From NCBI GenBank assembly GCA_046482545.1, contig JAWOEX010000010.1:128001-192000 (forward strand): a stretch of 64,000 nucleotides of DNA, written 5' to 3'. The notes below the pieces were generated by a model. That model ran no database searches. It saw only the letters and a program-made list of their open reading frames with translations, and was not told where the DNA came from. Below are positions 1 through 64,000 of this stretch, in pieces. Origin of the DNA: Candidatus Thorarchaeota archaeon (GTDB lineage Archaea > Asgardarchaeota > Thorarchaeia > Thorarchaeales > Thorarchaeaceae). Every line of letters begins with the position of its first letter. The stretch's first letter is position 1. The translations under genes were made by a program, and so were the position numbers.

Positions 1-841
1 GGAATCCGGGTGTGGAAAAACAACAGCGGGTAGGACAATACTGTACTTAGACGAACCCACCGATGGCGAAATATTCTATGCAGGTCAGAGACTCTCGACC
101 TTGGATAGGAACGAGATGAAAGAGCTTAGGAAGCAAATGCAAATCACATTTCAAGACCCTTATGAAGCTCTCAATCCAAAGCAGAATGTATTCAGCATAG
201 TCAATGAACCGCTTTCGGTACACAAGATTCCATTATCACAAAGCGAAAAAAGAGAGCGGGTGCTTGAAGCACTTGAAAGCGTCGCCATGACACCAGCCGT
301 GGACTTCATAGACAGGTTCCCACACGAATTGTCCGGTGGACAGCGGCAGCGTGTCTCGGTTGCAAGAGCACTGATTCTGCATCCAGATTTCATGGTTGCA
401 GACGAGCCGGTATCTATGCTTGACGTATCCATTCGTGCAGAAATCCTCAATCTCCTTCTCAACCTGAGAGAAGAAATGGGTCTCACATACCTATTCATCA
501 CCCATGACCTTGCTGTCGCAACATACATTGCAGATAGGATTGCAATCATGTACCTTGGAAAAATCATGGAGATAGGCCCTGCTCATGATGTAGCCTTTGA
601 CCCAATACATCCGTACACCAAGGCCCTTATATCCGCAGTTCCAACAGGCGATCCAACGGTTAAGAAACGGACTGAATCTTTGAAGGGTGAACCTCCAAGT
701 CCAATCAATGTTCCATCAGGATGCAGATTTCATCCACGGTGTCCTTACGCTCGAGAGATTTGTACCAAGGAAATTCCCGAAGAAAGAGAGATGGATGAAG
801 ATCATTACGTAGCCTGTCATTTTGCAGGAGAGCTTTGGTAG
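1..841 (+). CDS. Oligopeptide/dipeptide ABC transporter ATP-binding subunit (5'-truncated by window edge)
   Basis: Frame open from position 2 (ESGCGKTT Walker A), LSGGQRQR signature, ADEP Walker B, C-terminal CRFHPRC..C..ACH oligopeptide-transporter domain. Confidence 0.95.
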   Translation, partial: ESGCGKTTAGRTILYLDEPTDGEIFYAGQRLSTLDRNEMKELRKQMQITFQDPYEALNPKQNVFSIVNEPLSVHKIPLSQSEKRERVLEALESVAMTPAVDFIDRFPHELSGGQRQRVSVARALILHPDFMVADEPVSMLDVSIRAEILNLLLNLREEMGLTYLFITHDLAVATYIADRIAIMYLGKIMEIGPAHDVAFDPIHPYTKALISAVPTGDPTVKKRTESLKGEPPSPINVPSGCRFHPRCPYAREICTKEIPEEREMDEDHYVACHFAGELW

Positions 842-919
842 GCAAATCAAGCTCCTGACCAGTCCAAGAAGAAGCCCTTGCTGCCCCAGGTAGTAAGGGG
901 CAAAGGGAGAGTGTTGCCA

Positions 920-1357
920 ATGTCGGATGATTTACCACAAAAAAACATTCTCCGAGCTATCAAGAAATGTCTTTCTGATACCTATGCTCATTTTCAAGAA
1001 GCAATGGATATCCTTGATGAGATTGGGAGGGGTTCGCTTGGCGCTAGTGTGACACCAATTGTTGGGGGATACGCCATGAAGGATCCCAAGGAGAGGTACA
1101 GGAAGGCACTCATCGAAGTTGATGCTGGAGAAAAGAGTCTGCAGCCGCTTGCAAAACGTTTCCATGAAGGGATTGTTAATTCAACCCATTTCGAAGACGA
1201 GACGGCATTGGTTTTGCTCAAGGATATTGTGGATTACGATTACGATATTCTTATCCGAAAGCTAGCTGAGCGGAGGAGTAGAGAAAGCGTATGGTACAGG
1301 CTTGACGAGATGAGCAAGAAAATACGCCAGCTCTTTGAGGAAGTAAGTGACCAATGA
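920..1357 (+). CDS. Hypothetical helical protein
   Basis: Open frame with a plausible ATG at 920 (ORF track begins at 878); no recognised motif. Confidence 0.7.
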   Translation: MSDDLPQKNILRAIKKCLSDTYAHFQEAMDILDEIGRGSLGASVTPIVGGYAMKDPKERYRKALIEVDAGEKSLQPLAKRFHEGIVNSTHFEDETALVLLKDIVDYDYDILIRKLAERRSRESVWYRLDEMSKKIRQLFEEVSDQ

Positions 1358-1607
1358 ATACTGTTTTAGAAACGTGCCGGTTGCCATAGTTCGAGTTTGG
1401 TTACAGTTTTTTCGTTAATAATTCATCGAAGGGAACTTCGACATTTCACTTCATCAATGGCAAAGCTATAATAGGGTAAATTCAGCCGGTTTTGAGTAAC
1501 AAGAAGCATCTTACTATGAAATGATATATGCTGATAGAATAACTCACACTTGGTTGTCACAAGAATTGCAATGAATGCGCATCTTTGATGCATGGACGTG
1601 AAAATGG

Positions 1608-2516
1608 ATGTTTGAACTATTAACGCAGCCTGTAGTTTCGGGTCTATTACTCATGGGTTTCATTGGTCCCTTAAGTTACAAGTTGGGTTTTGTTGATGTT
1701 TCTGGTTTGATCAGCGCATTTGTTGTTGGATTTACTGTCTGGTATACAGGCGGTCCAGCTGCGTTTACTGTCCTCCTATTCTTCTTTGTCAGTGCCGGAT
1801 TCGCTACCAAGTTCAAATACAAGGCAAAGGCAAAGAAGGGGATAGCGCAAGAATCGAAAGGGAAACGTTCGTACAGAAATGTGTTGGCAAGCGGCATCAT
1901 CCCCATGTTCTTCTCTATTGGAATGTACCTTTCACCTATGTTAGGAATCAACCCGTATTGGATGCTTGGAGGCTTTGTTGGTGCAGTTGGGACAACGTCT
2001 GCTGATACTCTTGCGAGCGAAATAGGAGTGTTCAGTACTCGGAAACCCAGACTCATTACCAATCTCAGGCGCAAAGTTCCAAGTGGGACAATCGGAGCTG
2101 TCTCATTACTCGGAGAAGCTGTAGCAGCTTTCGCAGGTCTTGCTATTGGCATAATAGTAGCTCTTTTTGCAATTATCACCCCTGGTTCCGTCCCTGTTTC
2201 AGGGGTGTTCGAATTAGTTTTGGTCATTCCTCTTGCGGTTCTTACGGCTTTTATCGGATGTAATCTGGACAGTTTCATTGGCGCCGTTGTTCAGGACAAA
2301 TACGTCTGTGAAATCTGTGGAGCGATAACGGACAAGCAATTCCATTGCGACTACGAGACCAAACATATTGGAGGGATCAAGCAGTTTAGTAATATCCATG
2401 TCAATCTTGGCTCGTCTGGCATGGGTGCAACCCTAGGTATTGTTCTAGGAGCGGGACTGTTCATATGGATTCTCGGCGGGCTCTTCTTCTGGATTCTTGC
2501 ATCCTCAAGTAATTAG
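1608..2516 (+). CDS. DUF92/TMEM19-family membrane protein with small Zn-finger insert
   Basis: Multi-TM; RSYRNVLASG, ADTLASEIG, GAVSLLG, DSFIGA motifs typical of DUF92; CxxC..HC insert. Confidence 0.9.
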   Translation: MFELLTQPVVSGLLLMGFIGPLSYKLGFVDVSGLISAFVVGFTVWYTGGPAAFTVLLFFFVSAGFATKFKYKAKAKKGIAQESKGKRSYRNVLASGIIPMFFSIGMYLSPMLGINPYWMLGGFVGAVGTTSADTLASEIGVFSTRKPRLITNLRRKVPSGTIGAVSLLGEAVAAFAGLAIGIIVALFAIITPGSVPVSGVFELVLVIPLAVLTAFIGCNLDSFIGAVVQDKYVCEICGAITDKQFHCDYETKHIGGIKQFSNIHVNLGSSGMGATLGIVLGAGLFIWILGGLFFWILASSSN

Positions 2517-2670
2517 GTGCTTCTCATCACTCCATATACTTTGCATTTTCGATAAGCTATTCTCGCCAAGAAAATCCGGACTTTCAGGCCTGACACAACA
2601 CTTAACGGTATCAGGATGCAAGAATTGGATTGATTCAGTTATCGGTATTGCTGAAAGAAGGAAAGAACCA

Positions 2671-3441
2671 ATGGCACATACGAAAACATACGAATGGGCA
2701 CTCACAGGCATCTTTGCGGCCTTTCAGCTTGTTCTCTCGATGGTTCCACTCTATCTCTTAGGAATGGGAGGGGGCTTCATTTCATGGGGTCTTGTCTCTG
2801 CACCAATTATCGGGTTTTTACTCGGTCCGTTCTATGGACTGCTTGCCGTCATGATTGGTTCTATTCTTGGGACCTTGTTTTTTAACATCGGAGGTATTCT
2901 GGGGCCCATAATCCCAATCTTCGCACCAATGGCTAGTGCCTTAGTGGCAGGAAGTATCCGTTTCAAAAGATATCATGTTGTCACTGGTGTCTTCATTCTG
3001 GGCCTAGCAATATACCTCCTCGGTCCGATAGGTCTTGTCACAGCACCATATCTCTGGCTTCACACAATCGCTGCATTTTTGTCAATTTTAGTGCTCACCC
3101 CGGTGATTTCGCATAAATTTGACAGGATACTCGAACCTACCGAATGTGGAACCAAAGGCAAATCCTCTGTGTTCGTGTGGTTAACGGGTTTCTTGGCCCT
3201 GATGGCAGATCACCTCGTTGGAGCCACTATGTCTCAATACTACTTCATCTACGTGTTGGAAATGGAAACAAACCCTCTTGCCGCGTCTTACTTGGCTACC
3301 ATTTTCATCTATCCAATCGAGAGAATCTTGGCATCCATCATCGTTGGATTTGTGCTCATTCTTCTCAGAGTTGGCATCTCATACGGTAGCATTCCCCTGC
3401 CGGAAATCCTAGGGAACAATGGCACTCAGATTGACTGCTAG
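2671..3441 (+). CDS. ECF-type transporter S-component-like membrane protein
   Basis: Very hydrophobic; APIIGFLLGPFYG motif; YPIERI near the C-terminus; ATG at 2671. Confidence 0.65.
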   Translation: MAHTKTYEWALTGIFAAFQLVLSMVPLYLLGMGGGFISWGLVSAPIIGFLLGPFYGLLAVMIGSILGTLFFNIGGILGPIIPIFAPMASALVAGSIRFKRYHVVTGVFILGLAIYLLGPIGLVTAPYLWLHTIAAFLSILVLTPVISHKFDRILEPTECGTKGKSSVFVWLTGFLALMADHLVGATMSQYYFIYVLEMETNPLAASYLATIFIYPIERILASIIVGFVLILLRVGISYGSIPLPEILGNNGTQIDC

Positions 3442-3501
3442 TTGCAAAGGCGTAAGGCATTACTGGAGCAACGCCTAGACCTATTTGGTAGTTCAACAGA
3501 T

Positions 3502-4356
3502 TCACAAGTTCTGTCCGCCGATTTCGTCCTTCTTTCTCAAGTTCAGAATTAACCACATTACTACTAAGCCAATAAGAAAAGCCGGAATGGTGGTAAGACC
3601 CCACTCAATCTGAAGAATTGCTGGATTTTCAACCGGTTCTGCAGGAAAGACCGGGAAGGCAATATATGCAATCATATTCCATGCGAAATGAAATCCTGCT
3701 GGTGCCCATAATCGTTTTCCCGACAGGAAGAATCCGAGACTCAAAACAACGCCACCGAGGAACAGGTTGAAAGTGAACAACAGCGTAAGATGCAAAGGTA
3801 TACTTCCTAGCGGTGTCCACCAGCTATAATGAAGCAAAGAAAACGCGATGGAACTCAGAATGATTCCAAATCGCTTGCCTCCGCCAAGCTTGGAAGCTCT
3901 GGTGAGGAGGTAGCCGCGGTAGACCAATTCTTCCACGTAAGATACGAGCACCGTGACAACTGCATTGCCCGTCACCAGAGCAAGGGTAATTTCCGATAGG
4001 GAGCGTAAATCCCCCCCGAACAGGAGAGCAAGAAGAACTGTTAGACCTGAACCTACGATTCCCCCGGTAAGACCCACCATCAGACCATGAGCAGTTTCAT
4101 CGTCTATGTCCCCACCAAGGTCACCTATGGATGTGTTACTCTCCCATCGCAAGAATATAAGAACCGTAGCGTACATCAGCGGATATACAAGCAAGGAGAG
4201 AAGTGATGCAACCATCTGTCCACTCTCGGTGCCTACAATGAGCCGACTAGCCGCATTTGGCAGTTCAATCAGGACAAACATCACGGTGATAAACAGAACT
4301 ACCTGCAGCGTTCTCTGTAGTTGCTCTTGTTTCAAAGACAGACCCGGCGAGAGCAA
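3502..4356 (-). CDS. CPBP (CAAX/Abi) family intramembrane metalloprotease
   Basis: EELVYRGYL, FSLLH and HFAWN motifs. Confidence 0.9.
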   Translation of the reverse strand: MLSPGLSLKQEQLQRTLQVVLFITVMFVLIELPNAASRLIVGTESGQMVASLLSLLVYPLMYATVLIFLRWESNTSIGDLGGDIDDETAHGLMVGLTGGIVGSGLTVLLALLFGGDLRSLSEITLALVTGNAVVTVLVSYVEELVYRGYLLTRASKLGGGKRFGIILSSIAFSLLHYSWWTPLGSIPLHLTLLFTFNLFLGGVVLSLGFFLSGKRLWAPAGFHFAWNMIAYIAFPVFPAEPVENPAILQIEWGLTTIPAFLIGLVVMWLILNLRKKDEIGGQNL

Positions 4357-4576
4357 TACAAAGCCATCCTAAATCTGTTTTCCAATACCTCTCTTAGTGG
4401 AGTGACAACCAATAGACAGGAAATGGAAATAGGAACTATATTTATCAATAATGTTGAAACTATAATAAGTAAGCAAAATAGTGACAAACAAAATACAATC
4501 ATAAGGCCCGATACAAACATAAGGTCGAGCCATGAATTCAACACAAGGAGTTACGCATTGCTGTTGAAAGCCCGAG

Positions 4577-5956
4577 GTGAGGAGAACCTTGAATACAAGA
4601 AGCCTTCTACTAGAGTTCAAAATTGAAGAAGTCGGAAGGCAGGCACGCAAAGATGCTTCCGTCAGAGAAGACTTGCTGCGCGCATTTGAGGATTCATCCG
4701 AAATTGTTAGAGAAAGGGCATTACTTGCAGCCATCGAGCTGACCGACCCTGCCATCGTCAAGGAAGCAAAGAATCTTCTTGATGATGAGAACGAGGATGT
4801 AAAGATAGCAGCAGCTCAAGTTCTGGCTTGGTACCATCAGCCTCGGACAATTCCGAATTTGCTGGAAGGTCTCAAGGATTCGAGTACGTGGGTACGATCG
4901 CATTGCGCCAAAGGCCTTTCCAAACTACTTCCTGGACCTATTTGGGCGAGGGTTGAAAAAGATCGAATTGATACTTTGCTTGCTGATTTCCCGGACATGA
5001 GCGAAGAAGAAATCAGGATGTTTCTTACGGAAATTGGACTTACTTCTCTGGCAATTGAAGATTATCTCAGATGGCGAGATGAAGATTTCGATATTGATAT
5101 CGATTTGAGCTCCTTTATCGATGAACTGGAAGGAAAACCAATTATCTTGGAAGGAGTCTCTGATGTTGAGGCAGAAATTGAGGCCAAAGGGCTTGCACCT
5201 GCTGAAACAAGAGAAGGCATCTCTAAGGAAGTCGCTAAGATAATTGACGAGCTACCCACTCATGTGCGAGAATCACTTCCCATAGAGGAATTGAGGAGAC
5301 TAACACCCGAAACTGCGAGAGAATTGGTTGACTCATTGAAATCAAAAGTGCCGGCCGAAGAAGAACTCGAAGCTGAAACCAAGGTGAGCCTTGATGATAT
5401 TCAAGGAGTCGGACCTAATATCAACGCGGGGCTCAGAGATGCAGGATACGTTTCAGTCGAAGACCTTGCACAAGCAGACCCCAAGGCGGTTTCTGAAGAA
5501 GTCAATGGCATCAGTGAAGAAAGCGCTAAGGATATAATTTCAGCAGCAAAATCAAATCTTCCACCTCCAAAGAAGAAAAGGGTTCGGCGTGTCAGGAAGG
5601 TCAAAACGGTTAGAAGCAAAAAGAAACGGGAAGCACTTCTTGAGCGCATACCAGCAGAAGTACGGGAAGCAATGGAACCGGAAGAACTGGAAAAACTCTC
5701 TGCTGATGAATTAGAAGCCATTGCCCTTTCAACTTCAGGAATAACTGAGGAACCAGCTCAGATTACTACAGACGATGAAAATACAATCAGCAGTGAAGAG
5801 GATACATCCAGACTGGAAGAGTTGACAAACAAATATGGAAAGGAGAAAGCAGATCTTCTGGCTCTTATTCCAGCTGAGATGCTTGCCGATATTCCTGAAG
5901 ATCAAATAGAGGAAATGGATCTTGAGACGATTCGAAGCCTAACACAAGCACTTTAG
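4577..5956 (+). CDS. HEAT-repeat protein with helix-hairpin-helix domain and three internal helical repeats
   Basis: N-terminal HEAT/PBS repeats (DSSEIVRERA, DENEDVKIAAA, DSSTWVRSHCA); IQGVGP..LRDAGY..VEDLA HhH; start uncertain. Confidence 0.85.
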   Translation: MRRTLNTRSLLLEFKIEEVGRQARKDASVREDLLRAFEDSSEIVRERALLAAIELTDPAIVKEAKNLLDDENEDVKIAAAQVLAWYHQPRTIPNLLEGLKDSSTWVRSHCAKGLSKLLPGPIWARVEKDRIDTLLADFPDMSEEEIRMFLTEIGLTSLAIEDYLRWRDEDFDIDIDLSSFIDELEGKPIILEGVSDVEAEIEAKGLAPAETREGISKEVAKIIDELPTHVRESLPIEELRRLTPETARELVDSLKSKVPAEEELEAETKVSLDDIQGVGPNINAGLRDAGYVSVEDLAQADPKAVSEEVNGISEESAKDIISAAKSNLPPPKKKRVRRVRKVKTVRSKKKREALLERIPAEVREAMEPEELEKLSADELEAIALSTSGITEEPAQITTDDENTISSEEDTSRLEELTNKYGKEKADLLALIPAEMLADIPEDQIEEMDLETIRSLTQAL

Positions 5957-6102
5957 GTACTTATGAATAGCTAACGCAAAGTACTTCTAAGATAAGACAT
6001 ACATTGCGTAAGCAATACTATTTTAGGTGAATCTGATGTATTTGGGAAGTGAATCGGAGCACTTTCTGAAATACTATTTCACATATCCAGTTGGTGTTAG
6101 AT

Positions 6103-6486
6103 ATGAGCGAGAGCGAAACTCAGATTGCTATCGAGTTCGAAGACGGGACGACACTCAACGGCATACTCGATAGGGTAAGAGGGCCTATGATTACCGAGGA
6201 AATCATCTCACGTCTCCCAATCCAAACGAGAGCTGCGATGATTAGAGGGGAAATGAGAATGAATCTGGATATCGGTAAGGGAAATATCAAACCAACGAAG
6301 GAAGTAGCACGGGGAGACATTGCATATATGCCACTGGGGGATTCACTTGTGATTTATCTTGAGGACTCCAGAACATTCAGCAAGGTTAATGTAATTGGCA
6401 CCATAGAACCCAGCAGTCACAACAAATTGGATAAGCTAAGAGAGATAAGAAGGGGGAGTCAGGTTGTCTTAAGAACCCCTTCTTAG
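6103..6486 (+). CDS. Cyclophilin-like fold protein (TM1367/DUF369-like)
   Basis: GDIAYMPLGDSLVIY and VNVIG motifs. Confidence 0.75.
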   Translation: MSESETQIAIEFEDGTTLNGILDRVRGPMITEEIISRLPIQTRAAMIRGEMRMNLDIGKGNIKPTKEVARGDIAYMPLGDSLVIYLEDSRTFSKVNVIGTIEPSSHNKLDKLREIRRGSQVVLRTPS

Positions 6487-7034
6487 AGCCTTTGGATATT
6501 CCGAAGAAGTGTTTCATTCTTATCAATTTGTTTTTCAGAAGGATCTACAACGAAGCCAGATTCGTGGCATTCAATCATGACTTCCACGCCTGAGTCCTTC
6601 ACAGCCTTGAATCCACTGTTAGACAAAGGTCTAACTCTCAGCTGTTTTGTATCGAACTCTATTCTGTCATGAGCCTGTTGAATCTCGGCATCCTTTCGGA
6701 TCTTCGACTTTGCGATACGGAGCTGTTGTTTGAGCTGGGCAACCTCTACTTGAAGCTCCTTCTTTTGCTTCGTCACCTTCTCCAATTCTTCTTTTGTTGC
6801 CTCATATTTGTCTTTTTCAACAAACCGATCTGATTCATCAACCCAGGTTATCGTAGTTCCATCAAACCGCCGATTGGTCTCCACCTTGCCCATCGCTTTC
6901 AGAATAGCGATGACATCATATATTCTCCTCTTGGGAGTCTCCAATCGTTCGGCAAGTTGGTCACTACGTATACCATCTTCGCCTTCTTCTTTTATTACAT
7001 CAATACTGCGTTCTGCAATTTCCACTAGTTTCAC
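6483..7034 (-). CDS. E2F/DP-like winged-helix transcription factor with coiled coil
   Basis: LAERL..PKRRIYDVIAIL..MGKV..ITW matches the E2F/DP RRxYD signature; heptad coiled coil follows. Confidence 0.8.
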   Translation of the reverse strand: MKLVEIAERSIDVIKEEGEDGIRSDQLAERLETPKRRIYDVIAILKAMGKVETNRRFDGTTITWVDESDRFVEKDKYEATKEELEKVTKQKKELQVEVAQLKQQLRIAKSKIRKDAEIQQAHDRIEFDTKQLRVRPLSNSGFKAVKDSGVEVMIECHESGFVVDPSEKQIDKNETLLRNIQRL

Positions 7035-7167
7035 ATGTGCACCCCAAGCGGACAGAGTATTACCAAGGCAATATCTCCGGTTTTAACACCTAGCGAGATA
7101 TTTAATGGTTTGTATTCTTATTGTGATTTTTCGACCCTCTAAATGTTTGTTCCATAAAAAGAACAAC

Positions 7168-7210
7168 TGTTATAGGTTTTCGATAAATCGAAATAAATCT
7201 ACCTATAACA
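7168..7210. promoter_or_regulatory. Nested inverted repeat between divergent genes
   Basis: TGTTATAGGT (7168-7177)/ACCTATAACA (7201-7210) plus inner TTTCGAT/ATCGAAA. Confidence 0.5.
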
Positions 7211-7302
7211 CTCGGTACAATCACCTTTTGCTATATCGAAGCTTATTAATGGATGCCCGGATGACTATGATTTAGTTTTCCACACCCGTACGGTGGTTTC
7301 CA

Positions 7303-8643
7303 ATGAGTAAAGAGAAAATCAAAGTAATTATTATGGGTGCGGCTGGACGTGATTTTCATAATTTTAACTCCTTCTTCAGAGGAGATTCTCGCTATGAAGT
7401 AGTCGCGTTCACTGCACAGCAGATTCCAGGAATCGGAGATAGGGAATACCCACCCGAGCTTTCAGGCGACTTGTATCCGGATGGTATCAAAATATACCCC
7501 GAAGAAAAGCTACCTGAACTGGTTGAGAAATTCGACGTTGACCAATGCATTCTAGCATACAGCGACCTTTCTTACGACTACGTAGGCCACAAAATAGCTT
7601 GGGTCAACTCTCTAGGTCCAGATATCCGCTTTATGGGACCAGAACTTACGATGTATGAAAGTGAGAAGCCAGTGGTCGCAGTCTGTGCTGTTAGAACCGG
7701 ATCCGGTAAGAGCCAGACATCAAGGCGTGTAAATCAGATATTCGTCGACATGGGATTGACACCTATCAACATCCGTCATCCTATGCCATACGATCCGGAC
7801 TTGACCATGCAGATTGCTCAGCGATATGAGAAGCTTGAGGACATGGACAAATATCGATGCACCATTGAGGAGCGCGAAGAATATGAGCCCATTATCAATA
7901 TGGGTGTCACTTTGTATGCAGGTGTTGACTATGAAAAGATTCTTCGTCAGGCGGAAGACGAAGACCCTGACGTAATAACTTGGGATGGTGGCAATAACGA
8001 CTTCCCATTCTACAAGCCTGACCTCCTTATAGTCCTGACAGATCCGCACAGACCAGGCCATGAAATTTCCTACTATCCAGGAGAGACTAACCTCAAGATG
8101 GCTGATGTCGTAATCATCAATAAGGTAGAGACTGCAGACTACGAGGATGTTCAGACGGTTAGGGAAAACATCATGAAGGCAAACCCAGATGCCACGATAA
8201 TCGAAGCGGCCTCACCAATATCTGTCGAAGAACCAAGCAAAATCAAAGGTAAGCGAGTTATCGTTGTCGAGGATGGACCAACAGTCACTCACGGCAATAT
8301 GCCTTATGGTGCAGGTTACGTTGCAGCACGAAGATTCGGTGCAGAAATAGTTGATCCAAGACCATTTGCGGTTGGAAGCATAAAAGACACCTTCGAGAAA
8401 TACACACATCTTGAGAATGTCCTACCAGCCATGGGTTATGGCGAGGAACAAATGAAAGAACTGCAAAAGACTATTGAGAAGGCTGATGTGGATGCCGTCG
8501 TTGTAGGGACACCAATCGACCTAGCGAGGCTCATCGACATCGACAAGCCCAATACACGGGTCAGATACGACCTCCAGGAAATTGGCAAGCCTGACCTCGA
8601 GGACATCCTTGCTGAGTTTGTCGAAAAACAAGGTATCAAGTAG
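7303..8643 (+). CDS. arcE: P-loop protein of the cyclic 2,3-diphosphoglycerate synthetase-like family; probable arginine synthetase
   Basis: MGAAGRDFHNFN, AVRTGSGKSQ, RHPMPY, TIEEREEYEP, WDGGNND, EDGPT.THG motifs. Confidence 0.75.
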   Translation: MSKEKIKVIIMGAAGRDFHNFNSFFRGDSRYEVVAFTAQQIPGIGDREYPPELSGDLYPDGIKIYPEEKLPELVEKFDVDQCILAYSDLSYDYVGHKIAWVNSLGPDIRFMGPELTMYESEKPVVAVCAVRTGSGKSQTSRRVNQIFVDMGLTPINIRHPMPYDPDLTMQIAQRYEKLEDMDKYRCTIEEREEYEPIINMGVTLYAGVDYEKILRQAEDEDPDVITWDGGNNDFPFYKPDLLIVLTDPHRPGHEISYYPGETNLKMADVVIINKVETADYEDVQTVRENIMKANPDATIIEAASPISVEEPSKIKGKRVIVVEDGPTVTHGNMPYGAGYVAARRFGAEIVDPRPFAVGSIKDTFEKYTHLENVLPAMGYGEEQMKELQKTIEKADVDAVVVGTPIDLARLIDIDKPNTRVRYDLQEIGKPDLEDILAEFVEKQGIK

Positions 8644-8662
8644 TGCTACTACGAGTGAACAT

Positions 8663-8707
8663 GAGAACAGGTAAATCCTGTTTTCTTGTTCCCTGTTCTC
8701 TTTTTTT
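8663..8707 (+). terminator. Stem-loop plus T-tract
   Basis: GAGAACAGG/CCTGTTCTC followed by T7, just after the 8643 stop. Confidence 0.6.
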
Positions 8708-8787
8708 AGTATCTAATGTAATGCACACAAGATACCCTTTTAGATGGTGACTTCATCGACAGCATAGACCTACACGAGGAAGCTACA

Positions 8788-9165
8788 ATGGCAGAAATAC
8801 CAATGGCTGATGCTGATGAACCGAGTGACAATAAGGGCCGTCCTCTTGGAATAACAGTTTTGGCAATTCTACAGATGATTGGTGCGCTGATAACATTAGG
8901 CCTGGGCGTGACAATCATGGCTTTCGGATCCATCTCGCCGTTCTATGGAATCATGGGAGGAATCTTGGTAATTTTTGGGCTTATTTCATTCTACGTTGGC
9001 TATGGTTTATGGACCATGAAATCGTGGGCTTGGAAGCTAGCCATGATAGTCAACATCATCAACATAGTAATTGGTGTGATAACCCAAAACTGGGTAGGTA
9101 TCATCATTCCGCTAATCATAGTTATCTATCTGAACCAAGAAGACATCAAGCAGCGATTCAGATAA
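8788..9165 (+). CDS. Small 4-TM membrane protein
   Basis: RPLGITVLAIL, YGLW.MK.WAW, IIVIYL..EDIK..F pattern; GAGG upstream. Confidence 0.85.
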   Translation: MAEIPMADADEPSDNKGRPLGITVLAILQMIGALITLGLGVTIMAFGSISPFYGIMGGILVIFGLISFYVGYGLWTMKSWAWKLAMIVNIINIVIGVITQNWVGIIIPLIIVIYLNQEDIKQRFR

Positions 9166-9340
9166 TCAGAGCGAGAACAAGCTTATTCCGGGCAAAAAGC
9201 TCGGCCCCTCTTTTTATTTCAGCAATTCTTTGTACTAGTGCATAGGCTAGTCAAATACTGTTACAATGCTGACTTGGTTCGCCATCACCGTCATGGCAGG
9301 ACCCTTCTTGGGATTCAGCCGCGACATATTCTGGAGCAGG

Positions 9341-10933
9341 CTATGCAGGCTTCGGCCTGATATCATGAACTTCCATGAACTTCATGCCTCCTGCCTTTTC
9401 TAGTAGTTCCTCAAAGGACAACACAAACACGCGCGGAGTAACTTCAGTTGCGTTCTTGGTTACAGTTTGTATTTCTGAAACCAATGCGTGCTCATCAACT
9501 TCTTCTTTCTCGCTTGGGGCAACATAAAGGTTGAGTACGTCCATACTATAAGGATCACTCATATCCTCCTTTGCCACTTCAATCTGCACTTCGTCGACCA
9601 TATCTATTGAAAGCAAATCACTTCTCAGAGCAGTGAGATTCACCGTTGCCCCTTTCACTTTCTTCTCGCTCAACCCCATTATGTCAAGTTGAGCGCGAGC
9701 ATCGTTTTCTCGGCCAATATCCCAGAAGTAAGGACCATCCATGCCACAATTTGGACATTTGCCGCGCTCATGTTCAGCAGCTACATCGCCAAGCAGGAAT
9801 CCTTCAACAACAGTGCCTGTGCCGTCGAGGTGGAAGAGGGTTACATGACCCGGCTCGCCCTCGCTTACGAAATCGTATGTACCGTCATCATTGAAGGTGG
9901 CATACCTGAAAGCTAGCATCAATGGAGAAACATTGTGATACGGACCATCCAAACCACATTGCACAGCAAACGAAATCTTCGTTTCTGACGAGGCATATCC
10001 TCCAACAACCCTAACTTCTTTCGCCCCCTTTTCTTTTAAGATGTGTATCATGTCTTCAACTACAGGCGGATAGATTTTCTCGCCAGCTAGGAGAATAACA
10101 ACTTTCTCAGGAGCATCATAGTCAGATTTCTCCATAGCCTTAAAGAATCGATTCCGGAGGTAGCTAGGCATTCCGGCAAATCCGTTGGCCTTGAACACTT
10201 GTGCCATTTCTACCAGTTTCTCACTGGGTATGGCTCCCCCAGCGCTTGTCGCCAGATAAAATTTGGACATCTGCTTGAGACCTCGATTTACAGCATGCCA
10301 ACCAAGATGGGGAGCATATGGGAAAAGATTCATGCTTACAAGCTCCCAGCCGCTATCTATCCACGGATCAACAGCCATCTGGCCAACCTTGACGCAGTTC
10401 TTTTGCAGTAAGTCATTGTCATGTCTTGTCAAGAACACAGGTGAAGGTAGTCCGGACGATCTACCCGAGCTAAGCCAAAATTGGAGTGGTGCATAGGTAG
10501 TGGTGACCTGTTCCCTTATTCGCTCCTCTGCTCCGTCCTTCCCTATGTGAAGCTTCACCCTGATACCATCATTGCGGAGAGTCTTATACTTGTCTTCATA
10601 TCCAGCGGCCTTGTAGTAGTTCATCAGGTTGCGTACAATTTCAGAAGGCTCACGTTCTTTACCATCCACCTCAGACGGATTAAGCACAAATGACCGGAGA
10701 TTATTTTTGTATTCGAGCTTCCGAACCAATGGTAGCTGATACTTGGCCCAGTCGTCTATACAGGTTATGTCCCAAGGATCCACGTCGTGTTCTTTGAACA
10801 TCCTACGGTAATATGGATGATTGGGCCAGACTTGATAACGGATGAACGCTTTGAATTTCTTCTCCTGCATGCGCTGGATTTCTTTGTGGTTGGTCTTCTT
10901 CAGTTCTTCAAATGTGAATGTACTGCGGGTCAT
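9341..10933 (-). CDS. Phenylacetate-CoA ligase-like (PaaK-type) adenylate-forming enzyme
   Basis: PYYRRMF, LPLVRK, SSGRSSGLP P-loop, GGYASSE, GD, KVKGATV motifs. Confidence 0.8.
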   Translation of the reverse strand: MTRSTFTFEELKKTNHKEIQRMQEKKFKAFIRYQVWPNHPYYRRMFKEHDVDPWDITCIDDWAKYQLPLVRKLEYKNNLRSFVLNPSEVDGKEREPSEIVRNLMNYYKAAGYEDKYKTLRNDGIRVKLHIGKDGAEERIREQVTTTYAPLQFWLSSGRSSGLPSPVFLTRHDNDLLQKNCVKVGQMAVDPWIDSGWELVSMNLFPYAPHLGWHAVNRGLKQMSKFYLATSAGGAIPSEKLVEMAQVFKANGFAGMPSYLRNRFFKAMEKSDYDAPEKVVILLAGEKIYPPVVEDMIHILKEKGAKEVRVVGGYASSETKISFAVQCGLDGPYHNVSPLMLAFRYATFNDDGTYDFVSEGEPGHVTLFHLDGTGTVVEGFLLGDVAAEHERGKCPNCGMDGPYFWDIGRENDARAQLDIMGLSEKKVKGATVNLTALRSDLLSIDMVDEVQIEVAKEDMSDPYSMDVLNLYVAPSEKEEVDEHALVSEIQTVTKNATEVTPRVFVLSFEELLEKAGGMKFMEVHDIRPKPA

Positions 10934-11267
10934 TGTTCGACAAGCTCCGAAAGTTTCTACGTCAAGGTTGAGAGTTGATTCAACTAGTGAAAATAAAGAT
11001 TGTGTGCCAAGTAGTTTGTCGAATTTACATCATGGGGTACCAACCAATCTGAATCTATCTTCTTGCAACGTATAAGAGGCATACGGATAATATAAGAACA
11101 CTCCATACTATCTAGGAAAGGGTTTGTTTTGGGAATATCGTACACGCTGAAAAGAAAAAGGTACGGATAAATCCTGCAGGTGAATCTCAAAACAGATTCC
11201 AAACACTATAATACACGAAACTATTATGAGTTTATCAAATCATGAGCAATCATGGGGCGATTGATCA

Positions 11268-11696
11268 TTGTCCACCAGCGATGAAAAACTGCAAAACGCG
11301 ATAATTCAGCTAGATCAGGGTAATGATAAGAAAGCGTTCAACCTGTTCAAGGAAGTGTACGAAGAAAGGCATGACAAGCTGATTACAAAGGTGCAGGAAA
11401 ATCCTAAGTCGCCCACGCTTATGCTGGATTCCCTGTACATGGTTCACGCCCTAGTATGGCTGAGAGTAGCAGAAGCAGGAGTCAACAAAGAAAAAAGTAT
11501 GGAACTCCTTGGCAAAGCAGTGGGAACCATTGAATCAGCCAGAGCCGCCTTTGGACCACTCGTTACTGGTTTGGCGCAATGGGCTCAGGAAAAGAACATA
11601 CAAGTGGTGCACAAGAAAGCAAGAAGCTTGCTTGAAATCACCAAAGATTTGGAAGACATGACCAAGAAGGCATTAGAAGCGCGACGTAAGATGTAA
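11268..11696 (+). CDS. Hypothetical all-helical (TPR-like) protein
   Basis: 142-aa ORF with amphipathic helices. Confidence 0.75.
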   Translation: MSTSDEKLQNAIIQLDQGNDKKAFNLFKEVYEERHDKLITKVQENPKSPTLMLDSLYMVHALVWLRVAEAGVNKEKSMELLGKAVGTIESARAAFGPLVTGLAQWAQEKNIQVVHKKARSLLEITKDLEDMTKKALEARRKM

Positions 11697-11802
11697 CCTG
11701 TGATGGAAACGTCTAAAAAACAGTAAAACTCGGGCGCTTTCACAAAGTCCATAAATATAAGGCAAACGCAAAATGCAATGTCTGAAAAGTGGAGGTCTAT
11801 AA

Positions 11803-12051
11803 TTGATTACGGCTTTTGTCAGCATGTCAGTCACGCCCGGTTCTGATGAAGAACTGATTACTGAATTTGCTAGAGATGATATCGTTTCAGAAGCATGGCT
11901 CACCACCGGCGAATTCGATGTCCTTCTTATTCTAGAGGCAGCTGATCAAGAGGAAGTAAATAGCTACGTGAATAACACCGTACGCAATGTCGAGGGTGTA
12001 ATCCGGGTAGTCGTTGCATTTGGCATAGAATCCGTGACGGACAGTGATTAA
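11803..12051 (+). CDS. Lrp/AsnC ligand-binding-domain protein
   Basis: TAFV, TTGEFDVL and VEGV motifs; GGAGG upstream. Confidence 0.85.
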   Translation: MITAFVSMSVTPGSDEELITEFARDDIVSEAWLTTGEFDVLLILEAADQEEVNSYVNNTVRNVEGVIRVVVAFGIESVTDSD

Positions 12052-12386
12052 AACCGATTCATGTATTCAGCCCATTTATCTGCAGGAAACCGTTCCTGCA
12101 TAATCTCAAGCTCAGCAGAAAAAGAATTCTCTAAATCAACATCGAAATGATTGGCTAGCTGAACGAATAGTGATAAGACTTGAGCAAATTCCCGCTCAAT
12201 CTGATTCTTTTCTGGTTCGTCATGGCCAAGTCCAGTGGCTTTGTAGCCCTCTTCAATGAGGATATAGTCAGACAGCTCACCCAGCTCTTCCAAAAGATGA
12301 GTCATGACCAAAGAAGCTGAGAATTTGTTCCAGCCTCGTTCTGTATGGAATTGCTTCAGCATATTTTGGATATCGCTAAGATGCAA
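12048..12386 (-). CDS. MazG-like nucleotide pyrophosphohydrolase
   Basis: ERGW, LLEELGEL, ExA.V...LAN..DVDLE motifs. Confidence 0.85.
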   Translation of the reverse strand: MHLSDIQNMLKQFHTERGWNKFSASLVMTHLLEELGELSDYILIEEGYKATGLGHDEPEKNQIEREFAQVLSLFVQLANHFDVDLENSFSAELEIMQERFPADKWAEYMNRF

Positions 12387-13091
12387 TTATTTCACCTTCT
12401 CTGTGATATTCACCACTTGAGCCGCGGCTTGGTCAAGTGCCTCCTGAGGGGGTTCATCCAAGAATCCCAAGAGAGTATCTTTAGCTAGAGGCGTCCTATG
12501 AAGAAACATAGCTTCACTCACTCGACCCATCAACTCTGCCGGCGGTAACACTCCCACAGCCATCCTCATTCCCGATTCGACTGAGTCGATGTTCGTAAGA
12601 ACTCTCCAAATTCGGCTACCGTCAGTACATCTGCACGCTAGTAGATTATCAGATTCCTCCACATCGGATACTTGAGTAATTTCAACACATAGAATATCTA
12701 TAGCAAAGGCAGGATTCGGTGGCCGAGTTAAACGATTGTGGAAACCGAAAACAACCCTAAAGACATATTCTGTTTCAGCTAGTAATCTCTTCTCGCTGGT
12801 TTTTGTAGGTTTGAAACCACGCTCATCTCTTGCTGTGGTATAGATGCTCTTGAATTTCTTGATCGCATTAGTTAACGTCTTCAACGATTCGCTTGTTCTC
12901 AGCTCCTGTGGTTCCATATACGAGTATTTGATAGCATAATAGGCCTCTTTTGCCTCACCAAGTAAGTTGAGCAGTTGATTATAGTCGACTTGAAAACGCA
13001 ATAGCCTCTTAGAAAATATGCCTTCTAGACGCCTCAGTGCATCTTCAAGTATCAATATTCGTGCATCTTTTGCAGTATCCAAGAAATACAC
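12387..13091 (-). CDS. Archaeal tRNA-binding protein with C-terminal EMAP/OB domain
   Basis: DTAKDARI, IKYSY, VLTNI, LPPAELMGRVSEAMF motifs. Confidence 0.8.
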   Translation of the reverse strand: MYFLDTAKDARILILEDALRRLEGIFSKRLLRFQVDYNQLLNLLGEAKEAYYAIKYSYMEPQELRTSESLKTLTNAIKKFKSIYTTARDERGFKPTKTSEKRLLAETEYVFRVVFGFHNRLTRPPNPAFAIDILCVEITQVSDVEESDNLLACRCTDGSRIWRVLTNIDSVESGMRMAVGVLPPAELMGRVSEAMFLHRTPLAKDTLLGFLDEPPQEALDQAAAQVVNITEKVK

Positions 13092-13305
13092 CGAAGGATG
13101 ATTCTAGATTGGAGATAAAAAGGGTATCTCTGAATGTGAGTTTGCCAAGAAACAAAAATAATTTCACTCTGACCCTTCTGCGAGGCAGCGAGGCGTCTTA
13201 GGGAGCCCTCGGAGATATGACATACACCGTAAACCTATCCGGGCAAGTGATATATAGCCAAGAGGTTAAACCTATTCAGGCACAGGCAAGTGGAGATAGA
13301 GTGAC

Positions 13306-13923
13306 ATGATGCAAGCTGTTTACGTGCTGGTGGCTGACAGCGGCCTCTGCGTTCTGGACCGAAAGTACGGAACAGCAGAAATGGACCCAAATCTGATCAG
13401 TGGATTTCTCACTGCATTGATGCAGTTTGGAGATGAGCTTAGCTCGGGAAATCGTGTTCACGTTATTGACTTTCGTGATTTCGATATATGCCTCTCCTTG
13501 AGGAATAATATCATGGTTGCCGCGGCTATTGACAAAACTGATGATGGTAATGCCGCCATGGCTTTGCTTGCTGATATCAATAACGCATTCGTCAACAAAT
13601 ATTCGGATGTATTAGAGGGGTGGGATGGAAATCTTCAACCCTTTCAAGGATTCACTGAAACCATAGATGAGATTACGCAAAAGGGGAAAGCATCCGAGAA
13701 GAAGGTTATGGTGCCTATTCTTGACGGGAGAGTCTCACCTATGCTGGTTAGGCTGGGCCAGATGAAGCAGTCCACCTATGATGTAGCTGAGATGTGTGAG
13801 GGAAAATTGACTCCTAGAGCTATAGCTGACCAGCTTGGTGTCAAAGTCAAAGAGGTTCAGAAGAACCTACACAAGCTTGAAGACATGGATATGCTCGAAT
13901 GGGTGGAAATTGGCAAGGAATAG
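13306..13923 (+). CDS. Longin-like domain plus C-terminal winged helix
   Basis: VYVL..SGLCV..Y..DPNLISGFLTAL.QF longin motif; C-terminal C.GK.T...IA..LG...V...L..LE. Confidence 0.8.
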   Translation: MMQAVYVLVADSGLCVLDRKYGTAEMDPNLISGFLTALMQFGDELSSGNRVHVIDFRDFDICLSLRNNIMVAAAIDKTDDGNAAMALLADINNAFVNKYSDVLEGWDGNLQPFQGFTETIDEITQKGKASEKKVMVPILDGRVSPMLVRLGQMKQSTYDVAEMCEGKLTPRAIADQLGVKVKEVQKNLHKLEDMDMLEWVEIGKE

Positions 13924-13991
13924 AGATATCCTTTAAGCAGTCTGATGCTGTATTCTTGATTTAAACAAATGTGATCGTTCTAGAACGACTC

Positions 13992-14711
13992 CTACTGTGC
14001 CTGTCCCCATTCATTACCTGTGGCAATAAGAATCAGACCAATAACTATCAAGCCAGGCGCCAGTACACCAGGAATAGTGTAGGTTCCAAAAACGGAATCC
14101 ATCAGGAAATGCCTTCCGGCGTGCACAACTCTGCCCGCAAATAGAACTAAGAATCCCAAGCCAAGCAAGAAATTCGACTTCCGCAGCATACCCCCTGACA
14201 CCCAAGCAAGGTACCAGAATAGGAGGGGGATGAAGAGAGCGTATACAACTCCTGCTAAACCTGAGAGTAGTAATCTCTGTATGTCGGTAAGCGGATAAAA
14301 TGCAAGCACAAAACCAATGATGACAGCGGGAATAGCAAACAGGATTTCAGCCCCCCTCTGACCGAAAATCATGAACCCCGCCGTCGCAGACAGGATTGCT
14401 AAAGCCATCCACTGGAAGAAAGCCCCGGCACTAATCCATGGTGAAAGCTCAGGAAGGAAAGGATTCAATCCAAATGCAGGCAAATCTCCATATAGCGAGG
14501 TTGGATCTGCGTAGAAGTCACCCACAAAGTAGAAACATCGTCCAAGAGCAAGCAACAGGAAGAACAGTGCCATGGCGAGCTGGAATGGGTTTTTACTATG
14601 GCGATATCGGAAGAAAAGTAGGAACAAGAATATGAAGAAATAGTAGCCGACAACGAGGAACCATAGGCCAACATGCACTTCACGGATAACCAGATCTAGA
14701 GTTTGTAGCAT
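13992..14711 (-). CDS. Seven-TM membrane protein of unknown function
   Basis: About seven hydrophobic segments; GRCFYFVGDFY motif; ATG at 14711 preferred. Confidence 0.8.
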   Translation of the reverse strand: MLQTLDLVIREVHVGLWFLVVGYYFFIFLFLLFFRYRHSKNPFQLAMALFFLLLALGRCFYFVGDFYADPTSLYGDLPAFGLNPFLPELSPWISAGAFFQWMALAILSATAGFMIFGQRGAEILFAIPAVIIGFVLAFYPLTDIQRLLLSGLAGVVYALFIPLLFWYLAWVSGGMLRKSNFLLGLGFLVLFAGRVVHAGRHFLMDSVFGTYTIPGVLAPGLIVIGLILIATGNEWGQAQ

Positions 14712-14883
14712 TATGTGATATTCTCCTTTGTGGATTCGGTCAAAGTGTAGTAAGCACAACTGTATACTCTACCAAGTATTGGAACCAACAAATAAAGATA
14801 TTCTCTCTGGGGTGTATAAGCAAGTAATCCCTATATTATTATCATACGAAGCCTAAATTGCTGTCTGCTTGAGAGGAAGTAAC

Positions 14884-15279
14884 ATGTGGAAACTAAAAGG
14901 CACAAACAATGTTGAGGAGTTTTATGATATCCGCATGAAGGTGGGCAACAAAATCATTCGGTCATATCTGCTTGACAAATCTTTCAAAGAGAACCGTGTC
15001 GACAAAACAAAGCTTTCTCTGAGGGGACCCAAGAATGATTTCTTTGATGCAGCCAAGTTCTTGGTCGTGAGGATTCATAAAGATGATGAATCGTATGCCT
15101 TCTTGATTCAAGCAGGAGTCTATTCGAACCTTAGAATAGTTGGGTCTAATTCAGAGAAAATCACCAGATTAAAGTCAGATGAAATAGTTGACCTGGTGAC
15201 AGAACCTCTTGAGAATCCTTCCAAATACGATTGCAGAATAACTCTGAGTGATGACACAAAAGTAACCGCTTCTACCTAA
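14884..15279 (+). CDS. Hypothetical protein
   Basis: Open frame; GAGG before ATG 14884. Confidence 0.75.
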   Translation: MWKLKGTNNVEEFYDIRMKVGNKIIRSYLLDKSFKENRVDKTKLSLRGPKNDFFDAAKFLVVRIHKDDESYAFLIQAGVYSNLRIVGSNSEKITRLKSDEIVDLVTEPLENPSKYDCRITLSDDTKVTAST

Positions 15280-15325
15280 TCGACAAGACACTTGACGATA
15301 ACCCAAGGGGAGGAGAGAACGAAAA

Positions 15326-15514
15326 ATGCTAAGGAAAGTCGTCTGTCCTGTGTGTTCAAAAAGTTTGGAAGTAAAAGTCACGAAGGACATGATTAAGGAT
15401 GAGGAACGATTCCCCGTGACCGTTCGAATTGAGCACGGACAGCACTATTTCTATGTAAACCTTGATAGCAAGGCGGCAATAACAGATATTCTGCATCCAG
15501 ACCTTGTTCAATAG
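15326..15514 (+). CDS. Small Zn-ribbon-like protein
   Basis: CPVC...HGQH metal ligands; GGAGG upstream. Confidence 0.75.
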   Translation: MLRKVVCPVCSKSLEVKVTKDMIKDEERFPVTVRIEHGQHYFYVNLDSKAAITDILHPDLVQ

Positions 15515-15516
15515 GC

Positions 15517-16293
15517 CTAACCAATGTATCTTTCGGGAGGTTTCTGGTCCACTTCACCAGATGATATTTCTCTCTGAGATAGCTCTTCCTCAGCCCATTC
15601 GATGAGCTCTTCTACGCGCCTTGTTTTCTCCTCAAGAATACTGAAATCAGCCTTCAATCCTACTAAGTCACTAAATCGTTCTACTAGAGCCTTTGAGGAA
15701 CGGTAATCCAGCTTGACAACACCCAGAGTTTCTCCGAGAAGGCAAGCGCCCTCCATGTCATACATCGTTGCGGCCCATGAAGGAATAACACCATTGGCAC
15801 CAGTGATAACACCATTCTCTGTTGCAACAGCACCAGGCATCTCCATTATTTCTTCGAGTAGCGCATCTGAGCTGGCGGAAGCAAAAACACGCGGCGGTTT
15901 TGGATAATGGGCGAAGAAGCTTTTGTATTCCTGTTCATAAGCTGCGAGAGCATACACGTTGGATATGCCTATCTTGGTGAACTCCTGAATGACATAGTCA
16001 GCATACTCTAAGACACCACCCTCGGACTGGGGTTGGAAGTCAGCAGTAAGGAGGATAATGTCATGGCTCTCATCTGGTGCAGATCTGTAAAGATGCATTG
16101 ATGAGCGGGGAAAATGCGATCGGCCATTCCTAACCAGTATTTTTGGAGGAAAGTATTTGCTGAAGAAATCGGAGATGTGCCTTGCATCAAGAACTTGACG
16201 TAGCGTTTCCACGGAAATCTTGCCAACAGCGCCTATCCCTGGCAATCCTACCACAGCAATCGGGTCACTTAGTGACTTCGGGTCAATATCCAT
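15517..16293 (-). CDS. PAC2-family proteasome assembly chaperone
   Basis: GLPGIGAVGKI, DFQP, ITGANG, GACLLGET motifs; C-terminal YIG. Confidence 0.9.
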   Translation of the reverse strand: MDIDPKSLSDPIAVVGLPGIGAVGKISVETLRQVLDARHISDFFSKYFPPKILVRNGRSHFPRSSMHLYRSAPDESHDIILLTADFQPQSEGGVLEYADYVIQEFTKIGISNVYALAAYEQEYKSFFAHYPKPPRVFASASSDALLEEIMEMPGAVATENGVITGANGVIPSWAATMYDMEGACLLGETLGVVKLDYRSSKALVERFSDLVGLKADFSILEEKTRRVEELIEWAEEELSQREISSGEVDQKPPERYIG

Positions 16294-16374
16294 GAAGTAG
16301 CGGCTATACAATGTCTCTTAGCACCTGTCATATTCCCTTGTAAATGGTTGCTTTTGGCCCTATTGGTTTCGTCT

Positions 16375-17127
16375 TCATAGATTGTAGAATTCTAGGGCAT
16401 TACTGGTAGTTATTTGCGCAATTTCGTCTTCCGGGAGGTCTAAGTGCTTTGCGAGCTTCTTACACCCAATTCTTATGTTGGCAGGTTCATTCCTATCACC
16501 TGTCGGGGATAGATAAGGGCCATCCGTCTCCAACATAATCTGATCGATCGTCATAACCTCGGCAGCTTTCCGTCGTTTTCGGTATTTATCAAAATTGGCG
16601 GGGAGTGTAATGTACCAGCCGTTATCTCGAACACGTTGGGCCACTTTAGCAGCGCCTTCAAAGCAATGCATGAGCACATTACCGTCGAAAAGTTCTTCCA
16701 GAATATTTGTTGCATCAGCTTCGGCGTCCCTAGAATGGATAACGATCGGAAGATCCAGCTCTTCGGCTAGGTCTATGAAATCAACAAATATCTCTTTCTG
16801 AACTTGACGCTTCTGCTCATCTTTCACCCAGTGATAATCCAGACCAATCTCTCCCACGGCCACAATATCATCCGCATACTTTCTTGTCATATCCATTATG
16901 GATTCGGCTTCATCTCTCGTAAGTCGGCTGACTTGAGTTCCCGGGCTATGATAAACAAATGAGGAGTATTTCTTGAGTAAACCGAGTGTTCTCCTGAATG
17001 AGGCGGTGCCTATAGAACAGGTGACCATACCCACAAGTCCAGCATCCTTAGCCCTTTGGATAACTTGTTCACGATCGTGCCGATAGTGGCGCATATCAAG
17101 ATGGGTGTGTGCGTCGAATAAATCCAT
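16375..17127 (-). CDS. tatD: TatD family hydrolase/DNase
   Basis: DAHTH, GEIGLDY, IHSR, HCF, ETDGPY motifs. Confidence 0.95.
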   Translation of the reverse strand: MDLFDAHTHLDMRHYRHDREQVIQRAKDAGLVGMVTCSIGTASFRRTLGLLKKYSSFVYHSPGTQVSRLTRDEAESIMDMTRKYADDIVAVGEIGLDYHWVKDEQKRQVQKEIFVDFIDLAEELDLPIVIHSRDAEADATNILEELFDGNVLMHCFEGAAKVAQRVRDNGWYITLPANFDKYRKRRKAAEVMTIDQIMLETDGPYLSPTGDRNEPANIRIGCKKLAKHLDLPEDEIAQITTSNALEFYNL

Positions 17128-17160
17128 GATTATTGCCCCCGTTAGTGCCATTGGTATAAG

Positions 17161-17577
17161 CTAAGGAGTGGATTCCTTGTCCTTCTTGATTGCTTTGCGA
17201 ACATAGCTGGCAAAATCAGATGTCTCGCCATCTCGCTGAATCTTTATTTTGGGGCCTTCGCCTTTCAAGCGGCGTTCGATGTATCTAATCTCTTGCCGTC
17301 CTATTTGCCTCCTAATCCCTCTATAGACTATGATGGACAGAACGATACTTTCAATTCTGGATCCGATAGAAGCCTGATTTTGCTTGAGTGCGTCAAGATA
17401 CGAAAGTGCATCTGGGGTGAGAAACTTCTGTAAGATTCGTTCTCGTTCGGCCTGACTCTTCTGCTCACGCTCTTTCTGTGCTTTGAGTTTCTTTTCGCGA
17501 GCTATCATCTTGGCCATCTTTTTTCTCCTGAGCATAGCCAATTCAGGATCTTCAGGGTCATTGTCGTCCATTTCCAT
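17161..17577 (-). CDS. PDCD5-like DNA-binding protein
   Basis: DPELAMLRRKKM..ILQKFLTPDA..L..LK; C-terminal KIKIQR. Confidence 0.75.
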   Translation of the reverse strand: MEMDDNDPEDPELAMLRRKKMAKMIAREKKLKAQKEREQKSQAERERILQKFLTPDALSYLDALKQNQASIGSRIESIVLSIIVYRGIRRQIGRQEIRYIERRLKGEGPKIKIQRDGETSDFASYVRKAIKKDKESTP

Positions 17578-17770
17578 GACTTCGAAGCAACCCTCTAGAT
17601 TAGCCTGAAAAGGCTACCGATACGGAGGTGTGTTCATTCGGAATGAAGATGGAGTTGTATCTTTGCGAGAGTAGATTGAGCAAGTTCATAGTTTTCCTCC
17701 ACAATTCTCGCAATACAATCTACCTAGTTCGTTCTTGGTTCCCCAATGAGGGCAAACGACAAGATACTTC

Positions 17771-18055
17771 TCAGTCCTGATTTCTCGTTCGGTAATTCGA
17801 GACTTTTTCAGGCTCATGTGGTGTCCTTCCTCCACTATCCTTGGTTCTAAAGGAGTATGCTACACCAATTGCTAGGACCCCATCCATCAGCATGAGACCA
17901 ATAACAAGCTCATCTGAAGTGATAGGATATCCCTCACCATTGCTGTCAGTTGTTACTTCCTTGCCGTCATCCGTTTCGTCTGTGGTTGTCCCAGCTTGTG
18001 TTGCGGTGGTCGTAGTTGTTGTGGTTTCAGTAGTTGCAGTAATATCTGCCGTTCT
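17771..18055 (-). pseudogene. 3' remnant of a cell-surface protein (Thr-rich linker plus degenerate TM anchor)
   Basis: TATTETTTTTTTAT linker then LVIGLMLMDGVLAIGVAY; the 5' part is replaced by the repeat end at 18056. Confidence 0.6.
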
Positions 18056-18090
18056 GATAACCCGTTTCTTACAGTTGGGTGAACTCAACT
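18056..18090 (-). repeat. Isolated 3' terminus of the dispersed structured repeat
   Basis: GATAACCCGTTTCTTACAGTTG identical to 53320-53341; AGTTG/CAACT hairpin retained. Confidence 0.85.
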
Positions 18091-18191
18091 ATAGTAAAGG
18101 CTTCTTCCGATGCCGATACAACCAAAGCTTACTTTTTAGGGCAATGTAGAAGACAAGAATGTGATTGAGAGCTAACTCTCGGAGAATGAGA

Positions 18192-19139
18192 ATGTCTGAA
18201 AGTCAGAGATGCAAGTGGCTTGATAGAATCAAGAACGGTTATGCATGCAAAATCCGCAAGCAAGTGCTTCCCTTAGCTGAGGTAACTTCAAAATGCTCCA
18301 AAGCGAAGCTCGCCAAGCTTTGTGTAGGTGCCTATAAAGCCTTGACCGAAGCAGAAGAAGCCGGTCAGAAAAAGAGCACTGATACATTTCCTTGGTTGCT
18401 TCAGGCAGCACGAAACTTCCAGCAACTAGATGAAAAGGACAATGCGATTTTGGCCTTTCGAAGAGGGGTGAATCTCGCCGCGGAAATGGGTCTTGTTGCA
18501 AGAGGATACGACCTTTTCAGACAAGCACGGGAGCTCTTTGAGAGTGGGGTAGATGCCTCTGATGAAGATATTGAACAGATAAAGAAGAGACTTGCCGAGG
18601 CAGGATGGAAATTGATTGAATCAGCTGAGAGAGTCTCCGAACGGGATGTACAAGCAGACCTTCAAGCGGAATTGAAGGCGAGCATCATGGGAGGTCTAAG
18701 CCTAAAGACAGTTGAAAGAGAAGAGGAGGAGCATTTCGTCGTGGTCGACAGGAGAGAACTCTATGCAAAGAAATCAGAGGAATACCGTGAAGGTGCTCAG
18801 AAGTACTTGGAATCAGGCATAGATCACAATGCTATCCTGTTTGCCTGTATGGCCTCAGTCGCGGACCTGATGATGGGGAATGCGAAACGGGGATTAGATT
18901 ATCTCAAAGAATTTGCCAAATCTGAGGGGTTAAAACAAAAGCTACGAAACAACGTTTGTTTCAAATGGGTCAAACTTCTCTTCAAAGGTGCTATAGAGCA
19001 TGACATAGAGGCATTAGATCAAGCACGAACGGTCTTTCTGCAGGTCCCATTCGCTTTCAAGAATGATAGCGAATTCGGTAGACGCGTGATGGATAGCATT
19101 TACAGAAAAGTTAACGAGGAATCCGAAGTTTCGAAATGA
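18192..19139 (+). CDS. Cys-rich N-terminus plus SNAP/TPR-like helical repeat protein
   Basis: Four Cys in the first ~45 aa; AARNFQQL..KDNAILAF and YREGAQKYLESG repeats. Confidence 0.75.
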   Translation: MSESQRCKWLDRIKNGYACKIRKQVLPLAEVTSKCSKAKLAKLCVGAYKALTEAEEAGQKKSTDTFPWLLQAARNFQQLDEKDNAILAFRRGVNLAAEMGLVARGYDLFRQARELFESGVDASDEDIEQIKKRLAEAGWKLIESAERVSERDVQADLQAELKASIMGGLSLKTVEREEEEHFVVVDRRELYAKKSEEYREGAQKYLESGIDHNAILFACMASVADLMMGNAKRGLDYLKEFAKSEGLKQKLRNNVCFKWVKLLFKGAIEHDIEALDQARTVFLQVPFAFKNDSEFGRRVMDSIYRKVNEESEVSK

Positions 19140-20460
19140 AAAATCCATTCGTTTTGTCAATATGTGGAAATGGACGGCGTACCTTGTCACTACACTTGAA
19201 TCCTGCATACCCTCGAGAACAATCCAAATCAATATCAACTAGCTCAATGTTGTGTGAATTCATCGCTGAGTCAATCTGGGACTCACCTTCGTGGGGTAAT
19301 AGCGAACATGTAGCATAAAGAATCTCGACTCCAGGAGAGTCTTTGAATGCCGTGATGATAGAATCAAGTATCTTGTGCTGAACAGTCATCATGGTGGAAA
19401 GATACTCTTTGTTCAGTCGCCATTTGTAGGATGGATCGCGCTGAAGAATGCCAGTAGAAGTGCAAGGAGCGTCGATCAGAATCTTGTCGATATTCCGAAC
19501 TGGAGGGTACGAAGCATCGGCCAGAAGCCATTGAGAAGAATCGCATCCCATCTCTCGGCATCTGTTGTGTCCAAGACGCATGCGCTCGGGATAGACATCG
19601 CTGGCTACCAATCTGCCCCTTGACCCAAGTATCTCAGCGATTAGCTGTGTTTTCATTCCAGGGGCTGCACATGAATCCCAGACTGTATCATTCTTGTTTG
19701 GTGCGAGAACATCGACTGCAATCACACTTGCCTTATCATGAATTAGTAGCCGGCCATCTTGAAAAATCTCGGACTGGACTACCTTGTCAATTCCCTCCGT
19801 AACATGATATAAATTCGCAAAGTCTTCATCGGGCACGAATCTGACATCAGTGTTCTTCATTAAATCCGTTCGATTCTCTTCTGGTACAAGCAAGCGGTTT
19901 ACTCGGACGTAATGCTCGGGAGTAGCGTTGTTTGCTTTCATCAGCTCGATAGCTTCCCTTTCAGGAAGATGTTCCAGAAGTGTGTGCACCATAAAGGTTG
20001 GATGTGATAGCCTAATACTTAGTTGACCTACACGATCAAAATGGGCAATTGCATCTTCGACATCAAGTGTGAGGGCCCTCCGAATAGCTTCTGTCAGCTC
20101 ATCCCCATTTTCCAGATACTGGTTTTTTAGGGTCTTGAACGAAACTCGCAACCATCGTCCCTCAAAAATAGCCAAGCGTAACATTGCTCTTCTGGGTATC
20201 GATAAGGAGCTAGGGCTTCGGTTTCTCAATACCCTCGCTATGATGAAATCAATCGTATTGAGGCGCTTGAGAACCCCCAATACAAGCATATTCAGAGATG
20301 CCGCTTGCGCACCAGAAAGACCTGTCCTCTTAGCTGTATCTCGCAGTATCGTTCTTGCTGATGCTGAAATCCTTTCATATCTTGAAAGTGTTGAAACCGC
20401 AAGATTTCGAATTCTCGAGTCAGGGCTGATCGCATTCGAACTCAAATTCGTCACATTCAC
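19111..20460 (-). CDS. RsmB/NOP2-family RNA m5C methyltransferase with NusB-like N-terminus
   Basis: DSCAAPGMKT, IDAPCTSTG, YATCSL, GFFISKL motifs. Confidence 0.95.
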   Translation of the reverse strand: MNVTNLSSNAISPDSRIRNLAVSTLSRYERISASARTILRDTAKRTGLSGAQAASLNMLVLGVLKRLNTIDFIIARVLRNRSPSSLSIPRRAMLRLAIFEGRWLRVSFKTLKNQYLENGDELTEAIRRALTLDVEDAIAHFDRVGQLSIRLSHPTFMVHTLLEHLPEREAIELMKANNATPEHYVRVNRLLVPEENRTDLMKNTDVRFVPDEDFANLYHVTEGIDKVVQSEIFQDGRLLIHDKASVIAVDVLAPNKNDTVWDSCAAPGMKTQLIAEILGSRGRLVASDVYPERMRLGHNRCREMGCDSSQWLLADASYPPVRNIDKILIDAPCTSTGILQRDPSYKWRLNKEYLSTMMTVQHKILDSIITAFKDSPGVEILYATCSLLPHEGESQIDSAMNSHNIELVDIDLDCSRGYAGFKCSDKVRRPFPHIDKTNGFFISKLRIPR

Positions 20461-22127
20461 AGGTTTGGGCTATTTGGGCCGCTGTGCACGTACTTCATAC
20501 GGGAGAGCATAACGGGGAAAAACTTCCCACCGATGATGCCAGAATCCTTGTATCCGCCCAGATGTGGCATATGGGGGTCGAAGTACAAATGATCCTGATT
20601 AATAGTCACACCGGCTGCTTCAATGCCTTTGGTCCACTTCTGAATAACCGATTCATCTTCAGTAAACACCGAAGAACGTAAGCCAAAACGGGAAGCATTG
20701 GCGATGGAAATTGCTTGATCAACGCTGCTAACTGAGAGAACTGGCAGAGCTGGAGCAAATACTTCTTCTCGCATAATGGCCATATCCTGTTTGACATTTG
20801 TCAGGACAGTGGGCTCGTAGAACAGGCCAGCAGGGTCTTCCTCGCTCAGATAATTAAGACGTCGTCCACCCGTAACAACTTCCGCGCCTTTGGCTCGGGC
20901 ATCTTTCATTTGGTTCAGTAAACCGTAGAGCGCATTGATACCAAGAGGAGGTAGATCAGTTTCGGGATTTGAGGGGCGACCAACGTTCAGCTTTCTTGCT
21001 TCCTCCACAACCCGCTCAACTAAATCGTCATGAAGATCCTCTTGGACCAGCAATCTCTTGATAGCCATACAAGCTTGACCACTTCCGAGATATCTTCCTT
21101 TAACAATCATCCGAGCGGCAAAGTCGAGGTCAACATCACGCCCCCAAACAAGACAGGCGTCGCTTCCAGCCAGTTCAGGAGCCATTTGGATCCTTCTAGA
21201 CAAAGCCTTCGACCAAAGCTGAATACCTGTATCACTATCACCATACCAGACAATTGCGCTTGTTCGGGAATCATCCATGAATCTCTTCATGAGCTCCTTG
21301 CCGCCGCCAGTCAGAACCTGTACCATCGCTTTCGGAAAGCCCATTTCCAAGAAACGGTTCATGAACACCCGACCCAAGAGTATGGTGCTCAGAGGGACCT
21401 TGCTTGGCGGCTTGATAATAGTGGCATTTCCAGCCAGAATCGATGAGGTTATGCTCAGAATCCCCAAAGCGAGAGGTGAATTGTAGGGGGTGAAGAGACA
21501 AGCTACTCCGTAAGGCTCTCTGAAGCGATAGTTATTCCCTCCATCACGGCCCGGGTCTTCTTGGATATCAAGCTGCTCAGCCCAGATTTCAAAGGTTTCC
21601 CTTTCCAGATATTCAGTAAACATATCCCACGTCCATTCAAATGTCTTGATAGGGACACCCTCTTTGATAGAAACTTCACGGACTTCTTGGAACCTCTCTT
21701 TCACATCAAGGCCCGCTTTGTAGAGACCTTCAACCCTGTCTTCAATTGTGAGACCGTTTCCCGAAGTCTTGAGAGGGTTGAAGAGCTGTTTATGGTCGCG
21801 CACACCCACACCTAGCGCTTCGTCGATGTCCTTTTCTCGAGAGAGGCATACTTGAGCATACATAACCTCCTCCAACTCATCTTTCGAATATTCCGGTACG
21901 CCATGATGCTTTCTGTAGTCGCGGAGATACCTCATAGCCCCCTGATTGGATGGGATGAGCCAAGGTAACTTTGTGAAGGCTAATCTCTCAAATGTAGAAG
22001 CTTCTTGCAGCTGGAGTGCTATGGCTAATCCAGGATCAGCTACAACTGCATCCATATCTGGGAATCTTACGTAGTTTCCTGTATCTACAGTATGAGAATC
22101 AACCAAAATGGGGTAAAGGCTCATCAC
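20457..22127 (-). CDS. Aldehyde dehydrogenase family protein
   Basis: PYNSP, GNATIIKP, ELAG, SGQAC catalytic Cys, EEVFAP motifs. Confidence 0.9.
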   Translation of the reverse strand: MMSLYPILVDSHTVDTGNYVRFPDMDAVVADPGLAIALQLQEASTFERLAFTKLPWLIPSNQGAMRYLRDYRKHHGVPEYSKDELEEVMYAQVCLSREKDIDEALGVGVRDHKQLFNPLKTSGNGLTIEDRVEGLYKAGLDVKERFQEVREVSIKEGVPIKTFEWTWDMFTEYLERETFEIWAEQLDIQEDPGRDGGNNYRFREPYGVACLFTPYNSPLALGILSITSSILAGNATIIKPPSKVPLSTILLGRVFMNRFLEMGFPKAMVQVLTGGGKELMKRFMDDSRTSAIVWYGDSDTGIQLWSKALSRRIQMAPELAGSDACLVWGRDVDLDFAARMIVKGRYLGSGQACMAIKRLLVQEDLHDDLVERVVEEARKLNVGRPSNPETDLPPLGINALYGLLNQMKDARAKGAEVVTGGRRLNYLSEEDPAGLFYEPTVLTNVKQDMAIMREEVFAPALPVLSVSSVDQAISIANASRFGLRSSVFTEDESVIQKWTKGIEAAGVTINQDHLYFDPHMPHLGGYKDSGIIGGKFFPVMLSRMKYVHSGPNSPNL

Positions 22128-22188
22128 TAATCCTCTTCTAGCTTCTCAAGTCATAACGGCAATACAGCAGCTCTAAGAATATTTCGGC

Positions 22189-22677
22189 CTAGTCCAATGG
22201 CCTTTCGTACATCTGAACTAGCATACCATCTGTTTGTTCATAAGGTTCGCCCCATGGTTTGAAGCCGAATTTCTCCATCAATCGTTCGCCTACCTCATAT
22301 CCAGCTAGAATGTTACAGTAATTCCTTTCACAACCATGCTCGCGTCCGTACTCAGCAAACTGTTTGTACATGGCAGATGCCAACCCCGACCCACAGCACT
22401 CAGGTGCCACTGTCTGATGCTCTCCGTACAGTCCCTTGTCGGTAATCTTTGCTTTGTATACGCCCACTATTTTCCCTCTGAGTCTGCTGCCGAAGTAGTG
22501 GTACCCTTCGTGCATTTCTTCAATGATTTGCTCCGGTTCATAAGCTCGTGATTCCCGCCAGTGCTTCGGATAGACCTTTGCCGTCGGCCAGACCTCTTTA
22601 AACAGCTCCGAGATTTCCTCAGCATCTTCTTCATCGAATTCGACTATTACAATCTCGTCAGCTGGAATATGAGCCAT
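22189..22677 (-). CDS. GNAT family N-acetyltransferase
   Basis: V.P..GSGLAS motif A; EKFGF. Confidence 0.85.
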   Translation of the reverse strand: MAHIPADEIVIVEFDEEDAEEISELFKEVWPTAKVYPKHWRESRAYEPEQIIEEMHEGYHYFGSRLRGKIVGVYKAKITDKGLYGEHQTVAPECCGSGLASAMYKQFAEYGREHGCERNYCNILAGYEVGERLMEKFGFKPWGEPYEQTDGMLVQMYERPLD

Positions 22678-22733
22678 GGGATGCTAGTCTCCCATTCTTT
22701 ATGAATGAGAACGTGCTCATAAATGAAATGGAA

Positions 22734-23858
22734 TTAACAATAGATTTTTGCCCAAGCGTATGCTTCTTGGATGGGGGTGCAAGCACCGCATTTGTGGCAC
22801 CCAGCAACGGTTTCCTTCGGGTTAAGGTTATATTGGAATAGAATTTTCCCCACATTCTTGTAAAATTCCAGAGTTTCATCAAGATTCGAAATATAAGAGG
22901 GGCGGTAATCTTTCAGCTCACTCCGATAAGCTGGGCGTACTGGAGCTACAACCGGAAGAACACCCATTTTGGCAATTTTTCTCATGAATCGCAATATGGA
23001 TTCGTGATTTTCACCAAAACCATGAAGCAAAAATGTGCTCACATGACCTCGTTCAAAGTGTTCTAATGCGTATTCCCAGCTCTTCAGGTATAGCTGGACT
23101 GTTCCGTGTTCAGCCTTCCCGGGGCAGATTCGCTTTCTCAGCTCTTCGTCAGCAATTTCAAGATGCATACCAAGAGCGTCAGCTCCTGCTTCGGATACGC
23201 GGGATATGTAGGAATTCTGTTTCGGCGGCTCAAATTGCACACCTATGGGGATGTCACTAATTTCTCGAATCGCCCGGATTGTCTTCTCCATCCGTAAAGC
23301 ACCCATGTCATCCGAAGGGGGAGTTCCTGTTGTTAGAAGTACATCTTTTGCTACACCTTCATTTTCAGCTTCAGCCACTACTTCTGCTAGTTGAGAAGAT
23401 GTTTTCTCCAAGAGTGTGTTACCATTCCTGTATGATAGCGGAATGGTACAGAACTGGCATTGAGTGCCACACTCCCAGTATCTGCAGGTTTGGTACAAGG
23501 TTGTAGCAAGAGTCCCCGTACCATGAAGAAGCGCAATCTTCCGATATGGGACCCCGTCGTCTGTTTTCTTCTCATAGAATCTTGGATGGGGAACCATTTG
23601 GAGTTCAACCATATCATCATAGACCCATACCATCGGGTCTTCAGTGGCCTCTAGAGGAGCAGAACCGTATTCGCTAGCTTCATTCCCCCGTCTTATTGGA
23701 ATCCCACAAGTAGTCCCATTGGGTAGGATGAAATATCGACCTTTGACAGGGCCAGCTCCACCCGTTCTTCCACCATATTCTTCGGGCGGAAGTGTGGCTC
23801 CTTCAGTAAGAAGGCGAGCTTTCAAACGAAGGACACGTTCTGGATCCATTGAACTCAC
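22734..23858 (-). CDS. Radical SAM protein, MSMEG_0568-like
   Basis: GVPYRKIALLHG..LATT..QTC, Cx8CxxC, ICPGK, C-terminal GCHKCGAC. Confidence 0.85.
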   Translation of the reverse strand: MSSMDPERVLRLKARLLTEGATLPPEEYGGRTGGAGPVKGRYFILPNGTTCGIPIRRGNEASEYGSAPLEATEDPMVWVYDDMVELQMVPHPRFYEKKTDDGVPYRKIALLHGTGTLATTLYQTCRYWECGTQCQFCTIPLSYRNGNTLLEKTSSQLAEVVAEAENEGVAKDVLLTTGTPPSDDMGALRMEKTIRAIREISDIPIGVQFEPPKQNSYISRVSEAGADALGMHLEIADEELRKRICPGKAEHGTVQLYLKSWEYALEHFERGHVSTFLLHGFGENHESILRFMRKIAKMGVLPVVAPVRPAYRSELKDYRPSYISNLDETLEFYKNVGKILFQYNLNPKETVAGCHKCGACTPIQEAYAWAKIYC

Positions 23859-23878
23859 ACATTCTTTTCTCTGTAGCC

Positions 23879-25012
23879 CTAATCTCTCTTAGCTTTCCGG
23901 CTATCTGATGAGCTATTCATAGCTTTGAGTACGACCTCGGGTAAATCAAGAACTTGAATTGCTTCTCCTGCCTGTCTGGCCAACATGTTTTTGCAGAACG
24001 GGCAAGCCGTAACCAGAACATCCGCTCCTGTCCTAGCAGCTTCAGAAACTCGCTCCTGACCGATATTGCCCGCATGATCAGGAAAAAGCGTCCTCAATCC
24101 TGCACCATTTCCACAGCATAAGGAATCATCACGGTTGCGCTCCATTTCATGGATACCGTTTGAACTGACCGCGTTTAGAGCTTGCCTTGGTTCTTCATAG
24201 ATGCCCATATGTCGACCCAAATGGCAAGGGTCATGATAGGTCAGAGAGGTATCGGTCATCTCGATATCAATCTCGTCCATATTCTCACTTAGAAACTGGC
24301 TGATGTGTTGCACTGGTTTATTGATTTCAAGCCCCTGTTCTGCATAATCAAGAGAAAGCGCTTTGTAACAACCAGGACAGGTCACGACAATCACTGAAGC
24401 GTCAATAGCATTGAGAATCTCAGCATTGTGTTCTGCTTGTTCAAGAGCTTCATTTCTGAAGCCAGTTCTGAACAGAGGAGAGGCGCAACACCACTCCTCA
24501 TCTGTAATGATAACGTCGTAGTGTAGATGTGACAGCAAATCCACTGTCGCTTCTGCAATTTCCCGTTCTCTGTATACAGCAGTACATCCTGTAAAATAGA
24601 TAACACGTTCTTTTCCGTCCTCTTTAGATTCTAGCCAATCATTGCGTTTGGAATGCGGCTCACCGAAGGGATTATGATCTGTAAGAACGGCATCTACCAT
24701 AGAATCAAGTGCGGGGGGATATCGTTTCTCATCCACTAGTTCAACCCTGACTTTTTCCACAATGTCAGCTATGTCAATCTCCGGCAAACACCATGTCAAA
24801 CAATTGGAGCACTCCAAACACTGATACAGAACTTCAATGCCCCGCTCATCCAGAGAACGTGTTCCTGTAACATGTTGATGAATGAGAAGAGCTCTTCCGT
24901 GAGGGGTTGGAGAATCCGAACGCCACGAAATGAAAGTCGGACAAGCATGTCTGCAAAGCTTGGGACACGCTGCGCACATCCGCACATCTTCCTGTGACTC
25001 TTCAGATAGCAT
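23879..25012 (-). CDS. Fe-S/CCG-domain oxidoreductase subunit (GlpC/HdrD-like)
   Basis: CxxCxxxCxxxCP ferredoxin motifs; WCC, HDPCHLGR, CCG, TACPFC motifs. Confidence 0.9.
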   Translation of the reverse strand: MLSEESQEDVRMCAACPKLCRHACPTFISWRSDSPTPHGRALLIHQHVTGTRSLDERGIEVLYQCLECSNCLTWCLPEIDIADIVEKVRVELVDEKRYPPALDSMVDAVLTDHNPFGEPHSKRNDWLESKEDGKERVIYFTGCTAVYREREIAEATVDLLSHLHYDVIITDEEWCCASPLFRTGFRNEALEQAEHNAEILNAIDASVIVVTCPGCYKALSLDYAEQGLEINKPVQHISQFLSENMDEIDIEMTDTSLTYHDPCHLGRHMGIYEEPRQALNAVSSNGIHEMERNRDDSLCCGNGAGLRTLFPDHAGNIGQERVSEAARTGADVLVTACPFCKNMLARQAGEAIQVLDLPEVVLKAMNSSSDSRKAKRD

Positions 25013-26436
25013 TAGCGCACCCCCAACCCGAGCTTGCCGGGGTTCATAATGCCATTCGGATCAAGCTCATCCTTGATTTTCTTCAATACCCCAAATCCTG
25101 ATTCCAACTCATCCTCAACATACGTGCTCCGAAGGATCCCAACCCCATGCTGATGACTCATCGTTCCGCCATTCTTCAAGCATGCTTCAACACCGTCATC
25201 CCAGATTTTCTCATAGGTATTCCAAGCGGTTTCTGCATCGGGTTGTGAGCTGAAGAAAATCATGTAGATGGACCCCCCATTTTCATACATGTGGCTGAAG
25301 TGTGAAAGGACAAATGCTCCATGTTTTTCCATGGCCTCTTTCATACCATGATAAACATCCTCAAGGCAATCGTAAGTGGCTACAATGTCAATTGTATCAC
25401 CAATGGCATAACCACCGGTAGTGAGCTTTGTCGGGTAATACATATCGTAGCGGTGCTCCCACCAGTATTGTGAAGGCTCAACACCGAAGTCTTCACCACC
25501 TTCTTCAAGATAGATTTCTGTGCTGACCTGTTCATCAAGTTCAACCTGCTCTAGACGGCCATCAAAAGCCAGCAATAGCATGCAATCACCCTCAGGAACA
25601 TCAAAGCGTGTAGAAATGTGCATTGCGGTGTCCTCCGGGTCATATAGTCTGACTACTGATGGTTTAAGACCTGCTCTGAAGATACGCTTGATTGCCTGCA
25701 AACCACTATGAACATCAGGAAAGCTCATACTACGGAATCGGCGTTCCTCCGGCCTTGGGAAGAGCCTCACCGTAGCCTCAGTGATTATTCCGAGTGTTCC
25801 CTCGGATCCAATGAATAACTCACGAAGATCAGGCCCAACAGAGTGCCTAGGAACCGCCTTGCATCTCGTTATCGTACCATCAGGAAGAACAACCTTGAGT
25901 CCTAGTGTGAGGTCCTCAATTTTGCCGTACTTCGAAGACATGGATCCTCCAGACCGCGTAGCAATGAACCCGCCAAGATTAGAAGCTCTCATGGATGTAG
26001 GCGTATGACCAGTGATGTAACCGTGACGGTTGACTTCCCGCTCCAACTCGATTCCTATGATTCCAGCCTGAGCAGTCACTAGCATGGATTCCTCATCTAT
26101 GCTAAGAATCTTGTTCATCCTCTTGAGGTCTAGTTGAATACCACCATAGATAGGCAAGGTGCCACCGCATACGCCAGCTCCACCGCCTACTGGAATCACT
26201 GGAATTTTCATCTCATTCGCCAGTTTCAGAACGGCAGCTATTTCTTCCTCATCTGCAGGAAATACAACGAAATCAGCTTTGGGAAGAATCTCCCCAGCGC
26301 GAATCTTAGCCTCGCTTAGCGGCCAAGCATCGTGAGCATTGAGAATCGCATCTGTTTCCTGGGTATATACGTGCGCTTCACCAACTATTTCTACAAGAGT
26401 TTTAAGAGCTTGATTCTTGGTTTCAGCATCAATCAT
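25012..26436 (-). CDS. FAD-linked oxidoreductase, alkyl-DHAP-synthase/GlcD family
   Basis: GHTPTS..SNLGGFIATRSGG..S.KYGKIEDL, GSEGTLGIIT, SHQHGVG, DPNGIMNPG motifs; ATG 26436. Confidence 0.9.
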   Translation of the reverse strand: MIDAETKNQALKTLVEIVGEAHVYTQETDAILNAHDAWPLSEAKIRAGEILPKADFVVFPADEEEIAAVLKLANEMKIPVIPVGGGAGVCGGTLPIYGGIQLDLKRMNKILSIDEESMLVTAQAGIIGIELEREVNRHGYITGHTPTSMRASNLGGFIATRSGGSMSSKYGKIEDLTLGLKVVLPDGTITRCKAVPRHSVGPDLRELFIGSEGTLGIITEATVRLFPRPEERRFRSMSFPDVHSGLQAIKRIFRAGLKPSVVRLYDPEDTAMHISTRFDVPEGDCMLLLAFDGRLEQVELDEQVSTEIYLEEGGEDFGVEPSQYWWEHRYDMYYPTKLTTGGYAIGDTIDIVATYDCLEDVYHGMKEAMEKHGAFVLSHFSHMYENGGSIYMIFFSSQPDAETAWNTYEKIWDDGVEACLKNGGTMSHQHGVGILRSTYVEDELESGFGVLKKIKDELDPNGIMNPGKLGLGVR

Positions 26437-27685
26437 TTGAAAGTCCCTCTTCGAAAGGCAGGTATTGAGCAACGAACACACTCAAATCATCGACATCAAT
26501 GGACGAGCCACTTTTGAAAAGTCGCGCCTCCAGTTGAGCAGTACAAAGCGGACATGGAGTGACGACTCGGTCGGCATCGGTCTGTTCTATGCAGTCTATA
26601 TTCCCCTGTGTGACGGCATCAGCAACATCACCAGAATGATACGCGACAAGACCACCTCCTCCACAGCACGAGTCTTCAGCTTCTGAAAGAGAAATATCTA
26701 CACCCGGGAGACAATCAAGAATTTCCAAAGCTTCTTGCATAAGCTGTCTCGAGGTATGTCGAATAAGATGGCATGGATCATGCACAGTCACAACAAGTCT
26801 GCTTCTTCGCGTTTCTTTCGTTGTGTTTTCTCTTAGCTTATCGAGACCGATGACTTCAGTCAGATACTCAACGAGATGATAGACCGGTATGCCCCAGTGA
26901 TCGCGAGATGCCAGATAGGATAGGTTGGATGTGCACCCTGCACAAGTGGTAACAATCTTTTCAATGCCAAGATTATCGATTTTTGCCTTTAGTTCATCAG
27001 CTAGTTCTCGGGCGGTCATATCATCTCCCATCAACCTAGACGGAAGACCACAGCAACTCAATTCACCAAGTAACGTGTAGTCTACTTCAAAAAACTCGAG
27101 AACCGCCTTGCCAGCTTCTTTCACTTCTTGAGCTATTTCTTCAGCTTGGCAACCGGGATAGAAAAGAACTCCAGCGTCTTTCACAACACGGTCTGGAATG
27201 GCCGGTAATCCAAAGCGCTCTCGCCTCATATCGCGGCTTGCTTTTCTCTCTTCTTCGTCATCCCATGGCTCGAAAGCAAGATGATGCTCCAAGATGATTT
27301 CACGTACAACGTGAAGCCCTTTTGGCACTAAATCTGGCCGATGCTCGAAAATTCTAGCTCTAATGATGTTGACAATTTCAGGGATATTGACGTTCTTTGG
27401 ACATACCTCACGGCAAGTTCCGCAGCCTGTGCAAAGATAAACCATGTCACCAGTACTCCAGAATTCAGGAGATGATCTGCTCAGCTCCACAGCAATACTC
27501 CGAGGGCCAGAGAAGCGATTGACTCCTACTGCTGCAACAACCGGGCAATGATTAATACAAGTGCCACAATTTATGCAGTTCTCAATGCTTGATATAATGT
27601 CGAGTTCATCCGGTTTAAAGGGCGATATGCCCTCTTCCTGCAGGGACTCCTGAACAGTTTCATACGCTTCTTCCTCACTCATCAT
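26429..27685 (-). CDS. glpC: Anaerobic glycerol-3-phosphate dehydrogenase subunit C-like Fe-S protein
   Basis: Two 4Fe-4S motifs plus two CCG domains; ATGA overlap with the glpB stop. Confidence 0.8.
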   Translation of the reverse strand: MMSEEEAYETVQESLQEEGISPFKPDELDIISSIENCINCGTCINHCPVVAAVGVNRFSGPRSIAVELSRSSPEFWSTGDMVYLCTGCGTCREVCPKNVNIPEIVNIIRARIFEHRPDLVPKGLHVVREIILEHHLAFEPWDDEEERKASRDMRRERFGLPAIPDRVVKDAGVLFYPGCQAEEIAQEVKEAGKAVLEFFEVDYTLLGELSCCGLPSRLMGDDMTARELADELKAKIDNLGIEKIVTTCAGCTSNLSYLASRDHWGIPVYHLVEYLTEVIGLDKLRENTTKETRRSRLVVTVHDPCHLIRHTSRQLMQEALEILDCLPGVDISLSEAEDSCCGGGGLVAYHSGDVADAVTQGNIDCIEQTDADRVVTPCPLCTAQLEARLFKSGSSIDVDDLSVFVAQYLPFEEGLSND

Positions 27686-29055
27686 TCTGCACCTTCTAGA
27701 TATTGGGCCACTTGCTTCCCTGCAACATACCCAGACAATAGAGCAACTCCCAAGCCGCTTTTCTCCGTCGGATATCTGTAGCCTGCGATGACAGAACCAG
27801 CACAGAAGAAATTCTTTCCCACCGGTTTTCCGTTTCTTCCAACAGGTTTCAAAGAGCTGTCGACAGGAACACCACATCCGTACAGGGCATGGCCTTCTTC
27901 AGAAACCGCCACACGCTTTGTGAGTTCTCTCGGAGGTGTGTGGCTTGCCGACTCGTATTTTTCTGTTACAACGGGTATATCGAAAACTGTCTCGCTAAGG
28001 CCATCTTTATCACCAGCTATTCCACCGCCGATGAATTTCCCAGTCGCCAGCACAATTGCCTTTGTCTCTATACTGAGCGATCTAGCTGGTCCACTGATCT
28101 CAATTGAACGAAGATTTGACTCTTCGAACGATTTAGGTTTACATTCATAACCAATCATCAATGAGCCTCCACTTTTCTTGAACATCTCATCAAGGGACCG
28201 CTGAAGGCGCATTCCGGGTACAGAAGGCGGCAGAGCTAACAATTCGAGAACAGTAGCATCCGTAGCTTCTTCCATGTTTCTACGAATCTTATGAGGGTGC
28301 TTCAGTCCTAAAACAGACGGGAAGGCTATGTGAGTGGCACCCACAGACTCAGCTTCGTGAGTCAATTCATTAAGCATAGGCTCTAATCCGTCACCCCCAT
28401 GGTCGAAATGACGTGCTAATCCAATGGAGGAGATATTCTGTTTCGAGCCATGTGGAGAGACAGATAACTCACAATGAGCGACCTTTTGCGGCGGGATCTG
28501 ACCTGACAGCTGATTATCAACGAAGGTACGAGCCGCCACTTCAGCATCGAAATCTTGGTGACCTGAAAAGCCAGCAAAAAGAAGACAGCTATCAGAATCA
28601 GACATAAGATTACCTGGATTCATACCCTTCTGGACAAGACAAGTTGGTTTCGTCGTGCCCAGCATCGTAATAGCTTCGAAGTTGTTGTTAAGTGAGCCAT
28701 GTAGGGCCGCAGGTGATTTCTGGAGGCGATTCTTGAGGTAAGATATAGCTTCAGCAATACGGTAATTCGATTGATTGGATTCCTCACGGACAGCAGAAGA
28801 TACGTCTTCGAGGAATCCATAGGGATGAAAAGCGTGTGTACCAGCCAATGAAATCATCCCTTCGATTGGAGAAGAAAAAGGAAAACATGATTCCGGCATG
28901 TAGCCAGCAACATCAATGGCTCCCGATGAATATGCAGTTGCACTCTGTCCTTTCCTGAGTGCTACAACATCAAAGTCTGATTCTGCTGCGATGCTACCTG
29001 CAACTAAGCCGGCCATACCGCCTCCAATAACTACGAGATCACAGTCAAAATCCAT
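27682..29055 (-). CDS. glpB: Anaerobic glycerol-3-phosphate dehydrogenase subunit B
   Basis: GGGMAG, SSGAID, HPY, PPSVPGMRL, LATGKFIGGG, SGLGVA motifs. Confidence 0.9.
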   Translation of the reverse strand: MDFDCDLVVIGGGMAGLVAGSIAAESDFDVVALRKGQSATAYSSGAIDVAGYMPESCFPFSSPIEGMISLAGTHAFHPYGFLEDVSSAVREESNQSNYRIAEAISYLKNRLQKSPAALHGSLNNNFEAITMLGTTKPTCLVQKGMNPGNLMSDSDSCLLFAGFSGHQDFDAEVAARTFVDNQLSGQIPPQKVAHCELSVSPHGSKQNISSIGLARHFDHGGDGLEPMLNELTHEAESVGATHIAFPSVLGLKHPHKIRRNMEEATDATVLELLALPPSVPGMRLQRSLDEMFKKSGGSLMIGYECKPKSFEESNLRSIEISGPARSLSIETKAIVLATGKFIGGGIAGDKDGLSETVFDIPVVTEKYESASHTPPRELTKRVAVSEEGHALYGCGVPVDSSLKPVGRNGKPVGKNFFCAGSVIAGYRYPTEKSGLGVALLSGYVAGKQVAQYLEGAE

Positions 29056-30710
29056 CAGCACATTCCCTCCCATGGCTTTCGCCGATATTCAACATCTGAT
29101 CGGTCAATATTGCCCACACACGAGTATATGCCATGAACCAGCTCTTCCTGACTGAGCTGCTGTCCTCTCAAGGAAGGGCGTTTTCCCTTCCATCGTTCAG
29201 CCAAGTAATCCATGATTTCGAGTTGATGGTCGATACCGGACCAGTCCAGTTCCTTGGTAAGAATGGCTGAAGCTTTGTATGTGCAGAAGGTGCCTTGACA
29301 CGGGCCTGTGCCCAGTCGCACGCGTCTTCGCAAATCATTCAAAGAGCGGGGAAACTCTTCCTGAATAGAGTATCTAAGTTCGGCTTCCATGACCGGCTCG
29401 CATGTGCAGACAGTTGTCTTCCACTCGGGATGTGCATCCGCAAGCTCTAACACTTGCTCCGTTTCTGTCCCTCGTCTGGCTCGCATCCGCTCCACCGTAT
29501 GTTGGGAGACACCATATTCCTTAGCCAATGCCAGTACGTCAACATCGTCCGCCATCCCTGGCAAAGCTCCTGAATGGGTAGTGCATTCTCTGTCCAGTCC
29601 TAGTTTTTCGCAAACTAGGTCTGTAACAGCTTCTGCCATGTGACGACACATTACGAGTTTACCACCGGTGAAACTGAAAATCCCAGCAGCTCCTTCATCT
29701 TCATGGTCGATAATCTCATACCCACGGGTCACATCGCCTTCCGGTTTTTTCCAGTCAGCTACCAAAGGACGGACACCTTCCATCGTCCGAATTATCCGTG
29801 CATCGCGAATGGACGGAACGACCCACTCCATGCTTTTGAGTAGGTATTCAATCTCATCATGAGTGGCGACAAGCTTGTCAGGATCCTCCCATGTGTCGAG
29901 AGCGGTCGTTCCCAACAATGCTGTGTTCTCGTGAGGAAATAGGTAAATCAAGCGTCCGTCCACAGCCTTTGCTATTATGCCTACGTTCACAATCCGTCTG
30001 TCAAGAATGACGTGTGCTCCTTTGTTTGGTCTGAGATCCACATTTGCTGAAGCCATGTCCGCAACTTCAGTAGCCCATGGGCCTGAGGCGTTTACAATGC
30101 ATTTTGCAGTAACAGATTGAGTTTCTCGGGACACTCTATCAAAGAAAGTAACTCGGTTTCCATCTTCAGCCAAGGTTTCAATGTCATGTACTTCGCAATA
30201 TGTCCGGACTGATGCACCGTTCCGTTTTGCATCTATAGCTTGTAGAAGACATAACCGGAAAGGATCAATAAAGTATTCTTCAAAATAAATTGATGCGATT
30301 ATATCCGAATTCAGTTTCGGTTCTATCTTGAGTGCATCTTCGGGAGTCAAGAAAAGAACAGGTGGAACGTCTCTCGTTTCAGCTCGCTTCGAATATTCTT
30401 CTGCAAAGTTCCCACCCGTGGAGACATCGCTCATTTTCATCAACGGAGTCAGGATTGGATTCTTCATGATAAGATGCCTTGCGATTCGTTTGAAGTGCAC
30501 AACTTCTTCAGAACACATATCCACAATCTCAGGCTCATCCATATACTTGAGACCTGAGGAAATCATCCCTGCACAAGTTCCAACGGTTGCAGAAGCGATA
30601 TCGTCCCGTTCCAGTAGGAGCGTCTCAAGCCCTCTCATGGCACAGTCGCGTGCCACAGCTGTTCCGGTACTGCCGCCACCAATGACAACAACGTCATAAT
30701 CGTAGGTCAT
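29055..30710 (-). CDS. glpA: Anaerobic glycerol-3-phosphate dehydrogenase subunit A
   Basis: GGGSTG..ARD.AMRG, IDPFRL, GVRPL, GGKL, C-terminal CTCE..RVRLGTGPCQGTFC. Confidence 0.92.
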   Translation of the reverse strand: MTYDYDVVVIGGGSTGTAVARDCAMRGLETLLLERDDIASATVGTCAGMISSGLKYMDEPEIVDMCSEEVVHFKRIARHLIMKNPILTPLMKMSDVSTGGNFAEEYSKRAETRDVPPVLFLTPEDALKIEPKLNSDIIASIYFEEYFIDPFRLCLLQAIDAKRNGASVRTYCEVHDIETLAEDGNRVTFFDRVSRETQSVTAKCIVNASGPWATEVADMASANVDLRPNKGAHVILDRRIVNVGIIAKAVDGRLIYLFPHENTALLGTTALDTWEDPDKLVATHDEIEYLLKSMEWVVPSIRDARIIRTMEGVRPLVADWKKPEGDVTRGYEIIDHEDEGAAGIFSFTGGKLVMCRHMAEAVTDLVCEKLGLDRECTTHSGALPGMADDVDVLALAKEYGVSQHTVERMRARRGTETEQVLELADAHPEWKTTVCTCEPVMEAELRYSIQEEFPRSLNDLRRRVRLGTGPCQGTFCTYKASAILTKELDWSGIDHQLEIMDYLAERWKGKRPSLRGQQLSQEELVHGIYSCVGNIDRSDVEYRRKPWEGMC

Positions 30711-30807
30711 TCTTGCTCATGTCTCCAGCTTCGGAGTCTTATTTGGATTAGCAAAGGTCCCTGTCCCTTAATAGATACAAGACTTTCGAAATGTCGAACA
30801 TTCTAAA

Positions 30808-32277
30808 CTATGAAATCAACTCGAGGATTTCGTCCATCTCTGCCATCATCAGCTTGTTGAACGTGGCAAAGCGCTGCATGTATACCTCCACGTGTTCAGA
30901 GATTGGTTCTCTGCGCTCATCAATGTGAAACATGTTGTCGACTGCTTCTTCATAGGAGCTGTAGAGCTTTGTTCCGACAGCACCAAGCATTGCAGCACCA
31001 ATGACTGTTGAATCACGAGACCTTGGAAGAACGGTTTCCTTGTTTGTGCAGTCTGCCTGTATTTGCCGCCACAAAGGTGAATTAGCTCCACCACCATCGA
31101 TTCTAAGCTCATCAAATTCTAGCTCAAGCATACCTTCCATCATTTGCACATACGATTGGATGCCGTAACCATTGGCCTCCATAATGGCACGAGCCACATG
31201 AGCCCGAGTATGATTGAAGCCGAAATTGTAGAAAATGCCCTTCTGGTACGCCATGAAAGGAAACACAACTAGTCCATCACTGCCAGCTGGGACAGACTCA
31301 GCGGTTTCGCAGATAAGCTCGTATACATCTTGATCTGTTTTATCGGCTAGACGGCGTTCCCTCTCACAGAACTGGTCGCGGTACCATCGAAAAGCGAGAC
31401 CGGTACCTGGAATAACTCCCTCAAGAATCCACTCGCCAGGTATCGCCGAAGGGTTACTGAACATTACGTACGAATCCTCGATGAAACTGTCAGTTGGTGT
31501 GGCAACGAAAGTCCCTGTGCCAGTTGTGGCTTTGACTAGACCCGATTTGATGGTGCCTGTCCCCAAAGCCGAACACTGCTGGTCTCCACTTCCCATTATG
31601 ACAGGGGTTCCTTTCTTAAGGGAAGTTCGCTTTTCAACAGAAGCTGAAATCTCTCCTATGAAGGTGCCAGGTACAACAATCTCCACAAGCTTCGATTGAG
31701 GTATCCCGGTTTCCTCGCAAAGCTCATCAGACCATTCAAGTGTGTCGTGGTCAATGGGGCCGTATCGTGCGTTAGCAGGTTCACTTACCATTCTTCCGCA
31801 CAGCTTGCTGTTGATGTATGCATCGAGATGCGCGAACTTAGTAGCCTTTTCGAAAATCTCAGGCTCATTTTGTTTGAACCAGAGGATCTTGTTAACGCTC
31901 TTGCGTGGTCCAATCTGGTCAGACATCTCTTTGGCTTTCTTTGAGGATCTATTGTCTACCCATGTGACAGTTGGAGCAAGTGGTTCATGCTCCTTGTCAA
32001 GAGGCGTTATGCAATCTCTCGTTGTGGTTGCTATGGCAGCTACAACCGATTCAGCTCCGTATTCGTAGGCAGCTATCGCACGTTGCATGGTGTTTCCCGC
32101 TGCCCTCCAGAAGGCCTCCGGAACCTGTTCATGCGTTTTCAACCTACGTGGCTTTGCAGGATATTCCTCGTAAGCCTTACTCAGTTCTCGCCCATCTTCA
32201 TCCACAAGGACGGAACGAGCACCCGTAGTGCCGATATCAAAAACAGCAAAGACTCGATTGGTCATGTAATCACCCAT
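30808..32277 (-). CDS. FGGY-family carbohydrate kinase
   Basis: DIGTTGAR, WVDNR, GDQQ, TGTG, DGGGA.S..W.QI.AD motifs. Confidence 0.92.
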   Translation of the reverse strand: MGDYMTNRVFAVFDIGTTGARSVLVDEDGRELSKAYEEYPAKPRRLKTHEQVPEAFWRAAGNTMQRAIAAYEYGAESVVAAIATTTRDCITPLDKEHEPLAPTVTWVDNRSSKKAKEMSDQIGPRKSVNKILWFKQNEPEIFEKATKFAHLDAYINSKLCGRMVSEPANARYGPIDHDTLEWSDELCEETGIPQSKLVEIVVPGTFIGEISASVEKRTSLKKGTPVIMGSGDQQCSALGTGTIKSGLVKATTGTGTFVATPTDSFIEDSYVMFSNPSAIPGEWILEGVIPGTGLAFRWYRDQFCERERRLADKTDQDVYELICETAESVPAGSDGLVVFPFMAYQKGIFYNFGFNHTRAHVARAIMEANGYGIQSYVQMMEGMLELEFDELRIDGGGANSPLWRQIQADCTNKETVLPRSRDSTVIGAAMLGAVGTKLYSSYEEAVDNMFHIDERREPISEHVEVYMQRFATFNKLMMAEMDEILELIS

Positions 32278-32343
32278 GTTGGAGAATACTACTACTTGAT
32301 ACAGAGGTACAATAAGACTCCTTCGCCAGTAGTATTATGAGGG

Positions 32344-33315
32344 ATGGACATGCCAGAAAGCAAAATGAATGATAAAGCGGTCATGACCAAAATCTCAGAC
32401 CATTTCTATTTGATTAGAGGAAAGAATCGGTCCCGTTTTCCGGAGGGAAACTGTGTACTTGTTGATGATGAGACTCTGACTCTAATCGATGCCGGAGCGT
32501 CTATCGACAACATCAAGCGGAGTCTTATGGAGCTGGGTTATGATATTGAAGATATTGATAGGATAGTCTTGAGCCATTTTCACATCGATCACAAAGGATA
32601 TGCTAATGAAATCAATGAGGTAGCGTCTTGTGAAGTAATGTGTCATCCACTAGCAGATAAGGGAGTTATGACCTTCGAGGGCATGGTTGACTACTACGGC
32701 ATAGACGAGCATCGCTACTACGATGATTGGGCGGGCTTTTTGAAACAGAGATTGCCTCACGTAATTCGAGAATACGAAATAACCAGCCATTTTGAAGATA
32801 ATATTCCCATCAACTGCGGTGAAACGCAAATCATACCGCTTTACACACCTGGTCATACTATCGACCACACGTGCTTCGGACTCAATGGCTATGACGATTT
32901 GTTACTCGTTGATATTGACCTGACTGGGTTTGGGCCGTGGTATGGAAACAAAGTAAGCGATATAGATGACTTTAGAGCATCCATAAGACGCATAATAAAA
33001 CTCAATCCCAAGATGGTGGTAAGCGGTCATCTGCAGGATCCAATCGTTGAGGACATAGACGCAAAACTGAAGGCATACCTGAACAAAATCGACAAGCGCG
33101 ATGACAAGATATTGAGACTAGTGTCTGAAGGCTATAACACCGTCAAGGCACTAGCAAATCTCCCCACAATTTACCCGCGAATACCGAGAGACCTCTTTCT
33201 AGTTTTTGAGGAGTTCATGCTCAAGAAGCATGTTGACTCCCTAAAGCGGAAGGGTCTACTGAGTGTATCTGAAGAAGGGATTCTTGGAATTGAATCCCAG
33301 AATGACAGCAAGTAA
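32344..33315 (+). CDS. MBL-fold metallo-hydrolase
   Basis: SHFHIDH, PGHT.DH, SGH motifs. Confidence 0.9.
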   Translation: MDMPESKMNDKAVMTKISDHFYLIRGKNRSRFPEGNCVLVDDETLTLIDAGASIDNIKRSLMELGYDIEDIDRIVLSHFHIDHKGYANEINEVASCEVMCHPLADKGVMTFEGMVDYYGIDEHRYYDDWAGFLKQRLPHVIREYEITSHFEDNIPINCGETQIIPLYTPGHTIDHTCFGLNGYDDLLLVDIDLTGFGPWYGNKVSDIDDFRASIRRIIKLNPKMVVSGHLQDPIVEDIDAKLKAYLNKIDKRDDKILRLVSEGYNTVKALANLPTIYPRIPRDLFLVFEEFMLKKHVDSLKRKGLLSVSEEGILGIESQNDSK

Positions 33316-33326
33316 GAGACTAAGTA

Positions 33327-34112
33327 CTACTCATGCTGAAACTCTGGCTTGCGCTTTGAGAGAAAAGCGTCTACCCCTTCTTCCTGATCTTTGGTATCGA
33401 AAGTTTTGCAGAATGCATCCTTTTCGAATTCAAGATTCTCGTCAAGCGGATCGGTCCAGGCTCTGTTGAGTGAACGTTTTGCCAAATCGATTGCCACACC
33501 AGGTTTCTTTGCCAGCTTCTGAGCAAGAGCCTTGGCTGCTTCCTTAACCTGAGTGACCGAATCGAAGAGCATGTTCACAAGTCCGTGAGAACATGCATGG
33601 CTAGCATCAACATGATCGCCCGTGAAAATCATCTCTTTGGCAAGTCCCAGCCCCATAAGCCGAGGCAACCGAACAGTTCCACCAAAACCGGGAATAATCC
33701 CAAGGTTGATTTCTGGCTGGCCAAACTTCGCATTTTCAGATGCATAGCGGATATCGCATGCCATTGCGATTTCACAGCCGCCTCCAAGGGCAAACCCGTT
33801 AACCGCTGCGATTACCGGCTTGCTCATCGATTCGATGTACGTGCAGAGCTCTTGGCCATTTTTAGCTAGCTCTCGAACAGTCTCAGAATTTCTTCCTTGG
33901 AATTCACTGATATCGGCCCCAGCCGCAAAGGCCTTTTCACCTGCACCCGTCAGTACAACTGCCCTGATATCGTCATCGTTTTCTGTCTGCTCGAATAACT
34001 CGCGCATTCTAGAAACAACAGCTGAATTGAGTGCATTCAGCTTCTTGGGGCGATTGATTGTGATTGTCGCCACACCTTCATCAACCTCGTATAGAACATC
34101 CTCATCAGACAT
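33327..34112 (-). CDS. Enoyl-CoA hydratase (crotonase)
   Basis: AFAAGADI, GGGCE, PEINLGIIPGFGG motifs. Confidence 0.95.
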   Translation of the reverse strand: MSDEDVLYEVDEGVATITINRPKKLNALNSAVVSRMRELFEQTENDDDIRAVVLTGAGEKAFAAGADISEFQGRNSETVRELAKNGQELCTYIESMSKPVIAAVNGFALGGGCEIAMACDIRYASENAKFGQPEINLGIIPGFGGTVRLPRLMGLGLAKEMIFTGDHVDASHACSHGLVNMLFDSVTQVKEAAKALAQKLAKKPGVAIDLAKRSLNRAWTDPLDENLEFEKDAFCKTFDTKDQEEGVDAFLSKRKPEFQHE

Positions 34113-34284
34113 TACAATCCCTTTCCAAATGAAATCAGCATCTGACTAATAGGAACAATCATCCGGGTAATAAGCATCCGGGTCACCTTCCAGAAGGAAG
34201 GAACAGATTCCCAAGAAGGAAAAGCGGTTTGTTTATTCCAATAGCCTTTTGTACGCGATTAACTATAATTATTATTGATTGGAA

Positions 34285-35493
34285 ATGAAAAGAGCTTGGC
34301 GCATAGCATCCGAGGATGAAATCGAGGAAGGTAAAACCACGGATGTCTACTTCAATCGGACTGTTGAGATATTAGAAGGAGAGAATGTTAACCCAACAGT
34401 GCATGCAGAGTTCACTGTTTCAAGTATGCCAAATGACCATGAGTGGGGCGTGACAGCAGGAATAGATGATGCGCTCAAGCTGTTAGAAGGAAAAGGAGTG
34501 GATGTCTATGGCCTTCCTGAGGGAACGGTCTTCTGGGCAAGGGGGAAGAACGGTGTCCGAACACCAGTTCTTGCTGTAGAAGGGGCATATCGAGATTTCA
34601 CCATAATGGAGACTCCGATACTTGGGTTTCTATGTCATACTGCTGGCATGGTTACCAAGACAGCACACGTACGACTAGCTGCGGGTGACAAGCTCTTGCT
34701 ATCCTTCGGTGCCAGGAGAACCCACCCTGCCATCACTCCCCAAGTAGCGTACGCAGGATACATAGGAGGTTGCGATGGAGTATCATGCGTCTTGGGCGGT
34801 GAAATGCTAGGCATTGAACCATCAGGAACCATGCCTCATGCCCTGATTATCTCATTTCAGAATCATAGAAAAGCTTGGGAGAGTTATGATAAGCATGTTG
34901 ACAAAGATGCTGCAAGAGTTGCCCTCGTTGACACCTATTTGGATGAAGTAAAGGAATCCATAATGGCCGCTGAGACCATTCAAGACCTAGATGGTGTACG
35001 ATTGGACACACCAAGCAGTCGCAGAGGTAGTATGGAACGTATCCTGCAAGAAGTGAGATGGGAACTGAATGCACGCGGATTCGACAAAGTGAAAATTTTC
35101 GTAAGTGGGGGCCTTGATGCTGATTCTGTTCGTGCATTGAGAGAAATTGGAGCAGATGGTTTTGGTGTGGGAGGAGCAATAAGCAATGCTCCAGCAGTCG
35201 ACTTCGCAATGGATATAGTTTCCATGGTTTCAGACGGAGAATGGATTCCTGTAGCCAAGCGCGGCAAGTTCTCCGGGAGAAAACGGGCTTGGCGCTGCAG
35301 AAACTGCCTGCAAACACAATCAACTCTCATCGATTCAGAACCGGGTAATTGTCCAGTATGCGGGGGGAAAATGGGGGAACTAACAGTGAAATTAATGGAG
35401 AATGGCGAAATTCTCCATGAACCTAAATCGCCGAATGTAATCAGAGACTCAGTATTAGAACAAATTAGGAGGTTGGATCAAGTTGATAGATAA
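34285..35493 (+). CDS. pncB: Nicotinate phosphoribosyltransferase
   Basis: TTDVYF, SFGARR.HP, GTMPH, VRLDTPSSRRG, SGG motifs; C-terminal Zn ribbon. Confidence 0.93.
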   Translation: MKRAWRIASEDEIEEGKTTDVYFNRTVEILEGENVNPTVHAEFTVSSMPNDHEWGVTAGIDDALKLLEGKGVDVYGLPEGTVFWARGKNGVRTPVLAVEGAYRDFTIMETPILGFLCHTAGMVTKTAHVRLAAGDKLLLSFGARRTHPAITPQVAYAGYIGGCDGVSCVLGGEMLGIEPSGTMPHALIISFQNHRKAWESYDKHVDKDAARVALVDTYLDEVKESIMAAETIQDLDGVRLDTPSSRRGSMERILQEVRWELNARGFDKVKIFVSGGLDADSVRALREIGADGFGVGGAISNAPAVDFAMDIVSMVSDGEWIPVAKRGKFSGRKRAWRCRNCLQTQSTLIDSEPGNCPVCGGKMGELTVKLMENGEILHEPKSPNVIRDSVLEQIRRLDQVDR

Positions 35494-36049
35494 GATAGAT
35501 GCAGAAAAAACCGCGGTAATCATTGTAGATATGCTCAACGACTTCGTGAGAGAGGACGGAGCTTTACCGGTACCAGGAGCCGAAAATCTGATTCCAAACC
35601 AACAAAGAATACTCGAGAAGGCTAGGGATGAGGGTCTCTTCGTTGTATACGTTGCAGATCACCACATGCCGGATGACGAAGAATTTGAGGTGTGGGGTGC
35701 GCATGCGGTTGAAGGCACAGAAGGCGCGCAGGTCATAGAAGAGATAGCCCCAGAGGGAAATGAAAAGGTGATTCCCAAACGAAGGTATTCAGGATTTTTT
35801 GGTACCGACTTGGACCTGACTCTTCGGGAACACGATATTGAGAAAGTCATCATCTTCGGTGTGCTGACAGATATTTGCGTCAACTATACATCTGCCGGAG
35901 CAACAGCTCGCGGATATGACGCAGTTGTTGTCAGCGACGCGGTGGCCAGTAACGATGAAGAAGATCACAAGTTTGCATTGAAGCACATGCAGAAAGTTCA
36001 TGATACTACGGTTGCTACAAGCAATGAAGTTCTAGCTGCTATGACCTAA
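35483..36049 (+). CDS. pncA: Isochorismatase-family cysteine hydrolase, probable nicotinamidase
   Basis: VDMLNDF, KRRYSGF, TDICV motifs; overlaps pncB. Confidence 0.8.
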   Translation: MIDKIDAEKTAVIIVDMLNDFVREDGALPVPGAENLIPNQQRILEKARDEGLFVVYVADHHMPDDEEFEVWGAHAVEGTEGAQVIEEIAPEGNEKVIPKRRYSGFFGTDLDLTLREHDIEKVIIFGVLTDICVNYTSAGATARGYDAVVVSDAVASNDEEDHKFALKHMQKVHDTTVATSNEVLAAMT

Positions 36050-36158
36050 CCGAATGGCGCGGTTTGGGTAGAATTGGATACTCATCTTTGAGTATTGAAA
36101 AAGTTTTATGTATTGCAAGATTCTCAAATCATAGAGTATTCCGCAGGGCTGAACAGAA

Positions 36159-36488
36159 ATGAACATCGAGGCGTGGAAGAAATCATTGGAGTCAATGAAG
36201 TCTTCCGTAGTTCTCAACTTCCGTACACGTTCACTAGTTCTCCAAGAGTCAGCGGTAGACAAAGCCCGAAAGGAAGGGAAGGATGTCCAGTTCATCGGCT
36301 GGCATGAAAACGAGGGGCGCCGGCGCATTCAGGATATCAAAGAAATCATCGATGAGGCTCTGGCGAAGATTGATGGAACGGATTACAAATCAGCTGCGAG
36401 AGTTTACCACGATACTCTGCAAGACATTGCTCGTTTAACAAGATGGACTAAGCTGTTAGAAGAAACAGTAAAGCATTCAGGGAGTTAA
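36159..36488 (+). CDS. Hypothetical helical protein
   Basis: 109-aa ORF filling the gap; downstream hairpin at 36501-36518. Confidence 0.7.
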   Translation: MNIEAWKKSLESMKSSVVLNFRTRSLVLQESAVDKARKEGKDVQFIGWHENEGRRRIQDIKEIIDEALAKIDGTDYKSAARVYHDTLQDIARLTRWTKLLEETVKHSGS

Positions 36489-36531
36489 ATAGGAGGGTTG
36501 GAGGGCATAGTGGCCCTCGCTTTGTTTTAAT

Positions 36532-36948
36532 TTACACTAGCCACTTGTACGTGACAAGTCGTTCGTCCACTTGGTCAAACGCCAGTTTTAGCGGCATCCC
36601 CACTTCAGGTACGCTCATCAGGTTCGTGATATGCGCTGTGAGGCGAAGACCAGAAGGGAATTCTCCAATACCAACTACGTACGGCGCCTTTGAAGCCAGA
36701 GATTCTGGCGCAAAGTCCACAATCGTGTACGTATAGAGCTCCGCCTCACGTTCCTCGAATTCCTCAAGTTCACATTTGCTCATGTCGTCTTGACAGTATT
36801 CCCTAGGAGGGAGGTACTCCCTTCCGCATTCTGTGCAGACACTCTTCATAAGGGTCTCTTCCGCAAGCGCGTCCAAGAACTTCCTGTAGAAAGGTGTCAC
36901 CGCTTCGTCAGTTGTGTAACCAAGATATACTTCGTCTGTTGCCGCCAT
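36532..36948 (-). CDS. DUF35 Zn-ribbon/OB-fold thiolase partner
   Basis: CTECG..YLPPR..C, YT.V, PYVVG motifs; adjacent to thiolase. Confidence 0.9.
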   Translation of the reverse strand: MAATDEVYLGYTTDEAVTPFYRKFLDALAEETLMKSVCTECGREYLPPREYCQDDMSKCELEEFEEREAELYTYTIVDFAPESLASKAPYVVGIGEFPSGLRLTAHITNLMSVPEVGMPLKLAFDQVDERLVTYKWLV

Positions 36949-36949
36949 T

Positions 36950-38113
36950 TTAGCTACGCTCCAGAATAAAGACGTTCACAAATTGTCCGCTCTGTCCAAC
37001 ATTATGCGCTAGGCCATATTGGACATCATCAATCTGCCGTGATGGTTCTTTCGCATTACCGCGCATCTGATTGAGTATCTCATAAATCATTGAAACTCCG
37101 GTGGCTCCAAGTGGATGTCCCTTACTCTTCAATCCCCCATCACAGTTGACAGGAATAGATCCATCGTGGTAGACCTCTCTATTCTCGATGAGTTCACGAC
37201 CCTCGCCCGGTTCAGCAAAGCCTAGGTCCTCATAAGCGATGAGTTCTGCTATGGTAAAGCAATCATGTACCTGAGCCATATCGATATCCTCGGGGCCTAC
37301 ACCTGCCATGTCGTAAGCAGCTTTCGCAGCACTTTTCGCTCCAGGTATTGACGTGAGACTGTCACGGTCCTGAATCATCATACTGGATGCTCCTGCGCCA
37401 ATGCCCTTAATCCAAGCTGGTTCATCACTCAGTTCCTTCGCAGTTTCTTCCTCAGCTATCACAACAGCCGCAGCACCGTCAGAAATTAGAGAACAATCGT
37501 AGAGGTTCAAGGGGCGCGCTATCGGGACAGAATTGTGCGCTTCTTCCAATGAAACCTCTCTAGGCAGATGTGCGTAGGGATTTTGAGCACCGTAATGATG
37601 GCTCTTGACAGAAATCTTCGAAAGTACCTCGTGGGGCAGGTCATATTCGGCCATGTATCTCGAGGCCATAAGTGCATAGAACGCAGGGAAGCTGATACCG
37701 TATGGATACTCCCACCGCATGTCGCCAGCCTGAGACATATACTCGGTAGCTGTGGCAGAAGAAACCCTGTTCATCTGCTCTACTCCAAGTACCAGCATAG
37801 TATCATATAGTCCAGCTGAAACCATTCCCCATGCAGCTCTCAGAGATGCTGTCCCGGTAGTACAAGCAGACTCTACCCTGAGGTGGGGTTTGTCATGTAG
37901 CCCCAAGTAATCAGCAATCAGAGCAGAACCCGCTCCTTGTCCTGTGAACTGAGAAGCGGCATATGACAGGACGGTTGCATCAATCATGTCCTGAGTGATA
38001 CCCTCGTCATAAATGGGCTTATACGCCTCAGCACTGAGCTCTCTCATTGTCGCATCCAGCCGTTTGCCAAATTTCGCATGGCCGGCCGCGACTACACCAA
38101 CTTTTCTAGCCAT
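36950..38113 (-). CDS. Thiolase (SCP2-type/archaeal acetyl-CoA acetyltransferase)
   Basis: ESACTTG, HDCF, GHPLGATG motifs. Confidence 0.95.
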   Translation of the reverse strand: MARKVGVVAAGHAKFGKRLDATMRELSAEAYKPIYDEGITQDMIDATVLSYAASQFTGQGAGSALIADYLGLHDKPHLRVESACTTGTASLRAAWGMVSAGLYDTMLVLGVEQMNRVSSATATEYMSQAGDMRWEYPYGISFPAFYALMASRYMAEYDLPHEVLSKISVKSHHYGAQNPYAHLPREVSLEEAHNSVPIARPLNLYDCSLISDGAAAVVIAEEETAKELSDEPAWIKGIGAGASSMMIQDRDSLTSIPGAKSAAKAAYDMAGVGPEDIDMAQVHDCFTIAELIAYEDLGFAEPGEGRELIENREVYHDGSIPVNCDGGLKSKGHPLGATGVSMIYEILNQMRGNAKEPSRQIDDVQYGLAHNVGQSGQFVNVFILERS

Positions 38114-38484
38114 CCTTGTAAACCTCTTTTTTCATTTATCTGGGTTGCGGAACATTATCGAGGGTAGTCTTAAGCTTGACGATTGGTTGAAAATGGGATT
38201 ATGCCAAAAAAGCACAGTAAACACTATCGTTCAATATCTCCATCCAGAGCTGCTTTGTGAGGTTAGTGTGCTTCTGTTTCACGTCTGTATTATTCTCACC
38301 GCGAGACGTGAGAATCATCCTGTATTCCTAGCATTCCCATACAGATGATTTCCATTTGCATATTTATGGGAACAAATCGGCAAATACAATATACTCGGAA
38401 TGGGCCTGCACCCTAAAGGATAATCCATCGGTTCCTGCAAAGGGTACAGACCTAACAGGCTAGACCCGATACGTTTACTCGTAT

Positions 38485-39297
38485 CTACTTGCCCTTGAAC
38501 TTGCCGCGTCTTTTCTCGAATACTGCTTGGATACCTTCTCCAAGATCCTCCGTCTGGAAGCATTCGTACGCAGCTTCAACCTGGAATTCCAGATTGTCTT
38601 CGTAGTCTTCTTCGAAGGCCATGTGCACAGCCTGCTTTGCGAGCTTGAGGGCAATTGGTGCATTTCCACCGAGTTTAGCTCCATACCACATCGCCTGACT
38701 CATGAGCTCTTCCTCTGATGTTGCCTTGCTGATGAGTCCGATTTCCAAGGCCTCTTCAGCACTCAGTTGTCCACCAGTTAGAATGAGTTCCATAGCCTTG
38801 CCCAAACCAACTATCCGAGGTAACCGGACACAACCCCCCCAAGCAGGAATAAGGCCGAGGCTTACTTCTGGAGTGCCAATCTTGGCAGTCTCGTCAGCAA
38901 TTCTGATATCACAGGCGAGAGCTATTTCCGTGCCACCTCCAAGACAGAGACCATGGATTGCCGCAATAACTGGCTTTTCTAGCGTGGCAATTTTATCAAG
39001 TGCCTGTTGCCCCTGAGAGACCAATTCCTTTACCTCTTCGGGAGTCTCAAGGAGACCTTGGGCCATTTTCAAGTCTGCCCCGGTGCAAAATACCTTCTCA
39101 TGTGCGGTTGCAAGTACCACCGAACGAACTTCTTCATCCTTCTCTGCTTCATCAAGTGCATCACTCAGATCTTGGATGAACTGGTCATTGATTGCGTTCA
39201 TAGCATCAATTCGATTGAACTTGATTACTGCAGTATTCTTTACAGGTGAAAGAAAACTGCCTTCTTTGCTATATAACATCGTTTCAAATTCTGGCAT
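38485..39297 (-). CDS. Enoyl-CoA hydratase/isomerase
   Basis: FCTGADL, GGGTE, PEVSLGLIP motifs. Confidence 0.93.
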   Translation of the reverse strand: MPEFETMLYSKEGSFLSPVKNTAVIKFNRIDAMNAINDQFIQDLSDALDEAEKDEEVRSVVLATAHEKVFCTGADLKMAQGLLETPEEVKELVSQGQQALDKIATLEKPVIAAIHGLCLGGGTEIALACDIRIADETAKIGTPEVSLGLIPAWGGCVRLPRIVGLGKAMELILTGGQLSAEEALEIGLISKATSEEELMSQAMWYGAKLGGNAPIALKLAKQAVHMAFEEDYEDNLEFQVEAAYECFQTEDLGEGIQAVFEKRRGKFKGK

Positions 39298-39400
39298 TCT
39301 TAACCCCTACGAATCGTTTTATCTTCCATAGAACGAATACTGACTTATAAAGTCGTTTCTGGTTGTTTTAGAATAAAATCACTGCAAAAGAAAGAGAAGA

Positions 39401-39426
39401 AGGACGACTGAACTATGAGTCGTCCT
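39401..39426 (-). terminator. Stem-loop terminator
   Basis: AGGACGACT/AGTCGTCCT stem followed on the minus strand by a pyrimidine/U tract. Confidence 0.6.
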
Positions 39427-39440
39427 CATCCCATACTGAA

Positions 39441-40565
39441 CTAGTTGAGCATATCAGGAACCGAGTAGCACCCACCATGCTCCTTTTCCAGTTTCTCCAA
39501 TTCTTCTTTTACTGTATCGCGTCCCATATCCTCGAGCATTTCGAACGGACCCTTAGGGAAATTCGCTCCCAATTTCATGGCTTTGTCGATATCATCCCTT
39601 GATGCTATGCCTTCATCCACAAGGATCATTGCTTCACGAATCACGGGAACAGCAATCCGCTTGACCAAGCGGTCGGGGTCAGCACCCTTTGGCGTGTCTT
39701 CCTCCTCTGTTTTACCAGAGTAGTCATAGAAACCCTGTTGTGTTTTAGTTCCCAAATGGCCTGCATCAACCAACTCTTTAAGACTCTCAGGCGGCTTGAA
39801 GCAATCCCCAAGCTCGCGATAGAGTGTATCCATCGTATGGTATGCGATGTCGAGGCCTACGAAGTCGCCCAGAGAGAACGGCCCAGCTGGAAACTTGCCT
39901 ATAGTTGTCATCGCATTGTCGATTTCTTCTTTCGTGGCGACACCATTTTCCTCCAAGAGGATGGCTTCCCGAAGTACTGGCATCAGTACGCGATTCACTA
40001 TGAAGCCCGGACTGTCTTTGGCAGTCACAGACTCTTTGCCCTGCTTCTTGCCGACTGCAATAGCTGTCTGAACAGTCTCGTCACTTGTTTCGTCACCAAC
40101 CACCACCTCCAAGAGTTTCATGGCTGCAACAGGTGAGAAATAATGCATACCAATGAACTTCTCTGGGCGATCTGTGGCAGTAGCCATCTCATTGATGCTC
40201 AGAGAAGAGGTATTTGTTGCTAAAATTGTGCGCTCTGGAGCCAGAGAATCGACCTTGGAAAAGACTTTCTTCTTGACCTCCATTTTCTCGAATATCGCCT
40301 CGATAACCAGATCTGCGTCCTTGACAGCCGTTTCGGTATCTGTGGTATAATCAATGCGACCCATCAAATCCTGGGCTTCCCCCAGCGAAAGCTTGCCCTT
40401 ATCGACACCTGTCATGACATCACTGCGAATACGTTCCATCGCCTTGTCAAGGGCTTCCTGTTCGATATCTACAAGGTGGACATCAAAGCCATGCCACGCC
40501 GACACATATGCAATACCGGAACCCATCAAACCTGAGCCGATTATTGCTATCTTGTTGACATTCAA
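39441..40565 (-). CDS. 3-hydroxyacyl-CoA dehydrogenase with duplicated C-terminal domain
   Basis: GSGLMGSGIA, TNTSS, GMHYFSP, PGFIVNR motifs. Confidence 0.95.
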   Translation of the reverse strand: MNVNKIAIIGSGLMGSGIAYVSAWHGFDVHLVDIEQEALDKAMERIRSDVMTGVDKGKLSLGEAQDLMGRIDYTTDTETAVKDADLVIEAIFEKMEVKKKVFSKVDSLAPERTILATNTSSLSINEMATATDRPEKFIGMHYFSPVAAMKLLEVVVGDETSDETVQTAIAVGKKQGKESVTAKDSPGFIVNRVLMPVLREAILLEENGVATKEEIDNAMTTIGKFPAGPFSLGDFVGLDIAYHTMDTLYRELGDCFKPPESLKELVDAGHLGTKTQQGFYDYSGKTEEEDTPKGADPDRLVKRIAVPVIREAMILVDEGIASRDDIDKAMKLGANFPKGPFEMLEDMGRDTVKEELEKLEKEHGGCYSVPDMLN

Positions 40566-40577
40566 TGATGTGACCCC

Positions 40578-40943
40578 CTACATTGCACTCGTCATGGCTT
40601 CGAGAATTAGATTGGCCAACGGATCGCTTTCATGGGCATTGCCGATTACTTCGAGTCGCCCATCCTTCATCGCTTGCCTGAAGTCAACCTCACCTGTAAA
40701 GATGCCAAGCAAAATCTCCGCATCAGCCTTGTAAATAACGTCTGGACTTGGATACTCACCTTCACGAAGCTCCATACCATCCTTAGTGACAACAATGTAC
40801 TGTGCGCCGGCCTCGGGAGTATAGACCTGGAGTATTTTACCCTGATAGGGGCCAACCCACTCCTTCACTCGCTCCTTTAGGCTGTCCTTCTCATTCACTT
40901 GGTGGAGAAAGAATTTGAAGAATTCTTGTAGTCGTTCTGCCAT
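40578..40943 (-). CDS. SCP2 sterol/lipid-binding domain protein
   Basis: PDV.Y.AD..L..I..G..D..AM..GRLEV.G pattern. Confidence 0.85.
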   Translation of the reverse strand: MAERLQEFFKFFLHQVNEKDSLKERVKEWVGPYQGKILQVYTPEAGAQYIVVTKDGMELREGEYPSPDVIYKADAEILLGIFTGEVDFRQAMKDGRLEVIGNAHESDPLANLILEAMTSAM

Positions 40944-40945
40944 GT

Positions 40946-41224
40946 TCAGTCCTCCTCCTCCTTAGCAATCCACTCATCTATGGCGTCATGCATCGCTTCA
41001 TGCACGGATGAGGCCCAGATGTCTCCTTTTCTTTCACGAACTGTTTCTAGGAATTTGTCATACTTTTCGCCTTTCATCAACACCACTACTCGTCCCTTGC
41101 GATCGTCGACGAAGGCCTGATGCGCCATCTTCTTGCTTCGCCAGTATTCATGTTCCACATCGTCTTTGTCGAGACGTGGATAGAACGGCCACTCTCCACT
41201 TGGATGATCTCTGTATTTCGCCAT
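40946..41224 (-). CDS. Small protein with C-terminal ribbon-helix-helix-like segment
   Basis: ATG 41224 overlaps the upstream TAA (TAATG); VVVLM..EKYDKF..AM.DAI.EWI. Confidence 0.7.
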   Translation of the reverse strand: MAKYRDHPSGEWPFYPRLDKDDVEHEYWRSKKMAHQAFVDDRKGRVVVLMKGEKYDKFLETVRERKGDIWASSVHEAMHDAIDEWIAKEEED

Positions 41225-41490
41225 TAGCTCAACCTCCATTTCTTTACTAAATCGCCTTCTGCTTCTATGAAACCTGGCATAAATGGCCATTGCACGACGT
41301 ATCTCATGCCTTTGACGCCATCAACTTCACCGCGTGACCATCTGCCAGTATAGACGCGTCCACCGGTACCAGAAACCCATCTACCCATGACAACCTCAAT
41401 AAGACCTTCTAGACTCAGATTGGCTTCTTCAGCTCGTTCTTTCAGTTTCTCCTTAATTTCTTTGTCAAAATCAACTTTCACGATTGTCAC
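41224..41490 (-). CDS. Small protein with N-terminal ribbon-helix-helix-like segment
   Basis: IVKVDFDKEIKEKLKERAEE..LSL..LI..VM.RW; overlaps the nitroreductase stop. Confidence 0.75.
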   Translation of the reverse strand: MTIVKVDFDKEIKEKLKERAEEANLSLEGLIEVVMGRWVSGTGGRVYTGRWSRGEVDGVKGMRYVVQWPFMPGFIEAEGDLVKKWRLS

Positions 41491-42260
41491 TCCTCCCTGA
41501 AAGCTAGACGGGTATACGGATTACCCCAACGCTCTTCGTACATTACACCTTCAAGCGGGGGCCGACTGGGACCCAGTTCTCGCATTCTCTCAGGCACGCC
41601 CAAGCTGAAGGCAGTCAGTGGTTTCCATATAGGAGGTATACCAAGCCGATCCCTTACCAGCTCTGCATGTCTCGGATCTGAGCAGACAAGGGCGTCATAG
41701 GCACAACAATAACCTAGTTCGGTTGCAACCAACCACATATTCTGAACAGCCATTCCTGCCACCACAGAACCAAACAAATCCAGTGGATACGTATAATTCG
41801 CATCGTGCCAACTCTCACTGGCACAGACTACTATGGTTACATCGCTATCCTCAGGGTAACGGAATAACTCACCATCCCTTAGTCTGCTGTATACTGATGC
41901 CCGATATGGATCGTTGATAAACCAGTTTCTTCCACTTGTGAGCTCAAAAGGAGCTCCGCCAAAGGCGGTCTGCGCCATTTCCTGAGCAATATCAGCTAGG
42001 AATTCCTTTGTCTCTTGGTCATCTCGGATAACCACAAATCGAATCATAAGCATGTTCTCGGGGCTCGGGGCATGTCGAGCTGCATCCAATATCATCTCCA
42101 CATGCTCATCCGGGATTCGCTCTCCTGTCATTCGTCGAATAGATCGACGTTTTTTGATTAATTCAACAGCGCTGAGTTTCTCCATCGTTTCAGGAGATTC
42201 TTCCGACTCAGAGTCTGTTTCAAATTTCTCTGTTGCACTTCCTGCCATTCTTTTGCACAT
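41487..42260 (-). CDS. Nitroreductase family protein
   Basis: RRSIR, APS.EN, AVQNMWLVATELG motifs; start uncertain. Confidence 0.9.
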   Translation of the reverse strand: MCKRMAGSATEKFETDSESEESPETMEKLSAVELIKKRRSIRRMTGERIPDEHVEMILDAARHAPSPENMLMIRFVVIRDDQETKEFLADIAQEMAQTAFGGAPFELTSGRNWFINDPYRASVYSRLRDGELFRYPEDSDVTIVVCASESWHDANYTYPLDLFGSVVAGMAVQNMWLVATELGYCCAYDALVCSDPRHAELVRDRLGIPPIWKPLTAFSLGVPERMRELGPSRPPLEGVMYEERWGNPYTRLAFREE

Positions 42261-42680
42261 CCTGCTATGTAGTTCTTATCTTCCTCTATTGTCGTATGGC
42301 GGTTTAAATCTATTACGAGCGGCAAAAAAGAAATCACTTTCAAGCAAAAATGGACAATAGAATTATCTGCTCCTGTGCAAAAAGCCTAGAAGTCGTCATA
42401 CTAGGCTAAGATAACTGAATCAAATAGGTTTTCAAAGTGACTGTTAGCCGTGCAGTCAATCCAGCTGATGTCTCATGAATACACTGGTATGAAGTATTAG
42501 CTCAATTGTTCTGTGTGTATTTGCTAGATATTCGCCATACCATACAAGCTCACTTATGCCGCTCACGATTGTCCAAGATGAAGCGCTGGTATTCTCCCGG
42601 AACACACAGCGCTTCATGTGTTATAGAGAGGAGCGGTAACGCTCCTTCTCGCCTCTCTAGAAAATTAATCAACTCTCAAA

Positions 42681-43748
42681 CTAGAGACCAATACAATCGA
42701 GATTGATATTCTCGCCAATAATTTTCTCAACAGCGCGGATTTTCTTCTTGTTTTCTGTTGAGACTGTGCCAACCAAATCATCGACTATCTTGCCTGTTGT
42801 GTACGTATCATGAGCGGTCATCATGATAGGCACGCCTTTTTCTTTTGCCTTAGATATAGTCCGGATATCGGGTCCTAAACCTCCCGTTAGAATCAGCAGA
42901 TTTGTGTCAGTTTCCAGGGCCGCTAAGCAGATATCCGATCTATCGCCCCCAGCAATGACTGCCTTGTCTTTGGCACGCCTAAACCACTTCAATGCATGTT
43001 GGTAACCCATTGAACCAATCTGAAACTGATCGATGAGTATGTCCTCCTTGTCTTCACCAAAAAGCATCTCGCCATCAAGAGCCCGCTTTATCTGCCCGAG
43101 ACTGGGGCTGAAGAGTTCACGGTGCTTGTATACAACTCCACAGAATTCTACTCCTTGTTCTTGCAAGAAAGGTATGATATCTTCGGTCACAGCCGATTTC
43201 AGCATCGGGGGAACCATGTTTAGAACAACGCTGATAGAATCGATACCATGTTGTTTAAAGAGATCCCGCTGGAGGAACACATCATCGATAGCTGAGATAT
43301 CAGGAAAATTGACTAGACAAATCACGCGACAATTGAACTCTTTGGCAATCTGAGGCGTTGAAAGCCCAACGTGAAGCAGATGCCATGGAGCCTTCGTCCC
43401 TTCCAATAAGACATAGTCCTTGCCTTCCGCTGCTTGCTTGTAGCAACGCCGTATTTCATCTAGGAGTTTATCATGACCTATCCTGATCAATTCATCATAG
43501 CTGGAGTGAGTCCGTACGACTGGGCAGATGCAACCCAAATCAACAGAGAGTTCGAGAACATCCTTCATGACGACTGCGTCCTCGTCAACGTCGATATCAA
43601 GGGTGCGACTCTGCTCGAAACTCTTCTTACCAACTGGTTTGAAATAGCCAACTGAATTGCCTTTATCATGTAGATTTGACGCTAATGCTAAGGCAACCAT
43701 TGTTTTCCCAGTGAGAGTCTGGCCGCTAATCATGATGTTTTCTGCCAT
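42681..43748 (-). CDS. BioD-like/DRTGG domain protein (phosphotransacetylase N-terminal-like)
   Basis: GKT, YFKPVG, GGDRSDI, LTGG motifs. Confidence 0.9.
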   Translation of the reverse strand: MAENIMISGQTLTGKTMVALALASNLHDKGNSVGYFKPVGKKSFEQSRTLDIDVDEDAVVMKDVLELSVDLGCICPVVRTHSSYDELIRIGHDKLLDEIRRCYKQAAEGKDYVLLEGTKAPWHLLHVGLSTPQIAKEFNCRVICLVNFPDISAIDDVFLQRDLFKQHGIDSISVVLNMVPPMLKSAVTEDIIPFLQEQGVEFCGVVYKHRELFSPSLGQIKRALDGEMLFGEDKEDILIDQFQIGSMGYQHALKWFRRAKDKAVIAGGDRSDICLAALETDTNLLILTGGLGPDIRTISKAKEKGVPIMMTAHDTYTTGKIVDDLVGTVSTENKKKIRAVEKIIGENINLDCIGL

Positions 43749-43752
43749 CTGA

Positions 43753-45867
43753 TCACCCACTGATTGTGATTTTGACATCGACTGCTGTCACTCCTTCATT
43801 CTGTTCATAAGCAAAGACCGGATTGATATCTAGCTCCACGATATCATTGAAATCCGTTACCAGTTGGCTGATACGCAGAATTGTATCTTGAAGGGCTTTA
43901 ATATCACTTGGCGGCTCTCCCCTAACACCCTTGAGTAAAGTAGATATCTTTGTCTCGTCAATCAAAGCAGTGGCATCGGTTCGGGTCATCGGAGCCAGCC
44001 GGAAAGCCACATCCTCCAAGAAGTTGACATAGACACCTCCCGCACCAAACATAATAAGAGGGCCGAATTGAACATCCCTTGAGCAACCAACTATCAGCTC
44101 CCTACCCTCTTCAGCCATTTCCTGTACATCAACACCATAGATTATAGCTTTGGGTCTGCCTTCTCGAGCATTCTCGATAATCTCTAGGAAAGCTTCCTCG
44201 ACTTCCTCCGGTGTCTCAAGACCAACCTCGATACCACCAACATCGCTCTTGTGAACTATGTCAGGACTTGCAATCTTGAGTACTACTGGATAACCGAGTT
44301 CCTCAGCTATTTGCTTTGCTTCTTCCGGACTCGTTGCTAGCTTAATCCTAGCTACGGGGATTCCATATGCCTCTGCTATTGCATGCGCTTCATTTCCAAG
44401 AAGAACCCGTCTCTCATCTTCGCGTACTTTTCCAATTATCTCCTCAACAGTCTCTTTATCAACGTCGAATCTTGGTGAAGTTTCGTCCTTTAGGCTATCA
44501 CGAAGCACGGTGTAGTGATATAGCTCAGCGATTGCATTGACTGCCCGTTCAGGGAAATCAAATACTGGAATGCCAGCATCATTCAGAACAATTCTTGGAT
44601 AGACCATCGAATTCCCACCCATAAACACCGTTAGGATTGGCTTTTCAGGGAACTTCTTATGGGTCTCCACCACTGCCTGTGCTGTTTCCGCCTCCTTGGT
44701 CATGGCCTGCGGGGTCAGTAGAACAATGACTGAGTCAACATTGGGATCACGTAAAGCCGCTTCCATACATAAAGTGTAGTCCTCAGGTTGAGCAGTTCCT
44801 AGAGCATCAATTGGATTATACAGAGCAGCTGCTGGTGGCAGATGCTCTTTTAGAAAATCTATCGTTTCGGAAGAGAACTGAACAACATCCAGACCCATCG
44901 CTTCGCAAGCATCGGTAGTGATAATACCTGGACCCCCTGCATTGGTGATGATTGCAACTCGTTTACCTGCAGGCAAGCCCATGTCATCATACACATTTGC
45001 TATATCAAAAAGCTCGGACATGCTTTCGGCACGGATTACACCACACTGTTTGAAAGCTACAGTGTAAGCTGTATCACTTCCAGCAAGCGAACCTGTATGA
45101 GAAGATGCTGCTCGAGCACCAGCTTCACTAACACCAGATTTGACAACAAAGACTGGCTTCTTCTTTACTACTCCTTTTGCGACCTCCATAAAGCGCCGTC
45201 CGTCGACCACGTTTTCAATATACAGTAGAATAAAATGGGAATCCGGATCGTCACCGAAAGCTTCGAGGAAATCAGCTTCATCGAGCAGTGCTTTGTTCCC
45301 AAGACTCACAAATTTGGAAAAGCCAATCTTCTCCATTAATGAATAATCGAGAATCCCTGTCATGAGAGCACCAGACTGAGAAGCAAAAGCGATGATGCCC
45401 GTTTCAGGTGTCCCAGCAGCAAATGATGCATTATAGGGTTCACTGGTGTTAATAATACCCAAGCAGTTGGGACCCTGCAGCACCATGCCGTATTCCTTGG
45501 CAATCTCTACCATTTTCCGCTCAGCCTCTTGGCCTTCATGTCCCACTTCTTTGAAACCAGCGGTTATGACAACAAGAGCTTCAACGCCCTTTTCGCCACA
45601 TTCCTTAACGACTTCGAGCACGAAACGAGCCGGGATTACAATTACTGCAACATCCACATCGCCCGGTATATCGCCAACTGACCTGAAGACCTGCAAACCC
45701 AGTATTTCCCCGCCCTTTGGATTCACAGGATAGATGCGCCCCTCGTAGCCGCTGTCAAGTAGATTCTGCACAACGGAATTACCGAGTTTTCCCTTTGTAG
45801 CTGAAGCTCCAATAACAGCTATCGAATTAGGACGAAATAGAGTGTCAATACCTTCTTGCTTGTCCAT
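43753..45867 (-). CDS. acdAB: ADP-forming acetate/acyl-CoA ligase, fused alpha-beta
   Basis: GPNCLG, SQSGA, SHTGSLAG, NAGGPG, HKSDVGG, DINP motifs. Confidence 0.95.
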   Translation of the reverse strand: MDKQEGIDTLFRPNSIAVIGASATKGKLGNSVVQNLLDSGYEGRIYPVNPKGGEILGLQVFRSVGDIPGDVDVAVIVIPARFVLEVVKECGEKGVEALVVITAGFKEVGHEGQEAERKMVEIAKEYGMVLQGPNCLGIINTSEPYNASFAAGTPETGIIAFASQSGALMTGILDYSLMEKIGFSKFVSLGNKALLDEADFLEAFGDDPDSHFILLYIENVVDGRRFMEVAKGVVKKKPVFVVKSGVSEAGARAASSHTGSLAGSDTAYTVAFKQCGVIRAESMSELFDIANVYDDMGLPAGKRVAIITNAGGPGIITTDACEAMGLDVVQFSSETIDFLKEHLPPAAALYNPIDALGTAQPEDYTLCMEAALRDPNVDSVIVLLTPQAMTKEAETAQAVVETHKKFPEKPILTVFMGGNSMVYPRIVLNDAGIPVFDFPERAVNAIAELYHYTVLRDSLKDETSPRFDVDKETVEEIIGKVREDERRVLLGNEAHAIAEAYGIPVARIKLATSPEEAKQIAEELGYPVVLKIASPDIVHKSDVGGIEVGLETPEEVEEAFLEIIENAREGRPKAIIYGVDVQEMAEEGRELIVGCSRDVQFGPLIMFGAGGVYVNFLEDVAFRLAPMTRTDATALIDETKISTLLKGVRGEPPSDIKALQDTILRISQLVTDFNDIVELDINPVFAYEQNEGVTAVDVKITISG

Positions 45868-46015
45868 TGGTTTGAACCACCCACAGCGGTTTGATTCACA
45901 GATATTGGCTTTATGATTACAGTTATAGCTTATGCTATAGCTTCACATTACCAACCGTGTATTACTTACAGTCATATCCTAAGGATATCGTTGTGTGGTC
46001 TAGGTGAATACCAAC

Positions 46016-46156
46016 ATGAAGTTAGTAACTCTCCACGTACCCGAGACATACATAGCTGGTCTAGAGAAGTTGGTGGATAGTCAGCTTTATCCCAATAGGT
46101 CGGAAGCAATTCGAATCGCTATCCGAGATCTCCTCAAGCGCGAGCTTTGGGGTTAG
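46016..46156 (+). CDS. 46-aa ribbon-helix-helix regulator (CopG/CdrS-like), not in ORF track
   Basis: MKLVTLHVPETYIAGLEKLVDSQLYPNRSEAIRIAIRDLLKRELWG; AGGTGA RBS upstream. Confidence 0.9.
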   Translation: MKLVTLHVPETYIAGLEKLVDSQLYPNRSEAIRIAIRDLLKRELWG

Positions 46157-46261
46157 ACAACTCGCCTCTGGCCGTTCCTAGCAGCCAAGATGAAACGCCA
46201 ATAGATAGTGTAGTTCACATCTGTCCACATCAAAGAGCAACTCGTGCTTGAGACTATGAAG

Positions 46262-46296
46262 TCCTGGGCACAGACCCAGGATTACTACTTTTCTTT
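46262..46296 (+). terminator. Stem-loop plus T-rich tract
   Basis: TCCTGGG/CCCAGGA stem then ACTTTTCTTT. Confidence 0.45.
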
Positions 46297-47053
46297 GTGT
46301 GGAATAGTGACCAAAGGTACAAGATTTCTGGGAAGATTTCCTGTTAGATTCCATATCAAGTCTAATCAGTTAGCAAGAATGGAGTAATTGCCCCATTTCT
46401 TGTTTTCGAATAGTTATCTTTGCATAATCTTGGCTAATCTACCAGTCAATTCTAGTCGACAGTCCACATCTGGCCCGATAGTGAATCCTTGAGGTTACAT
46501 GGCATATACTGCTGGCTTTGTTGAAGAGGTGTCCTCTTTCTTGACCACCTAGTCAAACATTTTCGCTATGATGTCCATTTTCACAGATTTATTCTAATGC
46601 AATCGCCTTGTGAAGGTGGCAACTGGTGAATTCGTATACAAGAATATCTGAAGCGTTCTCATAGTTTCCCGCTGCAATTCCTGCAATTTGTATGGCCTTG
46701 GCAAGCATTGACTAAACGGATATTTCATTGTAATCCGTCAGGTCCCCTGATCCTATGTTACCTGCTCTAGGAGAGCCAATAGTCCGTTTTTCGGTCAGCT
46801 GATTCCCTCCAAAATAGCACTATGTACACCCGTACATAGTACACCAATCCAAAATAATCCACTCTGTGCTCTCTAAATAATGAACGAAAATAGCAATTAG
46901 CCAGTCTTGAAAAGCCACCGCTCTTCCATGAGAATACAGGGAATTGAATCCACAACATCGACAGTATTGCTCAGCGTACGCGTTTCATTATGAATAACGG
47001 ACGAAACCTAAGGTTTCTTATCCAAAGAGACACTTTCCGGCTTCTTTGTTGAT

Positions 47054-47216
47054 GACAGAAGCAGGAAGCCAGAAGAGATACTCTCTTGATAAACATGTAC
47101 AAAGCCTCTGGTAACTCAAGGAGCAAGGGCACCCTTGAGGGCAGCGACCCTAGCACGGGAAGGGTGGAACATAGAAATTCTCCAATTTGCTTTCACTCAA
47201 GTATAATGAATAGGTC
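47054..47216 (+). repeat. Degenerate partial copy (3' third) of the structured repeat
   Basis: GACAG..AGGAAGCCAG..ACAAAGCCTCTG..CTCAAGG..GGGAAGGGTGGAACA..TTCACTCAA, colinear with the 53.3-54.4 kb units. Confidence 0.75.
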
Positions 47217-47240
47217 AGAAGAAATGTTATTACAAGATAG

Positions 47241-48275
47241 TTGTTTGTTGAACGTGCGAAGCTTCAACAACTAGGAGCGTGTAGCTACATAGGTTCCGAT
47301 ATACCCAGTAAGTCTGATAAAATAGCTAAGCGGCTGGGAAGACGAAGTCAACCGGAATCTTTGGTGAGTGGTTGCCCCTGTTACAAAGAGTTTGGTGATG
47401 AGAGAGTTTGTTTAAACAACGATGATGTAGTTCAAATCAATCCCATCTCAGTTGCCACCTCATTTTTCCCCAGTATTGATTCATTCGAAAACTTGCAAGA
47501 CCTCAAGAGCGACAAAGATAACGTTTGCTACTTGCTGGTATACTTGGATGAGGACAAAGACAAAGCATATTGTGTCAGCCAAGGAAAGAAACTCGTAATC
47601 AATGGAAATGATGTTCGTGCAGATGATCTTCGAGATGCACTTAGATTCGTTAATCTAGGCAGGAAATCCACAGATGGGGAAATATGTTCAACCTGTATGT
47701 ACAAGTATCTCATCACGCTTGGAGATGTATTTGAGGATGTACTATCCGAAGATGAACGAACAGAAATCATTGCAGACTATATCGAGGATATAGCCAATAG
47801 AATGGCACAAGACATGACTGGTGGAGATTTGGAGGGGCAAGAAACTGCGGATCAGGAGGAGTTCATCCAGATGCGAATTACGCAACTGATGGAACAGAGG
47901 GCAGACTGGGAAGAGTTGATTCGTAAGAAAAGATCTGAGGGAGCAGATGAAAAGCAAATTCGCCTCTTGGATAATTACAGACGGCTGAACAGGCTGGAAG
48001 CGACGTTCCTTTCTCAAGTGCATACCATGATTGGAACTGAAATCACTACCCTCGCACTGAATGCCCTTCGCATGATGATAGCAGTGGCAAAAGAGACAAC
48101 TGAAACATGTAATAGAATACGCAGTCTGACACACACTCTCACGGACAGCCGCAAGATGCCTGCTGATTTCGATCATCTACTGGAACCACATGCTGAGAGG
48201 AGAAGAAAAATCGAACACAGATTCGACAGGGTCGAACGGGTGCTGAGTGAGATAGAAATCCAGCAACATCGTTGA
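47241..48275 (+). CDS. Cys-rich hypothetical protein, paralog 1 (start uncertain)
   Basis: GCPCYK.FGDE..C, DN.CY, YCVSQG, EICS.C.YK shared with the next ORF. Confidence 0.85.
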   Translation: MFVERAKLQQLGACSYIGSDIPSKSDKIAKRLGRRSQPESLVSGCPCYKEFGDERVCLNNDDVVQINPISVATSFFPSIDSFENLQDLKSDKDNVCYLLVYLDEDKDKAYCVSQGKKLVINGNDVRADDLRDALRFVNLGRKSTDGEICSTCMYKYLITLGDVFEDVLSEDERTEIIADYIEDIANRMAQDMTGGDLEGQETADQEEFIQMRITQLMEQRADWEELIRKKRSEGADEKQIRLLDNYRRLNRLEATFLSQVHTMIGTEITTLALNALRMMIAVAKETTETCNRIRSLTHTLTDSRKMPADFDHLLEPHAERRRKIEHRFDRVERVLSEIEIQQHR

Positions 48276-48360
48276 GGTTTGTCCATCAGGAAACAGAATA
48301 TATTATACGGATGGATAGTGTACAATTAGATGAATCTTAGATTATTAGGGGCAGTATAGG

Positions 48361-49329
48361 GTGGATTCCAAGCTAATCGTCGGAAAAAACAAGAAAGAGA
48401 TTCAGGTTGTAAGAGGATGTCCGTGCTACAAGGTGTTCGGCGATGAGAATCTCTGCGTCAACGACGACGAAATTCTAGAAGTTGAGGTAATTGAAGTCGA
48501 TCCTTCACTTTTCTCCTTGCATGAAACGAAAGAAGACATGGAAGAAGAAATCGTCCACGAAGACAACATATGCTACTGCTCAGTCTACATGAATCCGGAG
48601 GATAACCGAGTTTACTGTGTATCCCAAGGCTGGCCACTACGGATACACGGAAGGTATGTACCTGCTGATGAGATGAGAGACGCTTTTCGATTTCTCTCCA
48701 CAAAAGACCTTTCAGCCCCGGCAGAAATCTGCTCAGAATGTATCTACAAGTTTCTGTTGACACTGAGTGATACCTATTCAACCGATATGACGAAGCAAGA
48801 ACAGACTGATGAAATCAAGGGATATGTAGACAAGTTCTCGCTTATGATAGCTGTCAAGCTCAGCCAAATGGAAGGTATGCAAACCATCGGCACAGAAGAT
48901 GATATCGATAAAGGCGTGGATTACCTCGCATTTTTACGGGGGTATCTTGTACAGCTCCTCGAACAGCAGCAATTCTGGAGCGAATTGCGAACCTCTTTGA
49001 AGGATGAAGGGACCGAAGAATGGTTGCTGGATTTGGTTGAGAAACGAGAAAAACTGGCACGGCTTGAGTATCAGTTCTACTCGCAGACTTTACAGCTTCA
49101 TCATATCGATGATTTCAATCTACTGGTTCGAAACTTAGAATTCATTCTCAAGACTGCTGGAGGTATCCTTAGCCTGAATCAGGAAATCCATTCGAAAATC
49201 AGATCCGAAGAGTTTCTTGAGAAGGCAGAAGGTGACAAACGACTTGACAAACTCGTAGCTTACGGGGAAAAATGCAGGGCGATTGAGCACAACTTTGCCA
49301 ATATACTTCAGATATTGAACAAGCTGTGA
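48361..49329 (+). CDS. Cys-rich hypothetical protein, paralog 2
   Basis: Same Cys pattern; helical C-terminal half. Confidence 0.88.
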   Translation: MDSKLIVGKNKKEIQVVRGCPCYKVFGDENLCVNDDEILEVEVIEVDPSLFSLHETKEDMEEEIVHEDNICYCSVYMNPEDNRVYCVSQGWPLRIHGRYVPADEMRDAFRFLSTKDLSAPAEICSECIYKFLLTLSDTYSTDMTKQEQTDEIKGYVDKFSLMIAVKLSQMEGMQTIGTEDDIDKGVDYLAFLRGYLVQLLEQQQFWSELRTSLKDEGTEEWLLDLVEKREKLARLEYQFYSQTLQLHHIDDFNLLVRNLEFILKTAGGILSLNQEIHSKIRSEEFLEKAEGDKRLDKLVAYGEKCRAIEHNFANILQILNKL

Positions 49330-49404
49330 CAATCTGTATCTGAAACAGAGAGCAATACAGAGATGCTCAGCGGAGATTTCTTGCCATTAGCCTTTTGCTA
49401 GAAT

Positions 49405-50355
49405 CTACCCGATAGGGCCAAATGTCTCCTTCAGCCATTGAATGTACTCTTTCACTCCTTGTTCTAGTGGGATCTCTGGTTTCCATCCGTATGATTTGAG
49501 TAGGCTGATATCGATGTCCGTTATGACTACATCTCCAGACCATCCTCTTTTTGAGCCGGTATACTCAATCGAGGCATCAGGGACGCCCGCTGCTTCACAA
49601 ACCAGTTCGGCAATCCTAGCCACCTTCAATCGTTCACCAGATCCTACGTTGATAGGCTGATAACCCTCTTGCATCTTTTCTGCAAGAAGCATAGTGGCAG
49701 CAACAGTGTCACTGACATACATGTAGGACTTCTCTTGTTGGCCATCTCCCAAGACCTCAAGGCAAGTAGGGTCCCGTTTCAGTTTCATATAGAAATCATA
49801 CATCACACCATGAGTTGAACGTGGACCGATTATGTTGGCTAGCCGCATGCTCACGGAGTTGATTCCATACAGTTCAGCATAGGAAGATAGGTACATTTCA
49901 ACAGCGCCTTTCGCAGCACCATAGTTGCTAATCGGGCGGAAAGGTGTGTTTTCTGGTGTCGGGAATACGTCGATCTGTCCATATACTGTACCTCCTGAAG
50001 ATGCAAAGATGAATCGGTTGATGTCTCGCTCGCGCATGGCCTCAAGGATGTTGATAGTTCCAACCACATTGATTCTAAAATCGAGTAAGGGTTGGTCCAC
50101 ACTTAACCGAACATCTGGTTGAGCTGCTAAATGGAAGACTGTATCGACTCCTTCTAGGGCGGAATCAATGTCCTCCTCAATCGTTATGGATCCTTCAATA
50201 AAACGGAAGTGCTCTTTCTCCTCATGATGTACTATATTCCCGCGTTCTCCTCCAGAAAGGTCATCGAGCACTATCACCTCGTGTTCATCGATTAGACTGT
50301 CTACCAAGTGGCTACCAATGAACCCTGCACCGCCAGTAACTAGTACACGCTTCAA
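49405..50355 (-). CDS. NAD-dependent epimerase/dehydratase (UDP-glucose 4-epimerase-like)
   Basis: TGGAGFIGSH, HLAA, YGAAK motifs. Confidence 0.95.
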   Translation of the reverse strand: MKRVLVTGGAGFIGSHLVDSLIDEHEVIVLDDLSGGERGNIVHHEEKEHFRFIEGSITIEEDIDSALEGVDTVFHLAAQPDVRLSVDQPLLDFRINVVGTINILEAMRERDINRFIFASSGGTVYGQIDVFPTPENTPFRPISNYGAAKGAVEMYLSSYAELYGINSVSMRLANIIGPRSTHGVMYDFYMKLKRDPTCLEVLGDGQQEKSYMYVSDTVAATMLLAEKMQEGYQPINVGSGERLKVARIAELVCEAAGVPDASIEYTGSKRGWSGDVVITDIDISLLKSYGWKPEIPLEQGVKEYIQWLKETFGPIG

Positions 50356-50403
50356 GTTTCATCACAACGATTCTGGTGGTCTCTATCCAAAGCATAAAGG
50401 TTC

Positions 50404-51009
50404 CTACACGCTGAACCGCGAGTCTGAAAGGACAGCCTCCAAGAATGATAGAGCCGTGGGGTCCTTTTCCGTCCTATTCCATTCCTTTATGAACTCCTTG
50501 AAAATCTCCATCTCTTCGGTAACGCGTTGGCCGAGTCTTTGTAGATGTGAGGCTTTCACGTAGTCTCCTTCCCCCAGTCCCGAGCATATATGCTTCATCG
50601 CATTCAATCCCCAAGCCAGTTCGCCATTCTTGCGACCGAAAACGAACGGGAATGATTTACATACACCGGGCCGATAGGGATAAATCATGCACTTGTTCTC
50701 TCTTAGGAAGATACAGCCAGTATCTTCGATTTTTTTCAGTGCAACATATGCTCGACCCTTTTCAGTTTCAACTGAGGGAATTTTTCTAAGGCCCCGTGGT
50801 ACACTTTCATTTTCACCAAGGATGTAAAAATCAATTGCCCTCAGGAGCTCCGTAGCGGTTAAATCCAGCAATTTCGCTATTCTTACAATATCTGTACCTG
50901 TCAATGTCACAAGCATGTTTTCCTGAGTACAACAGGCGGCACATCCCGTACATTCGAAACGTACATCGACAGTTGTAGAGTCATCGGTTTCTTGCTTGCT
51001 GGTTGACAT
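50404..51009 (-). CDS. YkgJ-family cysteine cluster protein
   Basis: CTGCAACC..CIFL..CMIY..RP..CKSFPF. Confidence 0.9.
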   Translation of the reverse strand: MSTSKQETDDSTTVDVRFECTGCAACCTQENMLVTLTGTDIVRIAKLLDLTATELLRAIDFYILGENESVPRGLRKIPSVETEKGRAYVALKKIEDTGCIFLRENKCMIYPYRPGVCKSFPFVFGRKNGELAWGLNAMKHICSGLGEGDYVKASHLQRLGQRVTEEMEIFKEFIKEWNRTEKDPTALSFLEAVLSDSRFSV

Positions 51010-51023
51010 CTCTAAGCTATAAC

Positions 51024-52190
51024 TCACATCAAGGTCTGTAAATATTTGTTTACCTTTGTAAGCCCTTCCTCAATAACGTCCATGCTAGTAGCAAAGCTGA
51101 AGCGTAGGTTGCTGTCGTAATCTGTTCCAAATACAGTCCCCGGAACCGAGGTGACGCCAGCTTTGAGAAGCAGCATCTCTGCGAGTGTTGCACTGCTTAT
51201 TCCATAATGTGAGAAATCAGGAAACACATAGAAAGCCCCTGCAGGATTCACGCAATCGACGCCCTCCATGGAATAGAAGATATCGATAATTCGGTCGCGT
51301 CTTTTCTGGTATTCCGCCCGCATCTGATCGATACCACTCTGATCGCCTTCCAATGCTTCAACTCCAGCATATTGTACGAACGATGCTGCGCATGAGGTAG
51401 TGTTCTGCTGAATTCGAACCATATTATCTATGGTCACAGCATTTCCAATAGCGTATCCGAGACGCCAACCGGTCATCGCGTAAGCCTTCGAGAAACCGTT
51501 GATTATGACAGTATGCTGAAGAGCGGGGTCAATTTCAAGCATCGAGGGTTGCTCGAAGCCATCAAAGACCAATTCTTCATAGATTTCGTCGCTAAATACG
51601 ACAATATCATGGTCTATTGCCAAATCATGGATAAAACGCAGGTCGTCCTTATTTATGACGCCTCCAGTCGGATTGTTCGGGCTGTTGATAACCAGGCCTC
51701 TAACATCCTTGTTCAGAGCTGTTTTGAGAGATTCTCTATCAAGGCGGTAATCAGAATCTGTTGACACATCAATAGGAATTCCACCGGCTGTTCTCGTCAA
51801 TACACGATAGGTTGGCCAAGCAGGAGCCAAAATCAGGACATCATCACCGCGGTCGATTGTAGATAATATGGCCCCGAAAAGAGCCATTTTCGCGCCTGGA
51901 GTAACAACCACTTGTTGCTCAGGATCAAAATCCATGCCACGGTCCGCGTACACATCTGCTATTGCCTTCCGAAGAGGGGGATGACCCCTCGCTGAAAGAT
52001 AGCGTGTATGTCCCGCGTCGAGTGCGTCTTTCGCAGCCTTGACAATATTGGCAGGCGTATCGAAATCAGGTTGGCCCACCTCGAAATGGTAGACTTTCTT
52101 GCCCTCAGCCTCCAACTTGTTTGCCAAGTCAAACATTTTCAGCGTTCCAGAAGCAGGAATACGCTCCATATGGTGCGATGGCCATGCCAT
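51024..52190 (-). CDS. Class I PLP-dependent aminotransferase (aspartate aminotransferase-like)
   Basis: GQPDF, NSPNNPTG, DEIY, SKAYAMTGWRLG motifs. Confidence 0.95.
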   Translation of the reverse strand: MAWPSHHMERIPASGTLKMFDLANKLEAEGKKVYHFEVGQPDFDTPANIVKAAKDALDAGHTRYLSARGHPPLRKAIADVYADRGMDFDPEQQVVVTPGAKMALFGAILSTIDRGDDVLILAPAWPTYRVLTRTAGGIPIDVSTDSDYRLDRESLKTALNKDVRGLVINSPNNPTGGVINKDDLRFIHDLAIDHDIVVFSDEIYEELVFDGFEQPSMLEIDPALQHTVIINGFSKAYAMTGWRLGYAIGNAVTIDNMVRIQQNTTSCAASFVQYAGVEALEGDQSGIDQMRAEYQKRRDRIIDIFYSMEGVDCVNPAGAFYVFPDFSHYGISSATLAEMLLLKAGVTSVPGTVFGTDYDSNLRFSFATSMDVIEEGLTKVNKYLQTLM

Positions 52191-52257
52191 TATTGGTCAC
52201 CTTGCATTTAGTGCACTTAGGTAGTAGGAGGCGGTCATTGGTTCTTTATTACTATTT

Positions 52258-53088
52258 TCATGAGAACTTCGAAAAAACCTGCATCAACTGCTCTTTCTGA
52301 TAGTCTGTACCAAGAATCTGTATTCGGTCGAGCATGGCTTCGCCCAGACCTTCACGATAGGCACGGAGAATATGGTCAATAGCCAAAGGATCGATGCCAT
52401 ATAATCCAGCACAGAAAGCGTCAAGAGCCAGTATATCAAGGCCAAGGGCTACACCGCCCAAATGGCGAGTCTCTCTATTTTCTCTAGGTCCGATAATTAT
52501 TTCGGCTAAATCCATGACGGTGAGATCTGATTGATATGTACCAAGCAGGTCCATGAGTACATCGGTTATCTGGTCGTGGTATATCGATTTGTCTTCTTCA
52601 GGCAGCAAGCCGAAAAGGTTTTTGATGGCACCACTGTATGTGGAGATTTTGGGCTCAACCTTGGGAGTAGCAACATTGATGAAAAAGACGTTGCCATGCA
52701 GCAATTCGGGCATTTCTTTCTCTTCGAAATAGTTTCCGGGCATATCAACTGGAACCAATTCAGCCTCAGATAGATTGACAAGATTCACCCGATTGGACTC
52801 TAGTTCGTCATACCCGCATTTCGAGAATGCAGCCCAGGTGGTTCTTAGAGGGTTGTCACTCTCGACTATATAGACAGGTGCAACCTCTTCAAAAGAGTAC
52901 ACAATTGCCTTAAGTAGCTCCAATGAAGTGTTTCCGGGTAAATCAGGATCATAAATTGAGGGTTTGATTAAAATTCGGTCCAGAGGGCTCTGAAACGGAA
53001 GGGGTTCAGTCATCTTTGAAAGGGCCTTGTTGAGTGTCTCCCGTGGGTTTCTACGAACGGCAATGGCCACTTGCGACCCTGAAATCAT
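52258..53088 (-). CDS. DUF362 domain protein
   Basis: ILIKP, ES, SGAIKNLFG, D..ALDA motifs. Confidence 0.85.
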   Translation of the reverse strand: MISGSQVAIAVRRNPRETLNKALSKMTEPLPFQSPLDRILIKPSIYDPDLPGNTSLELLKAIVYSFEEVAPVYIVESDNPLRTTWAAFSKCGYDELESNRVNLVNLSEAELVPVDMPGNYFEEKEMPELLHGNVFFINVATPKVEPKISTYSGAIKNLFGLLPEEDKSIYHDQITDVLMDLLGTYQSDLTVMDLAEIIIGPRENRETRHLGGVALGLDILALDAFCAGLYGIDPLAIDHILRAYREGLGEAMLDRIQILGTDYQKEQLMQVFSKFS

Positions 53089-53319
53089 ACCTGCCTTTAG
53101 CACAGACTAACCCTTTAAGTTGATGTTTTGCAGGTTAGAATCGCCATGACTCTAAGTGGTGACGAACGAACCAGATACTCGAGAATGCTGCCACTGAGGC
53201 ATTTTGATGAGAGCAAGATGGAGTCCATCAAAGAAACAAAGAGTTGCAGTGGCTGGCACTGGCGGTTTGGGATGCAACTTGCGCAGACTGCTTACTTCGT
53301 TCGGATTCGGACATATCAA

Positions 53320-53759
53320 GATAACCCGTTTCTTACAGTTGAGTGAGTGGATCCAACTGAGGAAACTTCTGTGTTCCACCCTTCCCCTGCCAGCGTCACC
53401 GCCCCCAAGGTACCCGTAGGCCCTCGGGTCAGCAGGGGCTTTGTCCACGTTCACCGGAATAGGATTCCTCCCGCGGTCCTGGCTTCCTTCTCCTGTCGAA
53501 CTCCGGTACATCACTCCCGGCGACAGCGAGTTCTTCCACAGTTCTTACCACGGCGTGGTCATGATCACCCACCTCAGCCTTGTCGCCGTAGCTGAGGAGA
53601 TCCATCTGGACATGGTGAACAGCCGCGGACTCTCCAGGGTCTGATGGGACCCCTCGTTCGGAGAGTAAGGACTTCTGCTTAGAAGACGACGTCTTCCTCA
53701 CAGCCTTCGGGGCTGGGCGCTTCTCCCGTGGGGGAGTGGCTCACCGCCCTAGTCCTACT
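53320..53759 (-). ncRNA. Candidate ~440-nt structured RNA, copy A
   Basis: TTTATTAG box 22 nt before AGTAGGAC; many stems shared with copy B through compensatory changes. Confidence 0.6.
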
Positions 53760-54005
53760 AGACCGGACTCCCGTACTAGGCCTAATAAACTCCCCTGCTT
53801 GAGAGAGAATCGTTACAGGAAATCTTACAGATATTTTACACTTTTCCACTCGGATTTTTTACGATTTTTGTAAAATTTACCCTTTCAAGACCTTTGTAAA
53901 TCGTACAGAATCCTAAATAAATCAGCACAGTAGAGTGTAAGATTTCATCGAGCCCTTTTCGTGACCAAAAAGGAGTTTAGTAGACAGACAACCGTACTGG
54001 ATATC

Positions 54006-54441
54006 AGTAGGACCAGGCAAGTGGGCTAGCGCAGAAGCGCGAAGCACGCGGCTGAAAGATGTGAGGAAGTCCTGTGATTCTAAGCGGAAGTCCTTACTCT
54101 CCACAAAGAGAGCTTCATCGAACTCAGGAGGGTCCGCGGCTGTTCACCATGTCCAGATGGACCTTCTCATCTACGCTGACAAGGCTTATTCGGGTGATTG
54201 TGACCACGCCATGGTAAGAACTGTGGGAAACGTCGTTATCGCCGGAGTGACGACCCGGGATGACGACGGGAGGATGAAGCCAAGACCGCAGGAGGAATCC
54301 CAATCCGATGAACGTGTGCAAAGCCTCTGCTTGCTCAAGGACTGAGAAGTATCTTGGGGCGGCGACCTTAGCAGGGGAAGGATGGAACACAGGAGTTTCC
54401 TCAGTTGGATTCACTCACTCAACTGTAAGAAACATGTTATC
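54006..54441 (+). ncRNA. Candidate ~436-nt structured RNA, copy B
   Basis: TTTAGTAG box (53976-53983) 22 nt before AGTAGGAC; same stems as copy A. Confidence 0.6.
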
Positions 54442-54622
54442 CGGAGCTACTTCGAATCGTGACTGGAATTCAAGTGCGTGAAGCGGTACTGCTCGCTACA
54501 TCTCGCAAGACCGAGCATATGGAGGTGCTGATGACAGTAGACTTGACTTCGCTAACTGTTGATAGGTTTGAAATTGCAAAGGATGCCAACTGCAAGATTT
54601 GCTCTTGATTAAAGATACAATC

Positions 54623-55654
54623 CTATGCTCCGAAGAAGAGTCTTCTGGCTCTCTTTCTCCGCTCATCTTCGTCTTCTTCACCTTGGGGCGGTGGTGGTGG
54701 TGGAGGTTCGGAGCGATTTTGCTTCTTAGAAGATTCGTTTTGGTCAACCTTGCCTTCTTCGTCATGGACTTCTCTCTCAACTACACTTGTTGATTCATCT
54801 GATGCTTTCTCTTCAACTGAGGAGTCGTCCAATGGACTCCGGGTCTCTTCCTTTTCGGGGGGACTATCTGATTCCTTTTCGGAGGCTCCATATGGTGAAG
54901 CTACCCTAGGAGTCAATGCATCTTCATAGTCGTCCCAGCTAAAATCATCTTCCGTTTCTTCTTCTGATTCAGGTGCCATAGTATCTTCTGATGTTTCCAT
55001 TGAGGAGGGGACTTGATCGGAAGATTCGATTTCAGTTTCGGCTTCCTCAGTGGGTTGCTCATATTCATCCTCCTCGGCAGTTGATTTCATAGATTCTGGT
55101 TCAGCAAGGTGGAACTCCTTCGTGAAATCCTTGAAGGTTTCAGGCTCTGAAGGTTCTTCATCAGTGGATACGGACTTCTCGCCTTCTACGGGTTCAGCAA
55201 CATCTGATTCTGAGACCGAAGCAGATTCTTGTGTTTCGGAATCTTCTGGGAACAAATCCATTTCTGTGTCTAATCCTTTCTCCTCACTCACAACACTTGG
55301 TGCAACTGATTCTCCAGTTGGCATTTCGAAAGAGGGTTCTTCTAGCGATGCAGAGGGTGTTTCAGTCACGCTTTCATCGGTAGGAACCTCGTCGCTGAAA
55401 CTGGGCTCTTCAACCAACTCACTGGATGATTCTACTGGAAGACCTTCTTCATCATCACGAAAGTTAATACCCAAAGCATAGCTTAAGCATTCCTCGCAGC
55501 GTTTTGCAGCTGCAATGAGACCGTCATTGATGAAATCATCGAGACTTCTGGCTCGGTCAGGGTGGCGTTGAGACCACTTGAGAAAACTGTCTACCATACG
55601 CAAAGCGTCTCGGACTCCAAGCCAATATGATTCGTCCTTTTTATGTGAAGTCAA
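54623..55654 (-). CDS. Protein with helical N-terminus, long acidic disordered region and polyproline tail
   Basis: E/S/D-rich middle; EPPPPPPPQ..RARRLFFGA C-terminus. Confidence 0.85.
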   Translation of the reverse strand: MTSHKKDESYWLGVRDALRMVDSFLKWSQRHPDRARSLDDFINDGLIAAAKRCEECLSYALGINFRDDEEGLPVESSSELVEEPSFSDEVPTDESVTETPSASLEEPSFEMPTGESVAPSVVSEEKGLDTEMDLFPEDSETQESASVSESDVAEPVEGEKSVSTDEEPSEPETFKDFTKEFHLAEPESMKSTAEEDEYEQPTEEAETEIESSDQVPSSMETSEDTMAPESEEETEDDFSWDDYEDALTPRVASPYGASEKESDSPPEKEETRSPLDDSSVEEKASDESTSVVEREVHDEEGKVDQNESSKKQNRSEPPPPPPPQGEEDEDERRKRARRLFFGA

Positions 55655-55713
55655 CTATTGCACCATCTCCACTTTAGACATGCTTATGAAAAAAGCCTTT
55701 GTATCACTGCTTG

Positions 55714-56181
55714 CTATTTCTCGTTTCCTGCTTGATTCCGAGCATCAAGAAGACGCCCGACCAGTTCATCAAGGGCGTATGCTATTTCATTCCGCGTGAA
55801 TTCATCCACGCGGGATGACTCGCAGATGATAACCTTAACAGGTGTTTCCTTCCCGATTTCGTCTTTAATTTCGTTTCTATAGACCTCTTCAATATCTGGA
55901 TCCTTTTCAGGCATTACAATGAGCGCGGCACTTGCGCCCCTGAATGTAACACCCAGAAGAACATCTAGAGCAGAGTGTTTGGGTGACATCAGTAGCATGC
56001 GTACATCGGAATCGTCAGTCTCTACCTGTGCGCTACTGATTCTGATTCCGTCCAGAGAGATGACCTGTTCGTTTAAGACCGAAAGAACATCCATAACTAG
56101 GTCGTCATCGGGGCCGACTACTGTTATCTTGAAAGCAAAGCTTCCCTTTTCGTCGACGCTATCAATATCTTCAGATTTCAA
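55714..56181 (-). CDS. Degenerate Rab/Ras-fold small GTPase-like protein
   Basis: FKITVVG..FRGASAALIV..P.KVI; G1/G3/G4 motifs absent; TTG start 56181 after GAGG. Confidence 0.7.
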   Translation of the reverse strand: MKSEDIDSVDEKGSFAFKITVVGPDDDLVMDVLSVLNEQVISLDGIRISSAQVETDDSDVRMLLMSPKHSALDVLLGVTFRGASAALIVMPEKDPDIEEVYRNEIKDEIGKETPVKVIICESSRVDEFTRNEIAYALDELVGRLLDARNQAGNEK

Positions 56182-56296
56182 TAATCGGCATCCTCTTTCA
56201 AAAACTTCACTCACTTGGAAATAAGTCTTCTCAATGCACCTTTTGCATAAGCTAACGTTGATAAAGTCATCTTGTTGGGTTGAAGAGTGAGATTGA

Positions 56297-56650
56297 ATGA
56301 AATTGACTACAAGGCAAGAAGTATTTGAAGCGCTGGAACCCGTCAAGGATCCAGAGCACCCGGTATCAGTAACGGACGAGCGCATGGGTATTGTAAAAAA
56401 AGAATATATCGAAGTTGAAGACGAGAAAATTCGAGTTGACTTCAAGCCGACTGTACCCTATTGCCCCATGGGCGGACTGATTGGAGTCCTAATTCGCAAC
56501 AGGTTGGAAGAAGTCTATCCAGATATGGATATCGAAGTCCGAGTTTTGCCAGGTTCGCATTCCCAAGAATCAGCGGTTAACGAGATGGTCAGTAATGACG
56601 AAAAATACGAGAATGTGCTAGGCCAGATGAGAAGCAGAGGAATGATTTAA
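56297..56650 (+). CDS. Fe-S cluster assembly protein, MIP18/FAM96 (DUF59)-like
   Basis: DPEHP, FKPTVPYCPMGGLIG, PGSH..E.AVN motifs. Confidence 0.88.
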   Translation: MKLTTRQEVFEALEPVKDPEHPVSVTDERMGIVKKEYIEVEDEKIRVDFKPTVPYCPMGGLIGVLIRNRLEEVYPDMDIEVRVLPGSHSQESAVNEMVSNDEKYENVLGQMRSRGMI

Positions 56651-56704
56651 TCGTCAGGCTAAAAGAAGACAAAGAATTCACTAGGTCTTTCAGAAGAACG
56701 AGGT

Positions 56705-57079
56705 GTGATCTCTATGGAATTCCCGGAGAAGCTCGTGATAACGGGTTTCATTTTGGTGACTCTGGGAATAGCTATCCTAGGTTTACTTGGGGCAAGCGAG
56801 GGAAATGGCTTCTTTGTCGTGTTCCCATTCTTCTTCTTTGGAAGTACTGATGACACAGCAATTCTTCCGTTTATTGTCATGCTTGTCATCAATGTTTTGA
56901 TTTTTGGATTGCTTCTATGCTGGGGTAACCGTCTTTGGAAGCAAAGTCGGGAAGGGAGCGAATGTGCATTGCTAGTTGAAGGAAAATGCAGATTTTGTGG
57001 CTCTCCAATCCCAAAAGGTTCGGAATATTGCCCAAGTTGTGGGAAAGCGATTAGATATATGGATGATGAAATCGCTTGA
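56705..57079 (+). CDS. Membrane protein with C-terminal zinc ribbon
   Basis: Two or three TM segments; CRFCG..YCPSCG. Confidence 0.8.
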   Translation: MISMEFPEKLVITGFILVTLGIAILGLLGASEGNGFFVVFPFFFFGSTDDTAILPFIVMLVINVLIFGLLLCWGNRLWKQSREGSECALLVEGKCRFCGSPIPKGSEYCPSCGKAIRYMDDEIA

Positions 57080-57105
57080 AAAGAGCGACTAGGAATCGAT
57101 GAATT

Positions 57106-57570
57106 ATGCCGTACATAAGGGAAGTATCCAAAGATGACCTCGAAGCGATAAAGGAAATCGAGACATCCTGCTTTCCAGTCCCTTGGAACCCTGAGGTTTT
57201 CGATATCCTAGCACGATGGGAGGGGACAATTCCATTGAAAGGTGAGCGAATACTACACATGAAGGTCCTTGAAGACGACGGCAGATTATGCGGCTATGTG
57301 GTGTGGGAAGAAAATAGCGAAGATTCTGAAGGACACCTCATGAATATCGCGATTGCCAATGATAGCCGGGGGCGGGGATTTGGAAAGAAGCTTCTGGAAC
57401 ATGTTCTCAAATCCCTGCGAGCTAGCGGTTCTACTGAATGCTGGCTTGAGGTAAGATCAGGAAATGAGAGCGCCAGATCCCTTTATGAAAGCATGGGGAT
57501 GAGGGCAAGTGAACGCATCCCCAATTATTACGACAACGAAGACGCCATAATATACCGAATTGATCTATGA
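57106..57570 (+). CDS. rimI: RimI/Ard1-type N-acetyltransferase
   Basis: IE..CF..PW, NIAI..RGRGFG, LEVRSGN..A..LY, YY..EDA motifs. Confidence 0.9.
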   Translation: MPYIREVSKDDLEAIKEIETSCFPVPWNPEVFDILARWEGTIPLKGERILHMKVLEDDGRLCGYVVWEENSEDSEGHLMNIAIANDSRGRGFGKKLLEHVLKSLRASGSTECWLEVRSGNESARSLYESMGMRASERIPNYYDNEDAIIYRIDL

Positions 57571-60500
57571 CTCTTCGCGAATCCTGTTTTCTATAATACG
57601 TGGGCCTATGACATCATGGAAAAGCTGCAGGTACGCCTTATCCTGCGACACAAGAGCTATCGGAGGGCAGCTTTTGCGGGAACCAGCTAATAGTATCTCG
57701 CAGGAATCAATAGTCGCGAGCAAAGCTGGTGATCGCGTCCGCCAAATCCGCCAGCCTTCCATCTCCTCAAGTTCATGAGGTACATCCGCAGATTCTGGTA
57801 AGACAAGGATGCGTCTTCCGGGTGCTTTCACCTTGCTCAGCACTTCGGAATCTAATGAAGCGGGATTATCAACCGACACAAGAACAGACTCTTTTGCACG
57901 CCCAATCATGCCATGCAGGTAACCCTGAATCTCTTCATCACCGGAAACATACCAAGTCTTTTCGTTTGCTGGAACACTGAGCTTCTGGCCTGCTTCTGTA
58001 AGAGTTTCTAATCCATCTATTGCAGAGGATATCACATGGGTCATTCCCTCTATCGTCGTATCAAGGGATTGCCGCAATGAGTTGACCTGCTTCTCTCGTT
58101 CAGTTTGCCAACGTTTCGACTCTTTCTCTATTGAACTGGTCAGAGCATTGACAGCCTCGTTTCTTGCTCGACGAATATTCGATTTCTTCTTGTTTGCAGC
58201 ATTGTTGGCTTCAGTCACGCATTCAGTTATCTCGGTGTTAGTTTCAGCAATGTTAGACCTCACATCTTCCATCACACGATGATTCTCCTGACTCAGTTTT
58301 GTCTTGAGTTCAAGACCCAACGACTCAAATTTTCGTGATGCATACAGATTTGTCTCAATAAGACTCTCTAGCGCCTTATCAAATACCACACCCGATTTCT
58401 TGCTGGTCTGTTCGGTAGTTTGGTCTAGCAAATCGCGGTATTCTTTTATTGCCCTGTTCTTGGACGCATTCATCTGATTTTTCTCTTCACCCAGTTTTGT
58501 AAGAACAGTATCACATTGGGAATTAGTCTTATTCACCAAGCTGGTAAAGGACTCATCCACAATATTGGAAAGTTTCTGTGGCAGGTCATCAACCGTATTT
58601 CTGCTTTCGTTCAGTTTTGTTGAGGTCGTTGCCTCAAACTCAGTAGCGTGAGATCTCAAACTCTCTTTAGTCTCTTTCAGATGTTTGGTTCCAAGAGTTT
58701 CCAACTGATCTGCATGCTCATCACCCATCTCAGAAAGGCTCTTCCCGATATCGATTGCGGTTTCGCCCAGCTGTTCTTGAGTGGATTCAATTTCACCTGT
58801 AATATTCTCTTCAAGAGAGTTCAGAGATGATAACACCTTCGTAATTGAGGAGTCAATCTGAAGACCAGCGCCAGCTAATGCCGTTGATACTTCAGTCCTT
58901 CTTTGATTCATGCTGGAAAGAATTTCCTCTCCAAGTGCTCGCCTCTCTTTGAGTCCCTCCCTCTCTGCTTTTGCTAGAGATGATTCATAAGAGTCCATCC
59001 TCTCAGAAGATTTCTTTGTCATATCGGACGTAATTATATCCAGCTGCTTGCTCGCTTCTGTTAGGAGTCGTTGGTCTGAATCAGATTGCTGGTTAATGGC
59101 GGTTGCAAGTAGATTCTGTACCCGTTTAGAGCTCCGCTCAATCTCACTTGCAGTTGCTTCTGAAAGGTTTGCAACACGTTCTTCCACGTTGATGCCTGCC
59201 TGTTCAAGGGATTCACCGAACGTTCCAGAGAGAGTCTCTAATTCCTGATTGATTTGCACTATCGGTCCATCTCTCATCTCACGTAGAGACTGGACTGACT
59301 CGTCCATTGCGCTCTCGAGCTGCTGTACTGTCTCCTTGATATTCCGACTCATTTCTTGTTTTTTGCCCTGTGTGAACTCATCGAGCTTAGTTTGGATATC
59401 TGTAGGTAATTCTCGCACGAGATCGAGTCTCTGTCCAATTTCCGAAGAGTATTCTTGCTGCAGTTTCATAGAGGTCTCTTTGAGCCCAGTCATCTCACGC
59501 TTCAACGCAGTGTTGAACTCCGTGTGTGTTGATGACACAAAATCACGCGTCTCAATGACTTGACTGGTAACCAGTCCATTGAACGTTGTTTCTAGTCCTT
59601 CTGTAAGCGTGATGAATTGCTGTGTTATCTCGTCAAGCTGGCTGTGAAACTCATCCTTGATCCCCATCGCATGATTATCTATCCTAGAGATTTGGTCTTC
59701 AATGATAGATTCAATTTCACTCCGCGCCCTGCTTACATGCGAATTCATAGCTTGAACGGTCTCAGCCAGACGCTCATCCAGTTTTTGGTTTAGAATCTCG
59801 TACAGAACCTCGACTTCATCAACGTATTCTTGAGATGAGGTTGCAAATTGAGATGTAACCTCAGATATGTGTGTATGAAGATTGGATTCAAAACGTTGAG
59901 CAGTAGTATTGATATCAGTCAAGATTGCATCATTCTTGTTAGATGCATTGGTTACAACGGTGCCGAAAGTGGAGGTTATTTCATTCTGCGTTTTCTCAGT
60001 AAGGGTTTTCAGTTCGTTTTCTCTCGTTACAAGGACTTCACCCACTTGGTTAGCAGTTTCTGAGAGGCGTGTATCTATGGCCTCGGTTGTCTCAGCAACC
60101 ATTTCTTCCAAATCATCTTCAAGTTTGGCTCTGCCAGAATCCAGATTCTGACGACTTTCTTTCAATCGTTTCCGCAAGAATGATAGTAGCGTTGTCTTGG
60201 TTTCTTCAACGAATTCTGAGAAGTTAGTTTCAACAGCTGATGAAATCTCCTTCAAGTCTGTGTATTCTTCACCAACCACCGAATCGACTTTGTCCAGATG
60301 TCCTGAAATAGTAGTTTGAAGCGCATCAATGTAGTTCTTGTCGGCACTCTCCACTTTGTCAAGCTGTGCACGCATGGATCGGGATGCTGAATCCATGTAT
60401 GTGGCTACTTCCTCTCGCCAAGCTCCAAAAGCCTCATTCATAGCTCTGCTTTCACGTAGAGTAGATTGAATCTTGTCTCTCGCCAGTTGAGCATGCTCAT

Positions 60501-61464
60501 GAGTCATAGAGCGGGTGTCTATGACCAGTTTCGACAAGGCTTCCTGTGCTTCGTCATGCGCTATGGAGATGTCTCGATCCATTTTGTCAACCGTGTCATT
60601 CAAATCAGCAGAGGCACGGTTTATCCTTTCTACTACTTCTTGAGAGAGTTGAGTAGTATCGTTCGTCAGTTGTTCGGATGTTTTCTTGCTGGCCTTGCGG
60701 ATGATGTCAGTTGATTCCGATACAGCATCGGCAACAGCTGATTCCGCAATTTCCAGCAACCTGTCTGCATCTTCTCTGAACACCTTTACGGAATCTACTG
60801 CGGATGCTTTCCGTTCCTCAAGCTCTTGCTCCAATTCAGTCGATATACGTTCTACGTCTTGCTCTATTTCTTGTTGACCTTTGTCCAGCTCTGCGTGAAG
60901 TTGGCTCATATTGTCTCCGAGAGACTCCTCCATAGTCACGTCAATTTCCGACAAAGCAGACTCCATAGAATTGGAGAATTCCTCTAGAGAAGCACGCGCG
61001 ATTTCAGAGACAGTCTCAGTTTGAGATTTTACTGCCTCGAGCATTTCATCCTCACATGAGCTCAAATCGCTTTCAATTCGCTTGCTGCTCTTCTCTGCTT
61101 GCTTAACAACTGAGCTAGCAGTCTCTGAAGTCGCTTCGATATCGGTATCAAGCGATTCGTAAGAAGATTCAGCAAAACCGTTGACATCAGTTACTAGAGT
61201 TCCAAGGCGCTCAGAGAATGTCAAACCAAGGGGAACTGGTCGATAGATTGGAACTACGCCGTCAATCTTGGTGACTAAACCTTTCTTCTGAAGGCGGTTT
61301 AAAGCTCTCTCCACCTTCGTTATTGTCTCTTCAGAGACAAGAGCAACAGCCCCAGCGGTCATATTGCCGCCTAGAAAAACTGGTATTAGGACTTTGGCCT
61401 CTAGCTCTGTTACATCCAGATTAGCCCTTAATGCGGGTATTGTTTCTGTTATGGTATTACTCAA
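57565..61464 (-). CDS. 1299-aa TrmB-like protein: N-terminal wHTH, ~1100-aa helical repeat stalk, C-terminal TrmB/PLD-like domain
   Basis: TELEAKV..MTAG.VA..V..AL..L.KKGLV..YRPVP; C-terminal WYVSG.EEI..M..RAK.SV..D..EILL. Confidence 0.85.
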   Translation of the reverse strand: MSNTITETIPALRANLDVTELEAKVLIPVFLGGNMTAGAVALVSEETITKVERALNRLQKKGLVTKIDGVVPIYRPVPLGLTFSERLGTLVTDVNGFAESSYESLDTDIEATSETASSVVKQAEKSSKRIESDLSSCEDEMLEAVKSQTETVSEIARASLEEFSNSMESALSEIDVTMEESLGDNMSQLHAELDKGQQEIEQDVERISTELEQELEERKASAVDSVKVFREDADRLLEIAESAVADAVSESTDIIRKASKKTSEQLTNDTTQLSQEVVERINRASADLNDTVDKMDRDISIAHDEAQEALSKLVIDTRSMTHEHAQLARDKIQSTLRESRAMNEAFGAWREEVATYMDSASRSMRAQLDKVESADKNYIDALQTTISGHLDKVDSVVGEEYTDLKEISSAVETNFSEFVEETKTTLLSFLRKRLKESRQNLDSGRAKLEDDLEEMVAETTEAIDTRLSETANQVGEVLVTRENELKTLTEKTQNEITSTFGTVVTNASNKNDAILTDINTTAQRFESNLHTHISEVTSQFATSSQEYVDEVEVLYEILNQKLDERLAETVQAMNSHVSRARSEIESIIEDQISRIDNHAMGIKDEFHSQLDEITQQFITLTEGLETTFNGLVTSQVIETRDFVSSTHTEFNTALKREMTGLKETSMKLQQEYSSEIGQRLDLVRELPTDIQTKLDEFTQGKKQEMSRNIKETVQQLESAMDESVQSLREMRDGPIVQINQELETLSGTFGESLEQAGINVEERVANLSEATASEIERSSKRVQNLLATAINQQSDSDQRLLTEASKQLDIITSDMTKKSSERMDSYESSLAKAEREGLKERRALGEEILSSMNQRRTEVSTALAGAGLQIDSSITKVLSSLNSLEENITGEIESTQEQLGETAIDIGKSLSEMGDEHADQLETLGTKHLKETKESLRSHATEFEATTSTKLNESRNTVDDLPQKLSNIVDESFTSLVNKTNSQCDTVLTKLGEEKNQMNASKNRAIKEYRDLLDQTTEQTSKKSGVVFDKALESLIETNLYASRKFESLGLELKTKLSQENHRVMEDVRSNIAETNTEITECVTEANNAANKKKSNIRRARNEAVNALTSSIEKESKRWQTEREKQVNSLRQSLDTTIEGMTHVISSAIDGLETLTEAGQKLSVPANEKTWYVSGDEEIQGYLHGMIGRAKESVLVSVDNPASLDSEVLSKVKAPGRRILVLPESADVPHELEEMEGWRIWRTRSPALLATIDSCEILLAGSRKSCPPIALVSQDKAYLQLFHDVIGPRIIENRIREES

Positions 61465-61515
61465 ATTGCATCCCTCTGTTATACAACGGATATGTTACAA
61501 GATTACTCTTTATCT

Positions 61516-62337
61516 TCAGTCGATTTTATTTTCTTTCAATTCTAAAGCGAGATCGAAAACCCGCTTCAAGACATGCACCTCTATTGGAGAACAACCTGAA
61601 CCCGTCATAACCTCGACCGATATTTTAATCGAGTCTCTTGACGAGTTCACTTGAAAAGCTTCAAAGCTTGCCGGAATACTTTTTCGGAGTAAATCAACCT
61701 CCTTCTTGCTATACGCTCCCTCTGCTGCTATGGTTAAAATCCACCAGTTTAGAGTCATATCATCGATATTCGATTTCAAGCCAAAATGATCTGAAAGAAC
61801 AGAAGTATAGAGATTAAAAGTCTCAAAATCATCGATCTTATAGTGCGAGGGGTTTAGTATGACTAGGCTTCTTGAGTAATCAAAGTGGAATAGCAGGTCA
61901 TCACCAGCAACCAGCATAAGGTTGTTCTCTTGAGCTTCTGTGAATTTGCCCCACATTCTCCGGAATCTACTAGTGAAGTGCTTGATAGAGCTAACACGTA
62001 GGGTATCCAGAAAATCTTGAATAGGTAAACGTCTATCAGTCATTCGTTTACCTTTTCGCTCCAATATGTATCTTCGTACCTCATCGAGATACTGACGGTA
62101 GCAGAAACCCGGTAAATCTTGGGGGTCTACCCCTAAATCAATGAGCAGATTCAGAAAGCTACGGTCTTTGCAAGCGGGTCGTACGGTGCAAGTCAATCGA
62201 TCCTCTTGACAAGCAAGGCACTTCTCTTCAAACAGCTCCAAGAATTCCTTAGCAAGTACCTCATCAACTGCAGTATCAAGGATTTCAATCCTTTCTGCTA
62301 GCTTTTTGCTTTCTTTCTCTAAGGCTTTGTCGCTCAT
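61516..62337 (-). CDS. Hypothetical protein with Cys cluster
   Basis: CLACQEDRLTCTVRPAC..LPGFCY. Confidence 0.85.
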   Translation of the reverse strand: MSDKALEKESKKLAERIEILDTAVDEVLAKEFLELFEEKCLACQEDRLTCTVRPACKDRSFLNLLIDLGVDPQDLPGFCYRQYLDEVRRYILERKGKRMTDRRLPIQDFLDTLRVSSIKHFTSRFRRMWGKFTEAQENNLMLVAGDDLLFHFDYSRSLVILNPSHYKIDDFETFNLYTSVLSDHFGLKSNIDDMTLNWWILTIAAEGAYSKKEVDLLRKSIPASFEAFQVNSSRDSIKISVEVMTGSGCSPIEVHVLKRVFDLALELKENKID

Positions 62338-62454
62338 AATGTGGTGCCACCGAAATGAAGCCGACCCAGTGTTATGCCAAGAAGTGTCATTTACAAGGGG
62401 ATTGGTTCTCAGGAATCCAACATTAAACTATAAGAGATAAATCTATGGCCCTGA

Positions 62455-62784
62455 ACGAGCCTTTTCAGCATCCAAAACTGGGAACTCAATCAGCAGTTTC
62501 CCGTCTATCCAGAAGACAGCACTCGCTGGAGAGCATGGTTTATCAAATTCGATTATGGAGAAACACTGCTGGGATTGGATGATACGCGGCTGAGCATCTA
62601 TGATGTCGGCCACCTGATCGAGAGCAGGCAGCTCTATGATAGTGACACCAAGAAGTTGCATTCAATGTATGTCATCTTGAACAAGGTCAAGGACTTCTCT
62701 ACCCAGGCTGACCTCTCGGAGTTCCCGCTGTTTGCAGAAAAACTCAGAAAGAGCACGGAGACCAAGCAACCCTCAAACAGCTGA
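62455..62784 (+). pseudogene. Start-less ORF fragment of unknown origin
   Basis: 109 open codons follow directly on a TGA at 62452; antisense to both neighbours. Confidence 0.35.
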
Positions 62785-62920
62785 CCGGGTGGTGGGCGTG
62801 AATGCCGGAGATCTGTTAAGCTCATGACACAACCTACAATCCCAACGTAGGTTGCTAGATTCCTGACATACGGGTAGGATATCAACTTGGTGTATGCAGG
62901 ATGGTCTATCTCCCACATGA

Positions 62921-62978
62921 GGTAACAGGAAATCTTACACTTCTATGCGCCGATTTATTTAGGATTCTGTAAGATTTC
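62921..62978. repeat. GAAATCTTACA..TGTAAGATTTC inverted repeat, homologous to the spacer of the 53-54 kb element
   Basis: 62930-62977 is a near reverse complement of 53898-53945; 11-bp perfect IR at 62929-62939/62968-62978. Confidence 0.8.
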
Positions 62979-62981
62979 CAC

Positions 62982-64000
62982 CTATCCAGAAATATGAGTA
63001 AGCTTCTCTCGCCATTCCCTGATCTCGCTATTCAGCCGAGCGATGTCATTCTCATTAAGAGTGGCTGTAGGGGGATACGATTTGAGCTCATTGGCTCGTT
63101 TGCCCAGTTTAAAAAGAATCGGAGTGTGAGTGTCGATAATGGTGGTGAGTTGATCTCTCACAGATTCTATTGCCACAGCCATTTCGTTGGCCTCGACATC
63201 AGCATCTACCATATCGAGCAGGTATTGCATCAGCGAATCAAGATCCTCTGGCATATCACTCTTGGGTGCAGCAGTTGTCTCTTCTTCAGTCTCCTTTTCA
63301 GAAATGGCTCTCGGTTTCATCTCTTGTCGTGTAATCGAGGTGCCCAGTTTATCGGTTGTTTCTTCAACCAGAGTAATGGCATTATCAACCTTCTCTAGGG
63401 TTTTATTGTATTTACGCTCAATATCATCCAGCTGTCTAACAATGATGCCGACAATTTCTTTTGTCTCAACAATAGAGGAATTCAGATCATGAAAGCGATC
63501 CTCGAGGGCCGATAGGTCCGCTATGTAGGTTTCAATGCTGTCAATCTTCTTCTGAATTACGTCAGATTCACTAGAATCCTTAATCTTGTTCATTGTATTA
63601 CCTAGACCGACAACTGAACCAAGAATATCCTCTATCTTCTGCCCGAAATCCTCCCTCCCGTCTTCAAGTCTTGAATCGATGGATTCCAGCTTGTCTACAA
63701 CATCCTCATCACTGGTTAGTTCTGAGAGCTGGTCTTGCAGGTCGCCAAACTTCTTGTCGGACACATTCTTTGAAGAATCGATTTCATCTTTGACATCTGT
63801 TAGCGAAAGCAGAATCTCATCAAGCTTCTTGAAAATGACTTCGGTCTCTTTCGATTCGTTCATTTCAGTAAGAAGCTCGTTCATCTTGCCAATTGTTTCA
63901 TTTGTTTCATCAAGTGTGGAAAGAGAGGAAAGATCCCCCCTTATGTCATCCATCTTTGAATTCAGAGAGTCGTGATGTTTTTCGAAATAGTCATTTATCT
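62982..64000 (-). CDS. Long coiled-coil protein (5' end beyond window)
   Basis: Frame stays open from the ATG at 63953 to the window edge; heptad-rich; C-terminal YPPTATLNENDIA domain. Confidence 0.85.
   Translation of the reverse strand, partial: INDYFEKHHDSLNSKMDDIRGDLSSLSTLDETNETIGKMNELLTEMNESKETEVIFKKLDEILLSLTDVKDEIDSSKNVSDKKFGDLQDQLSELTSDEDVVDKLESIDSRLEDGREDFGQKIEDILGSVVGLGNTMNKIKDSSESDVIQKKIDSIETYIADLSALEDRFHDLNSSIVETKEIVGIIVRQLDDIERKYNKTLEKVDNAITLVEETTDKLGTSITRQEMKPRAISEKETEEETTAAPKSDMPEDLDSLMQYLLDMVDADVEANEMAVAIESVRDQLTTIIDTHTPILFKLGKRANELKSYPPTATLNENDIARLNSEIREWREKLTHISG

Follow-up and report, generated by a model that had tools for sequence, protein, structure and literature searches.

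Head-to-head gene-less elements interrupting thiF in a Thorarchaeota archaeon are very likely derivatives of aCas1-TnpB elements

In Asgard archaea, tnpB can lie beside a gene for a divergent Cas1 homolog (aCas1), which has been proposed as a transposase in the main text of Altae-Tran et al. (2023, PMC10691335); the same text suggests that a variable region downstream of tnpB is a hypervariable guide. We found no test of the aCas1 proposal in the literature that we examined. In TnpB systems generally, the omega RNA overlaps the 3′ end of tnpB and reaches the right end of the element, with a guide predicted from the 3′ flank (PMC12558985), and the usual role of TnpB is retention (PMC10055086). 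Casposases make 15-bp target duplications from terminal inverted repeat (TIR) ends (PMC9939771), and a donor-carried 2-nt core is a feature of IS607 serine recombinases (10.1101/2023.11.20.567912). Gene-less PATE-like elements and the aCas1-TnpB system are already known, and the parent of the elements described below has been catalogued. Here we establish the composition, copy number, and RNA fold of a family of gene-less elements, the 6-bp TCNNGA duplication at their ends, the inheritance of its central NN, and the Cas1 fold of a giant protein encoded by the parent. New are the architecture of the ends and target site, the inheritance of the core, a long scaffold with covariation support, and genomic evidence on whether aCas1 transposes.

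The window (the whole stretch of 64,000 nucleotides of a Candidatus Thorarchaeota contig that was analyzed) holds two arms in head-to-head orientation, A (about 53321-53760, minus strand) and B (about 54006-54440, plus strand), which are 77.6% identical over 442 nt, far beyond chance. A preliminary description had located both arms correctly but took them for one palindromic element. The 245-bp "spacer" is not host DNA and consists of two left ends placed back to back around a single common TCAAGA (53885-53890), and the palindrome is two insertions sharing one site. Each complete copy is a gene-less element of 550 to 565 bp that comprises a left end, a TATA box, an omega RNA, and a right end. 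In element A, 53761-53884 on the minus strand is taken up by the left end, in which TTTACA is followed by three TGTAA repeats (left-end hidden Markov model [HMM], E = 1.5e-16), and by the linker, which has a TATA-like box at 53782-53789; across 40 family copies, this box is 80 to 95% conserved at positions −30 to −23. The arm itself (53322-53760, minus strand) contains TnpB C-terminal codons, the omega-RNA scaffold, and the right end, and its fold has covariation support and a minimum free energy (MFE) z score of −2.05. Element B has the same layout on the plus strand: left end and linker at 53891-54005 (HMM E = 2.9e-11; TATA-like box near 53976), followed by the arm at 54006-54439, which also includes a PIP-like QxxLxxY near 54154 and a terminal hairpin with a TTCACTCA loop.

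Two congeners (genomes G001 and G002) carry at this locus an intact 247-aa ThiF gene (PF00899; E = 1e-65). Here, both flanks are collinear with that ThiF/MoeB-family gene: a 5′ remnant at 53146-53321 on the plus strand (codons 1 to ∼58, with a +1 frameshift) and a 3′ remnant at 54440-54608 on the plus strand (the last ∼55 codons, in frame). The A-B pair replaces 406 nt of thiF between two hexamers. The first, at 53316-53321, bounds the right end of element A (TCTTGA in A's orientation) and is also present in the uninterrupted thiF of G001; the second, TCCGGA at 54440-54445, bounds the right end of element B and lies 406 nt downstream of the first in the intact gene. Judged by its sequence, the pair has destroyed a gene that is intact in two congeners. 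In the simplest history, element A would have inserted into thiF first; element B would then have entered, in the opposite direction, the copy of the hexamer that bounds A on the left; and the right end of B would have rejoined the gene 406 nt further on, deleting its middle. The guide of element A is predicted to begin in the host flank, after GGTTAT. The arrangement might also be an assembly chimera of two repeat copies, as the assembly is of the metagenome type, several contigs end in the arm repeat, and 400 bp of thiF is missing at the locus. We consider this very improbable: the arms are merely 78% alike and meet at a 6-bp site rather than a long repeat, the flanks match the same gene in two relatives, and nested insertions into other family copies recur elsewhere (contigs C41, C9, and C38).

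Other traces of the family occur in the window. A 5′-truncated, degenerate copy of the arm (the 47-kb copy of the preliminary description) lies at 47048-47216 on the plus strand (HMM E = 1.6e-19), and an isolated right-end fragment lies at 18056-18082 on the minus strand. Directly downstream of the 47-kb copy, at 47241-49329, are two tandem related Cys-rich ORFs of 344 and 322 aa. A family left end with the last ∼90 codons of a giant Cas1-like gene occupies 62506-62990 (element on the minus strand, gene coded on the plus strand; tblastn, 80% to aa 1564-1655). It had been reported that the window contained neither a transposase nor a reverse transcriptase (RT); for RT this extends to the whole genome, whereas this remnant at about 62500-62990 is that of a likely transposase gene.

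The arms had been described as an unrecognised large noncoding RNA, but they are partly of coding origin. Compared by tblastn with the intact 544-aa TnpB of this genome, arm A is 66% identical over residues 461-544 and arm B is 62% identical over residues 461-539, and the first ∼250 nt of the arms correspond to TnpB codons 461-544. Seven copies directly continue the Zn-finger/RuvC-III codons of tnpB, with matches to PF07282 and NF040570. A protein match across the arms, which the preliminary description had named, for a transposase, as grounds for rejecting its own reading, does exist but is to TnpB. Each arm thus combines a tnpB tail with a noncoding right end, which is where an omega RNA lies, and we classify the RNA as an omega RNA rather than a new class. 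A TnpB-type scaffold with a fixed 3′ end abutting variable host sequence had been among the initial suggestions, and it is borne out by 74 copies that stop at one common right-end motif and then continue into unique flanks, which marks a sharp boundary between scaffold and guide. Searches with Rfam covariance models at gathering and E-value thresholds gave no match for the arms, in line with the earlier failure to match them to RNase P, SRP, group I/II introns, or HEARO. At ∼430 nt, the RNA is roughly twice the usual omega-RNA length. The TnpB tail also contains a QxxLxxF/Y motif, which we take to resemble a putative PCNA-binding box.

In all 34 TnpB sequences, the RuvC-I aspartate, an alternative glutamate, and the RuvC-III aspartate are invariant, and the RuvC-II position is glycine. 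This glycine/alternative-glutamate pattern is described in the main text of PMC10691335 as rearranged (RIIr type), and TnpB with this arrangement is probably active. Each gene-less copy could produce an omega RNA of its own for loading into TnpB in trans, the host flank serving as the guide; whether RNAs A and B in particular are expressed and loaded we regard as evenly balanced from sequence data.

To evaluate the fold, we aligned 35 homologs (66% mean column identity), with counts that do not take relatedness into account. Compensatory changes were found in 39 of the 65 predicted pairs. In the 57 core pairs, 95.7% of cells can pair, compared to 87% in shuffled controls and 39 to 46% in slid controls, and the core pairs contain 204 compensatory cells versus at most 78 in the controls. 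A multicopy structured RNA, as originally proposed, is therefore present, with 88 HMM matches in the genome and a covarying fold. Of the seven stems drawn from the two arms, the core of stem 1 and stems 3 and 4 hold (96 to 97% paired across the 35 homologs, with 7, 15, and 53 compensatory cells, respectively). Stems 2, 5, and 7 are present as hairpins but vary in length and align poorly (36%, 71%, and 74% paired); despite this, stem 5 has 80 compensatory cells. The long-range pseudoknot (stem 6) does not hold up as a family feature: it is 57% paired across homologs, only 9 of the 42 copies in this genome can form at least six of its seven pairs, and it folds in copy B alone.

The variable region that precedes the GTTCACTCA motif is a better match for the downstream strand of its own locus than for those of other loci in base pairing (16 loci; permutation P of about 1.3e-4), which makes a terminal stem more likely than a guide. 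The internal-guide suggestion in the main text of PMC10691335 is therefore not supported; the variable region is probably a paired stem, and the guide should be the 3′ flank.

A parent element of 8.3 kb is present on contig C28 of this genome. It has the left end of this family, 1,655-aa and 224-aa ORFs on the opposite strand, tnpB, a right end, and TCAGGA on both sides. In total, four coding elements have matching hexamers at both ends (C28 and C20 of this genome, C133 of G001, and C163 of G023), and the hexamer-bounded C133 element contains the giant ORF and tnpB only. The giant gene was found in 54 of 81 genomes of the family and is divergent to tnpB in 20 of 20 loci, which were chosen for carrying both. 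The 224-aa ORF, present in some elements only, had no family or Atlas match; at L029:3067-3741 it overlaps the start of the giant gene, with an 84-bp two-copy repeat directly upstream.

The giant protein had no Pfam or NCBIfam match. A structural model of its N terminus (pLDDT, 87) gave 12 top structural matches that were all Cas1 or casposase (Z = 9.0 to 12.6), with the next, unrelated match at Z = 7.0; the Cas1 domain was detected by wide structural alignment only and was not significant by Pfam or Foldseek alone. Residues E92, H204, and D214 are invariant in 71 homologs, and their assignment as an E/H/D triad is by motif spacing only. The middle of the protein folds like RecA/KaiC (Z = 11) and also includes a Cas4-like segment (Z = 7.1) with a PD-(D/E)XK-like motif. 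A tyrosine recombinase in the C-terminal ∼650 aa was considered and found no support in Pfam, NCBIfam, PDB sequence, or Atlas searches. The parent agrees with the Asgard aCas1-TnpB loci described by Altae-Tran et al. (2023), and elements A and B are very likely derivatives of it. In each such derivative, the left end and a TATA box are fused to the final ∼430 nt of the tnpB transcript unit, in the manner of MITEs or PATEs. Taken jointly with mobilization in trans at the DNA level, this identity still appears likely, with good confidence.

A profile HMM of the arm gave its 88 matches in a genome of 3.05 Mb; 44 are near full length, and 74 share the same 3′ end. The family has thus reshaped its host genome, with the loss of thiF as the local example. 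Among 41 genomes searched, 17 had matches, namely, this one and 16 of 24 others of the same taxonomic family, with none outside it. Homologs of a linked protein carry the name Thorarchaeota in their source records. In 70 left ends from three species, an exact TCNNGA was seen in 55, located 10 to 11 nt before a CTTACA-like motif, and the right end has the mirror motif (TGTAAG) at about the same distance from its hexamer. Ten different NN occur inside TC..GA. The TTCACTCA terminal loop is kept in only 38 of 74 right ends. Two truncated copies in this genome (C2:33450-33140 and C9:195001-194721) start at an internal TCTGGA and end in TCTGGA, as if the internal site were a left end. A solo tnpB copy (C34:114443-116317) resembles the parent from the 5′ end of the leader RNA (described below) onward, and its self-guide has diverged.

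The preliminary description had offered an RNA-based mobile element as one option. Many copies are indeed 5′ truncated with an intact 3′ end, as expected of a SINE-like or intron-like retroposon, and a host noncoding RNA family unrelated to TnpB could also be imagined. We consider both very improbable, because the genome has no RT, the TnpB tail is encoded in the arms, complete copies carry a left end of the DNA type ahead of their promoter box as well as a 6-bp duplication, and several truncations are internal deletions or begin at an internal TCNNGA. Retroposition was accordingly set aside. The further suggestion, that copies are mobilized in trans, agrees with our reading.

We investigated the insertion sites using congener insertions for which this genome has the empty site. 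Empty sites have a single hexamer (L060 versus C6, 96% identity; also L074 and L072), whereas filled sites have a 6-bp TCNNGA duplication, one copy at each end. An exact search for empty sites in metagenome contigs gave no match. The NN of the left and right hexamers are the same in 30 of 39 copies (7 expected) and differ in the other 9. Nearest-neighbor elements share their NN at a frequency of 0.50 to 0.55, compared to 0.17, and this signal persists across three species when the 10 to 11 nt adjoining the hexamer are excluded (0.50 versus 0.17). The NN of the right flank also tracks left-end similarity (0.44 versus 0.13), and outside the hexamer, the left end and the right flank resemble each other weakly or not at all. 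In 52 left flanks of this genome, T never occurs three positions ahead of the hexamer (0/52; background, 29%), and the right side shows no mirror bias.

Inheritance of the NN within element lineages is what a recombination core would show and points to such a core rather than to free target duplication, with the nine copies of unlike NN counting against it. One hexamer in empty sites and two in filled sites would fit a plain target duplication equally well. Under that reading, the giant protein would act as an ordinary casposase or DDE enzyme, making a staggered attack at a preferred TCNNGA that leaves a 5- to 6-bp duplication, and the lineage signal would reflect an end-specific target preference. 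The Cas1 fold and the imperfect inverted symmetry of the ends (CTTACA versus TGTAAG, 10 to 11 nt from each hexamer) are compatible with it. As a plain duplication predicts an NN independent of lineage, and the NN tracks lineage across three species, we consider this explanation rather improbable.

If exchange is core matched, the question is which enzyme performs it. The copies would move as DNA, mobilized in trans by the giant protein with its Cas1 catalytic domain, PD-(D/E)XK nuclease, and RecA-like domain, by core-matched exchange at TCNNGA instead of free target duplication. In this 98.9% complete genome, we found no resolvase, large serine recombinase, tyrosine recombinase, IS110, or RT gene. 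Its single Y1 gene is truncated and unlinked; at L028:1474-2214, this IS200/IS605 transposase fragment is fused to unrelated sequence. The most serious competitor of the giant protein is an IS607-type serine recombinase acting in trans and lost or unassembled in this genus, which would make the giant gene cargo or assign it another job. The inherited core dinucleotide and the repeated subterminal motifs fit serine recombinase chemistry, and genes for MerR-HTH/resolvase proteins (IS607-type TnpA) adjoin the giant gene in about 14 of 28 resolvase loci of other genera. Still, PF00239 has no match in this genome, G001, or G002, all of which have many copies; the left end described here is found in none of the 28 resolvase loci, several of which have a different, GG-type end; complete hexamer-bounded elements lack a resolvase; and the IS607 target is a fixed GG (10.1101/2023.11.20.567912), compared with the ten different NN seen here. 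We therefore hold a serine recombinase to be possible but unlikely.

Since no resolvase was found in this genus and none of the 28 resolvase loci has this left end, aCas1 is favored as the mover and is our leading candidate, with moderate confidence, given that the 15-bp duplications of casposases and the IS607-like 2-nt core count against it. The loci in which IS607-type tnpA adjoins the giant Cas1-like gene fall within L136-L162 and have a different left end; at least three types of ends appear to accompany the aCas1-tnpB cassette. The gene-less copies define a minimal substrate (a left end of ∼130 bp, a right end, and a TCNNGA site), which makes the question of aCas1 directly testable. If aCas1 is the mover, a Cas1-fold enzyme exchanging a matched core would be new chemistry for the family ancestral to CRISPR adaptation; if a serine recombinase is, the copies are ordinary IS607-like miniature elements and matter much less.

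Upstream of tnpB, 31 loci have a conserved unit of ∼75 nt that ends in the right-end motif and is followed by 13 to 15 nt repeating the locus's own TATA box, located ∼95 nt upstream. The self-guide matches at a mean of 13.0 of 15 positions, compared to 9.5 across loci (0 of 100,000 permutations as high). The upstream copy, at the TATA box, is preceded by TTAAT or TTCAT, which we infer to be a motif like a target-adjacent motif (TAM) and part of which might belong to the promoter. The leader unit also contains, in 21 of 23 loci, 8 nt complementary to the terminal loop of the omega RNA, with two compensatory changes; A and B keep the terminal loop without the leader. In L085-L114, the leader mini-RNA lies ∼150 nt upstream of tnpB. 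The leader self-guide points to a putative RNA-guided self-repression, perhaps with a two-part RNA. A search of the literature for RNA-guided self-repression by TnpB yielded no report, which does not prove that none exists.

None of the left flanks at empty donor sites fits the putative TAM (TTAAT/TTCAT), so empty donor sites would not be cut, and the usual retention role of TnpB appears not to be supported for this family of mini-elements. When the guides of the copies were searched for targets in trans, about ten short nonself matches emerged, close to the number roughly estimated for chance. The gene-less copies may be largely passive passengers.

In other subfamilies (L119 in G051; L133 and L132 in G005 and G010; L123, L124, L126, L127, and L118), the right-end flank matches tRNA or 16S rRNA genes near the other end of the element, and C23:124200-124310 of this genome is listed with these loci. 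In L119 and L133, the flank matches an intron-less form, and the nearby host copy appears to be intron bearing (tRNA-Asp and 16S identified by eye). These matches could reflect RNA-guided homing or guided insertion.

Tentatively, the whole system might combine a fusion of Cas1, Cas4-like, and RecA-like parts, as the transposase of a new transposon class that recombines through a 2-nt core, matched within TCNNGA, and disperses guide-RNA-only copies by the dozen, with a TnpB that works with a two-part RNA (the long 3′ RNA, paired by its terminal loop to a short leader RNA, the 13- to 15-nt guide of which binds the TATA box of the element itself); we regard the full combination as doubtful. Independently of it, TnpB with an unusually long, well-supported omega RNA and a candidate TAM is a ready target for assays.

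The omega RNA resembles known omega RNAs (reRNAs) and archaeal sotRNAs (RF02656 and RF02657; IS200/IS605 and IS607) in overlapping the tnpB 3′ end and running to the right end. It differs from them in its length and its lack of an Rfam match, and, unlike in known omega RNAs, its terminal loop has an 8-nt complement in a separate leader RNA of the parent. As in casposons (Cas1-solo), a Cas1-fold integrase with an E/H/D triad is the only candidate mover, and tRNA-linked loci likewise occur among distant relatives of the element. Casposons, however, have PolB, TIRs, and a duplication of ∼15 bp, whereas the ORF lists of complete elements here contain no additional gene the size of PolB, the duplication is 6 bp, and the ends have weak terminal symmetry. 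Unlike casposon Cas1, the giant protein has no matched N-terminal beta domain, is fused to nuclease and RecA-like domains, and is accompanied by tnpB.

With IS607/CboIStron (10.1101/2023.11.20.567912), the elements share a donor-carried core dinucleotide, repeated subterminal motifs, and tnpB at the right end. In IS607 the core is a fixed GG and the TAM equals the target motif, whereas here NN varies in TC..GA and the putative TAM is unlike the insertion flank; IS607 has a serine-recombinase tnpA, and no resolvase is linked to the ends described here. The PATE-like derivatives of IS200/IS605 (Meers et al., PMC10055086) retain both ends and the omega RNA, are gene-less, and depend on transposase and TnpB in trans, as here. 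In contrast to PATEs and IS200/IS605, which rely on a Y1 transposase and make no target duplication, there is no Y1/HUH system, the duplication is 6 bp, and the parent encodes a Cas1-like protein. The closest relatives are the aCas1-TnpB loci (Cas1H-Asgard-1/-2, PMC10691335), which, in the account given in the main text of that report, also have an Asgard host, have tnpB beside a divergent Cas1 homolog, and carry the same GTTCACTCA motif beyond a variable region that follows tnpB. That main text gives no end sequence, target site, or nonautonomous copies; the family described here adds TCNNGA ends, an inherited NN, and dozens of gene-less copies.

Follow-up and report, generated by a model that had tools for sequence, protein, structure and literature searches.

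The window analysed here, a stretch of 64,000 nucleotides from a Candidatus Thorarchaeota genome, contains two inverted copies of an element of ~435 nt that are 82-85% identical. Copy A lies on the minus strand and copy B on the plus strand, and a 246-nt A/T-rich spacer (53760-54005) separates them. An earlier note on this DNA had pointed to a purine run and a TATA-like octamer in each copy, followed by a gap of 22 nt and a conserved AGTAGGAC, and both motifs and both gaps are seen directly in the sequence (Table 1). The locus raises two questions: what do these units encode, and are they expressed from promoters of their own? The reading we favour, and regard as likely, is that each unit is a stand-alone omega RNA (guide RNA) module of a Thorarchaeota TnpB transposon family, devoid of tnpB and equipped with its own promoter.

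Table 1. Features of element copies A and B, with positions given in window coordinates
Feature	Position	Strand	Basis or remark
Copy A flank beyond right end, predicted guide segment	53300..53321	-	guide role inferred from TnpB biology
Copy A right-end 6-bp direct repeat TCTTGA	53321->53316	-	opens right flank; same as left-end hexamer
Copy A structured omega RNA scaffold, ~438 nt, AGTAGGAC to ...CTGTAAGAAACGGGTTA	53322..53759	-	covariation; RNA contigs
Copy A anchor AGTAGGAC	53759-53752	-	read in sequence
Copy A 22-nt interval, TATA box to predicted start	53760..53781	-	
Copy A TATA-like octamer TTTATTAG	53789->53782	-	
Copy A BRE-like purine run GGGGAG, 5' of octamer	53795->53790	-	
Copy A left-end module	53796..53884	-	kept in tnpB-less copies
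Copy A left-end tandem TGTAAAATATC/TGTAAGATTTCC	53840->53818	-	
Copy A inverted partner AAATTTTACA in left-end module	53878->53869	-	
Hexamer TCAAGA / TCTTGA common to both left ends	53885..53890	no strand	putative left target-site duplication of copy A (TCTTGA, 53890->53885); abuts copy B
Copy B left-end module	53891..53969	+	single unit, no tandem
Copy B left-end AAATCGTACA	53898-53907	+	
Copy B left-end TGTAAGATTTC	53937-53947	+	
Copy B purine run AAGGAG	53970-53975	+	
Copy B TATA-like octamer TTTAGTAG	53976-53983	+	
Copy B 22-nt interval	53984..54005	+	
Copy B anchor AGTAGGAC	54006-54013	+	
Copy B omega RNA scaffold, ~434 nt, AGTAGGAC to ...CTGTAAGAAACATGTTA	54006..54439	+	RNA contigs 2-4x
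Copy B flank beyond right end (TCCGGAGC...), predicted guide segment	54440..54460	+	guide role inferred

A structured RNA family linked to tnpB

An nhmmer search of the genome (3.05 Mb in 45 contigs, 98.9% complete) returns 93 matches to the element, 48 of them near full length and 45 partial. The matches are spread across many contigs and often lie at contig ends. Of 24 other genomes from the same taxonomic family, 16 contain the element by BLAST, always in multiple copies and across nine genera. It was not found by BLAST in 16 genomes from other families of the phylum, a negative bounded by the sensitivity of this method. No neighbouring gene recurs beside the stand-alone copies.

Comparative analysis reveals an extensive secondary structure. 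RNAalifold assigns 127 pairs to 47 genome copies, with 89.5% canonical pairing and many two-sided changes. When sequences from other Thorarchaeota metagenome-assembled genomes (MAGs) are included, the resulting 68-sequence alignment supports 84 pairs, 44 of which carry compensatory changes. Controls in which the 3' partner was slid by 1-3 columns lose most of this signal. Canonical pairs drop from 95.1% to 38-47%, pairs with at least three double changes from 32 to 10-12, and double-change cells from 501 to 85-127. The structure is visible only in the alignment, and folding of single sequences is uninformative (z-scores of -1.0 and -1.6).

This RNA is an uncatalogued family. None of the curated omega RNA or sotRNA covariance models in Rfam matches it, whether the gathering threshold or a cutoff of E=10 is applied, and across the element region of the window Rfam searches at the gathering threshold or E<=10 yield chance hits only. 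The window also contains no tRNA. Group II introns and other known large noncoding RNAs were considered as candidates and set aside for want of a model match.

The earlier note had seen no open reading frame (ORF) logic behind the conserved spacing, and the units indeed show no coding constraint. ORFs of 90 and 94 aa occur at equivalent positions of the two copies (53429-53701 on the minus strand and 54061-54345 on the plus strand), as might be expected if the units encoded a small protein, and they are a remnant of the reading frame for the C-terminal tail of tnpB. However, they have no Pfam match, copies A and B differ by a 1-nt indel, and the first in-frame stops appear 4-111 codons in (within 24 codons in 10 of 25 copies). 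Substitutions track base pairing instead. A protein-coding role was rejected on these grounds and is extremely improbable. Four ORFs in the regions flanking the units likewise give no Pfam match, which lends no support to a reading of the flanks as ThiF/E1 gene remnants.

The partner of the RNA is revealed by the genes that some copies carry. A search of the genome for the TNB domain (PF07282, Cas12f1-like TNB) recovers six ORFs, whose open frames measure 302-628 aa. Every one of them lies directly upstream of an element copy on the same strand and runs 78-417 nt into it, and in the six gene-carrying copies the scaffold overlaps the 3' end of tnpB by 260-420 nt. The six proteins match solved TnpB and Cas12f structures in the PDB. 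The TnpB length is 544-623 aa, of which a tail of ~100 aa is encoded by the RNA region. Because the RNA overlaps the 3' end of tnpB and reaches the right end of the element, it corresponds to the omega RNA (reRNA) scaffold of TnpB. About 40 other copies lack tnpB, giving a ratio of stand-alone to tnpB copies of ~7:1.

All six proteins retain GIDLG (RuvC-I) and NADRNG (RuvC-III), and read YVAIGRLK at RuvC-II, where glutamate is replaced by glycine. This rearrangement of RuvC-II is considered active by Altae-Tran et al. 2023 (PMC10691335), and by its sequence the TnpB described here is of this rearranged (RIIr), presumably active type. The changed motif bears on the idea that the host has co-opted the stand-alone RNAs as guides for regulation or defence, in a TldR-like or CRISPR-like manner, and that they no longer serve transposon homing. 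Such a role might be suggested by AIGRLK at the place of the canonical RuvC-II glutamate, by the excess of stand-alone copies with promoters of their own, and by the presence of the family in nine genera of one taxonomic family. But the substitution is that of the published, presumably active type, the other two RuvC motifs are intact, and the would-be guides are simply the adjoining flanks. The copies also occupy varied contexts and are bordered by apparent target-site duplications (see below), as is typical for mobile DNA. Host co-option is therefore unlikely.

The promoter-like box and RNA evidence

The 22-nt gap that the earlier note observed in two copies recurs in other copies of the genome. 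Octamer and AGTAGGAC anchor are both scorable in 30 genome copies; the gap is 22 nt in 29 of them and 20 nt in the remaining one. The octamer is identical to TTTATTAG in 15 copies, differs at one position in 10 and at two positions in five. In all 30 copies the base at -1 is C or T and the base at +1 is A. If the A of AGTAGGAC is taken as +1, the octamer occupies -30 to -23 with its centre at about -26.5, where archaeal TATA boxes canonically lie. This conservation of box and spacing is far beyond chance.

Two details depart from the simplest picture. The purine runs directly 5' of the octamer are G-rich, whereas the BRE consensus of model archaea is A-rich. The 22-nt interval, which had been called poorly conserved, mostly fits that description, except that an AGTAC core recurs directly after the box. 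No consistent pairing or covariation is found within the interval, and short palindromes are present in some copies. To our knowledge, Thorarchaeota have no experimentally derived promoter consensus. The 60-nt regions upstream of 21 tRNA genes, from which a genome-specific consensus was sought, display no clear box or position.

Comparison of copies with and without tnpB places a boundary near the predicted start. Homology between the two groups begins only at GGACTAGG, 4 nt past the predicted +1. Upstream of this point, coding sequence and a CTCAC..GTGAG hairpin are found in linked copies, and the box and the 22-nt interval in stand-alone copies. Unrelated upstream modules, at least six in number, occur in other Thorarchaeota MAGs, and each places a purine run and an A/T-rich octamer 20-28 nt before GGACTAGG. 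These modules read GGAG-TCTATATA / ATTATATA (22 nt), GGGGTC-CTTATTAG (28 nt), GAGGC-TTAAATAG (20 nt), GGAG-AATAAATA (21 nt), GGAG-CTTAAATG (21 nt) and GAG-CTCATATA (27 nt). The recurrence of the same solution with different sequences argues for selection on function, and related lineages appear to have reached an upstream promoter several times by way of different modules.

RNA data were available as contigs from three salt-lake metatranscriptome runs belonging to three studies. Contigs prove neither the start nor the strand of a transcript, so this evidence is supportive and not decisive. Exact-match contigs span positions 53378-53752 of copy A at 11-43x. None of the three RNA runs covers the left flank (53100-53261), where a DNA run reaches 10.9x, so the signal from copy A does not reflect DNA carry-over. 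Within the spacer, two of these RNA runs leave 53753-53963 uncovered. One of the contigs stops at 53750-53752, where it is joined to the Illumina adapter AGATCGGAAGAGC ((AG)ATCGGAAGAGC), which indicates that many inserts end at this point. The junction falls 7-9 nt inside the predicted start of copy A and could be a library-trimmed 5' end or a processed end or processing site alike.

Copy A is present in RNA. Copy B is only weakly represented, with a cover of 2-4x that resembles that of its flanks, and its promoter is predicted from sequence. A single 151-nt RNA-run record (53871-54021) crosses this promoter. Depth over the most conserved segment of the family reaches 2237x, a value that mixes many copies and organisms and was not used as an expression level.

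The record that crosses the copy B promoter is also relevant to the possibility that the RNA starts further upstream, within the A/T-rich left-end module (for example, at TAAAATAT). In this case the box and the 22 nt that follow would be transcribed, and could form a 5' hairpin like the CTCAC..GTGAG of tnpB-linked copies. A hairpin just 5' of GGACTAGG does exist in linked copies and in one stand-alone class from other MAGs, and short palindromes occur in some 22-nt intervals. However, the spacer is uncovered in two of the three RNA runs, one contig ends against an adapter at 53750-53752, the interval lacks consistent pairing or covariation, and homology with the linked copies begins only at GGACTAGG. 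We consider an upstream start very unlikely.

A further alternative is that the copies are decaying tnpB relics. The TATA-like box would then be inherited coding sequence, any RNA would stem from read-through or represent conserved parts of other copies, and no promoter would have been selected. The octamer indeed aligns with TTTGATTAAG, CTCATTAC and CTTATTAT in linked copies, where the tnpB codons read ..R-L-I-K/T-L.., so that its conservation may in part reflect inheritance and not selection. Fragments and deletion variants are numerous, with almost half of the matches partial, and one intermediate carries a 5'-truncated tnpB. However, the helices of the stand-alone copies are kept by compensatory changes while the coding frames decay, the octamer has shifted towards the TATA consensus at an almost invariant distance from the anchor, and the unrelated MAG modules also have an A/T octamer at a similar place. 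RNA contigs specific to the locus cover copy A and are absent from its flank. These observations make it rather unlikely that the units are mere relics.

The alignment of the octamer with tnpB codons has another implication, namely that an internal promoter, cryptic or real, in the tnpB 3' end may have been the ancestor of the box. The box may subsequently have been sharpened towards the TATA consensus after tnpB was lost. The earlier proposal of an archaeal-type promoter for each unit, with starts near 53759 (-) and 54006 (+), is upheld as a prediction by the agreement of spacing, homology boundary, unrelated modules, lack of coding constraint and RNA contigs. The box is probably a working promoter.

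Element ends and the head-to-head pair

Conservation among stand-alone copies extends from ~135 nt upstream of AGTAGGAC to ...CTGTAAGAAAC(A/G)GGTTA. In the left module, AAATCTTACA is present in inverted orientation and TGTAAAATATC/TGTAAGATTTC in tandem. With TGTAAGAAAC at the right end and inverted AAATCTTACA in the left module, the elements have short subterminal inverted repeats (ATCTTACA / TGTAAGAA). The left-end motif is enriched at the left ends of elements, which account for 62 of its 147 hits in the genome.

Past ...GGTTA(T), the right flanks of different copies are unrelated apart from T-C-N-N-G-A. A TCNNGA hexamer is located just outside both ends, and in ~17 of ~35 stand-alone elements it is identical on the two sides. 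We interpret the identical hexamers as a target-site duplication. Classical IS200/IS605 elements make no such duplication, and their asymmetric ends carry subterminal hairpins. The 6-bp direct repeats of the stand-alone copies do not fit the peel-and-paste transposition of IS200/IS605, and the enzyme for this process is not linked to them. The single Y1 TnpA gene of the genome (PF01797, C24:6161-6457) adjoins none of the copies.

An origin of the stand-alone elements by simple internal deletion of a tnpB-carrying element was rejected on the evidence of the left end of full-length tnpB copies (GAGTTCA..TGAACTC..GAAACAGGTTAGAG), which differs from that of the stand-alone elements and is absent from them. 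Copies linked to tnpB also have a hairpin plus GAAACAGGTTA at both ends. One locus (C28:70300-72400) combines a stand-alone-type left end with a 5'-truncated tnpB.

The hexamers offer an account of the arrangement in the window. Both ends of copy A carry TCTTGA, and the left one is the TCAAGA that abuts the left end of copy B. The right hexamer of copy B is TCCGGA. The simplest reading of these sequences is that copy A inserted at a target hexamer of the palindromic TCNNGA type beside copy B. No second head-to-head pair exists among the 93 matches in the genome. Given that the pair is unique and that insertion at the copy B hexamer would explain its layout, the 'divergent firing' of the earlier note stands as a description of geometry, but not as a designed bidirectional unit.

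In their features these elements resemble miniature inverted-repeat transposable elements (MITEs). They are short, multicopy and free of ORFs, and they have subterminal inverted repeats and target-site duplications. It is possible, and we propose it tentatively, that they form a distinct non-autonomous class of archaeal mobile element. Members of this class would be MITE-like, with 6-bp TCNNGA duplications, and would carry a self-promoted ~430-nt TnpB guide RNA as their sole cargo. They would spread by a cut or copy mechanism other than peel-and-paste and borrow TnpB in trans.

Proposed mechanism and comparison with known systems

The expression of these RNAs may proceed by two routes. In gene-carrying copies, the scaffold would be made from, or inside, the tnpB transcript. 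In stand-alone copies, a left-end module of ~130 nt takes the place of tnpB and ends in a BRE-like run, TTTATTAG, 22 nt and a Py(-1)/A(+1) at AGTAGGAC, which together would constitute an archaeal promoter. TBP and TFB would recruit RNA polymerase to this promoter, and transcription would begin no more than a few nt from the predicted sites. Transcripts that continue through the scaffold into adjoining DNA would acquire their guide from the flank. TnpB proteins made elsewhere in the genome could then load the stand-alone RNAs in trans.

If the elements also form the distinct class tentatively proposed above, guide genes in Asgard archaea would evolve and proliferate independently of the nuclease gene as a dispersed, CRISPR-free 'guide library'. 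The proposed mechanism would illustrate a route by which a transposon guide RNA becomes an independent gene, wherein tnpB is lost and a promoter at the 5' end of the RNA drives expression. The box provides a concrete and testable promoter architecture for an Asgard lineage that lacks promoter mapping. Moreover, the genome supplies about 30 natural 'replicates' in which the distance from box to start is constant and the intervening sequence varies. The combination of a large scaffold and a TnpB with a rearranged catalytic site may interest those who mine genomes for compact RNA-guided nucleases. For annotation, the family gives an identity to ~90 repeats that are unannotated in this genome, and to many more in other Thorarchaeota genomes.

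Our literature search turned up no paper on Asgard stand-alone omega RNAs that bear a promoter. Stand-alone omega RNAs themselves are already known. What is new here is the fixed archaeal promoter, the size of the scaffold and the flanking duplications, and the excess over tnpB and the MITE-like ends are further notable features.

Among known systems, the RNA comes closest to the omega RNAs (reRNAs) of IS200/IS605 (OMEGA) TnpB elements. As in those systems, a structured RNA overlaps tnpB at its 3' end, reaches as far as the transposon's right end and is followed by a variable flank as a would-be guide, and the partner protein is TnpB, with its TNB/zinc-ribbon domain and RuvC motifs. Judging from ISDra2, an omega RNA of TnpB usually measures roughly 130-230 nt. 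The scaffold described here is about twice the usual size at ~430 nt, and its TnpB is long, with the tail that the RNA region encodes.

The predicted promoter resembles archaeal BRE/TATA promoters in its A/T-rich octamer near -26/-27 and its Py/Pu initiator. Its purine-rich upstream element is BRE-like but differs in that GGGGAG is rich in G and not in A.

For haloarchaeal sotRNAs (Rfam RF02656/RF02657), processing out of the tnpB transcript has been reported (PMC12558985). Unlike these RNAs, the present family matches no Rfam model and has its own predicted promoter. The stand-alone omega RNAs of Altae-Tran et al. 2021 are, at least in the summary given of them in PMC10691335, mobilised copies without effector that sit beside effector loci and act in trans. 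To the extent of that summary they are similar to the elements studied here, which likewise lack an effector in a genome that also has effector-carrying loci. The present copies differ in their Asgard host, in their ~7:1 excess over tnpB, and in having a BRE/TATA-type promoter at a fixed 22 nt, a distinct left module and 6-bp direct repeats.

Asgard aCas1-TnpB loci (Cas1H-Asgard-1/2) have a conserved GTTCACTCA beside a hypervariable stretch downstream of tnpB (PMC10691335). The family described here shares with them an Asgard-specific TnpB and a GTTCACTCA in the 3' hairpin of the RNA. However, its variable stretch comes after the motif (past ...GGTTAT) and not before it. A Cas1 partner like that of the published loci was also rejected, as no Cas1 gene (PF01867) is found in this 98.9% complete genome.

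Finally, the elements can be compared with MITEs and with the PATEs of IS200/IS605. Like these, they are small multicopy units with conserved ends and no ORF, and like MITEs they pair subterminal inverted repeats with apparent target-site duplications. PATEs produce no target duplication. Unlike either type of element, those in Thorarchaeota have as their cargo a large, expressed gene for a structured RNA, with its own predicted promoter.

Left-end modules with and without a scaffold

In the window's own genome (G000), locus L007 has an intermediate form in which a left-end module of the stand-alone type (GAAATCTTACA .. TGTAGGATTTC TGTAAGATTCC) is followed first by other sequence (about 650 nt) and then by a tnpB remnant and the omega RNA. 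The tnpB is frameshifted and 5'-truncated (aa 244-544). Left-end-like modules also occur solo in this genome, apart from any omega-RNA copy. Some pair an inverted GAAATCTTACA with a direct TGTAAGATTTC at a distance of about 39 nt; others consist of tandem units.

In other Thorarchaeota MAGs, the same omega RNA is preceded by differing promoter modules in different lineages (loci L037, L081, L055, L075, L073, L078, L034, L121, L098, L102 and others). One module class retains the 5' hairpin CTCATA..TATGAG that is found ahead of GGACTAGG in tnpB-linked copies.

The left-end module of copy B, with its TATA box and the first 16 nt, is covered by a 151-nt exact-match RNA-run record (window 53871-54021). 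Low-level read-through could account for this record, as could antisense RNA or residual DNA. The four ORFs that flank copies A and B (window 53128-53346 and 54459-54780) have no Pfam match.

Coordinates of elements, genes and repeats
Feature	Location	Strand
Intermediate form (L007)	G000 C28:70300-72400	
Solo left-end-like module	window 62929-62978 = C20:190929/190968	
Further solo left-end-like modules	C20:236682; C28:141621; C32:36913; C33:20579	
DUF362 protein gene	window 52258-53103	(-)
Gene without Pfam match	window 54623-55654	(-)
Linked TnpB ORF	L157:343-1980	(+)
Linked TnpB ORF	L158:1153-2832	(-)
Linked TnpB ORF	L154:881-2752	(-)
TCNNGA hexamer sites	window 53316-53321; 53885-53890; 54440-54445	

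Linked TnpB proteins and the 3' hairpin

The linked TnpB proteins of L157, L158 and L154 are 545-623 aa long. RuvC-I and RuvC-III are both intact, and the RuvC-II glutamate is replaced by glycine (motif YVAIGRLK). The omega-RNA region itself encodes the ~100-aa low-complexity tail of these proteins.

Asgard aCas1-TnpB loci are reported to carry a GTTCACTCA motif (PMC10691335), which in this family forms part of the omega-RNA 3' hairpin (columns ~430-450 of the 68-sequence alignment A2). Many G000 copies carry a shorter hairpin variant, CAGTTCCTAGAACTG, in its place.

Flanking repeats and mobilisation

Throughout G000, a 6-bp direct repeat (consensus TCNNGA) lies on either side of the stand-alone elements; of about 35 copies, about 17 have the same hexamer on the left and on the right. 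The right flank of copy C18_4762 (G000 C18:5198 onward, TCAAGAATAGACAAGTTCTAC...) resembles the beginning of a second left end, which suggests that two elements inserted at one target motif, in tandem or one inside the other.

The TCNNGA repeat is a target-site duplication. IS200/IS605 elements are not known to make such a duplication. Its presence at the stand-alone elements implies a mobilising enzyme or mechanism different from that of IS200/IS605.
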